Source of the DNA: an uncultured Arcobacter sp.
GTDB taxonomy: Bacteria; Campylobacterota; Campylobacteria; Campylobacterales; Arcobacteraceae
Length of the DNA: 44,944 nucleotides
Assembly (NCBI GenBank): GCA_937860115.1
Contig: CALMBI010000091.1
Coordinates: 1 to 44,944 of the forward strand
Direction: 5' to 3'
The position numbers and the translations under genes are program-made. The notes under the pieces were generated by a model. The model ran no database searches. It was given only the letters and a program-made list of their open reading frames with translations, and was not told the DNA's origin. Below, piece after piece: positions 1-44,944 of this stretch (its first letter is position 1; every line of letters begins with the position of its first letter).

Positions 1-566
1 TTTTCAGTCGAATAAAGTGGTGTGAGGTTGTCAAATAGTGGTCTATTTTTTGCTTCATTCACAGGAAGATAATTGATAGCTTCAATTTTTAAAAGAGCAT
101 AATACTTTTCACTCTCTTTACTAGGTGGTCTTACTTGTCCACTTACAATATCTCCATTTCTAAGTGCAAATCTTTTAATTTGTGTAGCACTTACATAAGA
201 GTCATTTGAAGTATCGCTAAAGTTTCCATCAAGGGCTCTTAAAAATCCAAATCCACCCTCTTTAATATCTAAGATACCTGTAAAGAGTACATATCCCCCA
301 GCAGTTGTTTGGCTTGATAGGATAGCAAAAATGAGATCTTGTCTCATAAGTTCTTGTGGATTTTCAATCTCAAGATCTTTTGCAATAACTATAAGTTCAT
401 CAGTTGGTTTAGCTCTTAAATCATCAATAGTAAGTCCAGTTACTGGAACATGTGTTCGATTTTTTGCTTTGTGGTTGTTATTGTTTTTTGATTGTTTTTT
501 TTCAACAACTTGTTGTTCTTCATTGTTTTGTGATTGTTCAATATTCTCTGATGTTTCTTCTGTCAT
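1..566 (-). CDS. rho: Transcription termination factor Rho, N-terminal part (gene runs off the left edge)
   Basis: My translation of the minus strand from ATG 566..564 gives [11 protein letters not shown]...[43 protein letters not shown]...[13 protein letters not shown]...[45 protein letters not shown]...[10 protein letters not shown]. This is colinear with the Rho_N and RNA-binding domains of E. coli Rho. It is absent from the ORF track because it is open at the window edge. An in-frame ATG at 611 is an alternative start. Confidence 0.85.
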
Positions 567-759
567 ATTTGATTGTGGACCTTTTGTAAGATTTTGTAGT
601 AAGCAGTACATCTAATACCAAATTAAACAAAGAACTACTATTTCTTTCATTTGATATAAGTAAGACATGTAACTTTTTAGTGATAAAATTATAGCAAAGA
701 AAACTAAAAGATATTCAATAAATTAAATTTAACTTTTTTAATTTGAAAATATAGTGAGT

Positions 760-1815
760 TTATTCTAAAAACAGAGCAATCTCATCACTAAGTAAAAAAT
801 TTTTATTAAAGAGGGTATCATTTAAGATGGTGATTTTGTCTTCTTTATAGAGGATCTCTATTTGTTTTTTTTGTTTTTCATTAAATAGTGACATAGGTAC
901 TCCAACTAAACTTCTTAAGCCTAAAAAAATTTTTTCAAATTTTTTATCATCAGTACTCAAATTTTCAATCTCTTGATACATGAGAGGATCATTAATATAA
1001 GCTTGCACATCTTTTGTGGGATAATATCTTTGATTTCCAATCGATCCAACTGCTCCAGCACCAACTCCCAAATAATCTTCCCCCTCCCAATATCCAAAAT
1101 TATGTTTACTTCTTGAATCGGGACCTTTCCTAAAATTAGAGATCTCATATTGCGAAAAGCCAAAAGAACACAATCTATCAAATATATAACTCGCCATATC
1201 TATATCTTCAATTTTTACTTCAGGGCGATTGTAAAATTTTGTACCTTCTTCAATTGTGAGGCTATATGCGCTAATATGATCAATGGGTAGAGTTTTGATA
1301 ATATTTAAATCATTATCTATTAATTCTTTTGTATCTATTGCAGTATCATAGATAAGATCAATATTTATATGACAAAATCCTACATTAGAAGCTAATTTGA
1401 CACAATCAATCGCTTGTTGCTTATTGTGATTTCTTCCTAAGAATTTGAGTTTTGTATCATCAAAACTTTGCACTCCAAAACTTATACGATTGACTCCTAG
1501 ATTTTTTACATGAGTAAGCCACTCTAGTGTAGTTGAATTTGGATTTGCTTCTATTGTGATCTCTGTAGTATTATCTATCCAATCTTGTAACGTTTCAAAG
1601 AGAGGATTATAAAGTTTTGCTTCAATGCTACTTGGTGTCCCTCCACCTATAAATATTGATTTTAAAGGCTCTTTTGTCTTCTTTAGCTCTTCTGTAAGCT
1701 GCGTATGGAGCGCTTTCATATAGTCAGATTTGAGATGAAAAAGAGTTGTGTAAGAGTTAAATGAACAATAAAAACATTTGCTATCACAAAATGGTATATG
1801 AATGTATAAAAGCAA
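760..1815 (-). CDS. hemW: Radical SAM HemN-like protein (HemW-type heme chaperone / coproporphyrinogen III oxidase-like)
   Basis: 351 aa. The N-terminus LYIHIPFCDSKCFYCSF carries the CxxxCxxC radical SAM motif. GGGTPS follows, and the size is HemW-like rather than that of a full HemN. Confidence 0.85.
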   Translation of the reverse strand: MLLYIHIPFCDSKCFYCSFNSYTTLFHLKSDYMKALHTQLTEELKKTKEPLKSIFIGGGTPSSIEAKLYNPLFETLQDWIDNTTEITIEANPNSTTLEWLTHVKNLGVNRISFGVQSFDDTKLKFLGRNHNKQQAIDCVKLASNVGFCHINIDLIYDTAIDTKELIDNDLNIIKTLPIDHISAYSLTIEEGTKFYNRPEVKIEDIDMASYIFDRLCSFGFSQYEISNFRKGPDSRSKHNFGYWEGEDYLGVGAGAVGSIGNQRYYPTKDVQAYINDPLMYQEIENLSTDDKKFEKIFLGLRSLVGVPMSLFNEKQKKQIEILYKEDKITILNDTLFNKNFLLSDEIALFLE

Positions 1816-1903
1816 TTTAAAAGTATCCTTTTGGTAGTATATCCCTCATAAGGACATAGTAAAAAATTATAAATGTCTGATGATTATAAGGTAAAAAAAT
1901 TAA

Positions 1904-2377
1904 ATGGAACATAAACAGAAGAATTATAGGCCAAACGTAGCGGCTATAGTACTAAGTAGTTCGTATCCATTAAAGTGTGAAATTTTAATAGCTTCAAGAG
2001 TTGATATAAAAGATGCATGGCAATTCCCACAAGGTGGGATAGATGCTGGGGAGACTCCTCAAGAAGCACTCTTTAGAGAACTAAAAGAGGAAATAGGAAC
2101 AGATGAAGTAGAGATCATAGCTGAATATCCAGGATGGGTAAGTTATGATTTTCCACCATCTGTTGCAAAAAATATGGCACCGTATGATGGACAAACACAA
2201 AAGTATTATTTAGTAAAATTAAAAAAAGGTGCAGTTGTTAATATAGCAACGGAGATACCAGAGTTTAGTGAATATAAATTTGTAAGGAGAAGTAGGTTAA
2301 ACGAATACATTACATTTTTTAAAAGAACAGTTTACAAAAAAGTATTAAAATATTTTAAACAAGAGGGTTACATATAA
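1904..2377 (+). CDS. rppH: RNA pyrophosphohydrolase (Nudix)
   Basis: 157 aa. KNYRPNVAAIV N-terminus and Nudix box GGIDAGETPQEALFRELKEEIG. The stop overlaps the lysC start by 1 nt. Confidence 0.85.
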   Translation: MEHKQKNYRPNVAAIVLSSSYPLKCEILIASRVDIKDAWQFPQGGIDAGETPQEALFRELKEEIGTDEVEIIAEYPGWVSYDFPPSVAKNMAPYDGQTQKYYLVKLKKGAVVNIATEIPEFSEYKFVRRSRLNEYITFFKRTVYKKVLKYFKQEGYI

Positions 2378-3588
2378 TGTTAAGAGTTTTAAAGTTTGGT
2401 GGAACAAGTGTTGGAACACTTGAAAGAATTGGAAATGTTGCAAATATCGTAAAAAAGATGAGAGATAATGGTGATGATTTAGTAGTTGTAGTAAGTGCTA
2501 TGAGTGGTGAAACAAATAAACTTATAGACTATGCAAAACACTATAGTGAAACACCAAATGAAAGAGAACTTGATATGCTTTTAAGTTCAGGTGAAAGAGT
2601 TACAAGTGCTCTTTTATCAATTGCTTTAAACGAGCAAGGATATAAAGCTATATCTATGAGTGGGAGAGAAGCAGGAATCTATACTACAAATGAATACACT
2701 TATGCAAGAATCGAAAAGATTGAAACGGCAAATATGGAAAATGCAATCAAAAATGGTGAGATTATCATTGTTGCTGGTTTTCAAGGAGTGAGTGTTGATG
2801 GAAATAGAGTAACTACACTAGGAAGAGGTGGAAGTGACCTTACAGCTGTTGCATTAGCTGGTGCACTAAAAGCAGACATTTGTGAGATTTATACAGATGT
2901 TGATGGAATCTATACAACTGATCCAAGAATAGAACCACGTGCTAAAAAAATGGACAAAATCTCATATGATGAGATGTTAGAACTTGCTTCACTTGGAGCA
3001 AAAGTATTACAAAATAGAAGTGTTGAGATGGCAAAAAAACTCAATGTTAATCTCGTTTCAAGAAGCTCATTCACACCTGATGTTGAAGGGACATTAATCA
3101 CAAAGGAAGAAAATATTATGGAAGCACCAGTAGTAAGCGGTATAGCATTAGATAAAAATCAAGTTAGAGTTGGAATGTATGGAGTTATGGATAAACCAGG
3201 GATCGCTTCATCAATTTTCACAGCGTTAGCAGATGCAAATATCAATGTAGATATGATTGTACAAACACTTTCAAATGATGGAAGAACAAATCTTGATTTT
3301 ACAATCCCAGTTGGTGATCTTATTAAGACAAAAAATCTTATGGAACAGTTTAAAAATGATGTTGAAAAAATTGATTACAATGAAGCGATTGCTAAAGTTT
3401 CAGTAGTTGGAGTAGGGATGAAATCTCATACTGGTGTAGCTTCAAAAGCATTTTCAGCTTTAGCCAATGAAAATATCAATATCAAAATGATAAGTACAAG
3501 TGAGATTAAAATCTCTCTTGTGATTGATGAAAAATATAGTGAATTAGCGGTTCGAGCACTACACGAAGCATACGAATTAGATAAATAA
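2377..3588 (+). CDS. lysC: Aspartate kinase
   Basis: 403 aa. LKFGGTSVG kinase N-terminus, TLGRGGSD motif and two ACT-like C-terminal repeats. Confidence 0.95.
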   Translation: MLRVLKFGGTSVGTLERIGNVANIVKKMRDNGDDLVVVVSAMSGETNKLIDYAKHYSETPNERELDMLLSSGERVTSALLSIALNEQGYKAISMSGREAGIYTTNEYTYARIEKIETANMENAIKNGEIIIVAGFQGVSVDGNRVTTLGRGGSDLTAVALAGALKADICEIYTDVDGIYTTDPRIEPRAKKMDKISYDEMLELASLGAKVLQNRSVEMAKKLNVNLVSRSSFTPDVEGTLITKEENIMEAPVVSGIALDKNQVRVGMYGVMDKPGIASSIFTALADANINVDMIVQTLSNDGRTNLDFTIPVGDLIKTKNLMEQFKNDVEKIDYNEAIAKVSVVGVGMKSHTGVASKAFSALANENINIKMISTSEIKISLVIDEKYSELAVRALHEAYELDK

Positions 3589-3604
3589 TTTTATAGGAAT
3601 AATT

Positions 3605-4156
3605 TTGCAAGAATTTACAAATTGGACAGTAAAAACAATTAGGGAAGACAAATATATCGGCTCTTGGATGGAGGAGCGAAAATTTGATTGGATCCCAATA
3701 GTTGCAAAAACTATCACAAATATTGTTGATCGTGGTAAATCTGTCCTTGTCGTGACTGATGATGATAGAGAATGGTTCTTGCATTATATATTTAATAAAA
3801 TTAACTCACCAAAAAACAATCGACCTTTTTTACCATTTTATGATTTTGCAAGTATGATCAAAAGCACGCACAAACTTACAAGTGATGATGATTTAGAACT
3901 TATTAAAGATATGCTTGATATCTCATTTCCAAATGGATATATTTTTTGGTATATAGGAAGAAGTCAAAGTACAAAAGCTATTTTGCCAAAAGTATCTAAT
4001 AACTCTTTTTTATGGCTTTTTGATGAGGATGTTCAAAATAGTTTTAATCTAAAAAGCAATGATGAAACACTCGATATGAAATTATTACAACTTTATAGAT
4101 TATTTGATAAAACTATCGAAGCTACACTTTTTGCTCAAATTGAGGTTGATAAGTAG
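3605..4156 (+). CDS. hobA: HobA-like DnaA initiator-associating protein
   Basis: 183 aa with a TTG start. Motifs EWFLHYIFNKIN, SFLWLFDED and LDMKLLQLYRLFD match H. pylori HobA (HP1230) as I recall it. The position between lysC and holB-folP is identical to HP1229-HP1232. Confidence 0.75.
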   Translation: MQEFTNWTVKTIREDKYIGSWMEERKFDWIPIVAKTITNIVDRGKSVLVVTDDDREWFLHYIFNKINSPKNNRPFLPFYDFASMIKSTHKLTSDDDLELIKDMLDISFPNGYIFWYIGRSQSTKAILPKVSNNSFLWLFDEDVQNSFNLKSNDETLDMKLLQLYRLFDKTIEATLFAQIEVDK

Positions 4157-4777
4157 ATGACTTTTCTCTCATCAACTATTTTAATAGTGAATGATGTTGA
4201 GGAGAGTGCTCTTCAAGTTGCATCAACTTTACCAAAACACGATGTTAGAATCATCAAAAATGAAGAAGAGGGGAAAAAAGATTTTCTTATCCTTCATGCA
4301 AAACAAGTGGTAAAAGAAGCATACATAGCAAGTGAACGAACAAAATATATTATTTTTTGTGGTGAAGCGTTTACCGTAGAAGCACAAAATTCACTTTTAA
4401 AAATACTAGAAGAACCACCAAAAAATGTTGTGTTTATAATGATCACTAATAGTAAAAGTGGGATTTTAAAAACTATTTTCTCACGTCTTCCACATCATTA
4501 TCTAAAAACAAAAAAACAAAGGATGAGTCTTTCTTTGGATCTAGCTAAAATGGAGCTCAAAGATATTTATCAATTTATAAAAGAGCATCAAAGAATAGGT
4601 AAAAGCGAAGCAAAAGAGCTTATCGAATCTCTACTTGTGAGTGCAAATGAAAAAAAAATAAAATTGACAAGTAAAGAATTAGAAAGTTTTTCTGTTGCTA
4701 TGAAATTATGTGAACTCAACTCTAGACCTATCAATATTTTAACAACCCTTTTATTGTCACTTCTCAAAAAAAGATAG
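4157..4777 (+). CDS. holB: DNA polymerase III delta-prime subunit (short epsilonproteobacterial form)
   Basis: 206 aa. AQNSLLKILEEPP and SRL motifs of clamp-loader delta-prime. Synteny with hobA and folP. Confidence 0.75.
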   Translation: MTFLSSTILIVNDVEESALQVASTLPKHDVRIIKNEEEGKKDFLILHAKQVVKEAYIASERTKYIIFCGEAFTVEAQNSLLKILEEPPKNVVFIMITNSKSGILKTIFSRLPHHYLKTKKQRMSLSLDLAKMELKDIYQFIKEHQRIGKSEAKELIESLLVSANEKKIKLTSKELESFSVAMKLCELNSRPINILTTLLLSLLKKR

Positions 4778-4782
4778 ATTAA

Positions 4783-5925
4783 ATGACTATTACAAAAATC
4801 AATCCAAATGATTTGGAAAATTTTTATATCTCTTTAGGAACAGAAAAAGCAGGAGCAAAAATACTTTCTTCTAAATCAAAAATCAATACGATTTTGATAC
4901 AAGGTTTGCATACAGGTGCTGCTAATATTTTAAAGCAAGATGCTCTTTCTATTGGAGCAGATGTAGCAGTTCCAAGAGGAACGATTCTTTTTGAAACACC
5001 AACGGTGGATGTAGTCTTGATTGCTAGTGATAAACATCTCAAAATCTTAGCAAAAAAAGAACTTTCTCAACCCTTTGGATTAAAAAAAGTAGCAAATGCT
5101 TTAGAGAGTTTTGTGACAAAAAAACAACCAAAAACAAAAATTATGGGTGTTTTAAATGCGAATGATGATAGTTTTTTTGAGGGAAGCAGATTTTTAGGGG
5201 ATGATGCTATTGCAAAAATAGAGCAGATGATAGCTGATGGTGCAGAGATTATCGATATAGGGGCAGTTTCTACAAGACCAAATAGTGCTATTGTGGAAGC
5301 TGATGAGGAGCTTAGAAGAATAAAACCTATTTGTGATGCAATTTTAGAGCAAAAAATCTATGAAAAGGTTATTTTTAGTATCGATAGTTTTACCCCAAGT
5401 GTTATTGAGTATGCCCTCAAAAGTGGCTTTAGTATCATCAATGATATCACAGGACTCGCAAATGATGAGGTTTGCAGATTAGCGAAAAAATATGATGTAA
5501 GTGTGGTTATTATGCATATGCAAGGGACTCCGCAAGATATGCAAAAAAATCCGATCTATGATGATGTAGTTTCAGACGTTGATAACTTTTTTGAACAAAG
5601 AATAGCAAAAGCAAAAGAGTTTGGAATAGAGCAAATCATCCTTGATGTAGGGATAGGATTTGGGAAAACTCTCACACATAATCTTTTGCTTTTGCAAAAT
5701 CTTGAACATTTTAAAAGATTTGGATATGAGATACTTTTAGGTGCAAGTAGAAAGTCACTTATAGAGATGATTGTTCCAAATACACCCACAAGTGAGAGGC
5801 TCAGTGGAACTTTAGCAATCCATCTTGATGGGATACGAAAAGGGGCATCAATTATACGATGCCACGATGTAAAAGAGCATTTTCAAGCGATCAAAGTCCA
5901 AGAGGCTATCCAAACTATTGCATAA
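4783..5925 (+). CDS. folP: Dihydropteroate synthase with an N-terminal extension of about 117 aa
   Basis: 380 aa. The pterin-binding domain starts near IMGVLNANDDSFF, with IIDIGAVSTRP and DVGIGFGK motifs. The extension matches the long Helicobacter/Campylobacter FolP form. Confidence 0.9.
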   Translation: MTITKINPNDLENFYISLGTEKAGAKILSSKSKINTILIQGLHTGAANILKQDALSIGADVAVPRGTILFETPTVDVVLIASDKHLKILAKKELSQPFGLKKVANALESFVTKKQPKTKIMGVLNANDDSFFEGSRFLGDDAIAKIEQMIADGAEIIDIGAVSTRPNSAIVEADEELRRIKPICDAILEQKIYEKVIFSIDSFTPSVIEYALKSGFSIINDITGLANDEVCRLAKKYDVSVVIMHMQGTPQDMQKNPIYDDVVSDVDNFFEQRIAKAKEFGIEQIILDVGIGFGKTLTHNLLLLQNLEHFKRFGYEILLGASRKSLIEMIVPNTPTSERLSGTLAIHLDGIRKGASIIRCHDVKEHFQAIKVQEAIQTIA

Positions 5926-5969
5926 ATTTTTTGATATTTTCTTGATATCATTTAGACTATAATCACCAA

Positions 5970-6974
5970 ATGTACAAAAAATATTATTATATCTTTCATT
6001 CGATTTTGATACTTATTGGAATTACATTTGTATCACATTTTTTAATAAATCGGCTTGATATTATCAATATCTCTTTATTGCACCTTATCCCTGTATTGTT
6101 TGTGGCTTTGCATGGTAATATGAAACCCACTTTATTGATTACAATAGTGAGTTTGAGCTTATTTAACTTTTTGTATATTCCACCACTGTATAGCTTTGAT
6201 GTCTATGATACTTTACATATTATTAATTTTCTCATTTTTGCTTTTGTTGGTTGGTTTATAGCAATCCAAGCGAAAAAACTGCAAAAACAAACCAAAGAGA
6301 ATGAGATAAGAGAAAACCTACTCAACATCATCTCTCACGATTTACGAACACCACTTTCTACGATACTGGGAAGCAGTACACTTCTTTTACAAAACAAAAA
6401 TATTGAAGAGAATACAAAATTTGAATTGATAGGGGATATTTACCAGGCTTCTTTACGAATGAAAAGACTTATTTCAAATCTATTAGATAACACAAGACTC
6501 AAAAATGGGGCAACATTGGGATTTGATTGGTGTGATTTTGAAGATATAGTTGGTGTTGCATTAGAAGATTTTTCTGAAACACAAACAGAAAATTTTGAGA
6601 TAAAAATTGATGAATTGGAACTTTTTTGGGGTGATAATGCACTCCTTGTACAGTTAATGAGTAATCTGATTGACAATGCTTTAAAATATTCAAACGATGC
6701 GAAGAGAGTTTCCATAGAACTAAAAAATAATAATGAAAATCTTGATATCACTATTTGGAATTCGAGTGATTTTATAGAACAAAAAAAACTAGAAAATATC
6801 TTTGAAAAATTTTATAGGCTTGAAGATACAAATGATATCATAGGAAGTGGTATTGGGCTATACATTTGTAAGACTATTGTAAAACTTCATGGTGGTACTA
6901 TCAAAGCATCGTATGAAAACGATGGTATCTCTATTCATATTACTCTTCCTAAACACAAAAAGGTTCAAATATGA
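5970..6974 (+). CDS. Sensor histidine kinase, truncated KdpD-like (DUF4118-type membrane domain + HisKA + HATPase only)
   Basis: 334 aa. Four N-terminal TM helices of KdpD membrane-domain type, H-box ISHDLRTPLSTILG, N-box LIDNALKYS and G-box GSGIGLYICK. There is no KdpD N-terminal, Usp or GAF region. A 4-nt ATGA overlap links it to the downstream regulator. Confidence 0.8.
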   Translation: MYKKYYYIFHSILILIGITFVSHFLINRLDIINISLLHLIPVLFVALHGNMKPTLLITIVSLSLFNFLYIPPLYSFDVYDTLHIINFLIFAFVGWFIAIQAKKLQKQTKENEIRENLLNIISHDLRTPLSTILGSSTLLLQNKNIEENTKFELIGDIYQASLRMKRLISNLLDNTRLKNGATLGFDWCDFEDIVGVALEDFSETQTENFEIKIDELELFWGDNALLVQLMSNLIDNALKYSNDAKRVSIELKNNNENLDITIWNSSDFIEQKKLENIFEKFYRLEDTNDIIGSGIGLYICKTIVKLHGGTIKASYENDGISIHITLPKHKKVQI

Positions 6975-7678
6975 TGAAAAGACCGTTGATATTAATTGTT
7001 GAAGATGATGCTTCTGTTAGAAATCTTCTTGAAATTAGTTTTAGGGAATATGAATTTGATACGATAACTACAACAAATCAAGAGAATGCGTATAGATTAT
7101 TTTTAAGCAACAATCCAAACTTGATGATAGTTGATCTTGGATTACCAGATGGTGATGGGAAAGAATTGATAAAAGAGATTAGAGAAGTTTCAAAAGTTTC
7201 TATTATCGTCCTATCTGCTAGACATGATGAAAATGAAATTATTTCAGCGCTTGATTTTGGAGCTGATGATTATATTACAAAGCCATTTTCGCTCAAAGAG
7301 TTGGTAGCTAGAATAAAAACAAATCTACGAAGAGCATCATTACAGATGCAACAAAACAATAGCTCACACTATGGCGAATTTGAAGTAGATTTATTATCAA
7401 AATCTATCTCTTTTAAAGATGAACATCTCAAACTAACACCTATTGAATATGATTTATTAAAATATTTTATTTTAAATTCTGACAAAACTTTAACCCATAG
7501 ACAAATACTGAAAGAGGTTTGGGGAGTTGGCTATCAAAATGAGATGCAATATTTAAGAACCTATGTCAATACCTTACGAAAGAAGATTGAAGTTAATTCG
7601 ACACGACCAAATTATATAAAAACAGAATCTGGAATCGGTTATCGATTTTGTTGTGAGGAAAATAAAGATGGGCTATAA
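6971..7678 (+). CDS. OmpR-family response regulator, KdpE-like
   Basis: 235 aa. LIVEDD, DLGLPDGDG, VLSAR, ADDYITKPF, LTPIEYDLL and TESGIGYRF are close to E. coli KdpE throughout. Confidence 0.85.
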   Translation: MMKRPLILIVEDDASVRNLLEISFREYEFDTITTTNQENAYRLFLSNNPNLMIVDLGLPDGDGKELIKEIREVSKVSIIVLSARHDENEIISALDFGADDYITKPFSLKELVARIKTNLRRASLQMQQNNSSHYGEFEVDLLSKSISFKDEHLKLTPIEYDLLKYFILNSDKTLTHRQILKEVWGVGYQNEMQYLRTYVNTLRKKIEVNSTRPNYIKTESGIGYRFCCEENKDGL

Positions 7679-8996
7679 ATATATCAAAACAATTTTTTTT
7701 GGATATATTATAATAATCTTTTTAGGAGCGATTGGTTTATCTTTACCCATCAGTCGGATTGGAGAACTCTCCTTTATTGATGCTTTGTTTACATCAGCTT
7801 CAGCAACTTGTGTGACTGGACTTATTGTTACGAGTACCTCTGAAAATTTTACATTTTTTGGTGAAGCAATTATCCTTTTTCTTATACAAATTGGTGGAAT
7901 CGGATATATGACTTTGGTAACACTTTTTTTTCTATTTTTGAAAGATGACTTACAGATTGAAGAAAAAAGAGCAATGAAAGAAGCCCTTGATTTGCCTGAT
8001 ATGAAAGCAACATCGAGTTTTATTAAAAAAGTGATCCTTTTTGTACTCCTTATAGAAGTGGTTGGAGCTTTTATTTTAACATTTCGATTTAGTAGTGATT
8101 TTGCATTCGATGAAGCTCTTTGGCATGGTATTTTTCACTCTATTTCTGCTTTTAATAATGCTGGTTTTTCTCTTTTTACAGATAGTATGATGGGATATAA
8201 AAGTGATTTTATAATTTTAAGTGCTTTAATGATTTTAATTGTTCTTGGAGGTATTGGTTATTTTGTTTTGATAGAAATTGGTAGTAAAACGAAGAAAGTT
8301 CATAATTTTTCAGTGCATACAAAAATTATGATTTATGGAACACTTTTTTTGATTTTATTTGGTTTTTTACTTTTTCTATCTATTGAATGGAACAATCCAA
8401 AAACTTTAGGTGAGTTTTCTTTATACGAAAAGATACTCAATAGTTTATTTTTATCGGTTAACTTTAGAACAAGCGGATTTAATAGTATCGATTTTGCTGG
8501 ATTAAAAGATTCTTCTTTATTTTTTTCTACATTTTTTATGATGATTGGAGCAGGAATCGGTGGAACAGCTGGCGGGATAAAAATTACAACTTTTGCAATT
8601 TTACTTGTGGCAGTTGTTTACACCTTAAGACAAGATAATCAAGAGCCAAATATCTTTCAAAGAACAATTGAACAAAAACTTATCAATAAAGCATTAGCAA
8701 TTATTGTAAGTGCTTCTTTACTTGTTTTAATAGCAACCTTGATTTTAGTAGAAACACAAAATTTGCCATTTATGAAGATTTTATTTGAAGTTGTTTCTGC
8801 TTTTGCTACTGTTGGAGTATCTACTGGAAATGGAGGAATTTTAAGTTTTTCTGCACACTTTGATAGCTTTGGAAAAAGTATCATAATTTTACTTATGTTA
8901 GCTGGAAGAATTGGTGTTTTCGCCTTTGGATTTATCTTGGTGGGAAAAGCAAAAACAAAATATATCAAATATCCAAAAGGGAGGATTTTAATTTGA
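7668..8996 (+). CDS. ktrB: K+ transporter membrane subunit, TrkH/KtrB family
   Basis: The ORF is open from 7653. ATG 7668 is preferred because GAGGA lies 9 nt upstream. Selectivity-filter-like glycine motifs VTGL, GGIGY, NAGFS, TSGFN and GVSTGN are present in a multi-TM protein. Confidence 0.85.
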   Translation: MGYKYIKTIFFGYIIIIFLGAIGLSLPISRIGELSFIDALFTSASATCVTGLIVTSTSENFTFFGEAIILFLIQIGGIGYMTLVTLFFLFLKDDLQIEEKRAMKEALDLPDMKATSSFIKKVILFVLLIEVVGAFILTFRFSSDFAFDEALWHGIFHSISAFNNAGFSLFTDSMMGYKSDFIILSALMILIVLGGIGYFVLIEIGSKTKKVHNFSVHTKIMIYGTLFLILFGFLLFLSIEWNNPKTLGEFSLYEKILNSLFLSVNFRTSGFNSIDFAGLKDSSLFFSTFFMMIGAGIGGTAGGIKITTFAILLVAVVYTLRQDNQEPNIFQRTIEQKLINKALAIIVSASLLVLIATLILVETQNLPFMKILFEVVSAFATVGVSTGNGGILSFSAHFDSFGKSIIILLMLAGRIGVFAFGFILVGKAKTKYIKYPKGRILI

Positions 8997-9643
8997 AAAC
9001 ATTTGCCATTATTGGGCTTGGAAAATTTGGCTATCACATAGCAGAAAGCTTGGTGCAACAAAAAGGTATGAATATAATCGCAGTCGATAATGATGAACAT
9101 AAAGTTCAAGAGATAAGTGAACATATCCAAAATGCTTTTGTTTTAGATAGCACCAATCCAAAAGCACTTGAAGAAGCTGGTATCTCAAACCTCGATACGG
9201 TTATTGTAAGTATTGGAGAAAATATAGAAGCGAGTATTTTAACAGTTATGGCTCTTAAAGATTTGGGAAATAAACATATCATTGCAAAAGCAATCACCCC
9301 AACACATGGGGAAATTTTGGCTAAAATTGGTGCTTTTAAAGTTGTTTATCCAGAAAAAGTAGCAGCGAAAAAACTTGTCAAAAATCTTATAGGGGATATA
9401 ACTGTTGATACGATTGATGTGAGTAATCATATCAAAGTGATTAAATTAATTGCAACAGAAAAAATTATTGGTAAGACACTTCATCAAATAGAAGAAGAGA
9501 ATCCAAAAATAAAAGCTATGGCACATAAATTTAATGGTGACTGGAATATATTTGATTCACATAAAGAGATACAAAAAGGGGATATGCTTGCATTTTATGG
9601 TGATAAAATTGATATGGATACCTTTTTTGAAATGATTTTTTAA
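8993..9643 (+). CDS. ktrA: K+ transporter peripheral RCK subunit, TrkA/KtrA family
   Basis: 216 aa. IIGLGKFGYHIAESL Rossmann GxGxxG (RCK_N) plus an RCK_C-like C-terminus. 4-nt overlap with ktrB. Confidence 0.85.
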   Translation: MKTFAIIGLGKFGYHIAESLVQQKGMNIIAVDNDEHKVQEISEHIQNAFVLDSTNPKALEEAGISNLDTVIVSIGENIEASILTVMALKDLGNKHIIAKAITPTHGEILAKIGAFKVVYPEKVAAKKLVKNLIGDITVDTIDVSNHIKVIKLIATEKIIGKTLHQIEEENPKIKAMAHKFNGDWNIFDSHKEIQKGDMLAFYGDKIDMDTFFEMIF

Positions 9644-9653
9644 AGGGTTTTCT

Positions 9654-10031
9654 ATGAATTTAAAAGAGGTTATGTATGGATTTTTTCTTTTATTGGCATT
9701 AACATCAAATTTCACATTTTTTTATAGTTATCAATACACGCTTTTTGGATCAAATATTTTCCTTTTGGGTGTTGCAATTTTTTTTAATTTGATAATGGTT
9801 TTTAGGAAACTGAACGACGAACATCAGTTAGGTGCGGTGTTTTTATCAACATCAATCGTTGCATTATTGGAACTCATTTTAGCTGGTTTGATAGTTGTGT
9901 ATAGTTACTACTATTCTATTGAAAGTGAAGCATTTGCAAGTAGCGTCATTTCACTTTCAGGTGGAGCATTACTTGCAAATATAATCTCTGTTGGGATGTA
10001 TGTTATCTACACTATAAAATATAAAGCTTAA
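9654..10031 (+). CDS. Small integral membrane protein, unknown function (about 4 TM)
   Basis: 125 aa and strongly hydrophobic. It lies 10 nt after ktrA on the same strand. I recognise no motif. Confidence 0.55.
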   Translation: MNLKEVMYGFFLLLALTSNFTFFYSYQYTLFGSNIFLLGVAIFFNLIMVFRKLNDEHQLGAVFLSTSIVALLELILAGLIVVYSYYYSIESEAFASSVISLSGGALLANIISVGMYVIYTIKYKA

Positions 10032-10033
10032 AG

Positions 10034-10067
10034 AATATACAAAAAGTTTAGAATCTTTTTGTATATT
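10034..10067. terminator. AT-rich 13-bp hairpin between convergent genes (putative bidirectional terminator)
   Basis: AATATACAAAAAG (10034-10046) pairs with CTTTTTGTATATT (10055-10067), with an 8-nt loop. It overlaps the last codons of msrA. Confidence 0.45.
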
Positions 10068-10593
10068 TATGGCAATAAGGTGCTTTGTTGTGTTTAAAGT
10101 AGTAGTCTTGATGATACTCTTCAGCTGCAAAAAATGGGGTATTTTTTGTAGAAATCAGTTTCGTTGCTATTTTATATCCCTTGGATTCTAAGATAGCTAT
10201 AAGTTTTTTTGCTACCTCTTTTTCATTTTCATCATTGTAAAAAATTGCACTTAAATATTGTTCTCCTATATCTGGACCTTGACCATTTTTTTGTGTTGGA
10301 TCGTGTATTTCAAAAAAGAGTTTTGCTAATGATTCAAATGAAACAACTTTTGAATCATAAGTGATTTTGACAACTTCAAGATGCCCAGTATTGCCATAAC
10401 AAACCTCTTTATAGCTTGGATTATTCACAGTTCCACCCATATATCCACTTACAGCACTTTTAACACCATTGAGTTTTTCGAAATGATATTCAACTCCCCA
10501 AAAACAACCGCCTGCAAAATAGGCATTTTTTATATTTTCCATTTTAGCTCCATATAGATTGAGTGTAATTAAAACTAATAATAGATATTTCAT
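10048..10593 (-). CDS. msrA: Peptide methionine (S)-sulfoxide reductase
   Basis: GGCFWGVE catalytic motif. The longest ORF is 181 aa with a hydrophobic N-terminus. An internal ATG at 10542 (MENIKNAYFAGGCFWG) has GGAG 7 nt upstream. Confidence 0.9.
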   Translation of the reverse strand: MKYLLLVLITLNLYGAKMENIKNAYFAGGCFWGVEYHFEKLNGVKSAVSGYMGGTVNNPSYKEVCYGNTGHLEVVKITYDSKVVSFESLAKLFFEIHDPTQKNGQGPDIGEQYLSAIFYNDENEKEVAKKLIAILESKGYKIATKLISTKNTPFFAAEEYHQDYYFKHNKAPYCHKYTKRF

Positions 10594-11009
10594 TAGTCTT
10601 TTTTAAAGTTGATTGAAACAGAATTTACACAATGTCTAGTGTTTTTTGAGGTAAATCCTTCACCTTTGAAAACATGCCCAAGATGTCCACCACATTTAGC
10701 ACAAACAATCTCTACTCTTCTTCCATCTGCATCAGGAATCTCTTTGACCGCACCTTTGATAGCATCATCAAAACTTGGCCATCCTGTACCACTATTGAAT
10801 TTTGCATTAGATTTGAAAAGTGGGCTATTGCACTTTTTGCAAGTGTATGTTCCATCTTCTTTGTGATTGTAGTATTCACCACTAAAAGCTCTTTCTGTTC
10901 CTTTGTTTTCAATCACATGTTTTTCAAAATCATTTAATTCATTGTATTTCATTTTATCTCCTCCACTCATAATTGATATGATAGTTGCTATTAATAGTAT
11001 ATTTTTCAT
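10593..11009 (-). CDS. msrB: Peptide methionine (R)-sulfoxide reductase
   Basis: Two CxxC zinc motifs (CKKC, CAKC) and the RHCVNS catalytic motif. The longest ORF is 138 aa. An internal ATG at 10952 has a strong GGAGGA 7 nt upstream. Confidence 0.9.
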   Translation of the reverse strand: MKNILLIATIISIMSGGDKMKYNELNDFEKHVIENKGTERAFSGEYYNHKEDGTYTCKKCNSPLFKSNAKFNSGTGWPSFDDAIKGAVKEIPDADGRRVEIVCAKCGGHLGHVFKGEGFTSKNTRHCVNSVSINFKKD

Positions 11010-11079
11010 GAGTAAATTGTATATAAAGAGATTGAAAAGTTATGATAATCTTTAAGTTACAAAAAAGAATTTATATACT

Positions 11080-11466
11080 TTAAAGAGTTTCTTTTTTGAT
11101 ATAAATTTGGGTACAAAATTCACCGTTAAGATCGGTGCAAATATCTATCGTTATCCCCATCTGTTCTATTTGTTTTGTAAAGTGAGTTACATTTTTTATT
11201 AATGGAGCATTATTATAAGATACAATTTGATCACGAATTTGTAGAGAATTTAAAGTGGAATCATTTTTTATTTTGTATTCTAAAAAATGTCTAGTTGTTT
11301 CAAAATCAAGTTTTGTGATTGTTTGATGATAGGTAAAATCCTCTTTTTGAGTAAGATGAAAAAGAATTGAATATCCACTATAAAGTAAAATAGCACCTAT
11401 AATAGAACTGAGTAACACTTCCAAAAGAGTAAATGATCTTTTAGTTTGCAAAGGAAAAATACTCAC
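11080..11466 (-). CDS. Prepilin-type N-terminal cleavage/methylation domain protein (pseudopilin-like)
   Basis: 128 aa. KRSFTLLEVLLSSIIGAILL is the class III signal / N-methylation motif (FTLxE) followed by a hydrophobic helix. Confidence 0.7.
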   Translation of the reverse strand: MSIFPLQTKRSFTLLEVLLSSIIGAILLYSGYSILFHLTQKEDFTYHQTITKLDFETTRHFLEYKIKNDSTLNSLQIRDQIVSYNNAPLIKNVTHFTKQIEQMGITIDICTDLNGEFCTQIYIKKETL

Positions 11467-11653
11467 TATTTATTATTGTAGTAGTTCGTAAAAAATTATT
11501 ATGACTATTTTGTAGTTCTTGATATGTTTGTTGTTTAAGTGGGTTTGTTATAAATTGGTTATAGCCACTTATTATTACGGATAAAATAACAAGTGCCAAA
11601 AGTGTTTCAACAAGAGTGAAACTACTTTTTGCTAAGTTCGCAGGCTTTCTCAT
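11441..11653 (-). CDS. Small prepilin-type N-terminal methylation domain protein (pseudopilin-like)
   Basis: KSSFTLVETLLALVILSVIISG motif. The ORF is open to 11674, and ATG 11653 (MRKPANLAK) still overlaps the proC 3' end by 32 nt. It overlaps the next pseudopilin gene by 26 nt. Confidence 0.6.
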   Translation of the reverse strand: MRKPANLAKSSFTLVETLLALVILSVIISGYNQFITNPLKQQTYQELQNSHNNFLRTTTIINSEYFSFAN

Positions 11654-12392
11654 AAGCACTTTTGATAGCTTCAATCATCCCACTTCGAACACCATTTTTT
11701 TCGATAGTTGCATACCCCGCAGCTGTTGTGCCACCTGGGCTCATCACAGAGTCTTTTATCTCACTTGGTTTGGCATTTGCTATCATTGGTGCAAATCCAC
11801 TAAAAAGTCCTTGAACGAGTCTATTTGCATCTGCTCTTGCAAGTCCAGCATTTACTCCACCATCACTGAGTGCCTCAGCAATAAGTGCTAAAAATGCTGG
11901 ACCACTTCCAGCTACTGCTGTTGCTATATCTATCTCTTTTTCTGTTTTGAGCCAAAGCGTTTCTCCAATATTGCTAAATATCTCTATTGCTTCAGCTTTC
12001 AAAGCTTCATCACCTGTAAGTGTCGTCATCGATTTTTGATAACTTGCAGCCACATTTGGCATCGCTCTGATATAGCTTTTTGCTTTGATTTTCTCTTGTA
12101 AAGTTTCAAGTTTTGTTCCTGCTAAAACAGAGTACAAACTATTTGCACACCCTTGTAGTTTTGGGCTCAGATCCTCTAAAGAGTTTGGTTTCACACAAAG
12201 AATAATATCTTTGCCTTCGATGTTGAGTGATTCGTTTAGTGGATATATGTTTAATTCATTTATCTCTTTTTTTAAAGCATCCAATGAGCTTTCATTTCTT
12301 CCATACACTTCAAGTGTGTATTTTCCGACAAGCCCTTTTATCATAGCTTTTGCCATATTTCCATTTCCGATAAATGTGAGTGTTTTTTTCAA
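11622..12392 (-). CDS. proC: Pyrroline-5-carboxylate reductase
   Basis: 256 aa. FIGNGNMAKAMIKGL Rossmann motif and the MSPGGTT motif of the P5CR dimerisation domain. Confidence 0.9.
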   Translation of the reverse strand: MKKTLTFIGNGNMAKAMIKGLVGKYTLEVYGRNESSLDALKKEINELNIYPLNESLNIEGKDIILCVKPNSLEDLSPKLQGCANSLYSVLAGTKLETLQEKIKAKSYIRAMPNVAASYQKSMTTLTGDEALKAEAIEIFSNIGETLWLKTEKEIDIATAVAGSGPAFLALIAEALSDGGVNAGLARADANRLVQGLFSGFAPMIANAKPSEIKDSVMSPGGTTAAGYATIEKNGVRSGMIEAIKSAYEKACELSKK

Positions 12393-12476
12393 ATTGAGAT
12401 TCCTTATGGTTGATAAAAATATCGCTTATTGTATCGGTTAGAGAATTAAACTATCTATAAATAGAGGAATTTTGTG

Positions 12477-12482
12477 TATAAT
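12477..12482 (+). promoter_or_regulatory. Candidate -10 box for uvrA
   Basis: TATAAT is preceded by TGTG and lies 38 nt upstream of the uvrA ATG, in the divergent proC/uvrA spacer. Confidence 0.3.
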
Positions 12483-12520
12483 ATTCGGTTTTTTAAATTA
12501 ATGATAACAACGGGAAAACA

Positions 12521-15328
12521 ATGACAGATACAATAAAAATATTTAATGCAAATGAAAACAATCTCAAAAATATCTCACTAGAGATACCAAAAAATAAGCT
12601 TATAGTTTTTACAGGACTCAGTGGAAGTGGGAAGTCAACTCTAGCTTTTGATACACTTTATGCTGAGGGGCAAAGAAGATATATTGAGAGTTTATCGGCT
12701 TATGCAAGACAGTTTTTGGGAAAAGTTGGAAAGCCAGATGTTGAGAGAATTGAGGGGCTTACTCCTGCTATTGCGATTGATCAAAAAACAACCTCAAAAA
12801 ATCCACGAAGTACAGTTGGGACTATCACAGAGATATACGATTATTTAAGACTTTTATATGCAAGAGTAGGGGTGCAACATTGTCATAAATGTGGAAAAAA
12901 AATCTCAAAAATGTCAAGTAGTGATGTTATTGAGCAGGTTTTATCTCTTCCTGATGAATCTAAAATTGTTATCTTAGCTCCACTTGTAAATCGTAAAAAA
13001 GGGACATTTGCTGATTTGTTTGATTCGATGAGAGCAAAAGGATATGTAAGAGCGATGGTTGATGGTGTGATGGTACGACTTGATGAAGAGATAGACCTTG
13101 GAAAGTCCCAAATGCACACGATTAAAGTGGTGATTGATAGAGTTGTAGTCAAAGATGAAAATCGCCAAAGAATCGCTGAAGGTGTAGAAAAGGGACTTAA
13201 AGAGAGTTTTGGAGAGCTTGAGATTGATGTACTTAATCATGAAGAGGTTGGAACTGAAGCACATATCCATTATAGTGAGCATATGGCTTGCTTTGATTGT
13301 AAAATCTCTTTTGAACCACTAGAACCACTGAGCTTTTCATTTAACTCTCCAAAAGGTGCTTGTCCATCATGTGATGGGCTAGGTATAAGATATGCACTTG
13401 ATATGAAAAAAGTGATAAATGAGGAACTTTCTATCGATGAAGGTGCTATTAAAGTTATCTATGGATTTAATAAAGGGTTTTATTTTAAGATGCTTCAAGC
13501 ATATTGTGAAGAGGCAAAAATAAATACAAAAATACCATTTAAAGAGCTTGAATCACATCAGAGAGGGGCTATTTTACATGGAGGTGTTGAGGAGTTCTCT
13601 TTCTTTTGGAAAAGACATAAACTTACTCGTACTTGGGAAGGGATTACAAAAATCGCTTATGATATGATTAAGTCAGAGAGTGATAGTGAAGAGTATATGA
13701 GTGAAAAAAAATGTGATAGTTGCGGTGGATATAGATTAAAGCCAGCAAGTTTAAGTGTAATGGTTGCTGATAAAAAAATCAGTGATATTTTAGATATGCC
13801 GATTGAAGATAGCCATATTTTTTTCCACAACGATGAAAACTTTGCCCATTTCAATACTCAACATAAGATGATTTCAACTCCTATTTTAAAAGAGATAAAA
13901 GAGAGAATATTTTTCCTTTTTGATGTGGGGCTTGGATATATCACTTTAGGGCGAGATGCACGAACAATTAGTGGTGGAGAAGCTCAAAGGATACGAGTTG
14001 CTAGTCAAATAGGAAGTGGGCTTACAGGGGTGTTGTATGTACTAGATGAGCCAAGTATTGGACTTCATGAAAGAGATACTGCTAAACTTATCAAAACTCT
14101 TTTAGCTCTTAGAGATAAAGGAAATACTGTTATCGTTGTGGAACACGATAAAGAAACTATGGAAGCTGCTGATTTTATCGTGGATATCGGACCAAATGCT
14201 GGAAAATTTGGTGGAGAGGTCGTATTTAGTGGAACGATGGAGGAACTACTCAAATCAAATACACTCACAGCTGATTATTTAAGTGGACGAAAAGAGATTA
14301 AATACTACAAAAGACGACCACAGGAGGAGTGGATAGAGATACACAATGTAAACCTGAATAATATTAAAAATTTAAGTGCAAAAATTCCACTTAAAAACCT
14401 TGTAGCAGTAACTGGAGTAAGTGGAAGTGGAAAATCTTCACTTATTTTGCAAACACTTTTACCAGTAGCTAAAGAGCTTTTAAATCATGCAAGAAAAGTG
14501 AATAAAGTAGATGGTGTAAGCATTGAAGGTTTAGAAAAACTTGATAAAGTAATCTACCTTGACCAATCTCCAATAGGAAGAACTCCACGAAGTAATCCAG
14601 CAACTTATACAGGACTTATGGATGATTTACGAAAACTTTTTACAGAAACTAAAGAAGCAAAACTTAGAGGGTATCAAGTGGGAAGATTTAGTTTCAATGT
14701 AAAAGGTGGACGATGTGAGAAATGTCAAGGTGAGGGGGAGCTTAAAATTGAGATGCACTTCTTACCTGATATTATGGTCGTTTGTGAAGAGTGTCGTGGG
14801 AAAAGGTACAATGCCCAAACTTTAGAGATACTCTATCGTGGGAAATCGATAGCTGATGTACTTGAAATGAGTGTAACAGAAGCGTATGATTTTTTTGTAA
14901 AAGTGCCAAAACTCCATCAAAAACTCAAAACTCTTATCGATGTTGGGCTTGGATATATCACATTGGGGCAAAATGCAGTAACTCTTAGTGGTGGGGAAGC
15001 TCAAAGGATAAAACTAAGTAAAGAACTTAGTAAAAAAGATACAGGGAACACTTTGTATGTCCTTGATGAGCCAACGACTGGACTTCACTTTGCAGATGTT
15101 GATAGATTAACAGGAGTGCTCCATCATCTTGTTGATATGGGAAATAGTGTGATAGTGATTGAACATAATCTTGATGTTGTAAGAAATGCTGATTATGTTA
15201 TCGATATGGGATATGAAGGTGGAGCAAAAGGTGGTCAAATCATCGCTTTAGGGACACCAGAAGAGGTAGCTGCTACCAATGGTGAAACAGGCAGTTATAC
15301 TGGATATTATCTAGCTAAAGAGTTATAA
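12521..15328 (+). CDS. uvrA: Excinuclease ABC subunit A
   Basis: 935 aa. Two ABC modules (GLSGSGKST, GVSGSGKSS; two LSGGEAQR signatures) and zinc-finger CxxC pairs. Confidence 0.97.
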   Translation: MTDTIKIFNANENNLKNISLEIPKNKLIVFTGLSGSGKSTLAFDTLYAEGQRRYIESLSAYARQFLGKVGKPDVERIEGLTPAIAIDQKTTSKNPRSTVGTITEIYDYLRLLYARVGVQHCHKCGKKISKMSSSDVIEQVLSLPDESKIVILAPLVNRKKGTFADLFDSMRAKGYVRAMVDGVMVRLDEEIDLGKSQMHTIKVVIDRVVVKDENRQRIAEGVEKGLKESFGELEIDVLNHEEVGTEAHIHYSEHMACFDCKISFEPLEPLSFSFNSPKGACPSCDGLGIRYALDMKKVINEELSIDEGAIKVIYGFNKGFYFKMLQAYCEEAKINTKIPFKELESHQRGAILHGGVEEFSFFWKRHKLTRTWEGITKIAYDMIKSESDSEEYMSEKKCDSCGGYRLKPASLSVMVADKKISDILDMPIEDSHIFFHNDENFAHFNTQHKMISTPILKEIKERIFFLFDVGLGYITLGRDARTISGGEAQRIRVASQIGSGLTGVLYVLDEPSIGLHERDTAKLIKTLLALRDKGNTVIVVEHDKETMEAADFIVDIGPNAGKFGGEVVFSGTMEELLKSNTLTADYLSGRKEIKYYKRRPQEEWIEIHNVNLNNIKNLSAKIPLKNLVAVTGVSGSGKSSLILQTLLPVAKELLNHARKVNKVDGVSIEGLEKLDKVIYLDQSPIGRTPRSNPATYTGLMDDLRKLFTETKEAKLRGYQVGRFSFNVKGGRCEKCQGEGELKIEMHFLPDIMVVCEECRGKRYNAQTLEILYRGKSIADVLEMSVTEAYDFFVKVPKLHQKLKTLIDVGLGYITLGQNAVTLSGGEAQRIKLSKELSKKDTGNTLYVLDEPTTGLHFADVDRLTGVLHHLVDMGNSVIVIEHNLDVVRNADYVIDMGYEGGAKGGQIIALGTPEEVAATNGETGSYTGYYLAKEL

Positions 15329-15329
15329 G

Positions 15330-15917
15330 ATGGCGACAAGAATAGAATTTGGTAAATTATCACAAACAAAGAAAAATGCTGTATTTTTAGCTATTTATAC
15401 AAATGAAATCGCTCCTTGGAAATACTTTATGGATGAGATGAAACACACGATTTGCCCTGGAGTTATTATGATTGATCGTTGGGATGGACGGATTGGATTT
15501 CCTGGAGGTACACTTGAAGATGGAGAGCCTTTGCAAGATGCACTTGTAAGAGAAATATATGAAGAGATTGGAATAAGAGTAAAACTTAATAAAGTGCAAG
15601 AAGTTGTCTCTTTTGAGAGTGAAAAGATTGTGACTCATCTTTATGCTTTGTGTGTACATGAGGTGGAGTTTCTACATATTTATTATCATATACTTAACAA
15701 TTTTGGAAGATCTATTTTAAAGCATGCTTATGAAGATAAAGATGAATCCCATTTTATGTCAGAGATCACAGGGATCAAAATAGTGCCTATTATCAAACAC
15801 AATAATAAAGGGATCAACAAATTCTTGCAAGGGAGTTTCGCTGGAAGTTCTAAAGAGGATATGTTGGTGTTTTTGGAAGAGACTTTAAAACTTGATCTAA
15901 CAACTATTCTTGAATAG
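15330..15917 (+). CDS. NUDT16-type Nudix hydrolase
   Basis: 195 aa. Perfect Nudix box G60-x5-E-x7-REIYEEIGI (15507-15575). DRWDGRIGFPGG, IVTHLYA and GINKFLQGSFAGSSKEDML parallel human NUDT16 (MRFDGRLGFPGG, VVAHFYA, GLPTFLENSFIGSAREQLL) as I recall it. It starts 2 nt after the uvrA stop. Confidence 0.75.
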   Translation: MATRIEFGKLSQTKKNAVFLAIYTNEIAPWKYFMDEMKHTICPGVIMIDRWDGRIGFPGGTLEDGEPLQDALVREIYEEIGIRVKLNKVQEVVSFESEKIVTHLYALCVHEVEFLHIYYHILNNFGRSILKHAYEDKDESHFMSEITGIKIVPIIKHNNKGINKFLQGSFAGSSKEDMLVFLEETLKLDLTTILE

Positions 15918-16383
15918 CTTCATCAAGAGTTTTTTTTTCAAAACCAAATGTTTTAGCTAAAAGCTTAAACGTAAGTTCTCTCTTCGTTTGAGTATTGTTA
16001 TAGGGGATAGTTTCATCATAGAGTTTTGAGATGATTTTTCCCATAAATCCTTCCTTTTGAAAACCAGCAGTTTTTCCTGATAAAAGATAGGTAGAAAGTG
16101 CTGACTTTAGACTTCCCTCAGTATCTACAGCAATGTCATATTTTCCTTTTTTAGCATGAGATTTTAGTTTTGAATAATACAAGTTGAGATCAGCTAACCT
16201 AAATTGACTTGCATGGAGAGGAAAAATATGAGCGAACGAATTTGATTCTAAATTTTCTGTAGGGTAATGATTGCAATAAATATCAATATTAGGATTGATG
16301 ATCTCTTCGTTTATAAAAGGTAAACATTCTATTATTGTCTGAATTTCTGAAGAATCTTGAAGATTAACTATTGTAATATTCAA
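15904..16383 (-). CDS. GT9 heptosyltransferase (WaaC) N-terminal-domain-like protein, truncated
   Basis: 159 aa. KYDIAVDTEGSLKSALSTYLLSGKTAGF...TKRELTFKLLAKTFGF parallels E. coli WaaC residues around YDAVIDAQGLVKSAALV...VERTRELFAKSLGY. The C-terminal sugar-nucleotide domain is absent. 4-nt overlap with gppA. Confidence 0.55.
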   Translation of the reverse strand: MNITIVNLQDSSEIQTIIECLPFINEEIINPNIDIYCNHYPTENLESNSFAHIFPLHASQFRLADLNLYYSKLKSHAKKGKYDIAVDTEGSLKSALSTYLLSGKTAGFQKEGFMGKIISKLYDETIPYNNTQTKRELTFKLLAKTFGFEKKTLDEAIQE

Positions 16384-17864
16384 ATAATCACTCCATTAAA
16401 ATTGAGCTCTAAAGTAAAATCGATCGGTTTTTCAAGTCGTAAAAGATCTTTTTGAGAGACATAATGCTCTTGTGTGGAGTGAATAGTAAATTTATTTTTA
16501 TCTAAAGCATATTCGTATGGGTATCTTTCATATTCACTATTGAGTAAGTTATTGAGACTATGAATATAACTTAACCATTGAAGAGTTAGTATATTTGGTA
16601 AGAGGTTTTTAAATGGTTTTATACTTACTTCTTTAGGAAGATTTTTTGTTGAATATTTGATGATTGTTGCTATTAAAATTCTATCTTCATGCGAAAAACC
16701 ATAGTTAAGACCATTTAAGATGAAATTGGAGCTGTGCTCTGTGTTTTTATAAAAATTGAGGCTCACACCAGTTTGTTGCAATTTTGCAGCGAGTACAAGG
16801 TATGATTTGAAGTTTGAATCTATTTTGTGTAAAGGTTCTAAAGCATCAAATAATTTACTTATATTGTTTCCAAGAAATGCTGTTTGTTTTGGATCTTCAG
16901 TAAATCTATCAAGAAGACTTCTCACACTTACTTGAAAATTAGATGGAAATTTATGATTTGATGTTCTTAAAATATCTGTTAAATAAACTCCTTCTCTTAC
17001 GCCTACTCCAGAAGTAACAACTGTTTTTGTTTCAAGATATTCTAAAATCGTCTTAAATATAAAAGTACCAGTTTTAATAGTATCAAATCTATCAGATCGA
17101 ACACCAAGAGTTGAAAGTTTACTATTTGTTTTTGCTTTGAGGATGTTATCAAACAATCCAAAAGCATCTTTTGATTGATATGTAAATCCATGGAGTACAT
17201 CAAAAGGGTGTTTTGTATTGATGATGATTGCACGACTAAGAGCCCTTGCTGTTCCACCAAGACCTACAACTGTTCCAATCTCTTTATATTCAACAGGAAG
17301 TTGCAAGAGTTGATCAATAATATATTTTTTTGCACCATCAAAATCATTTTTATCAAAAAAAAGTTCTTTAAGTCTTACTGTTCCAATATTCAGTGAATAT
17401 GTTTTTTCGATATTTTTATTGACTACAAGGGCAAATTCAGTACTTCCTCCACCGATGTCAACAGTCGTAAAATGGGTCTCTTTTAAAAGATTACTTGCTC
17501 CAACTGCACCATAATATGATTCTTTTTCTCCATCAATTACTTTGATATCGATCCCAAGTTCATTTTTAACACGTGAGAGAAAAATAGATCTATTTGGGGC
17601 ATCTCGTAGAGCTGAAGTTGCAACGCAAAGTGTTTTTCGAGATTTAAGATTTTTTGCAATATTTAAAAATGATTCCATTGCACTAAATGCTCTTTGCATA
17701 GGGATCTCTTGAAGATATCCATCATTTTGATACGAATTTTCTGATATTTTTACTTTTGATTTTGTTTCGTTGATAAGGTGGAAAGCAAAGCGACTAGTTT
17801 TTTTAAACACCACCATCCGCATTGAGTTTGAACCAATGTCGATGATGGTTGTTATTTTAGCCAT
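16380..17864 (-). CDS. gppA: Exopolyphosphatase / guanosine pentaphosphate phosphohydrolase (Ppx/GppA family)
   Basis: 494 aa. IDIGSNSMRMVVF and DIGGGSTEF ASKHA-fold motifs plus a C-terminal HD-like region. Confidence 0.9.
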   Translation of the reverse strand: MAKITTIIDIGSNSMRMVVFKKTSRFAFHLINETKSKVKISENSYQNDGYLQEIPMQRAFSAMESFLNIAKNLKSRKTLCVATSALRDAPNRSIFLSRVKNELGIDIKVIDGEKESYYGAVGASNLLKETHFTTVDIGGGSTEFALVVNKNIEKTYSLNIGTVRLKELFFDKNDFDGAKKYIIDQLLQLPVEYKEIGTVVGLGGTARALSRAIIINTKHPFDVLHGFTYQSKDAFGLFDNILKAKTNSKLSTLGVRSDRFDTIKTGTFIFKTILEYLETKTVVTSGVGVREGVYLTDILRTSNHKFPSNFQVSVRSLLDRFTEDPKQTAFLGNNISKLFDALEPLHKIDSNFKSYLVLAAKLQQTGVSLNFYKNTEHSSNFILNGLNYGFSHEDRILIATIIKYSTKNLPKEVSIKPFKNLLPNILTLQWLSYIHSLNNLLNSEYERYPYEYALDKNKFTIHSTQEHYVSQKDLLRLEKPIDFTLELNFNGVII

Positions 17865-17867
17865 AAA

Positions 17868-18122
17868 TTAATAGTCTTCCTCTTGGAGTTGTTGAAATTT
17901 AAATTTTAACTCTTGTATTGTTTCTTGGTTATCAGGATCTACTTGGATACAATCAACTGGACAAACTTCTACGCAAGCTGGCTCTTCATAGTGACCAACA
18001 CATTCAGTACATCTGTCACTATCAATAATGTATATCGGATCTCCCTCTTCAATAGCATCGTTTGGGCATTCTTCTCTACATGCATCACATGCAATACATT
18101 CATCAGTAATCATTAATGACAT
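17868..18122 (-). CDS. fdxA: 2[4Fe-4S] ferredoxin (YfhL/FdxA type)
   Basis: 84 aa. CIACDACREECP and CTECVGHYEEPACVEVCP cluster motifs. Same position relative to gppA as in H. pylori. Confidence 0.85.
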   Translation of the reverse strand: MSLMITDECIACDACREECPNDAIEEGDPIYIIDSDRCTECVGHYEEPACVEVCPVDCIQVDPDNQETIQELKFKFQQLQEEDY

Positions 18123-18163
18123 AATTATTTTCCTATGTTTAAATTAAATTGTGGAGTTATAAC

Positions 18164-18886
18164 CTAATAACCTTTAATAATCTCTTTAATATTTTCAAAA
18201 GTTTTAATATTTTTGGATACTAATAAAAAATGCTCATTTTGATATTGATACAAATCATTTGTCAAATATAAACCAGCATCAATATCATATTCTCTCATCT
18301 TCCCTGCAAGTAAGAAAAAAGTATAATTGTGTGTATTTGCTAAAGAGAGTGCTGTGGCACCTGGAGATCTAAATTTTAATTTGAGTTGTTGCAGTTTTAT
18401 AACAATATCTGGCCTCGTATAAGCTCGTTCAAATATCCCTATATTTGGCTCTAGAAAATTATTTTTAATGAGATTTGTTTTGTAAGGTGTTTTGTAATAA
18501 TACGTATTGTTAATAAGATTGTAAACAATAGCAGCCATTGGAAGATTATCAATATGAAGTGATACTGATGTCCCATAATAAGGTAGCGATGCTAAAAAAT
18601 TATCACTTCCATCGAGTGGATCTATAATGATTTGAGCATTTGAAATAAGTTGCTTTTTTGATCTTATAAGTCCACTCTCTTCACTTATAATATCACAAAA
18701 ATCAATTAAATAGTGTATAAAAATATTTTCAGTAATAATGTCAATTTGTTTCGTTTTATCTCCACCAGCACCTATTAAATTCGAATCTTCAAAATCAGAT
18801 TTGTTAAGTTTATTTTGAATGTAGCTTTTGATTTTTTTGTTAGCCAAAAGTGTTTTTTTTATAAATAGTTGAATAAGTGTTTCCAT
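18164..18886 (-). CDS. Inositol monophosphatase family protein (SuhB/CysQ-like)
   Basis: 240 aa. ISEESG, DPLDGSDNF and YDIDAG motifs of the IMPase/FBPase superfamily. Confidence 0.75.
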   Translation of the reverse strand: METLIQLFIKKTLLANKKIKSYIQNKLNKSDFEDSNLIGAGGDKTKQIDIITENIFIHYLIDFCDIISEESGLIRSKKQLISNAQIIIDPLDGSDNFLASLPYYGTSVSLHIDNLPMAAIVYNLINNTYYYKTPYKTNLIKNNFLEPNIGIFERAYTRPDIVIKLQQLKLKFRSPGATALSLANTHNYTFFLLAGKMREYDIDAGLYLTNDLYQYQNEHFLLVSKNIKTFENIKEIIKGY

Positions 18887-18953
18887 AGAAAAATTTTATC
18901 AAAACTAAAGTACTAATGTAATAAAATCAAACCCTCAAAAGTAAAGGATTCTG

Positions 18954-20546
18954 ATGGCTTTCAATAATGAGTTAATAATACTTCAACAATATAAAGATCT
19001 TATCGATGATAATATTATTGTGTCAAAAACAGATTCAAAAGGACTTATCACATTTGTAAATCAAAAATTTTGTGATATTTCTGGATATACCAAAGAGGAA
19101 GTGATGGGAAGATCACACTCGATTGTTAGACATGAAGATATGGATTCTTCAGTTTTTCAAGAGATGTGGGATACTATCAAAAATAAAAAACAAACTTGGA
19201 CAGGTCAAGTTAAAAATAAAAGAAAAGATGGAAGTGCATACTATGTTGATGCGATTATCCGTCCTATTATAAATCAATATGGTGAAATAATAGAATTTAT
19301 AGCTCTTAGGTATGATGTTAGTGGGATGATAAATTCTCAAAAACTTCTCCTTGATGAACTTAAAAAAATAAAAAACCCACTTTTAGTAATGCTTCAAATT
19401 GAAGGATATGAAAATTTAGAAAATTTTTATGGTAAAGAGATTACAGGTATTATTGAAAATAAATTTGCTATGCATCTTTTGGATTATTGCCCAGTTGGAT
19501 GTGTATTTGGGAAAGTGTATCAACTAGAAAACGGTATTTTTGGATTAGTGAAAGATCTTGAAGAGAGTACAATTATTAGTGAATCAACAGTGATGCAACT
19601 CAAAAAATTTCAGCAAAATATTAAAGATGGTGTTTTGAAGTTTGGTACATATGAATATGATCTGAATGTAATACTTAGTTATGGAAATAGACCAGAGTAT
19701 ATTTATGAAGATGTGATGATCGGTCTTAAAAAAGCTATTTTGATGAAAAAAGAGTTTATGTATGCAGATAGTTTCACACTTCAGGAAAAAGAGAAGGCAA
19801 AACAAAATCTTCACACGATCAACATGATAAAAAAAGCACTTGATGCTGGTAATATTAAGTCGTTTTTTCAACCAATTATCAATACAAAAACAGGTGAGAT
19901 TGAAAAATATGAATCGTTGGTGAGACTAAAAAAAGATGATGGAAAAATTTTATCACCATTTTTCTTTTTGGAAATTGCGAAAAATGGAAAGTATTATCAT
20001 CAAATCTCAGAAGCGATTGTACAAAATTCACTAGAAATGCTTCGAAAAACTGATAAAGAGATCTCTATAAATATTTCAACTTTGGATATTGAAGATGTTG
20101 AACTTAGAAATAAAATAATTACAATTATTACAATGAATACAGATATTGTAAATAGGTTAGTTTTAGAACTCTTAGAAGATGAAGATGTTAATGATTTTAA
20201 TGTAATTATTGATTTTATTTCACTAGTGAAAATGTTTGGGGTGAAGATTGCTATTGATGATTTTGGAGCAGGGCATTCAAATTTTGAAAGACTACTTAGC
20301 TTTCAACCAGATATTATTAAGTTAGATGGCTCTTTGATCAAGAATATTCATCAAAATAAATACAGTAAAGATATCGTAGAGACTATCAAAAATTTTGCAG
20401 ATAAACAAAACATAAAAACAGTAGCTGAATTTGTATCTTGCAAAGAGGTATATGATGAAGTTACTGCTCTAGGGATAGATTATTTACAAGGGTTCTATTT
20501 AGGTGAGCCAACTGAAGAATTAGCTCTAAAAGCTCTTAATATTTGA
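18954..20546 (+). CDS. Aer-type PAS / degenerate GGDEF / EAL protein (putative c-di-GMP phosphodiesterase)
   Basis: 530 aa. The PAS domain has SHSIVRHEDMD..EMWDTIK...KNKRKDGSAYYV (Aer FAD-PAS pattern). The GGDEF position reads ENGIF. EAL domain motifs are ESLVR (E320), DDFGAGHSNF, KLDGSLI and QGFYLGEP. Confidence 0.85.
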   Translation: MAFNNELIILQQYKDLIDDNIIVSKTDSKGLITFVNQKFCDISGYTKEEVMGRSHSIVRHEDMDSSVFQEMWDTIKNKKQTWTGQVKNKRKDGSAYYVDAIIRPIINQYGEIIEFIALRYDVSGMINSQKLLLDELKKIKNPLLVMLQIEGYENLENFYGKEITGIIENKFAMHLLDYCPVGCVFGKVYQLENGIFGLVKDLEESTIISESTVMQLKKFQQNIKDGVLKFGTYEYDLNVILSYGNRPEYIYEDVMIGLKKAILMKKEFMYADSFTLQEKEKAKQNLHTINMIKKALDAGNIKSFFQPIINTKTGEIEKYESLVRLKKDDGKILSPFFFLEIAKNGKYYHQISEAIVQNSLEMLRKTDKEISINISTLDIEDVELRNKIITIITMNTDIVNRLVLELLEDEDVNDFNVIIDFISLVKMFGVKIAIDDFGAGHSNFERLLSFQPDIIKLDGSLIKNIHQNKYSKDIVETIKNFADKQNIKTVAEFVSCKEVYDEVTALGIDYLQGFYLGEPTEELALKALNI

Positions 20547-20562
20547 ACAAATAATAAGAGAT

Positions 20563-20596
20563 AAAAAAGCTGATAGAGGTTTTCTATCAGCTTTTT
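20563..20596. terminator. Bidirectional rho-independent terminator between the EAL gene and oorC
   Basis: AGCTGATAGA (20568-20577) pairs with TCTATCAGCT (20583-20592) with a 5-nt loop. An A-run lies on the left and a T-run on the right. Confidence 0.75.
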
Positions 20597-20625
20597 GTAA
20601 GAAAGGGTAAAAGAGAAATTATTCT

Positions 20626-21183
20626 CTATTTCCCCATAGCTTTATTAGAATAATCATATCCTAATTCGTAAGCTTTTAAATTTACAGGATGTACTTTCGC
20701 AGGAACTTTAGAAAGCATAACATCTTTTAACACTTCTTTATCAATTGCACTCATATAGTTGTTTGCAATTGCAAGTGCAATAACAGATTGAGTAATAACA
20801 TTTCCAACTTCTTCTTTTGCAATAGTAATAATAGGAATCTCAACGATATTCCATTTCTTTCTATCTTCATCAGTTGCTTGTACAAGATTTGGTTCGATTA
20901 CGATCGTTCCACCTGGAGTCACCCCATTTTTGAATGAGTTATAACTTACTTGTGCAACAGAAAGCATAAAATCGATCTCACCATCATTTGCATATGGGTA
21001 GAAGATCTCTTCATCATCTAAAGTGATATCAACAACAGTTGGTCCACCTCTTACTTGTGATGTATATGTAGCTGTTTTTAATCCATGTCCACCAGTTTTG
21101 ATTTTTGCAGCTGCAAAAATCTCACCAGCAAGAAGAACACCTTGTCCACCAACACCTGTAAATCTCATTAATGTTCTAGCCAT
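20626..21183 (-). CDS. oorC: 2-oxoglutarate:ferredoxin oxidoreductase gamma subunit
   Basis: 185 aa. FTGVGGQGVLLAG motif of OFOR gamma subunits. Last gene of the oorDABC order. Confidence 0.9.
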   Translation of the reverse strand: MARTLMRFTGVGGQGVLLAGEIFAAAKIKTGGHGLKTATYTSQVRGGPTVVDITLDDEEIFYPYANDGEIDFMLSVAQVSYNSFKNGVTPGGTIVIEPNLVQATDEDRKKWNIVEIPIITIAKEEVGNVITQSVIALAIANNYMSAIDKEVLKDVMLSKVPAKVHPVNLKAYELGYDYSNKAMGK

Positions 21184-21194
21184 TGTTGTTCTCC

Positions 21195-22052
21195 TTATAT
21201 TTTTTTAGCAAAGTCATCTTGCGTGATAACTTTTCTCTTACCTTGATGTACAGCTTTTATATCTTCGTACATATCACAATATTCTCTAGCATTTTCATCG
21301 TGCTTTAATACACCTGTAGGGAAAATGTTCATTTGCTCTTCTGGAGATAATTTTTCCCATTTAGAAAGTGGCATAGTGATAGAATCGATCCAGTTAAGAT
21401 TTTCCATAGCACTTGCCATTTTATTTTTTCTTCCAAGATTGATATGGCAGTTTGACATAATATCAAAGAATGCAAATCCTCTATGTTGGAACCCTTTTAC
21501 AAGAACTTTTTCAAGTTTTTTAGGATCAAGCATTGTCTCTCTTGCAACAAACGAAGCACCTGAAGCAATTGCAACATTACAAGCATCAAAAGTTGGGTCA
21601 ATATTTCCAGCTTTTTGTGATACTGTCCACATACCTTGAGGAGTAGTTGGAGAAGTTTGTGAATTTGTAAGACCATAGATGAAGTTGTTAATCATAATAA
21701 AGTTAATATCAATATTTCTTCTACAACCATGAATTGTATGGTTTCCACCAATCGCCATAGCATCACCATCACCAGCAACACAAATAACGTGTTTATCTGG
21801 ATTAGCAAGTTTTACACCTGTTGCCCAAGCTGCAGTTCTACCATGAGTAGTGTGGATAGTATTAAAATCAACATATGAAGAGAATCTTCCAGAACAACCA
21901 ATTCCAGAGATAACACATACATCATCTTGTTTCCAACCACAAGCATCGATTGCTCTGATAACAGCTTTTAAAATAACACCATCACCACATCCCCAACACC
22001 ATAGTGTTGGCATTTTTTCTAATCTTAAATATTTATCATAATTGTAAGCCAT
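21195..22052 (-). CDS. oorB: 2-oxoglutarate:ferredoxin oxidoreductase beta subunit (TPP-binding)
   Basis: 285 aa. WCWGCGDG and GDGD TPP-binding motifs. Confidence 0.9.
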   Translation of the reverse strand: MAYNYDKYLRLEKMPTLWCWGCGDGVILKAVIRAIDACGWKQDDVCVISGIGCSGRFSSYVDFNTIHTTHGRTAAWATGVKLANPDKHVICVAGDGDAMAIGGNHTIHGCRRNIDINFIMINNFIYGLTNSQTSPTTPQGMWTVSQKAGNIDPTFDACNVAIASGASFVARETMLDPKKLEKVLVKGFQHRGFAFFDIMSNCHINLGRKNKMASAMENLNWIDSITMPLSKWEKLSPEEQMNIFPTGVLKHDENAREYCDMYEDIKAVHQGKRKVITQDDFAKKI

Positions 22053-22053
22053 T

Positions 22054-23205
22054 TTAGAATACCTCTTTTACTTTCTCTACTATTTCGTATGGAGAAATAG
22101 CTCTACCGTTAACTTTGTAAAGACCTTCAATATCAAGTCTACAAGCAACTCTCTCTACCTCTTCAGTATATTGTCTAATATTTAACTCAACACATAATAC
22201 ATTTTTAGTCATATCTGTGAAATGTTTGATTCTTTTTGCAGGAGATGGCCATAGTGTGATTGGTCTAAATAATCCAGCTTTGATTCCATCTTTTCTTAAG
22301 TGTCTAATAGCTTCTTTTGCAGCAAGTGATACAGAACCATACGCAATGATTAATACTTCACCTTCGCTCCCATCAAAATCATCTAACATAAACTCTTCAT
22401 TTAGTTCTAATTCATCTGTATGCATCATAACTTTATCTTCAAGTCTTTGGATCAATTTTCTACAAGTTTCAATCTCTTCAGTTGGGAAACCTTTTGCATC
22501 ATGGTGAAGACCTGTAAAGTGGTATCTATACCCTTGGAACATTGGATTTAATACTGCTGCTTCATCACCAGCTACACCATAAGGTCTATAATCTTCTGGA
22601 GCACCATCAAATGTTTTTCTAGGAACTATTCCAGCTTTTACTTCTTCAACTGTTGGTATCATAGCTTTTCCATGCATATGACCGATTGTCTCATCTGTAA
22701 GTACGATAACTGGTTGCATAAATCTATCAGCTAAGTTAAATGCTCTTACAACTTCTGTATAACATTCAGCTAAGTTACCCGCACAAAGTGTGATTGATCT
22801 ATAATCACCATGTGATGGGTTTCTTGCTTGTCTAACATCACCTTGAGATACCCTTGTTGGAAGACCAGTTGAAGGACCACCTCTCATAACATTTACTAAA
22901 ACTAGTGGTACTTCTGCCATTTGAGCAAGACCTAAGTTTTCAGCTTTTAGTGATACCCCTGGACCAGATGTAGCAGTCATAGATCTAACACCACTCATAG
23001 CAGCACCGATTGCTGCAGCAATTCCACCGATCTCATCCTCCATTTGGATAGCAGCTCCACCAACTTCTGGTAGTAGATCAGAAATTGTATGCATTACTTC
23101 ACTTGATGGTGTAATTGGATATCCTCCAAAGAACATACATCCAGCATCAACTGCAGCGATTGCAGCCAAATCATTTCCTGTAGAAATTATTTCTCTAGTT
23201 GCCAT
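22054..23205 (-). CDS. oorA: 2-oxoglutarate:ferredoxin oxidoreductase alpha subunit
   Basis: 383 aa. GNDLAAIAAVDAGC..GYPITPSSE N-terminus typical of OFOR alpha subunits. Confidence 0.9.
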   Translation of the reverse strand: MATREIISTGNDLAAIAAVDAGCMFFGGYPITPSSEVMHTISDLLPEVGGAAIQMEDEIGGIAAAIGAAMSGVRSMTATSGPGVSLKAENLGLAQMAEVPLVLVNVMRGGPSTGLPTRVSQGDVRQARNPSHGDYRSITLCAGNLAECYTEVVRAFNLADRFMQPVIVLTDETIGHMHGKAMIPTVEEVKAGIVPRKTFDGAPEDYRPYGVAGDEAAVLNPMFQGYRYHFTGLHHDAKGFPTEEIETCRKLIQRLEDKVMMHTDELELNEEFMLDDFDGSEGEVLIIAYGSVSLAAKEAIRHLRKDGIKAGLFRPITLWPSPAKRIKHFTDMTKNVLCVELNIRQYTEEVERVACRLDIEGLYKVNGRAISPYEIVEKVKEVF

Positions 23206-23216
23206 TCATTTTCTCC

Positions 23217-23549
23217 TTATTTACCATAATTTACAGGTAATCTGTAATTATTATTTTTAATAGCTTCAGCTCTTGCTTTTGCTTGATCACTTAATTTAGC
23301 AAATTTAATGTTATCAGTTTTTTTATCAGCAACATAAATTGCGAAATCTGGACAGTTTAGTTCACAGTCGTTACAACCAATACAATCTTCCAATGCAACG
23401 ATTTCTATCATTGCTCCTAAAGTAGATGTAGGTTCTGCTTTCATAGAAAGTACACCCGCTGGACATACACTTACACATATATCACACGCTTTGCATCTAG
23501 CTGTATCAACCCATACTGGAGTATTTTCTGGTGCTACCATTAATGACAT
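23217..23549 (-). CDS. oorD: 2-oxoglutarate:ferredoxin oxidoreductase delta subunit (2x[4Fe-4S])
   Basis: CKACDICVSVCP and CIGCNDCELNCP motifs. The ORF is open to 23597, but ATG 23549 (MSLMVAPEN) has AAGGGGA immediately upstream. Confidence 0.85.
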   Translation of the reverse strand: MSLMVAPENTPVWVDTARCKACDICVSVCPAGVLSMKAEPTSTLGAMIEIVALEDCIGCNDCELNCPDFAIYVADKKTDNIKFAKLSDQAKARAEAIKNNNYRLPVNYGK

Positions 23550-23900
23550 TTTATCCCCTTCATTATTCAATTGATTTATAGAATATATGTTTTCCATACA
23601 TTACTAAGAGTATCTTACCTAATATAGAGTAATAATATTTTTATACAATTGGTTATTTTGTATCTATTATACAGAGTGTTACATTTTGAAGCAGTGAAAA
23701 AGTATGTTTTTTTTAATAAATATCTAATTGTAACAATAAGACACGAATCTCATTGAGTGGGTTTGTAAAAAATCTAAAAATGATATAAAAAAATACAAAA
23801 TATGTGAATATGTGTAAAACTATTGATTTTTAGATAAAAATTTTAGCTTTCATAGTTCTGGTTGAAGTTGAATTTGTTTGATTGTTTTGTTGGAAAGTTA

Positions 23901-23938
23901 TTTTAAAAGACTGAAATCCAAGTTTTCACTTGGATTTC
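23901..23938 (-). terminator. Rho-independent terminator after the small lipoprotein gene
   Basis: Perfect 11-bp stem, 23913-23923 GAAATCCAAGT with 23928-23938 ACTTGGATTTC, and a 4-nt loop. A T-run follows on the minus strand. It begins 9 nt after the stop. Confidence 0.75.
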
Positions 23939-23946
23939 GAGAGAAA

Positions 23947-24141
23947 TTATTTAGCTTCAGCAGCAGGAGCTTCTGTAGTGTTAGCTTCAGTAGCGTTAGC
24001 TTCCATTGCAGGTGCAGCAGCTTCAGCAGGTGCAGCAGTTTCAACTGGAGCAGCAGCAGGAGCTTCTTCTTTTTTTGAACATCCACTAAAAGATGCAACT
24101 AAACCTAATGTTACAAGAGCTGTAAACAGTACTTTTTTCAT
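23947..24141 (-). CDS. Small Ala/Pro/Glu-rich lipoprotein
   Basis: 64 aa. MKKVLFTALVTLGLVASFSG|C is a signal peptide with a lipobox. AGGA lies 9 nt upstream of the ATG, a terminator follows and a candidate -10 box is present. The mature part is low complexity (APAAAPVETAAPAEAAAP...). Confidence 0.7.
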   Translation of the reverse strand: MKKVLFTALVTLGLVASFSGCSKKEEAPAAAPVETAAPAEAAAPAMEANATEANTTEAPAAEAK

Positions 24142-24206
24142 ATGTAATTCCTAATATTGATTTTAGACTTTTAGGTTTGATATTTCTCTCCAAAAAAGTT
24201 TCGCGA

Positions 24207-24212
24207 ATTATA
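24207..24212 (-). promoter_or_regulatory. Candidate -10 box for the lipoprotein gene
   Basis: TATAAT on the minus strand, about 66 nt upstream of ATG 24141. Confidence 0.3.
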
Positions 24213-24327
24213 ATCCTTAAAACTTAAAGTATGTTGAAATTGATAAATTTTTTTCATTTTAAATAAAAAAAATTATTTTTGTTGTCTAAAACACTATAAA
24301 ATAGGGCTTTGCAAATGATCTAAAATA

Positions 24328-24359
24328 AAAAAAGGAGCCTAAAATCAGACTCCTTTTTT
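24328..24359. terminator. Weak A-tract/GGAG...CTCC/T-tract hairpin after sucD
   Basis: AAAAAAGGAG (24328-24337) pairs with CTCCTTTTTT (24350-24359) with a 12-nt loop. It lies 22 nt beyond the sucD stop and is mostly A:U pairs. Confidence 0.4.
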
Positions 24360-24381
24360 AACAAATTTGACTAAAATAGAA

Positions 24382-25254
24382 TTATTTAGATAAAACTTCT
24401 TTTATTGCTTTACCAATATCAGCAGGTGATACAACAACTTTTACCCCAGCAGCTTCCAATGCAGCCATTTTTTCTGCAGCTGTTCCAGCTCCACCAGATA
24501 CGATTGCTCCAGCGTGACCCATTCTTTTTCCTTTTGGTGCAGTTTGACCAGCAATAAATGCTACAACTGGTTTTGTAATATTCTCTTTGATATAAGCAGC
24601 AGCTTGAATCTCAAGATCTCCACCAATCTCTCCAATCATTACAATTGCATGAGTTTCAGGGTCTGCTTCAAACATTGGAAGAAGTTGTTTATATGAAAGA
24701 CCAATAATTGGGTCTCCACCAATTCCAACTGCTGTTGTGATACCAAATCCCTCTTTACATACTTGGTTTGCACCTTCATATGTTAAAGTTCCAGATTTTG
24801 AAATAAGTCCAACATTTCCTTTTTTGAAAATCATACCAGGCATAATTCCAATTTTACATTCTTCAGCAGTGATAATCCCTGGACAGTTTGGTCCGATTGT
24901 CATCATTCCATGTTTTACTGCAAATGCTTTTGCTGCTTGCATATCTCTTACAGGTGCACCTTCAGTGATGATTACAGCTAATTTGATTCCAGCAGCTGCA
25001 GCTTCCATAACAGCATCAGCAACAAAAACAGGTGGTACAAAAATCATACTTACAGTTGCAGCAGTAGCCGTTATAGCATCTTTTACTGTATTAAATACTG
25101 GTTTACCTAAATGTTCAGTGCCACCTTTATTTGGAGTAACTCCACCAACAATGTTTGTCCCATAAGCAATACATTGCTCAGCATGGAATGTTCCCTCTTT
25201 ACCTGTAAAACCTTGAACGATAACTTTTGTATCTTTATTTACTAAAATAGACAT
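24382..25254 (-). CDS. sucD: Succinyl-CoA synthetase alpha subunit
   Basis: 290 aa. [12 protein letters not shown], the SKSGTLTYE motif and the catalytic-His loop MGHAGAIV. Confidence 0.95.
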
Positions 25255-26429
25255 TATTTTTCTCCTTTAGCCGCTTTTACTGCTTTAGCTGCACCATCAG
25301 CTAAGTCACTTGCTGCTATTACATTATCAATATTTGCATTTTTAAGAATTTCAGCTGCTTCTGGCGCATTTGTACCATCAAGTCTTACGATAACTGGAAC
25401 TCTAACATCTACCATTTTTGTAGCTTCTAAGATACCATTTGCGATTCTATCACATCTAACGATTCCACCAAAAATATTAACAAATATAGCTTTTACTTTT
25501 GGGTTTTTTAAGATAATTTCAAATCCTTTTGCAACAGTTTCAGCATTTGCTTTTCCACCAACATCAAGAAAGTTTGCAGGTGTTCCACCCATGTAGTTGA
25601 TTGTATCCATTGTACCCATAGCAAGTCCTGCACCATTTACCATACAACCAATTTCACCATCAAGAGAAATATATGAAAGTCCATATTGGCTTGCTTCTCT
25701 TTCATCTGGATCCTCTTCAGAGATATCTCTCATATCTTCGATATCTTGGTGTCTTCCAAGTGCTGAATCATCAAATCCCATTTTCCCATCAAGTGCTAAA
25801 AATTCACCTTTACCAGTTTTGATAAGTGGATTGATTTCAATCATCTCCGCATCATTTTCCATATATAATTTATAAAGTTTTGAAGCAAAAGAGATAAGAT
25901 TTTTTTGCTCAGTTGGATCAGTGATACCTAAACCAAATACAAGCTCTCTCCCATGAAATCCTTGAAATCCAATAGCTGGATCAACTGCAACTTTGATGAT
26001 TTTTTCTGGATGATCATGTGCCACTGTTTCGATCTCCATACCACCTTCAGTTGAAGCCATAATAACTGGCATCTCTTTAGCTCTATCTAAAACAACACCA
26101 AGATAAAGCTCATCTTGAATATCAGCTCCCTCTTCAATATATACTTTTTGTACTAATTTACCCTCTGGACCTGTTTGGTGAGTTACTAAAGTCATACCTA
26201 AAATTTCGTGTGCTAAAGTTTCAACTTCTTCTACTGAACGAGCTAATTTAACTCCTCCTCCAAGTCCTCTTCCACCAGCATGAATTTGAGCTTTTACAAC
26301 CCAAATTTTTCCACCAAGTTCGTGTGCATTTTTTACAGCTTGCGCAGGTGTATTAGCAACAATACCTCTAGGCGTTGGTACACCATATTTAGCGAATATT
26401 TGTTTCGCTTGATATTCATGAATATTCAT
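25254..26429 (-). CDS. sucC: Succinyl-CoA synthetase beta subunit
   Basis: 391 aa. [21 protein letters not shown]-grasp N-terminus. 1-nt overlap with sucD. Confidence 0.95.
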
Positions 26430-26510
26430 ATTTACTCCTCATTAGATTGAACTTCATAAGTATAACGCAGGAGTGATAAAATCAGTGAATTAAATTGTAT
26501 AAAAAATAGG

Positions 26511-26516
26511 ATTATA
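26511..26516 (-). promoter_or_regulatory. Candidate -10 box for sucCD
   Basis: TATAAT on the minus strand, about 82 nt upstream of the sucC ATG and 15 nt downstream of the 11-bp inverted repeat. Confidence 0.3.
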
Positions 26517-26531
26517 AATAGAGTGTTTAGA

Positions 26532-26564
26532 TTCTACACACTATGAGATTTTGAGTGTGTAGAA
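26532..26564. promoter_or_regulatory. Perfect 11-bp inverted repeat between the fumarase beta subunit gene and sucC
   Basis: TTCTACACACT (26532-26542) and AGTGTGTAGAA (26554-26564) are separated by an 11-nt spacer. No U-run follows on the transcribed strand. Confidence 0.4.
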
Positions 26565-26611
26565 AAAGGAAATATATATTGATTAGTAGAGTAAAAAGAG
26601 AGAATATTTCC

Positions 26612-27169
26612 TTATTTTACTTCGTATTGTTCTCTACCCATTTGATATAAATCGTTTCCAAAAGTATCATTGATAACTGTTACAGGAAAATCAACAACTG
26701 TTATTTTTCTAATAGCTTCAGGTCCAAGTTCTGGATAAGCTATAACTTCAGCACTTGTAATTTTTTTCCCAAGTAATGCACCCGCTCCACCAGTTGCTCC
26801 AAAGTAGATTCCACCATACTCTTTACAAGCATCTTTTACACCTTGATCTCTTTTACCTTTACCAATCATCCCAAGGCTTCCATGTTTTAAAAGTGTAGGT
26901 GAATATGTATCCATTCTATAACTTGTCGTTGGTCCAGCACTCCCAATAGGATCTCCTGGTTTAGGTGGCGTTGGTCCAACAAAATAGACCACACTTCCAG
27001 TTAAATCAAACGGTAACTCTTTCCCCTCAGCAATCAAATCAACTAATCTTTTATGTGCAGCATCCCTTGCTGTATAAACTGTCCCGTTTAGATAAACAAT
27101 ATCACCAGCTTTTAATTTTCTTGTATCTTCCTCTTTAAGAGGTGTAGTTAAATAATATGTTTGACTCAT
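26612..27169 (-). CDS. Class I (Fe-S) fumarate hydratase, beta subunit (C-terminal domain type)
   Basis: 185 aa. GTVYTARDAAHKRL and GKGKR motifs of the Fe-S hydro-lyase beta type. Paired with the alpha subunit 10 nt upstream. Confidence 0.85.
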   Translation of the reverse strand: MSQTYYLTTPLKEEDTRKLKAGDIVYLNGTVYTARDAAHKRLVDLIAEGKELPFDLTGSVVYFVGPTPPKPGDPIGSAGPTTSYRMDTYSPTLLKHGSLGMIGKGKRDQGVKDACKEYGGIYFGATGGAGALLGKKITSAEVIAYPELGPEAIRKITVVDFPVTVINDTFGNDLYQMGREQYEVK

Positions 27170-27179
27170 CTATTGTTCC

Positions 27180-28031
27180 TTATATAACTATATGTGTATG
27201 TCTTGAACTATGACATTGCACATTCACTGAAACAGGTAAACTTGCAATATGACAAGGGTTTGATTCGATATGAACGGCTAAAGCTGTTTTCGTTCCACCC
27301 ATACCCATTGCCCCAATTCCAAGTTTATTTAACTCTTCTAAAATTTGAGTTTCAAACTGAGCCATTTCTGGATCTTCATTGACACTACCAAGTGTTCTAA
27401 AAAGTGCATGTTTACTTGAAATAGCAGCTCTTTCAAAAGTTCCACCGATTCCAACACCAACTGTGATAGGTGGGCATGGATTTGGTCCAGCATTACTGAT
27501 ACACTCTTTTACAAATTTAAGTACACCTTCTTTACCTGCAGCTGGAGCTAAAACAGTTGCACGACTTACATTTTCACTTCCTCCACCTTTTGCAGCGTAT
27601 TCGATATCGATTGTATCTCCTGCAACAATATCAAAATGGATGATAGCAGGTAGGTTGTAACCGATTTTATCTTTAAGATTTGCTCTGCTAAATGGTTCAC
27701 ATGTAGAAGCTCTAAGGTAAGCATCTTGATATCCTTGTTCAGTTCCTTTATTGATAGCATCTTTTAAAAGCCCGCCATTGATTTTCACTTCATCCCCAAC
27801 TTTTACAAAAAATACAGCTAAGCCTGTATCTTGACACAATGGTCTTTTTTCACTTTTTGCAATATCTGCATTTTCTAAAATTTGTCTTAAAACCTCTTTA
27901 GATACTGGAGATTTTTCCTCTTCCATAGCTTTTTGTAAAGCATCATAAGCATCTTGTGGAAGATCAGTTCCACAATGTACGATGATATCTCTTACAGCTT
28001 TTACTACATCATTAAATTCTATAACTCTCAT
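27180..28031 (-). CDS. Class I (Fe-S) fumarate hydratase, alpha subunit (N-terminal domain type)
   Basis: 283 aa. PLCQDTG, GGGSEN and conserved Cys residues of the TtdA/FumA N-terminal family. The TCA context favours fumarase over tartrate dehydratase. Confidence 0.85.
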   Translation of the reverse strand: MRVIEFNDVVKAVRDIIVHCGTDLPQDAYDALQKAMEEEKSPVSKEVLRQILENADIAKSEKRPLCQDTGLAVFFVKVGDEVKINGGLLKDAINKGTEQGYQDAYLRASTCEPFSRANLKDKIGYNLPAIIHFDIVAGDTIDIEYAAKGGGSENVSRATVLAPAAGKEGVLKFVKECISNAGPNPCPPITVGVGIGGTFERAAISSKHALFRTLGSVNEDPEMAQFETQILEELNKLGIGAMGMGGTKTALAVHIESNPCHIASLPVSVNVQCHSSRHTHIVI

Positions 28032-28048
28032 AGTAGCTCCTTTTTTAA

Positions 28049-29002
28049 TTATCTTTGATAAAAATTATTTGCATAAAGTGCATCGATTAGCTCAATAACA
28101 CTTCCAACTGATTTAGCAAATTTTCTATCTTGATCATCATTTAGATTTGCTTCGATCACTTTTTCAGCGCCTGCTGCACCAATCATTACAGGAACACCAC
28201 TTACTGTATTTTTATATCCATACTCTCCATCAAGCATTACGCTACATGGATAGATTTGTTTTGTATCACTGAGAACTGCTTCAGCCATAAGTGATGCTGC
28301 TTTTGCAGGGGCATAATATGCACTACCATCTTTAAGTAATCCAACGATTTCAGCTCCACCTTTTTTTGTTTTTTCTACGATTTCATGAATCTCTTCCCAT
28401 GAAAGAAGATCAGTCAACGGAACCCCAGCAACTGTTGAAAATCTTGGAAGCGGAACCATATCATCTCCATGTCCACCCATTACAGAACATCTAATCTGTC
28501 CAGCTCCATATTGAAGTTTTTCATACACAAAGTGAGCCATTCTTGCACTATCTAAGATACCAGCCATCCCAAGAACTCTATTTCGTGGCCAACCAGATTC
28601 TTTAAGTGCAACATAAACCATTGCATCAAGTGGATTTGAAACAGGGATAATAATAGCATTTGGAGAATACTTCACAACATCTTTCATTACATTTCTCATC
28701 ATCTCTGCATTTTTGATCAATAGGTCATCTCTACTCATTCCTGGAAGTCTTGGAGCACCAGCAGCGATTACCACAACATCACAATCTGTTAGATCTTCAG
28801 GTTTTTCAGCATGTTTTACGACAGTGTGTTTTCTTGCTGCTTGAACTGCTTGAGACATATCAAGTGCTAAACCTTTTGCTTTACTTGGGTTGCTACTTGA
28901 TCTTAAAATCACTTCATGACAAGCACCATTCATAGCTAAGATATACGCACAAGTTGAACCAACATTTCCAATTCCTACAATTCCTACTCTTTTTCCTCTC
29001 AC
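28049..29002 (-). CDS. mdh: Malate dehydrogenase (LDH-like family)
   Basis: 317 aa. GTG start with AAGGAG upstream. GIVGIGNVGS Rossmann motif and the GGHGD motif. Confidence 0.9.
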   Translation of the reverse strand: MRGKRVGIVGIGNVGSTCAYILAMNGACHEVILRSSSNPSKAKGLALDMSQAVQAARKHTVVKHAEKPEDLTDCDVVVIAAGAPRLPGMSRDDLLIKNAEMMRNVMKDVVKYSPNAIIIPVSNPLDAMVYVALKESGWPRNRVLGMAGILDSARMAHFVYEKLQYGAGQIRCSVMGGHGDDMVPLPRFSTVAGVPLTDLLSWEEIHEIVEKTKKGGAEIVGLLKDGSAYYAPAKAASLMAEAVLSDTKQIYPCSVMLDGEYGYKNTVSGVPVMIGAAGAEKVIEANLNDDQDRKFAKSVGSVIELIDALYANNFYQR

Positions 29003-29180
29003 ATTGACTCCTTAATCTAGACTTTTGTTTTAACTATAATACTACAACGATTATATATTAAAACGATTAAAGATTGAAGTTTTTCCCTACAATCCTTAAT
29101 TGTTTTAACCCTAAAACTACAAAAAGTTACAAGAGGTAATAAAACGTCTTATAACTTTTGTTAATATCTGATAGTGTATA

Positions 29181-31358
29181 TTAGATATTGTTGATAATAT
29201 TGTTTAAAGTAGCAGATGGTCTCATCGCTTTTTCTGCTAACTCATCATTTGGATGGAAGTATCCACCAATGTTTTGTGGTTTCCCTTCAACAGCCATCAA
29301 CTCTTCCATAATTTTAGCTTCATTTTCTTCTAAAGCTTTTGCTACTGGAGCAAATTTAGCAGCTAACTCTGCATCGCTTCCATTTGCAAGTGCTTTTGCC
29401 CAGTATTGAGCAACATAGAAGTGTGATGCTTTGTTATCTGGCTCTCCTGCTTTTCTACCTGGCTCTTTTGAGTTATCAAGGTAACCGTTGTTTGCAATAT
29501 CAAGTGCAGCAGTTACAGCTTTGATTTTTGCATCATTGTGTTTGTGTCCTAAGAATCTTAAAGACTCAGCAAGTGCTAAAAATTCCCCTAAAGAATCCCA
29601 TCTTAAATGTCCTTCTTTTAAGAATTGATCAACATGTTTAGGAGCAGATCCACCCGCACCAGTTTCATATAATCCTCCACCTGCAAGTAATGGAACAATA
29701 GATAACATTTTAGCAGATGTTCCAAGCTCAAGGATTGGATACATATCTGTTAAGTGGTCTCTTAAAACATTTCCTGTTACAGCGATAGTATTCAATCCTT
29801 GTCTAATTCTTGTGTTTGTAAATCTTGTAGCATCTGTTACATTCATAAATTGGATATCTAAACCAGTTGTATCAAGCTCTGCTAAATATTTGTTAACTTT
29901 TTTGATAAGTTCAGCATCGTGAGCTCTAGCAGCATCAAGCCAGAATACTGCTGGAATTCCTTCTTGTCTTGTTCTTTCAACTGTTAATCTAACCCAGTCT
30001 TTAATTGGAATATCTTTAGCTCTACTCATTCTCCAGATATCACCAGCTTCACATTCAAAAGACATTAATACTGTTCCATCTTCTGCAGTTACAGTTACAG
30101 TTCCAGCTTCACCTAATTCAAATGTAGTTGGATGTGAACCATACTCTTCAGCTTTTTGAGCCATAAGACCAATATTTTGCATTGTTCCCATAGTTGTTAC
30201 ATCATATTGACCATGTTTTACACAATCAGCTACCATTTCAGCATGGAACATTCCATAAGTTGAATCTGGAATAACAGCAATAGTTTCAAGTGCAGCACCT
30301 GTTCTATCCCATTGTTTTCCACCTTCTCTTACAACAACTGGCATAGATGCATCGATGATGATATCATTTGGTGCATTGAAGTTTGTTGTTCCTTTATCAG
30401 AATCAACCATAGCAATTTTTGGAGCATCAGCATCAACTACAGCTTGGAATGCAGCTTTGATCTCTGCTTCTTGTGCATGACCTTTGATTTTTTTCTCTAA
30501 ATCAGACATACCTAAGTTTGGATTTACTCCAACTTCTTTGAAAGTTGCTGCATATTTTGTAAATACAGATTCAAAGAAGATCTCAAATGCATGACCAAAC
30601 ATAATTGGATCAGAGATTTTCATCATTGTTGCTTTTAAGTGTACAGACCAGATAAGTCCTTTTGCTTTTGCTTCCTCGATTGTTTTTTTATAAAATGCTC
30701 TTAAAGCAGAAATAGACATAAATGTACCATCTAAAACTTCATCTGCAACCGCATTGATTGTTTTTAATTCTTTACCATTTAATGCAATAGTAACTTTTTG
30801 ATCTTTATCAACTGTTACAGATTTCTCATTTCCATAGAAATCACCTTTCCCTTCCATATGTGCAACATAAGCTTTTGAATCAGTTGCAAATGCTCTTAAT
30901 TTGTGTGGATTTTTTTTAGCGAAGTTTTTAACAGCAACCGCTGCTCTTCTATCACTATTTCCTTCTCTAAGAACTGGATTAACAGCTGAACCTAAACAAG
31001 TGCTATATTTAGCTTGAATTGCTTCTTCTTCTGCATTTGCTGGATTTTCTGGATAATTAGGAATATCATACCCTTGAGATTGTAATTCTGCGATACAATC
31101 TTTTAATTGCCCAACTGAAGCAGAGATATTTGGAAGTTTGATAATATTTGCATCTGGTTGCACACATAGTTCACCAAGTTTTGATAATTCATCTTCAGCT
31201 AGACCCATTGTAGCTAAAACTCTTCCTGCAAGTGAGATATCACTAAGAACCACTTCTACATTTGCTGCTTTTGTAAAAGCATTTACGATAGGTAATAAAG
31301 AATAAGTTGCTAAAGCTGGAGCTTCGTCGATTTTTGACCAAATGATTTTTGCTGACAT
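29181..31358 (-). CDS. icd: Monomeric NADP-dependent isocitrate dehydrogenase
   Basis: 725 aa, the size and N-terminus (IWSKIDEAPALATYSLLPIV) of the monomeric IDH family, as in C. jejuni. Confidence 0.92.
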   Translation of the reverse strand: MSAKIIWSKIDEAPALATYSLLPIVNAFTKAANVEVVLSDISLAGRVLATMGLAEDELSKLGELCVQPDANIIKLPNISASVGQLKDCIAELQSQGYDIPNYPENPANAEEEAIQAKYSTCLGSAVNPVLREGNSDRRAAVAVKNFAKKNPHKLRAFATDSKAYVAHMEGKGDFYGNEKSVTVDKDQKVTIALNGKELKTINAVADEVLDGTFMSISALRAFYKKTIEEAKAKGLIWSVHLKATMMKISDPIMFGHAFEIFFESVFTKYAATFKEVGVNPNLGMSDLEKKIKGHAQEAEIKAAFQAVVDADAPKIAMVDSDKGTTNFNAPNDIIIDASMPVVVREGGKQWDRTGAALETIAVIPDSTYGMFHAEMVADCVKHGQYDVTTMGTMQNIGLMAQKAEEYGSHPTTFELGEAGTVTVTAEDGTVLMSFECEAGDIWRMSRAKDIPIKDWVRLTVERTRQEGIPAVFWLDAARAHDAELIKKVNKYLAELDTTGLDIQFMNVTDATRFTNTRIRQGLNTIAVTGNVLRDHLTDMYPILELGTSAKMLSIVPLLAGGGLYETGAGGSAPKHVDQFLKEGHLRWDSLGEFLALAESLRFLGHKHNDAKIKAVTAALDIANNGYLDNSKEPGRKAGEPDNKASHFYVAQYWAKALANGSDAELAAKFAPVAKALEENEAKIMEELMAVEGKPQNIGGYFHPNDELAEKAMRPSATLNNIINNI

Positions 31359-31525
31359 TGTTTGTTTCCTTTTTGTATGTTTTAATGTAGGTGAATTCTA
31401 GCATTAAAATTACTCGAATCATTTAAAAAGTAACAAATATTTTTTTAGGATTTTGTAATATGTTTCAAATTGATACATAAAGAAAAAAGTCAAATTGTAA
31501 GAATATCGAAAAAATAGTGATTCTT

Positions 31526-32803
31526 CTAAATATTTTTCCACAACTCTTTTGTTTGATTTTGTTGTTTATTCTCTTTTTTAGGTGTCTCTTTGTGTAACTT
31601 ATCGTAAACCTTTTTATCATTTGAAGGTTTTTGTTTAGAACTATTTTCAGGTATTTTTGCTGGTTTTTGTTTTGGATCAAACTCGTTTTTTACGTTTTGG
31701 GGTTTATTGTTTTTCTCTTTTTCTAAAGGGATTTTATTCTCTTTTGTTTTGTTCGTGTTCTCTTTATTTGTATCATTTGCTTTTTCTATTTTTTTTGTAG
31801 TGACAACCTCTTGAATATTTGCTTTATGGCTATCATAATTTGTAGCAAATGAGTGTCCTTTACCTGTAATGTTTTTCATAAAAAAGAGATAACTGTTTTT
31901 AGCAGGGAAAAGGGCAGCCTTGATCGCTGAAAATTCTACTGCACATATAGGATCAGTAGGGATCCCTCCAAATTTGTATGTATTGTATGAAGACTCATCA
32001 TTTGCGATCATTGTAGGTGTTACTCGTGTATGTGAAAATTCACCATAATTGAGTGTTCCATCCATTTGGAGCCTCATTTTTTTTGCTAATCTATTATAGA
32101 TAACTCCTGATACTTGTGTCATCTCCTCTTTTGATCCTGATTCTTTTTGTACAATTGAAGCGATTGTAATATATCTATACCACTCATCTTTATTATATTT
32201 TCCAAAAATCTTCATACTATATTTTTGATATTCCTCTTCAGTATATTGAAAAAGATATTTAAGGACATCTCTTGGATTCATCCCTATTGGAAGATTGTAT
32301 GTTTGTGCCATAATGTTCCCATCTTTTTTGTAGGCAAGCTCATAGTAAACTTTAAATAACTCATCTTTTGGAAGTTTTAGTTTTTGAGACAATTCATTTA
32401 AAAAGAAATAATATGTTTCCCCTGGTATCAATACAACAGTTGCAAGTGCAGCTTTTGATGTTGCTATTTTATATAGAAAGTCAAGTTTCGTAATCTTTCC
32501 AACTTCACTTCGTTTCCCCATATCAACCCAACCACTTTGAGGATAACCAATAAAAAAGAGTGTAACTCGATCTATAAAGTTAAGGCTATATCCATTTTGA
32601 TTTAGGTAAGATATTGCATTAGATGTTGAACCTTTTGGTATATACACAACTCTTTTTGAATCCATAGGCAAGGTTAAATAGTAAAAAATGGTAACAAAGA
32701 TCACAAGGGTAACTTCCATAGTGTTCAAAAGTATAATCTTTCTACTTGAATTTTTGATATTGTCAATAATGGTATTTATCTTTGCTTTAATGTATGGTAT
32801 CAA
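31526..32803 (-). CDS. mltG: Endolytic murein transglycosylase MltG (YceG-like) with a Lys/Asn/Glu-rich C-terminal tail
   Basis: 425 aa. N-terminal TM helix, YceG core with IASIVQKESG (catalytic Glu) and NTYKFGGIPTDPIC. The start could be M29 (32719). A low-complexity tail of about 90 aa follows the core. Confidence 0.85.
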   Translation of the reverse strand: MIPYIKAKINTIIDNIKNSSRKIILLNTMEVTLVIFVTIFYYLTLPMDSKRVVYIPKGSTSNAISYLNQNGYSLNFIDRVTLFFIGYPQSGWVDMGKRSEVGKITKLDFLYKIATSKAALATVVLIPGETYYFFLNELSQKLKLPKDELFKVYYELAYKKDGNIMAQTYNLPIGMNPRDVLKYLFQYTEEEYQKYSMKIFGKYNKDEWYRYITIASIVQKESGSKEEMTQVSGVIYNRLAKKMRLQMDGTLNYGEFSHTRVTPTMIANDESSYNTYKFGGIPTDPICAVEFSAIKAALFPAKNSYLFFMKNITGKGHSFATNYDSHKANIQEVVTTKKIEKANDTNKENTNKTKENKIPLEKEKNNKPQNVKNEFDPKQKPAKIPENSSKQKPSNDKKVYDKLHKETPKKENKQQNQTKELWKNI

Positions 32804-35800
32804 ACTGAATAATCTTTCTTTTAATGATATAAATATTGGCGCATTGTATTTAAAATATGATAAAAAACTCTTTGTGCATTTAGATCACTTTGATCTTGAT
32901 GGTAAAAAGCTAGATTGTAATGTTTCATTAAGTTATGAAGATGGGAAATATGGTGCAGATATTCAACATTTTTATTACCATAATTTAGAGATGAATTTTA
33001 GTGGTAAAGTGACTCTTACAAGTGATGAACTAGATCAACTAATGGGTGGTGAAAAAAAAGATATTACAATCAATAATGCATTTGTTATTTTTGATCAAAC
33101 TATCAAACCAGTGCTTGCAGAAAAATTGTATTTAGATTTTCAAAAAGATCTAAAGGTGCGTTTTTTGCATCCTACACTTGATAGTGTTAAACTAGATAAC
33201 TCAACGATAGATATTGTAGATTTAGCAACAAGCGGTGTTTTAAAAGTTTTTCTTGATATCGATAATATGCTTGATATTAGAGTACTCAAAGTACTTGGTA
33301 GTTATGAAGTGGAACTTCCACTCAAGCAAGTGGGCGGGAAAACGCATACTTTAGTTTATATTGATATCCCTTTTTCAAGTGATAAAGGTATTGATATCAG
33401 GGCAAAAGCAAAAGTGCAAGATGGTGTGATAACAATTGGTGATAATGGCCTTAATATAAAACATACCCCACCAAATCCAAATTCAAAAACGAAAGTGCGA
33501 GTTGAGGTGGAACTTGTAAATAATAGTGTTGTGATGGATGATATAACATTCAAATCAGATAGACTTTTTGTATTATATGAAAATAAAACAGTAAGTGTAT
33601 CTTCTAATCAAAATAAACTATCACAAAAAAATCAACTCTTAGCGACGGTTCAGAACATCAATGCAAAACTTAAAAATAATCTTTTGGAATATGGAGTTGA
33701 TATTAAAGATCCAAAAGAGAACTTTGTAACAGTTGTGGGTGAAACGAATTTAGACAAACAAACAACAAGTGGTGAGCTCTTTTTAAATCATGTAGGATAT
33801 AAAGATAAAGTAACTATTAACAACGAGCAAATACGATTTTCAATACAACATAAACCACTCAATGTGAAACTCAATGGTGATTTTAATCTTGATTTGCAAC
33901 TTGAGAATAATCTCTCTAAAAAACTCGCTTTTGAAAACTTCCAAGCTGGTTTTGCAAATAATCTTTTAGAACTACAAACTAATCTTTATGAGGGAAACAA
34001 TTCACTTACTATTCATAATTTTACTTCACTTGAAGATAATATTACGCATGGGAATCTTTTTATCAATAGATTTACTCATGAAGATTTAGTTTCTATGCAA
34101 GATCAAAAAATCGATTATGAACTTAATCATGCTCCACTTGATGTGACAATTACTTCAAATTTGGGCTTAAAAATAAAAAATAGAGATCTAAGTTTTGAAA
34201 ATTTCAATCTTCATTTTGCAAATAATATTGTTTCACTCAAAACAAATCTTAAAGAGGGTAACAATACTCTATCGATCGATAATCTAACAAATTTAGATCA
34301 AAACATTACCGAAGGAACTGTTTATCTTCACCATATCTTGCATGATAATCTTATAAGAATCGAAAATGAAAAGATCAATTATAAAGTGAAACACGATCCA
34401 TTAGTAGCAACAGTTGTAGCTAATCTTGATCTTTATTTGAACAATAAAGATACAAATAGAGAGAAAAAAATCAGATTAGAGAGCCTATTTGGAAGATTTG
34501 AAGATGATCATATTTTTTTAGATACTAATATAGTAGAGGGAAAAAATAGTTTAAAATTACACAATCAAACAAATCTCACACAAGAACTCTCTTTTGGTGA
34601 AGTAACGATCAATAGATTTCAACATGAAAATATTGTTGTACTGGAAAATCAGCATATCAATTATGATATAAAACATAATCCATTAAATATTAATCTTTTG
34701 AGTGATCTGTCATTAAACTTGCTTGCACAAGATCAAAATAGCACCGATAAAAAGATAGATTTAAAAGGTTTCAATTTTCATTACAACGATAAAAATATAA
34801 TCGATCTAAAAACAAATATTGATGAAGGAAATAGTTCTTTTTATCTAACAAATACTACAAATCTTGATAAAAATAGCTCAGCTGGGACGCTCATCATCAA
34901 AGCATTTAGTTATGAGCCATTTATTAATCTTACAAATGAGTATCTCAAATACAATGTAGATTTTAGTAACGGAATCAAGGTTGATGTGCCAACATATCTA
35001 CTCAAATATCAAAAAAATCAAAACAATAAACAAACACTTACAATTGATAAATTAAATTATCTCTTAGGAAAAACAACATTTATAAAAGATAAAAAAATTG
35101 ATTCTGGAAAGTTCCATCTTACAACGCCAAATGACTTTAAAGATATGACAATTATTATTAATGATCTTGGTGTTGATATCAATACAACAATCTTAAGAGA
35201 TAAAAATACAACAGATTCAAATCTCACCCAAGAGGTTCATGATACAAATACAACATCAAAAGAGCTTCCAAAAATAGCGCTAAAAATGTTTAATAGCAAA
35301 CTCAATGTTGATGGATACGACCTCAATTCTTCTATGATCTATCTGAATACAAATAAACAACATGTTGATCTACAATACTTTCCAACTGATGAAAATGCAA
35401 CGATCAAATTTACAAAAGATGGAGATATTATCAGTTTAAAAGTAAAAGATTTGAGTGAAAAATTTGTAGAAAATTTCGCTAGAAAAGATATATTGGATGG
35501 TGGAGCTTTTAGTGTTGATATCGATGGAAACAAAACAGATCTTTATGGTGGAGTATTTGTTAAGGGGACAACGATTAAAAACGTGCAGATTTTAAATAAT
35601 CTAATCACATTTATTAATACAACTCCAGCTATTATTAATCCAATATTAGCTCTTCCTACTCTTTTTAGATTGGGCGAAACAGATTTTGATATGACAGGGT
35701 ATCCTGTTTTAAATGGGCATCTAAAATTTGATTATAGATATAAAGATCAAATGTTAGTGTTGCCATCTTTTTACACAAAAAGTAAGATGATGGATTTTAA

Positions 35801-36155
35801 AGGTCAAGGATATGTAGATATTGGTAACAAAAAACAAGAGATAGGTCTAGATGTGATATTTTTAAAAGATTACTCTAAATTTTTCAATCATATCCCAATA
35901 ATAGGATATATTATCACAGGGGATGATGGAAACTTTATGACAAATATCGATATCAATGGTACATTTGATGAGCCTGATTTTACAACTCACACAGTTGAAA
36001 ATGCCGCACAAGGTGTTGTAAATATCATAAAACGTACAATAACACTTCCATTTTTACCATTTATGGATGATACGAAAAAAGAAGAGAATAATGAAAGTGT
36101 CCCAACAAACGAGAATAAAATAGAAAAAATAACAAACAAAGAAGAAGGAAATTGA
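32688..36155 (+). CDS. Large AsmA/YhdP/TamB-like envelope protein (N-terminal TM anchor, repetitive beta-rich body, AsmA-like C-terminal region)
   Basis: 1155 aa. A single N-terminal TM helix, then five tandem repeats of about 90 aa. The C-terminal segment GGVFVKGTTIKNVQILNNLITFINTTPAI...DFKGQGYVDIG...IGYIITGDDGNFMTNIDINGTFDEPDF resembles the conserved C-terminus of AsmA-family proteins. An alternative GTG start lies at 32721. Confidence 0.65.
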   Translation: MVTKITRVTSIVFKSIIFLLEFLILSIMVFIFALMYGIKLNNLSFNDINIGALYLKYDKKLFVHLDHFDLDGKKLDCNVSLSYEDGKYGADIQHFYYHNLEMNFSGKVTLTSDELDQLMGGEKKDITINNAFVIFDQTIKPVLAEKLYLDFQKDLKVRFLHPTLDSVKLDNSTIDIVDLATSGVLKVFLDIDNMLDIRVLKVLGSYEVELPLKQVGGKTHTLVYIDIPFSSDKGIDIRAKAKVQDGVITIGDNGLNIKHTPPNPNSKTKVRVEVELVNNSVVMDDITFKSDRLFVLYENKTVSVSSNQNKLSQKNQLLATVQNINAKLKNNLLEYGVDIKDPKENFVTVVGETNLDKQTTSGELFLNHVGYKDKVTINNEQIRFSIQHKPLNVKLNGDFNLDLQLENNLSKKLAFENFQAGFANNLLELQTNLYEGNNSLTIHNFTSLEDNITHGNLFINRFTHEDLVSMQDQKIDYELNHAPLDVTITSNLGLKIKNRDLSFENFNLHFANNIVSLKTNLKEGNNTLSIDNLTNLDQNITEGTVYLHHILHDNLIRIENEKINYKVKHDPLVATVVANLDLYLNNKDTNREKKIRLESLFGRFEDDHIFLDTNIVEGKNSLKLHNQTNLTQELSFGEVTINRFQHENIVVLENQHINYDIKHNPLNINLLSDLSLNLLAQDQNSTDKKIDLKGFNFHYNDKNIIDLKTNIDEGNSSFYLTNTTNLDKNSSAGTLIIKAFSYEPFINLTNEYLKYNVDFSNGIKVDVPTYLLKYQKNQNNKQTLTIDKLNYLLGKTTFIKDKKIDSGKFHLTTPNDFKDMTIIINDLGVDINTTILRDKNTTDSNLTQEVHDTNTTSKELPKIALKMFNSKLNVDGYDLNSSMIYLNTNKQHVDLQYFPTDENATIKFTKDGDIISLKVKDLSEKFVENFARKDILDGGAFSVDIDGNKTDLYGGVFVKGTTIKNVQILNNLITFINTTPAIINPILALPTLFRLGETDFDMTGYPVLNGHLKFDYRYKDQMLVLPSFYTKSKMMDFKGQGYVDIGNKKQEIGLDVIFLKDYSKFFNHIPIIGYIITGDDGNFMTNIDINGTFDEPDFTTHTVENAAQGVVNIIKRTITLPFLPFMDDTKKEENNESVPTNENKIEKITNKEEGN
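33663..34991 (+). repeat. Five tandem intragenic repeats of about 88-95 aa inside the AsmA-like gene
   Basis: Units begin near aa 326, 419, 507, 601 and 696. The recurring pattern is F(A/E)NN..L.TNL.EGNN(S/T)L.I.N.TNLD.NIT.G....N.F.H.N.....N.KINY..KH.PL.V......L.L. The repeats are diverged at the nucleotide level. Confidence 0.8.
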
Positions 36156-37594
36156 TGGATAATATCTATGCGTTAAATATAGAAAGAGCAGTTTTAAGCT
36201 CAATATTTTTTAGTCCAGAGGTGATAGAAGATCTACTTGGGATTTTAAAACCAAAAGATTTTTATCTCCCAGCTCATAAAAAAATATTTGAAGCGATGGA
36301 GCAACTCAATAGCCAAGATTTGCCAATTGATGAGGAGTTTATAAGAAGAAGAGTTGATAGCAAAGAGGTAGATGATAGTGTTTTAATCGAGATACTCTCA
36401 GCAAATGCTATCACAAATACTTTAGCGTATGCAAAAGAGATAAAAGACGCAAGTGTGAAAAGAGAGCTTATCTCTTTGGCAACAGAGATAAAAAAAGTAA
36501 CAATCGAAGATGAATTACCTGCTACAGAAGCTGTTGATTATGTACAAAATGCTCTTTATAAAATCACAACAGATAGTGCAAGCAGTGAACTTAAAAATAT
36601 GTATCAAATCACAACAGATACACTTTTACATATGGAAGAGATGAAAAAAAGAGGGAATGCTTATTTAATAGGTGAGACAACTGGATTTGACGCACTTGAT
36701 CGAAGAACAACAGGGTTTAATAATGGAGACCTTGTTATCATCGCTGCTCGTCCTGCTATGGGGAAAACATCTTTTGTACTTAATACCGCACTCCAAAATA
36801 TTGAAAGAAATACTGGCGTGATCTTCTTTTCTTTAGAGATGCCAGCAGAACAACTTATGATGAGACTTATCAGTATCAAAACAAGAATCCCACTCCAAAA
36901 TGTAAGAAAAGGGGATTTGGACGATAAGCAATGGAGCACGATCACAAAAGCTTTTGATGATCTTAATAAAAAGAAACTTTTTGTTGATGATAGTGGAAGT
37001 GTCAATATAAACCAACTCAGGGCAAGGGTTCGAAAAATTGCTGGAAATAAAGAGAATAATATCAAAATGGTTATCATCGATTATCTTCAACTTATGCAAG
37101 GGACAGGTGGAAAAGATAGACACTTGGAAGTTTCAGAAATCAGTAGAGGACTTAAAATGTTAGCAAGAGAGATGGGAGTCCCTATCTTAGCACTTTCTCA
37201 GCTCAATAGGGGATTAGAAAGCAGACCAGATAAACGGCCAATGCTTAGTGACATCAGAGAATCAGGATCAATCGAGCAAGATGCCGATATCATCATGTTT
37301 GTTTATAGAGATGATGTCTATAAAGAAAGAGATGAAGCACGAAAAGAGAAAGAAGCGAAAGATAAAGGGGATAGCTATAAAAGTACTTTTATCAATAAGC
37401 CAATAGAAGAAGCGGAAATCATCATTGGAAAACAAAGAAATGGACCAGTAGGAACAGTGAAACTTGACTTTCATAAAGAGCTTACGATGTTTGTTGATAA
37501 AGATAATCCAAATAAGAGTGCGCCTATAGTTACAACTTATGATAGTGTAGCGGATGCTGAAATCGATACAATAGTAGAGATCCCAGATATATAA
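36155..37594 (+). CDS. dnaB: Replicative DNA helicase DnaB
   Basis: Walker A ARPAMGKTS, then IIDYLQLM, SQLNRGLE and IIGKQRNGP. ATG 36155 overlaps the upstream TGA by 1 nt, with GAAGGAA upstream. The ORF track starts 3 nt earlier, at a TTG. Confidence 0.95.
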   Translation: MDNIYALNIERAVLSSIFFSPEVIEDLLGILKPKDFYLPAHKKIFEAMEQLNSQDLPIDEEFIRRRVDSKEVDDSVLIEILSANAITNTLAYAKEIKDASVKRELISLATEIKKVTIEDELPATEAVDYVQNALYKITTDSASSELKNMYQITTDTLLHMEEMKKRGNAYLIGETTGFDALDRRTTGFNNGDLVIIAARPAMGKTSFVLNTALQNIERNTGVIFFSLEMPAEQLMMRLISIKTRIPLQNVRKGDLDDKQWSTITKAFDDLNKKKLFVDDSGSVNINQLRARVRKIAGNKENNIKMVIIDYLQLMQGTGGKDRHLEVSEISRGLKMLAREMGVPILALSQLNRGLESRPDKRPMLSDIRESGSIEQDADIIMFVYRDDVYKERDEARKEKEAKDKGDSYKSTFINKPIEEAEIIIGKQRNGPVGTVKLDFHKELTMFVDKDNPNKSAPIVTTYDSVADAEIDTIVEIPDI

Positions 37595-37598
37595 TAGT

Positions 37599-38150
37599 AT
37601 GAAGAGAAAAATAGTTGAAAGATATGATTTAAGCGATAATGGTGAAGTGATTATTAAAATTTCATCTTCAAAAGTTGAAGATCTCTATAGTCAGTTTGAT
37701 AAAAGATCCTCGTTTTCAAAAAAAGATTTAGATCCTGAACTTGTCTCATATATTATAGATAGTGTAACAGAGATTGGAAAAGAGAAGTTTTATTTAGAAT
37801 TTTATTTTGATGAGGTGATCGATCAAACACTCCATGAAAAATTGCAAAATAGTATAAAAAATTATTTTGAGTATCTCCAAGATTTGAAAAAAAAGATGAT
37901 GAGAGAGGAGATCAAAAATAGTTTTATTTTTTTAATCATTGGATTATTTTTCACAACAATCTCTATCTTTATTGGAGAAAATGAAAACTTTTGGGTAAAG
38001 ATACTCTCTGAAGGATTTTTAGTAGCTGGTTGGGTTTCTTTATGGGAAGTCTTAGCAACCCTTCTTATTAAATGGCTTCCCCTTACAAAAAAACTCAAAC
38101 TCTATAAAAAAATCTCTGATTGCAAAATAGTATTTGCAACTCATCCATAA
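37599..38150 (+). CDS. Hypothetical membrane protein (soluble N-domain + 2 C-terminal TM)
   Basis: 183 aa. It starts 4 nt after the dnaB stop. Two hydrophobic helices (FIFLIIGLFFTTISIFI, GFLVAGWVSLWEVLATLLI). No motif recognised. Confidence 0.55.
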   Translation: MKRKIVERYDLSDNGEVIIKISSSKVEDLYSQFDKRSSFSKKDLDPELVSYIIDSVTEIGKEKFYLEFYFDEVIDQTLHEKLQNSIKNYFEYLQDLKKKMMREEIKNSFIFLIIGLFFTTISIFIGENENFWVKILSEGFLVAGWVSLWEVLATLLIKWLPLTKKLKLYKKISDCKIVFATHP

Positions 38151-38163
38151 GAAAAGGATCTCA

Positions 38164-39399
38164 ATGTCATTTGAATCATTTGGATTTTCGAATCCAATTT
38201 TAAAAGCGCTCAAGAAAAATAAATTTACTACTCCAACAAATATCCAAAATTTAGTTATTCCCCAAATTTTGCAGGGTGGAGATATCATAGCCAAAGCACA
38301 AACAGGAAGTGGAAAAACTGCTAGTTTTGTTTTGCCCATATTGGAAAAATTGTTTCATTCAAGAACAACAAAAAAACAAAAAATCAAAGTATTAGCATTA
38401 ACCCCAACAAGAGAATTAACACTTCAAGTGGCTCAAACTTTTTCAATTTTTAGTGAATTTTTTGAAGAGAAACTAAAAATTGTTACAGTGATTGGTGGGC
38501 AAAGTTTAGGTGATCAATTATTAGATATCCAAAAAGGGTGTGATATTGTAGTTGCAACATCTGGAAGGTTATTAGAGATTATCCAAAAACGTCAAATTGA
38601 TCTTCGATCTTTAGACTTTTTTGTTTTAGATGAAGCTGATAAGATGCTTAATCTTGGATTTGCAAATGAACTTGATCTCATACTGCAAGAGATACCTAAA
38701 AAAAGAGAAAATTTACTATTTTCTGCTACATATCCACAAAAAGTACAAGATATAGTCTCAAAAATCACACAAAATGGAAAAAATATATCAATTGAATCTG
38801 AAAATAGGGCAGTTGAAACTATTATACAAAGAGCTATTTTTGCACCAAAAGAGAAAAGAAGCCCATTACTCCAAAAATTGATACGGGAGAATAGATACAA
38901 AAAAGTATTGGTTTTTATGGCAAATAAAAGAGCGAGTGACAATATAGCTGCTAAATTTAGAAAATATGGTTTTAGTGTAGAATCTTTCCATGGTGATCTT
39001 GATCAGCAAGAGAGAATTTTGACACTAGAGGATTTTAAAAATGCAACTATACAAATTCTTTTTTCAACAGATATTGCAAGTAGGGGGCTCCATATAGATG
39101 ATATTGATTGTGTAATCAATTTTGATCTCCCACGAAGTGCAGATGACTATATCCATAGAATTGGGAGAACTGCTCGTGCTGGGAAAGATGGTATAGCTAT
39201 CTCATTTATTGATAATGAATCATTATCTCACTTTAAATTGATCCAAAAAAGATCAAATACAACTATCCAATTAGAAATAATTGAAGGTTTTGAATTAGCG
39301 TTTGAAGAGCAAAAAAAACAAAAAGGGGAAGAGCCAATCAAAGGGAAAAGAAAAAGTAAAAAGGACAAACTAAGAGAAGCTGAAACAAAAACAAAGTGA
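38164..39399 (+). CDS. DEAD-box ATP-dependent RNA helicase (RhlE-like) with a basic C-terminal tail
   Basis: Q-motif region FTTPTNIQ, AQTGSGKT, PTRELT, DEAD (LDEADKM), SAT and HRIGRTARAG. ATG 38164 (MSFESFGF) is preferred over the ORF start at 38134 because AAAAGGA lies upstream. Confidence 0.92.
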   Translation: MSFESFGFSNPILKALKKNKFTTPTNIQNLVIPQILQGGDIIAKAQTGSGKTASFVLPILEKLFHSRTTKKQKIKVLALTPTRELTLQVAQTFSIFSEFFEEKLKIVTVIGGQSLGDQLLDIQKGCDIVVATSGRLLEIIQKRQIDLRSLDFFVLDEADKMLNLGFANELDLILQEIPKKRENLLFSATYPQKVQDIVSKITQNGKNISIESENRAVETIIQRAIFAPKEKRSPLLQKLIRENRYKKVLVFMANKRASDNIAAKFRKYGFSVESFHGDLDQQERILTLEDFKNATIQILFSTDIASRGLHIDDIDCVINFDLPRSADDYIHRIGRTARAGKDGIAISFIDNESLSHFKLIQKRSNTTIQLEIIEGFELAFEEQKKQKGEEPIKGKRKSKKDKLREAETKTK

Positions 39400-39402
39400 A
39401 AA

Positions 39403-40194
39403 TCACTTCGTAATAAGTGGTTCACCTTTGATTTTTTTTGGTTCTGCTTTATCTTTTAATTTATATCCAAATCCATAAATATTTTCAATTATATCATATG
39501 GAATTTTGTGTCTTAGTCTTTTGATAATTGATTTAATACTATCGATTGAGAAATCTTTCTCTTTTTTTCCATTTGTTTCATTGTTGAGAAGTTTAAAAAT
39601 ATCTAAACTTGAAAACGTATGTTGTGGATTATTGATCAATAGATCCATAATCATAATTTGATTATAGGAAAGTTTGATATTATCCCCTTTAAATTTGAGC
39701 TCTTTTGTATCTTTATGCCAAATAAGTTCCTCATCAAGTGTGTAGTTATTGTCAATTGGATCTTTTGCTACATGTTGCAACAATGTATCCATTAAAACTT
39801 CAGTGATTTGTTTTGTCGTAAAAGGTTTTTGGATAAATTTAGAGATACCAAGATTGATAAAACTTATAAGATCATCTGTTTCACTATATGCTGAAGTTAC
39901 GATGATTTTTTGATCCCTATTGATACTAAAAATTTTTTTTACCAAAGCTACACCGTCTAGGTTTGGCATTTTTATATCTGTGATCACAAGGTCATAATAT
40001 AAGTTTTTTGTTTTTTTATAATCTTCATATTTTTTGAGTGCCTCTAACCCATCATTTGCTACATCTATCCTTTTGAAAAAGTTATTAAAAAGGATTTTTG
40101 ATTTGTTTTGTAATACAAGATCATCCTCAACGTAGAGTACTTTTAACTTTTTTGAAATGTGATACATTTTTTTCATTTTATTTAAATCAAGCAT
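39403..40194 (-). CDS. Response regulator, REC + winged-helix (OmpR-like) DNA-binding domain
   Basis: 263 aa. LYVEDD, VITDIKMPNLDG and KPF in the REC domain. The C-terminus LSYNQIMIMDLL...IKRLRHKI...GFGYKL is Trans_reg_C-like. AAGGA lies upstream of ATG 40194. Confidence 0.85.
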   Translation of the reverse strand: MLDLNKMKKMYHISKKLKVLYVEDDLVLQNKSKILFNNFFKRIDVANDGLEALKKYEDYKKTKNLYYDLVITDIKMPNLDGVALVKKIFSINRDQKIIVTSAYSETDDLISFINLGISKFIQKPFTTKQITEVLMDTLLQHVAKDPIDNNYTLDEELIWHKDTKELKFKGDNIKLSYNQIMIMDLLINNPQHTFSSLDIFKLLNNETNGKKEKDFSIDSIKSIIKRLRHKIPYDIIENIYGFGYKLKDKAEPKKIKGEPLITK

Positions 40195-40346
40195 ATTTTT
40201 TCCTTGGTTGGTATTTACTTTTTGGAAGTGTACTCTTAAAAAGTGGCCAAATGTGTCACTTTTTTATTTTGAGCAAAAAAAATTGTAAATTTTTCAAAAA
40301 AATCCACCTGACACTTTTGGACACTTTTTTAGTGTATAGTTCATCT

Positions 40347-40811
40347 ATGAATATAAAAATCGATTTAAAAGAGATGATAGAAACCGCTAAAAAGATAAAC
40401 CTTCTTTATGTTGAAGATGATGAGATAGTTAGAACTAAGACTGGTTCATTGTTACGATTATTGTTTCAAAATATTGATATAGCACAAAATGGAGAGGAGG
40501 GGCTCATGAAGTATCAATAAAACTTTGGAACTAATAAGCATTTTAATCTAATAATAACCGATATTAATATGCCAAAAATGGATGGGTTTGAATTAAGTAA
40601 AAAAGTATTATCATTAGAGCCTAATCAAAAAATAGTTATAGTTACAGCATATAATGATGCAGATAAATTAGAAGCATTAGAGAATTTAGGATTAGAAAAC
40701 TTTCTTCATAAACCGCTCAAAGAGGATCAGCTTTTGGAGATTATGAACAAAGTGGTACACCAAATTGTGCTAAATAATTCTAAAGAGCAGGAAAACAAAT
40801 TATGGATATGA
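40347..40811 (+). pseudogene. Single-domain (CheY-like) receiver gene interrupted by an in-frame TAA at 40518-40520
   Basis: The ORF pieces 40347-40520 (MNIKIDL..LLYVEDDE..GLMKYQ*) and 40569-40811 (MPKMDGFEL...KPL...) are in the same frame. Reading through the stop gives ...NFGTNKHFNLIITDINMPKMDG, colinear with the intact paralog at 40802-41227. Confidence 0.8.
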
Positions 40812-41227
40812 ATAACCTCAAGGATGTTGTAGGAAAATATAAAGTACTCTATGTAGAAGATGATGAGACTGTACTTTCAAAAGTCTCAAGGATGTTTAGA
40901 GAGATTTTTAAAGTTGTAGATACAGCGACCAATGGTATTGAAGGGTTAGAACAATATAAAAAATACTATCAACAAAATAATTTTCATTATGATATAGTTA
41001 TTACTGATATTAATATGCCAAAAATGAATGGTGTGGAGCTCTCTAAAGAGATTAGAAAAATTTCTCCTCATCAAGAGATTTTTATTATCTCAGCTCATAA
41101 TGAATCAAATATCTTACAAGAACTTATCAACATAGGTGTAAGTACTTTTATCCACAAACCTATCAAATTTGATGACCTCTTAAAATCAATTCTTAAAATT
41201 CATAGTTCTTTGCAAACCACAAAATAA
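40802..41227 (+). CDS. Single-domain CheY-like response regulator
   Basis: 141 aa. VLYVEDDE, IVITDINMPKMNG, ISAH and IHKPI are the REC hallmarks. There is no output domain. Confidence 0.9.
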   Translation: MDMNNLKDVVGKYKVLYVEDDETVLSKVSRMFREIFKVVDTATNGIEGLEQYKKYYQQNNFHYDIVITDINMPKMNGVELSKEIRKISPHQEIFIISAHNESNILQELINIGVSTFIHKPIKFDDLLKSILKIHSSLQTTK

Positions 41228-41251
41228 AAAGATGAAAAAACAGATGAGATT

Positions 41252-43564
41252 ATGAAGCTCAATCATGAGATTGATGGGGTACTTAATGGTTATGACTCTT
41301 TAGTTATGGCTTCAAGAACAGATGCGCAAGGTGTGATCACATATGTGAGTAAGGCTTTTGAAAAAATTTCAGGGTATACAAAAGAGGAGCTCATCGGTAA
41401 AAACCATAGCATTATGAGACATGAAGACTCAAAAGATGATTTTTTTAACTACCTTTGGAGCACGATAAAAAGTGGAAAGATCTGGAAAGGTAAAATAAAA
41501 AATAAAGCAAAAAATGGTACAAGTAATTGGACAAAAATGTCTATTGCTCCATATTATGATAAAGATGGAAATCTTTTAGGATATAACTTTATTAGAGAAG
41601 ATATCACAGCAAAAGAAAAAGCAAAAGAGCTCCATAAAAAGGTAAATATTCTTTTAAGAAATGCAATAGATGGCTATCTCCTTATTGATCAAAATATGAT
41701 TATTGAGACTGGATATTCAGATATTTGTATCCAATTTTTCAAAAAACATTATCTTAATGGATTAAAAATAACAGATGTTTTGTTTCATGAAAATGATCTC
41801 AAAGGAAAGAATACTTTTGCTCAAGGGATCGAAGCTATTTTTGGAACAGATGATAAATTTAAAAAAGAGGTATTGTCTTCGTTATTGCCAACAGAAACTG
41901 CCGTGAATGATAAGCATTTTAAAATCTCATATAAAATAATAGATGATTTTCATATTATGGTTATCATTAGAGATGTCTCAGAAGAGATCTATTTACAAAA
42001 CCAATTGGAAGAACAAAACAAAAGACAAAAAATGATTATTCAGATTGTCTCAAATATTAATGATTTTGTTGAGCTAAAAAATTCTTTTGAGTTTTTTATA
42101 GAAAAAATCTATAAAGAGAATAGTTTTAATGAGATAGATCTTCGTGACAATGGTAGAGATATTTTAAGAGAACTTCATACGTTTAAAGGAATTTTTGCAC
42201 AATTATTTTTATGTGAAACACCTGATGCGATACACCATTTAGAAACAAAAGTGATTGATCTTATCAGAACAAAACAAAATGAAGCGGTTGTAGATGATAG
42301 TGAAAATATTAAAACAAAATTTGCTTATGATATGGAAACATTTGATCAAATTATTGGAAGGCATTTTATCACCGAACAACTCAAAATTGAACAAAAATTT
42401 GAAGTGTGTACAGATCTTAAACAACAACTTACCGATCTTATTTTAAATCCAATCAATACTAATTATAAAGTGCAATCGATCATCTCTGAACTTGATTATC
42501 TCTCATATATTTCGATTTATGAAATATTAGAAAAACATGTTGAATATGTGCAGTATTTAGCCGAATTCCTTCATAAACCAGTTGCTTCACTTAAAATTTA
42601 TGGGGATAAATATGTATTGGTTCCACCAGAATTTAGAAATTTTTTGAAAAATCTATTGCATCTTTATAAAAATTCAGTAGATCATGGGATCGAAGATGTT
42701 GATACAATTACAGGTCAAAATGGACATTATGAACTCAATATTGTATGTGAATATTTTCACAAAGATAACTTTTTTTATCTTAATATTTATGATGATGGGA
42801 TAGGTGTTGATACGCAAAAACTTCTCAACAAAGCCTTAGAAAAAGAGCTTATCACTTTTGAAGAGAGTCAAAAATTGACTGATGTTGAAAAACTCGAACT
42901 TCTTTTTTTAGATGGTTTAAGTACAAAAGATGTTGCAAATGAGATCTCAGGTCGTGGTGTAGGGATGGCTGCTTTAAAACAATCATGTCAAGAGCTTGGA
43001 GGTGTTGTAGAGGTTGCGAATAAACCAAATGAGGGGCTTTCATTTTCATTTAAAATCCCAATAAGATCAAAAATAAATTATGACCAAAGTAATCAAAATC
43101 TTGTTGAATTGATGTCTATTTTGGAAGTTGTTTCAAAAAAAATAACACTCTTTTTTGATAAAGATCTAAAGATGAATATTTTAGATGTGAGATATGTAAA
43201 TGACGTAAATCTTGATGATAAGGTCCATTCTATTATTCATCTAAATGATAAAGTAACTATCTCATTTAGTTACACAAAAAATATTATCAAAAAGTATAAA
43301 GATATCTTTTTGGCTGATCTATTTTTAACAGAAAAAGATTTTGAAGATTCTATTTTTGATCTTTCAAATGAGATATTAAATACTTTAGTAGGGCTATCGA
43401 TTCAAGATCTAGAAACAAAAATGGATACACTACTCTCTATTCCACAAACGATCACAAATGAAGAATTACATCAATTGATGAATGAAAAATCAACGAAAAT
43501 TGTAACAATGCTCATACAAACAGATTATGGAAATCTTGTGTGTAAAACAATTCAAAAAGTGTAA
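41252..43564 (+). CDS. Hybrid CheA-class kinase: Aer-type PAS, PAS-like, HPt, CheA-type catalytic core, CheX-like C-terminal domain
   Basis: 770 aa. aa 20-120: NHSIMRHED..YLWSTIKSGKIW.GKIKNKAKNG (Aer PAS pattern). H309 lies in ELHTFKG (HPt). aa 440-605: LLHLYKNSVDHGIED...DDGIGVD...LFLDGLSTKD..ISGRGVGMAALK...GLSFSFKIP (CheA P4 signature). aa 650-735: HSIIHLNDKVTISFSY...D703-LSN-E707-IL-N710...P731 (CheC/CheX D-x3-E-x2-N motif). Confidence 0.8.
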   Translation: MKLNHEIDGVLNGYDSLVMASRTDAQGVITYVSKAFEKISGYTKEELIGKNHSIMRHEDSKDDFFNYLWSTIKSGKIWKGKIKNKAKNGTSNWTKMSIAPYYDKDGNLLGYNFIREDITAKEKAKELHKKVNILLRNAIDGYLLIDQNMIIETGYSDICIQFFKKHYLNGLKITDVLFHENDLKGKNTFAQGIEAIFGTDDKFKKEVLSSLLPTETAVNDKHFKISYKIIDDFHIMVIIRDVSEEIYLQNQLEEQNKRQKMIIQIVSNINDFVELKNSFEFFIEKIYKENSFNEIDLRDNGRDILRELHTFKGIFAQLFLCETPDAIHHLETKVIDLIRTKQNEAVVDDSENIKTKFAYDMETFDQIIGRHFITEQLKIEQKFEVCTDLKQQLTDLILNPINTNYKVQSIISELDYLSYISIYEILEKHVEYVQYLAEFLHKPVASLKIYGDKYVLVPPEFRNFLKNLLHLYKNSVDHGIEDVDTITGQNGHYELNIVCEYFHKDNFFYLNIYDDGIGVDTQKLLNKALEKELITFEESQKLTDVEKLELLFLDGLSTKDVANEISGRGVGMAALKQSCQELGGVVEVANKPNEGLSFSFKIPIRSKINYDQSNQNLVELMSILEVVSKKITLFFDKDLKMNILDVRYVNDVNLDDKVHSIIHLNDKVTISFSYTKNIIKKYKDIFLADLFLTEKDFEDSIFDLSNEILNTLVGLSIQDLETKMDTLLSIPQTITNEELHQLMNEKSTKIVTMLIQTDYGNLVCKTIQKV

Positions 43565-43590
43565 ATTAAAAAAGAAAGTAAAATAAAATT

Positions 43591-44778
43591 ATGAATGAAG
43601 ATCAATTAATAGATAAATATACAAGTGATAGAGAGTTGCTAGAACTTATTACAGAAGCAACTCAAGATGGTTTATGGGATTGGGATGTGACTAATAACAA
43701 TGTGTTTTTTTCAACTCATTGGAAAAAAATGATTGGTTATGAAGATGATGAAATAGAGAATAATTTCAATGAATGGCTTAAACGTGTTCATCCAGATGAT
43801 GTAGAAAAAGCTATGGAGTGTGTTGAAAATTATGTCAATGGAAGAATCGATACATATGAAAATGTTCATAGATTGCAACATAAAGATGGACATTGGGTAT
43901 GGGTGCTTGATAGAGGAAAAGGGAAATTTGTAAATGGAAAAGTAATAAGAATGGTTGGTTTCCATACTGATATTACTGAACAAAAAGATCTTGAATATCA
44001 ATTAGAACTGAAAGTACATGATGAGATCGAAAAAAACAAACAAAAAGATGATATGCTCAAACAACAAAGTGGTCTAGCTCAAATGGGTGAAATGATCTCT
44101 ATGATTGCTCATCAGTGGAGACAACCATTAGCTTCTATCGCTTCTATTGCAGTGACAATCAAAATCAAAATGGCACTAGCTTCATTTGATACTTCAAATC
44201 AAAAAGGTTTAGATGAATTTATGGAATATCTCAATACTGAAATAGATGATATTGAAAATCTAGTACAGATGCTTACAAGCACTATTGATGATTTTAGAAA
44301 TTTTTATAAGCCAGATAAAGAGGTAGCTCATATCACTATAGAATCTCCAATAAAAAAAGTTTTATCTATCTTAAAACCACAAATAGAACAACAAATTGTA
44401 GAGGTGTCATTGGAATATTTATCTACTAGAACAATAGATATTTATGAAAATGAGATTTTGCAGGTTATTTTAAATATCGTAAAAAATGCACTTGATAACT
44501 TTAAAGAAAGAGATACACAAAATCCAAGGATCCATATCAAAACAGAAGATATTTTTGGAAAAGTGATTGTATCAATTTGTGATAATGGTGGTGGGATCAG
44601 TGAAGATATTATAGGATTTATTTTTGATCCATATTTTTCTACAAAAGATAACAAAAATGGTACAGGACTGGGCCTTTATATGTCAAAAACAATTATCGAA
44701 CAACACCATAAAGGGAAACTCAGTGTCCAAAATAAAAACGATGGTGTATGTTTTCATATAATTTTGGAAAAACAATGA
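43591..44778 (+). CDS. PAS-domain sensor histidine kinase (cytoplasmic)
   Basis: 395 aa. PAS domain (GLWDWDV...WLKRVHPDD...GHWVWVLDRG), H-box MISMIAHQWRQPL, N-box IVKNALDN and G-boxes DNGGGI and GTGLGLYMS. Confidence 0.9.
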   Translation: MNEDQLIDKYTSDRELLELITEATQDGLWDWDVTNNNVFFSTHWKKMIGYEDDEIENNFNEWLKRVHPDDVEKAMECVENYVNGRIDTYENVHRLQHKDGHWVWVLDRGKGKFVNGKVIRMVGFHTDITEQKDLEYQLELKVHDEIEKNKQKDDMLKQQSGLAQMGEMISMIAHQWRQPLASIASIAVTIKIKMALASFDTSNQKGLDEFMEYLNTEIDDIENLVQMLTSTIDDFRNFYKPDKEVAHITIESPIKKVLSILKPQIEQQIVEVSLEYLSTRTIDIYENEILQVILNIVKNALDNFKERDTQNPRIHIKTEDIFGKVIVSICDNGGGISEDIIGFIFDPYFSTKDNKNGTGLGLYMSKTIIEQHHKGKLSVQNKNDGVCFHIILEKQ

Positions 44779-44897
44779 AAAAAAGATCCTTTTTTTGGAT
44801 GCAAAATAAGTATATTTTTACCTTTTTAATCCCTATAGCCTTTTTTTTAAGTGTTGTTATTGCTCTTTTTCAATATAAAAATGAAAAAATGGCTTAA
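44775..44897 (+). CDS. Possible 40-aa single-TM peptide, translationally coupled to the kinase
   Basis: An ATGA overlap links it to the kinase stop. Translation is MKKRSFFWMQNKYIFTFLIPIAFFLSVVIALFQYKNEKMA. It is followed by two stops and a near-duplicate AATGAAAAAATGG motif. It may instead be the disrupted 5' end of a longer gene. Confidence 0.3.
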   Translation: MKKRSFFWMQNKYIFTFLIPIAFFLSVVIALFQYKNEKMA

Positions 44898-44944
44898 TGA
44901 AAAAAATGGGTTGCTGAATTATTATTTTTTATTATAGTTGCTTA

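What the first reader, a model, noticed from the sequence alone, without database searches (positions are those of the whole stretch)
41252..43564. CheA-class kinase with an Aer-type PAS sensor and a CheX-like phosphatase domain in place of the CheW-like P5 domain
Seen in the translation: (1) An N-terminal PAS (aa ~20-120) has the pattern of the FAD-binding Aer PAS: H-S-I-M-R56-H57-E-D59, Trp in YLWSTIK, and KNKAKNG..W. E. coli Aer has HNMVRHPDMP..DMWFTLK..KNRRKNGDHYW. (2) A second PAS-like segment spans aa ~125-245. (3) An HPt-like helix has His309 in RELHTFKG (codon 42176-42178). (4) A catalytic core is diagnostic of CheA rather than of classical HisKA kinases: LLHLYKNSVDHGIE, DDGIGVD, LFLDGLSTKD and SGRGVGMAALK. 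(5) The last ~150 aa do not look like a CheW/P5 domain. They read like a CheX/CheC-family fold (HSIIHLNDKVTISFSY...) with an intact D703-x3-E707-x2-N710 (43358-43381) and Pro731 20 residues later. The family consensus is D/S-x3-E-x2-N-x22-P, where the E and N are the catalytic residues that dephosphorylate CheY-P. Inference: one cytoplasmic polypeptide would sense redox/FAD directly, autophosphorylate on an HPt, feed single-domain receivers encoded just upstream, and also carry its own CheY-P phosphatase. It would need no MCP or CheW coupling. I do not know of a characterised kinase-CheX fusion, so this is the best candidate for an undescribed module in the window.
Basis: partly seen in the sequence, partly recalled or inferred. 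Interest (0 to 1): 0.8.

Follow-up and report, generated by a model that had tools for sequence, protein, structure and literature searches.

The report
CheA-type sensor kinase fused to CheX
This gene encodes a cytoplasmic sensor kinase with the catalytic core of the chemotaxis kinase CheA, its own flavin-type PAS sensor, and a CheX-type phosphatase domain where CheA has its receptor-coupling domain; it is a fused, nonsense-split copy of a widespread kinase + CheX + receiver module that I could not find described.

Summary
- Aa 15-125 is a PAS domain closest to the FAD-binding PAS domains of MmoS and E. coli Aer.
- Aa ~141-241 folds as a second PAS.
- His309 sits in an HPt-like helix and is invariant.
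- Aa ~420-606 is a CheA P4 ATPase (family profile vs CheA structures 1e-47; classical kinases no better than 1e-5).
- Aa 612-770 is a CheX fold (model pLDDT 93; the top 33 Foldseek hits are all CheX/CheC/FliY/FliM).

No CheW/P5 domain is present.

- The ORF is the downstream five-sixths of a gene. All close orthologs encode a ~921-aa REC-PAS-PAS-HPt-P3-P4-CheX protein. Here one in-frame TAA (CAA in the nearest ortholog) detaches the REC. The neighbouring REC gene also carries an in-frame TAA.
- The fusion is not a one-off. Of 87 related kinase genes, 21 have CheX fused and 48 have a separate CheX gene just downstream. 72 have an adjacent single-domain REC.

The catalytic Asn is invariant (71/71) and the Glu is always acidic.

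Phosphatase function is inferred, not shown. Kinase-CheC/CheX fusions were already noted in Leptospira CheAs, but those retain P5.

The parts
40347..40811 (+). REC1: single-domain receiver gene interrupted by an in-frame TAA (40518-40520) before the acceptor Asp. It overlaps the next gene by 10 nt.
   Evidence: translation MKYQ*NFGT...IITDINMP. The ortholog in L001 (7552-8001, 149 aa) is intact and 61% identical.
40802..41227 (+). REC2: a 141-aa receiver ORF that is the detached N-terminal REC domain of the hybrid kinase. Acceptor Asp69 is at 41006-41008.
   Evidence: Pfam Response_reg 4e-25. It is 83% identical to the N-terminal REC of the fused ortholog P0002 and in the same frame as 41252.
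41225..41227 (+). In-frame TAA that splits the gene. The nearest ortholog has CAA (Gln) here.
41252..43564 (+). 770-aa ORF with the architecture PAS-PAS-HPt-P3-P4-CheX.
41294..41626 (+). PAS1 (aa 15-125), of the Aer/MmoS FAD-binding type.
41672..41974 (+). PAS2 (aa ~141-241). It has a PAS fold with no Pfam hit, and it marks the start of the core shared by the whole family.
42056..42355 (+). HPt-like helical bundle (aa ~269-368), with the phospho-accepting His309 at 42176-42178.
   Evidence: (weak CheA P1 hits).
42365..42505 (+). P3-like helical hairpin (aa ~372-418), the presumed dimerisation element.
   Evidence: profile aligns from the second P3 helix of T. maritima CheA; two helices. Pfam H-kinase_dim is not detected.
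42515..43069 (+). CheA-type P4 ATP-binding domain (aa ~422-606). It carries the N box (H470/N474/H478), G1 (D514/G516/G518) and G2 (G567/G569/G571).
43085..43561 (+). CheX-fold domain (aa 612-770). Catalytic-type E707 is at 43370-43372 and N710 at 43379-43381. G714 and P731 (43442-43444) are also conserved.
39403..40194 (-). Divergently transcribed OmpR-type response regulator. It is a conserved neighbour, and it is not shown to belong to the pathway.
   Evidence: Synteny with L001/L002.
43591..44778 (+). Downstream PAS_3 + HATPase_c kinase of 395 aa. It is a conserved neighbour, and it is not shown to belong to the pathway.
   Evidence: Synteny with L001/L002.

Best explanation
The ORF is the larger piece of a nonsense-split hybrid sensor kinase. 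The kinase belongs to a widespread family of CheW/P5-less, CheA-type (HPt-containing) histidine kinases. These kinases carry their own sensor domains and work with a dedicated CheX-type phosphatase and a CheY-like single-domain receiver.

Proposed mechanism; every step is inferred unless marked otherwise.
1. PAS1, an Aer/MmoS-type PAS that probably binds FAD, reports redox state.
2. The signal passes through PAS2 and a long helix to an HPt-P3-P4 core.
3. P4 binds ATP and phosphorylates His309.
4. The phosphoryl group moves to the Asp of a receiver. The candidates are the protein's own, here detached, REC2 and/or the neighbouring REC1.
5. The C-terminal CheX domain uses E707/N710 to speed hydrolysis of REC~P.

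In this scheme the CheX domain supplies the phosphatase activity that CheA-type kinases lack, unlike HisKA kinases. It sits exactly where CheA has its receptor-coupling P5 domain.

Shown here: the domain identities, the absence of P5, conservation of the catalytic residues, and the conserved association of kinase, CheX and REC, whether fused or unfused.
For: Domain identities.

Conservation: in 25 orthologs N710 and G714 are invariant, and E707 and P731 are present in at least 90%. In 22 fused plus 49 stand-alone CheX sequences from related loci, Asn is 71/71, Glu/Asp 71/71, Gly 70/71 and Pro 68/71.

Gene fusion/fission evidence: the unfused locus L003 encodes a 547-aa kinase core (35% identical to window aa 141-604, E 5e-83), then a REC, then a 152-aa CheX. 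The same arrangement is found in L005 and L006.

Survey: of 87 family kinase genes, 21 have CheX fused, 48 have a separate CheX within 1.5 kb downstream, and 72 have an adjacent single-domain REC. A rough neighbour-joining tree needs at least 5 fusion/fission changes.

The CheX subfamily has 485 representative clusters. About two-thirds of those listed are stand-alone and one-third are C-terminal domains of 400-1100-aa proteins.

Beyond the family, the nearest kinases are bona fide CheAs.

Precedents: the bifunctional kinase-phosphatase CheA3 of R. sphaeroides (PMC2924250, PMC6829392) and the CheA-CheC/CheX fusions noted in PMC10542144.
Against: There is no biochemical evidence for any step.

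The Pfam CheX score is borderline (24.1 bits on the whole protein, 27.6 on the domain alone, cutoff 27). Sequence identity to solved CheX structures is only 9-16%.

The textbook D/S four residues before the Glu is not conserved, and the N-to-P spacing is 21 residues rather than 23.

In this window the gene is split by a stop codon and REC1 is broken, so the system may be non-functional here.

Window REC1 resembles the kinases' N-terminal RECs rather than the usual downstream module REC, so the phosphatase substrate in this lineage is uncertain.

The HPt assignment rests on weak direct scores plus transitive homology.
Confidence: 0.7

Rival explanations
1. The CheX-like domain does not act as a phosphatase. 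Instead it is a docking or regulatory domain, comparable to P2 or the FliM middle domain. It would bind the receiver, or REC~P, to raise its local concentration or to feed back on the kinase.
For: The CheC/CheX/FliM fold includes non-catalytic CheY-P binders such as FliM. FliM structures appear among the Foldseek hits (ranks 15-33). The D/S residue of the textbook motif is variable.
Against: The Glu/Asp and Asn equivalent to the catalytic pair of CheX are conserved in 71/71 sequences from several phyla. The best structural and sequence matches are CheX proteins, not FliM.
Confidence: 0.15
2. In this particular genome the locus is decaying. The two in-frame TAA codons are real inactivating mutations and the 770-aa product is not made or not used.
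For: Two in-frame TAA codons lie within 710 nt, in adjacent genes that are intact in the orthologous locus L001/L002. The sequence directly upstream of the ATG at 41252 shows, by my reading, no strong Shine-Dalgarno match.
Against: The window protein keeps every residue that is invariant in the family, including H309, the N/G1/G2 boxes, E707 and N710. The ATG at 41252 is a conserved Met only 8 codons after the stop. Natural REC-less PAS-core-CheX proteins of 753-780 aa exist (P0039, L025, L028, L029), as do natural 'REC gene upstream + core-CheX' arrangements (L039, L040). The split could therefore be a viable gene fission. A sequencing error cannot be excluded.
Confidence: 0.25
3. It is a genuine chemotaxis CheA that still couples to chemoreceptor arrays, with the CheX domain as an add-on, as in the Leptospira CheA-CheX fusions.
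For: The P4 domain is closest to CheA. An MCP gene lies about 5.6 kb downstream in the orthologous locus L001.
Against: No CheW/P5 domain is detected by Pfam or by profile comparison. In unfused relatives the kinase ends immediately after P4. Sensor domains such as PAS, HAMP and 7TMR-DISM are fused directly to the kinase. No cheW gene is among the conserved neighbours.
Confidence: 0.03
4. It is an ordinary HisKA-type sensor kinase whose C-terminal tail resembles CheX only by chance.
For: Of the kinase core, Pfam detects only HATPase_c.
Against: The profile scores 1e-47 against CheA P4 and 1e-5 or worse against HisKA kinases. No HisKA H-box is present. The CheX fold model has pLDDT 93 and its top 33 fold hits are all from the CheC-like superfamily.
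Confidence: 0.01

Closest known systems
CheA (chemosensory histidine kinase, class II / HPK9), e.g. T. maritima CheA (1B3Q, 4XIV) and E. coli CheA
   Same: It has the CheA-type P4 ATP-binding domain with the characteristic N, G1 and G2 boxes. The phospho-accepting His lies in a separate HPt-like helical domain with the CheA-like motif R-x-L-H-T-[FY]-K-G. A P3-like helical hairpin precedes P4.
   Different: It has no P5/CheW-like domain and no P2. It carries its own PAS sensor domains, which CheA lacks by definition. A CheX domain occupies the position of P5, and orthologs have an N-terminal REC.
CheX / CheC / FliY phosphatase family (B. burgdorferi CheX-CheY3 complex 3HZH, T. maritima CheX 1XKO, Desulfovibrio CheX 3HM4)
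   Same: It has the same fold (TM 0.55-0.70). The E-x2-N-x3-G motif lies on the long helix and aligns with the catalytic Glu/Asn of CheX. A conserved Pro follows downstream.
   Different: Here the domain is covalently fused to a kinase. Sequence identity is only about 9-16%. The D/S at position -4 is not conserved, and the N-to-P spacing is 21 residues rather than 23. It belongs to a distinct subfamily that travels with P5-less kinases rather than with che operons.
CheA-CheC/CheX fusions in F1-class CheAs of Leptospirae (PMC10542144) and rare CheA-lineage fusions to CheC/CheX (bioRxiv 10.1101/2022.05.07.491035)
   Same: A CheA-type kinase and a CheX-family domain sit in one polypeptide, and a dual kinase/phosphatase role has been proposed.
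   Different: Those proteins retain all four CheA core domains, including CheW/P5, and have no sensor domain. In the present protein CheX replaces P5 and PAS sensors are built in.
R. sphaeroides CheA3 (bifunctional kinase-phosphatase; PMC2924250, PMC6829392)
   Same: One CheA-family protein both delivers phosphoryl groups to a CheY and specifically dephosphorylates it.
   Different: The CheA3 phosphatase region is not a CheX fold. CheA3 has P5 and works inside a chemoreceptor cluster together with CheA4.
Aer / MmoS / NifL FAD-binding PAS sensors
   Same: PAS1 is most similar to MmoS PAS-A and to the Aer PAS. It keeps the residues equivalent to Aer R57, H58, D60, W70 and N85.
   Different: The output is a CheA-type kinase in the same polypeptide, not an MCP signalling domain (Aer), a HisKA kinase (MmoS) or NifA binding (NifL). 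The window copy reads RHEDSK where most orthologs and Aer have RHPDMP.

Membership tests
CheA (four core domains as defined in PMC10542144) | Hpt (P1) phosphotransfer domain with a conserved His | tested here: met
   H309 is invariant in LHTFKG and lies mid-helix in the AF2 model. It aligns to CheA His48. The profile gives weak hits to CheA P1 structures 2LD6/1TQG at E 0.03-0.07. Distant family members that align over the full core score above the Pfam Hpt cutoff at the same position. Pfam Hpt does not hit the window protein itself.
CheA (four core domains as defined in PMC10542144) | Dimerisation domain (P3, H-kinase_dim) | tested here: inconclusive
   Pfam PF02895 is not detected. The family profile aligns from the second P3 helix of T. 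maritima CheA. The AF2 model shows a two-helix hairpin before P4.
CheA (four core domains as defined in PMC10542144) | CheA-type histidine-kinase ATP-binding domain (P4) | tested here: met
   The profile scores 1e-47 against CheA P4 structures and 1e-5 or worse against other kinases. NCBIfam CheA models match aa 423-606.
CheA (four core domains as defined in PMC10542144) | CheW-like (P5) receptor-coupling domain | tested here: not met
   There is no PF01584 hit at E<=1. hhalign of the C-terminal profile against E. coli P5 and CheW finds nothing meaningful. The C-terminal domain has a CheX fold instead. The protein is therefore CheA-like but not a CheA.
CheX/CheC/FliY (CheC-like clan) phosphatases | CheX fold | tested here: met
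   The AF2 model has pLDDT 92.9. The top 33 Foldseek PDB hits all belong to this superfamily, with CheX entries best.
CheX/CheC/FliY (CheC-like clan) phosphatases | Catalytic E-x2-N on the active-site helix, part of the D/S-x3-E-x2-N-x22-P motif | tested here: met
   E707 and N710 align to the CheX E/N. Asn is 71/71 and Glu/Asp 71/71 in family CheX sequences. The D/S position is variable, and Pro lies at +21.
CheX/CheC/FliY (CheC-like clan) phosphatases | Score above the Pfam PF13690 gathering threshold | tested here: inconclusive
   The score is 24.1 bits for the whole protein (below the 27-bit cutoff) and 27.6 bits for the isolated domain (just above). Relatives P0041, P0124 and L037 score 33-39 bits.
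CheX/CheC/FliY (CheC-like clan) phosphatases | Acceleration of CheY~P / REC~P dephosphorylation | not testable with these tools
   This needs a biochemical assay.
Aer-type FAD-binding PAS | Sequence membership in the Aer/MmoS/NifL PAS subgroup, with the FAD-contact residues | tested here: met
   The top PDB hits are MmoS 3EWK (1e-26) and Aer 8DIK (6e-22). R56, H57, D59, W69 and N84 are present and mostly conserved in orthologs. The role of these residues in Aer is taken from my own knowledge of the Aer mutational literature.
Aer-type FAD-binding PAS | Bound FAD and redox-dependent signalling | not testable with these tools
   This needs a flavin spectrum of purified aa 1-125.
Class I (HisKA/DHp) sensor histidine kinases | HisKA/DHp domain with an H-box directly upstream of HATPase_c | tested here: not met
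   No HisKA-family hit was found. Similarity to HisKA kinases is limited to the G2 region of the ATPase.
Hybrid histidine kinase (REC fused in the same polypeptide) | REC domain in the same ORF as the kinase | tested here: not met
   Orthologs carry an N-terminal REC. In the window a TAA at 41225-41227 separates the two.

The most novel reading that the evidence does not exclude
The P5-less CheA-type kinase + CheX + CheY-like REC triad is a distinct and so far undescribed class of two-component pathway. It would be a self-contained, array-independent 'mini-Che' system. A sensor-fused class II kinase obligatorily recruits an auxiliary phosphatase, and the components have been repeatedly fused and split. 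Inputs range from FAD-type PAS domains to a sensory [NiFe]-hydrogenase. The class might resemble the pre-CheW ancestor of chemosensory systems.
Probability: 0.35. Interest if true: 0.7.

Novelty: new variant of a known kind. Interest (0 to 1): 0.55.

Why it matters
CheA is usually defined as a kinase that has no sensor of its own and depends on CheW/P5 coupling to chemoreceptor arrays. This family shows the CheA catalytic core used as a direct sensor kinase, with PAS, HAMP or 7TMR-DISM inputs.

The family almost always travels with a CheX-type phosphatase and a CheY-like receiver. That pattern fits the idea that HPt-type kinases lack intrinsic phosphatase activity and must import one.

The family offers a simple soluble system for studying three things without chemoreceptor arrays: control of a CheA-type kinase, CheX specificity, and evolution by fusion and fission. 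It also bears on how chemosensory pathways evolved from two-component systems.

For this genome specifically, the two in-frame stops suggest either recent decay or a natural gene-fission event.

Tried and rejected
- **Pfam on the window protein.** Hpt, H-kinase_dim and CheW give no hits. HPt had to be supported indirectly. Only 2 of 16 family members hit Pfam Hpt at E<0.1.
- **hhalign against E. coli CheA.** The C-terminal profile shows no similarity to P5 or CheW. The HPt region against CheA P1 gives the right register but a weak score (E 0.009).
- **Foldseek on the aa 124-448 model.** It returned only PAS hits, so the HPt and P3 folds could not be confirmed by fold search.
- **Stop-codon recoding as an explanation for the in-frame TAAs.** Rejected. 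The rest of the window is densely coded with normal stops, and only these two places look like a split gene.
- **Word-index search with the CheX profile.** It gave only 4 new proteins. The exhaustive representative search was needed.
- **Clustering of neighbouring ORFs across 80 loci.** No fourth universally conserved component emerged. It found only generic REC proteins and, in one lineage, hydrogenase genes.
- **The listing of cluster members.** It gave no source names.
- **Literature searches.** None found a description of a P5-less CheA-type kinase with CheX. One search was wasted, because 'P5' matched p53 papers.
- **Absence from the held library is not proof of novelty.**
Full report
**The observation.** The ORF 41252..43564 (+) encodes 770 aa and ends in TAA. 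Pfam finds a PAS domain at aa 23-120 (PAS_9 3.6e-14, PAS_3 4.2e-13), HATPase_c at aa 468-605 (1.3e-10) and CheX PF13690 at aa 670-749. The CheX score is 24.1 bits on the whole protein and 27.6 bits on the C-terminal 164 aa alone, against a cutoff of 27. There are no hits to Hpt, H-kinase_dim or CheW at E<=1. NCBIfam CheA equivalog models match only aa 423-606, which is the P4 region, and score far below their full-length cutoffs.

**PAS domains.** The closest solved sequences to aa 15-125 are two FAD-binding PAS domains: MmoS PAS-A (3EWK, 1e-26) and the E. coli Aer PAS (8DIK, 6e-22). Next come NifL and the LOV domains. In the Aer alignment, window R56, H57, D59, W69 and N84 match Aer R57, H58, D60, W70 and N85. 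I know these Aer residues from the mutational literature as important for FAD binding and signalling; that point rests on my own knowledge. Among 25 orthologs the counts are R56 21/25, H57 21/25, D59 23/25, W69 24/25 and N84 24/25. The window and its three closest relatives read RHED where most orthologs read RHPDMP. An AlphaFold2 model of aa 124-448 was built on 26 family sequences (mean pLDDT 85.5). It shows an alpha/beta module at aa ~141-241, and its Foldseek hits are PAS domains such as FixL. The 'second PAS-like segment' is therefore real.

**HPt and catalytic core.** His309 in RELHTFKG is invariant in 25 orthologs and lies in the middle of a helix within an all-helical stretch. Direct HPt scores are weak:
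- The family profile hits the T. maritima CheA P1 structures 2LD6 and 1TQG at E 0.03-0.07.
- Only 2 of 16 family members hit Pfam Hpt at E<0.1.
- hhalign places H309 on E. coli CheA His48 in the correct register, at E 0.009.

The assignment is strengthened by transitive homology. More distant family members align over 96-98% of the core profile (P0283, P0309, P0349, P0387, and the Desulfurivibrio kinase in L072). These score above the Pfam Hpt threshold (26-39 bits), and their RxLHT[LV]KG His falls in the same column as H309.

The catalytic domain is unambiguous. The profile of aa 245-611 matches CheA P3(second helix)+P4 structures (4XIV, 1B3Q, 1I5D) at about 1e-47. The best classical kinase reaches only 8.5e-06, and only over the G2 region. 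Beyond the family itself, the nearest proteins in the 5.8-billion-protein database are bona fide CheAs with Hpt, H-kinase_dim and CheW domains.

**The C-terminal domain.** A profile of aa 612-770 from 21 orthologs finds CheX or CheC-like proteins as its five best PDB sequence hits: 3HM4 at 1.3e-3, then 3HZH, 3IIC, 3H2D and 3H4Y. In these alignments E707-x2-N710 aligns with the catalytic E-x2-N of CheX. The AF2 model of this domain has pLDDT 92.9. Its top 33 Foldseek hits in the PDB are all CheX, CheC, FliY or FliM, with CheX structures best at TM 0.55-0.70. Hit 34 drops to probability 0.07. There is no similarity to E. coli P5 or CheW. In the orthologs, N710 and G714 are invariant and E707 and P731 are present in at least 90%. 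D703 is not conserved.

All close homologs (P0002-P0016, 40-77% identity) are about 921 aa and carry an extra N-terminal REC domain. In the window the 141-aa REC ORF 40802..41227 is in the same frame as 41252. The two are separated by a single TAA at 41225-41227, followed by 8 codons. The closest ortholog, L001, has CAA (Gln) at that position within an otherwise near-identical stretch: AAA CAA AAA GAT GAA AAA ACA GAT GAG. The 'single-domain receiver just upstream' is therefore the detached N-terminal domain of the same ancestral gene.

The gene before it (REC1, 40347..40811) also carries an in-frame TAA, at 40518-40520, before its acceptor Asp. Its ortholog in L001/L002 is an intact 149-aa protein. 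Nothing else in the window suggests stop-codon recoding. With these tools I cannot tell whether the two stops are real mutations or sequencing errors. Three observations argue against simple decay:
- The window protein keeps every family-invariant residue.
- Natural REC-less PAS-core-CheX proteins of 753-780 aa exist (P0039, L025, L028, L029).
- Natural 'REC gene + core-CheX gene' arrangements exist (L039, L040).

A subfamily of REC-PAS-core proteins of about 740 aa ends right after P4. In three independent loci these kinases are followed by a 121-124-aa REC gene and a 152-159-aa CheX gene (L003, L005, L006/7). The L003 kinase is 35% identical to window aa 141-604 (E 5e-83). Its stand-alone CheX (P0124) matches the window CheX profile at 2e-20 and carries the motif DEILNTIVGLS.

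A scan of GTDB species representatives found 219 relatives. I analysed the 80 best loci together with the loci fetched earlier, using family profiles. Of 87 kinase genes:
- 21 have CheX fused at the C-terminus.
- 48 have a separate CheX gene within 1.5 kb downstream.
- 4 sit too close to a contig end to tell.
- 14 have no detected CheX.
- 72 have an adjacent single-domain REC.
- 29 have an N-terminal REC.

The hosts are mainly Campylobacterota (Arcobacteraceae, Sulfurimonas, Sulfuricurvum, Sulfurospirillum) and Desulfobacterota. There are scattered Pseudomonadota, Spirochaetota and Acidobacteriota MAGs. N-terminal inputs vary: PAS, HAMP, 7TMR-DISM and transmembrane segments. On a rough neighbour-joining tree of the core, the fused state needs at least 5 changes and the root is reconstructed as unfused. 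One locus has a CheX-REC fusion instead (L037).

The CheX subfamily itself comprises 485 representative clusters at E<=1e-3. Roughly two-thirds of the listed ones are stand-alone proteins of 150-190 aa, and one-third are C-terminal domains of 400-1119-aa proteins. Across 22 fused and 49 stand-alone copies, Asn is 71/71, Glu/Asp 71/71 (58 E, 13 D), Gly 70/71 and Pro 68/71. Clustering of neighbouring ORFs found no fourth universally conserved partner and no cheW.

**Mechanism.** The repeated fusion, fission and tight adjacency of kinase, CheX and REC argue that the three act on one another. So does the strict conservation of the CheX catalytic pair. The most economical model has five steps.
1. 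The sensor domains set the kinase activity. In this protein the sensor is an Aer-type, probably FAD-binding, PAS.
2. P4 phosphorylates His309.
3. The phosphoryl group passes to a CheY-like REC.
4. The CheX domain hydrolyses REC~P.
5. The result is fast signal termination.

CheA-type kinases, unlike HisKA kinases, have no intrinsic phosphatase activity toward their regulators. This is established knowledge of the two kinase classes. An obligatory auxiliary phosphatase therefore makes sense. R. sphaeroides CheA3 is a precedent for a CheA-family protein with both activities (PMC2924250, PMC6829392).

In the window lineage the phosphatase substrate is uncertain. The usual downstream module REC is absent. 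REC1 is a paralog of the kinases' N-terminal RECs and is broken here. That leaves the detached REC2 as the only intact candidate nearby. The output of the single-domain REC is unknown.

**Comparison with what is known.** The protein works like a CheA + CheX + CheY pathway but is not a CheA. The survey of CheA architectures treats the CheW domain as one of four invariable core domains and CheA as sensor-less (PMC10542144). This protein fails both criteria. That paper reports CheA-CheC/CheX fusions in Leptospirae and proposes dual kinase/phosphatase function. A survey of CheW-like domains likewise mentions rare CheA-lineage fusions to CheC/CheX. Kinase-CheX fusion as such is therefore not new. 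What differs here:
- CheX takes the place of P5.
- Sensor domains are built in.
- The association extends to a large family of unfused operons.

Six literature searches found no description of that family. Absence from the held library is not proof of novelty.

**Verdict.** It needs three corrections: the gene is nonsense-split, the arrangement is a widespread module rather than a unique fusion, and there are prior bioinformatic reports of CheA-CheX fusions. I rate it a new variant of a known kind, of moderate-to-good interest (0.55). All functional steps still need biochemistry.

Noticed in passing
window 40347-40811 (stop at 40518-40520): The single-domain REC gene upstream carries an in-frame TAA before its acceptor Asp (…MKYQ*NFGTNKHFNLIITDINMP…). 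The orthologous gene in L001/L002 is intact at 149 aa. Together with the TAA at 41225-41227, that makes two in-frame stops within about 710 nt, in adjacent REC-coding sequences. No similar split genes are seen elsewhere in the window.
   Followed up: partly
L048, L049, L053, L072 and about 8 other Desulfurivibrionaceae/Desulfobacterota loci, e.g. L072:2214-3200 and L049:474-2192: [NiFe]-hydrogenase small-subunit (PF14720/PF01058) and large-subunit (PF00374) genes lie directly upstream of the P5-less CheA-type kinase | CheX | REC module. This resembles a HupUV/HoxBC-type sensory hydrogenase wired to a CheA-type kinase rather than a HisKA-type one.
   Followed up: partly
L037:5791-6702: A 304-aa CheX-REC fusion protein (Pfam CheX 9e-10, Response_reg 1e-30) sits downstream of a family kinase. 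This is a third way of fusing the same three parts.
   Followed up: partly
L018 (3143-5359 and 5935-8736), L027 (3-1169 and 1560-4313): Two paralogous kinase modules lie in tandem on one contig, one with CheX fused and one without. Several MAGs (e.g. JBNLDA01, CAZHJR01, CAZLZQ01) carry two or three family kinases on different contigs.
   Followed up: no
L031:3536-6334, L033:3536-6322: These REC-core proteins of about 930 aa are long enough to carry a C-terminal domain, but the CheX profile does not detect one at E<1e-4. The tail may be a diverged CheX or a different domain.
   Followed up: no
window 39403-40194 (-) and 43591-44778 (+): An OmpR-type response regulator (divergent) and a PAS_3-HATPase_c kinase (downstream) flank the locus. 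Both are syntenic in L001/L002, where three more sensor kinases and an MCP follow. The locus is a signalling-gene island. Whether these proteins cross-talk with the CheA-like kinase, for example by phosphorylating its N-terminal REC, is unknown.
   Followed up: no
window 40802-40811: REC1 and REC2 overlap by 10 nt (…AAATTATGGATATGA…). In L001 the REC gene and the 922-aa kinase gene share the ATGA overlap at 8001. The genes therefore appear to form one translationally coupled operon.
   Followed up: no
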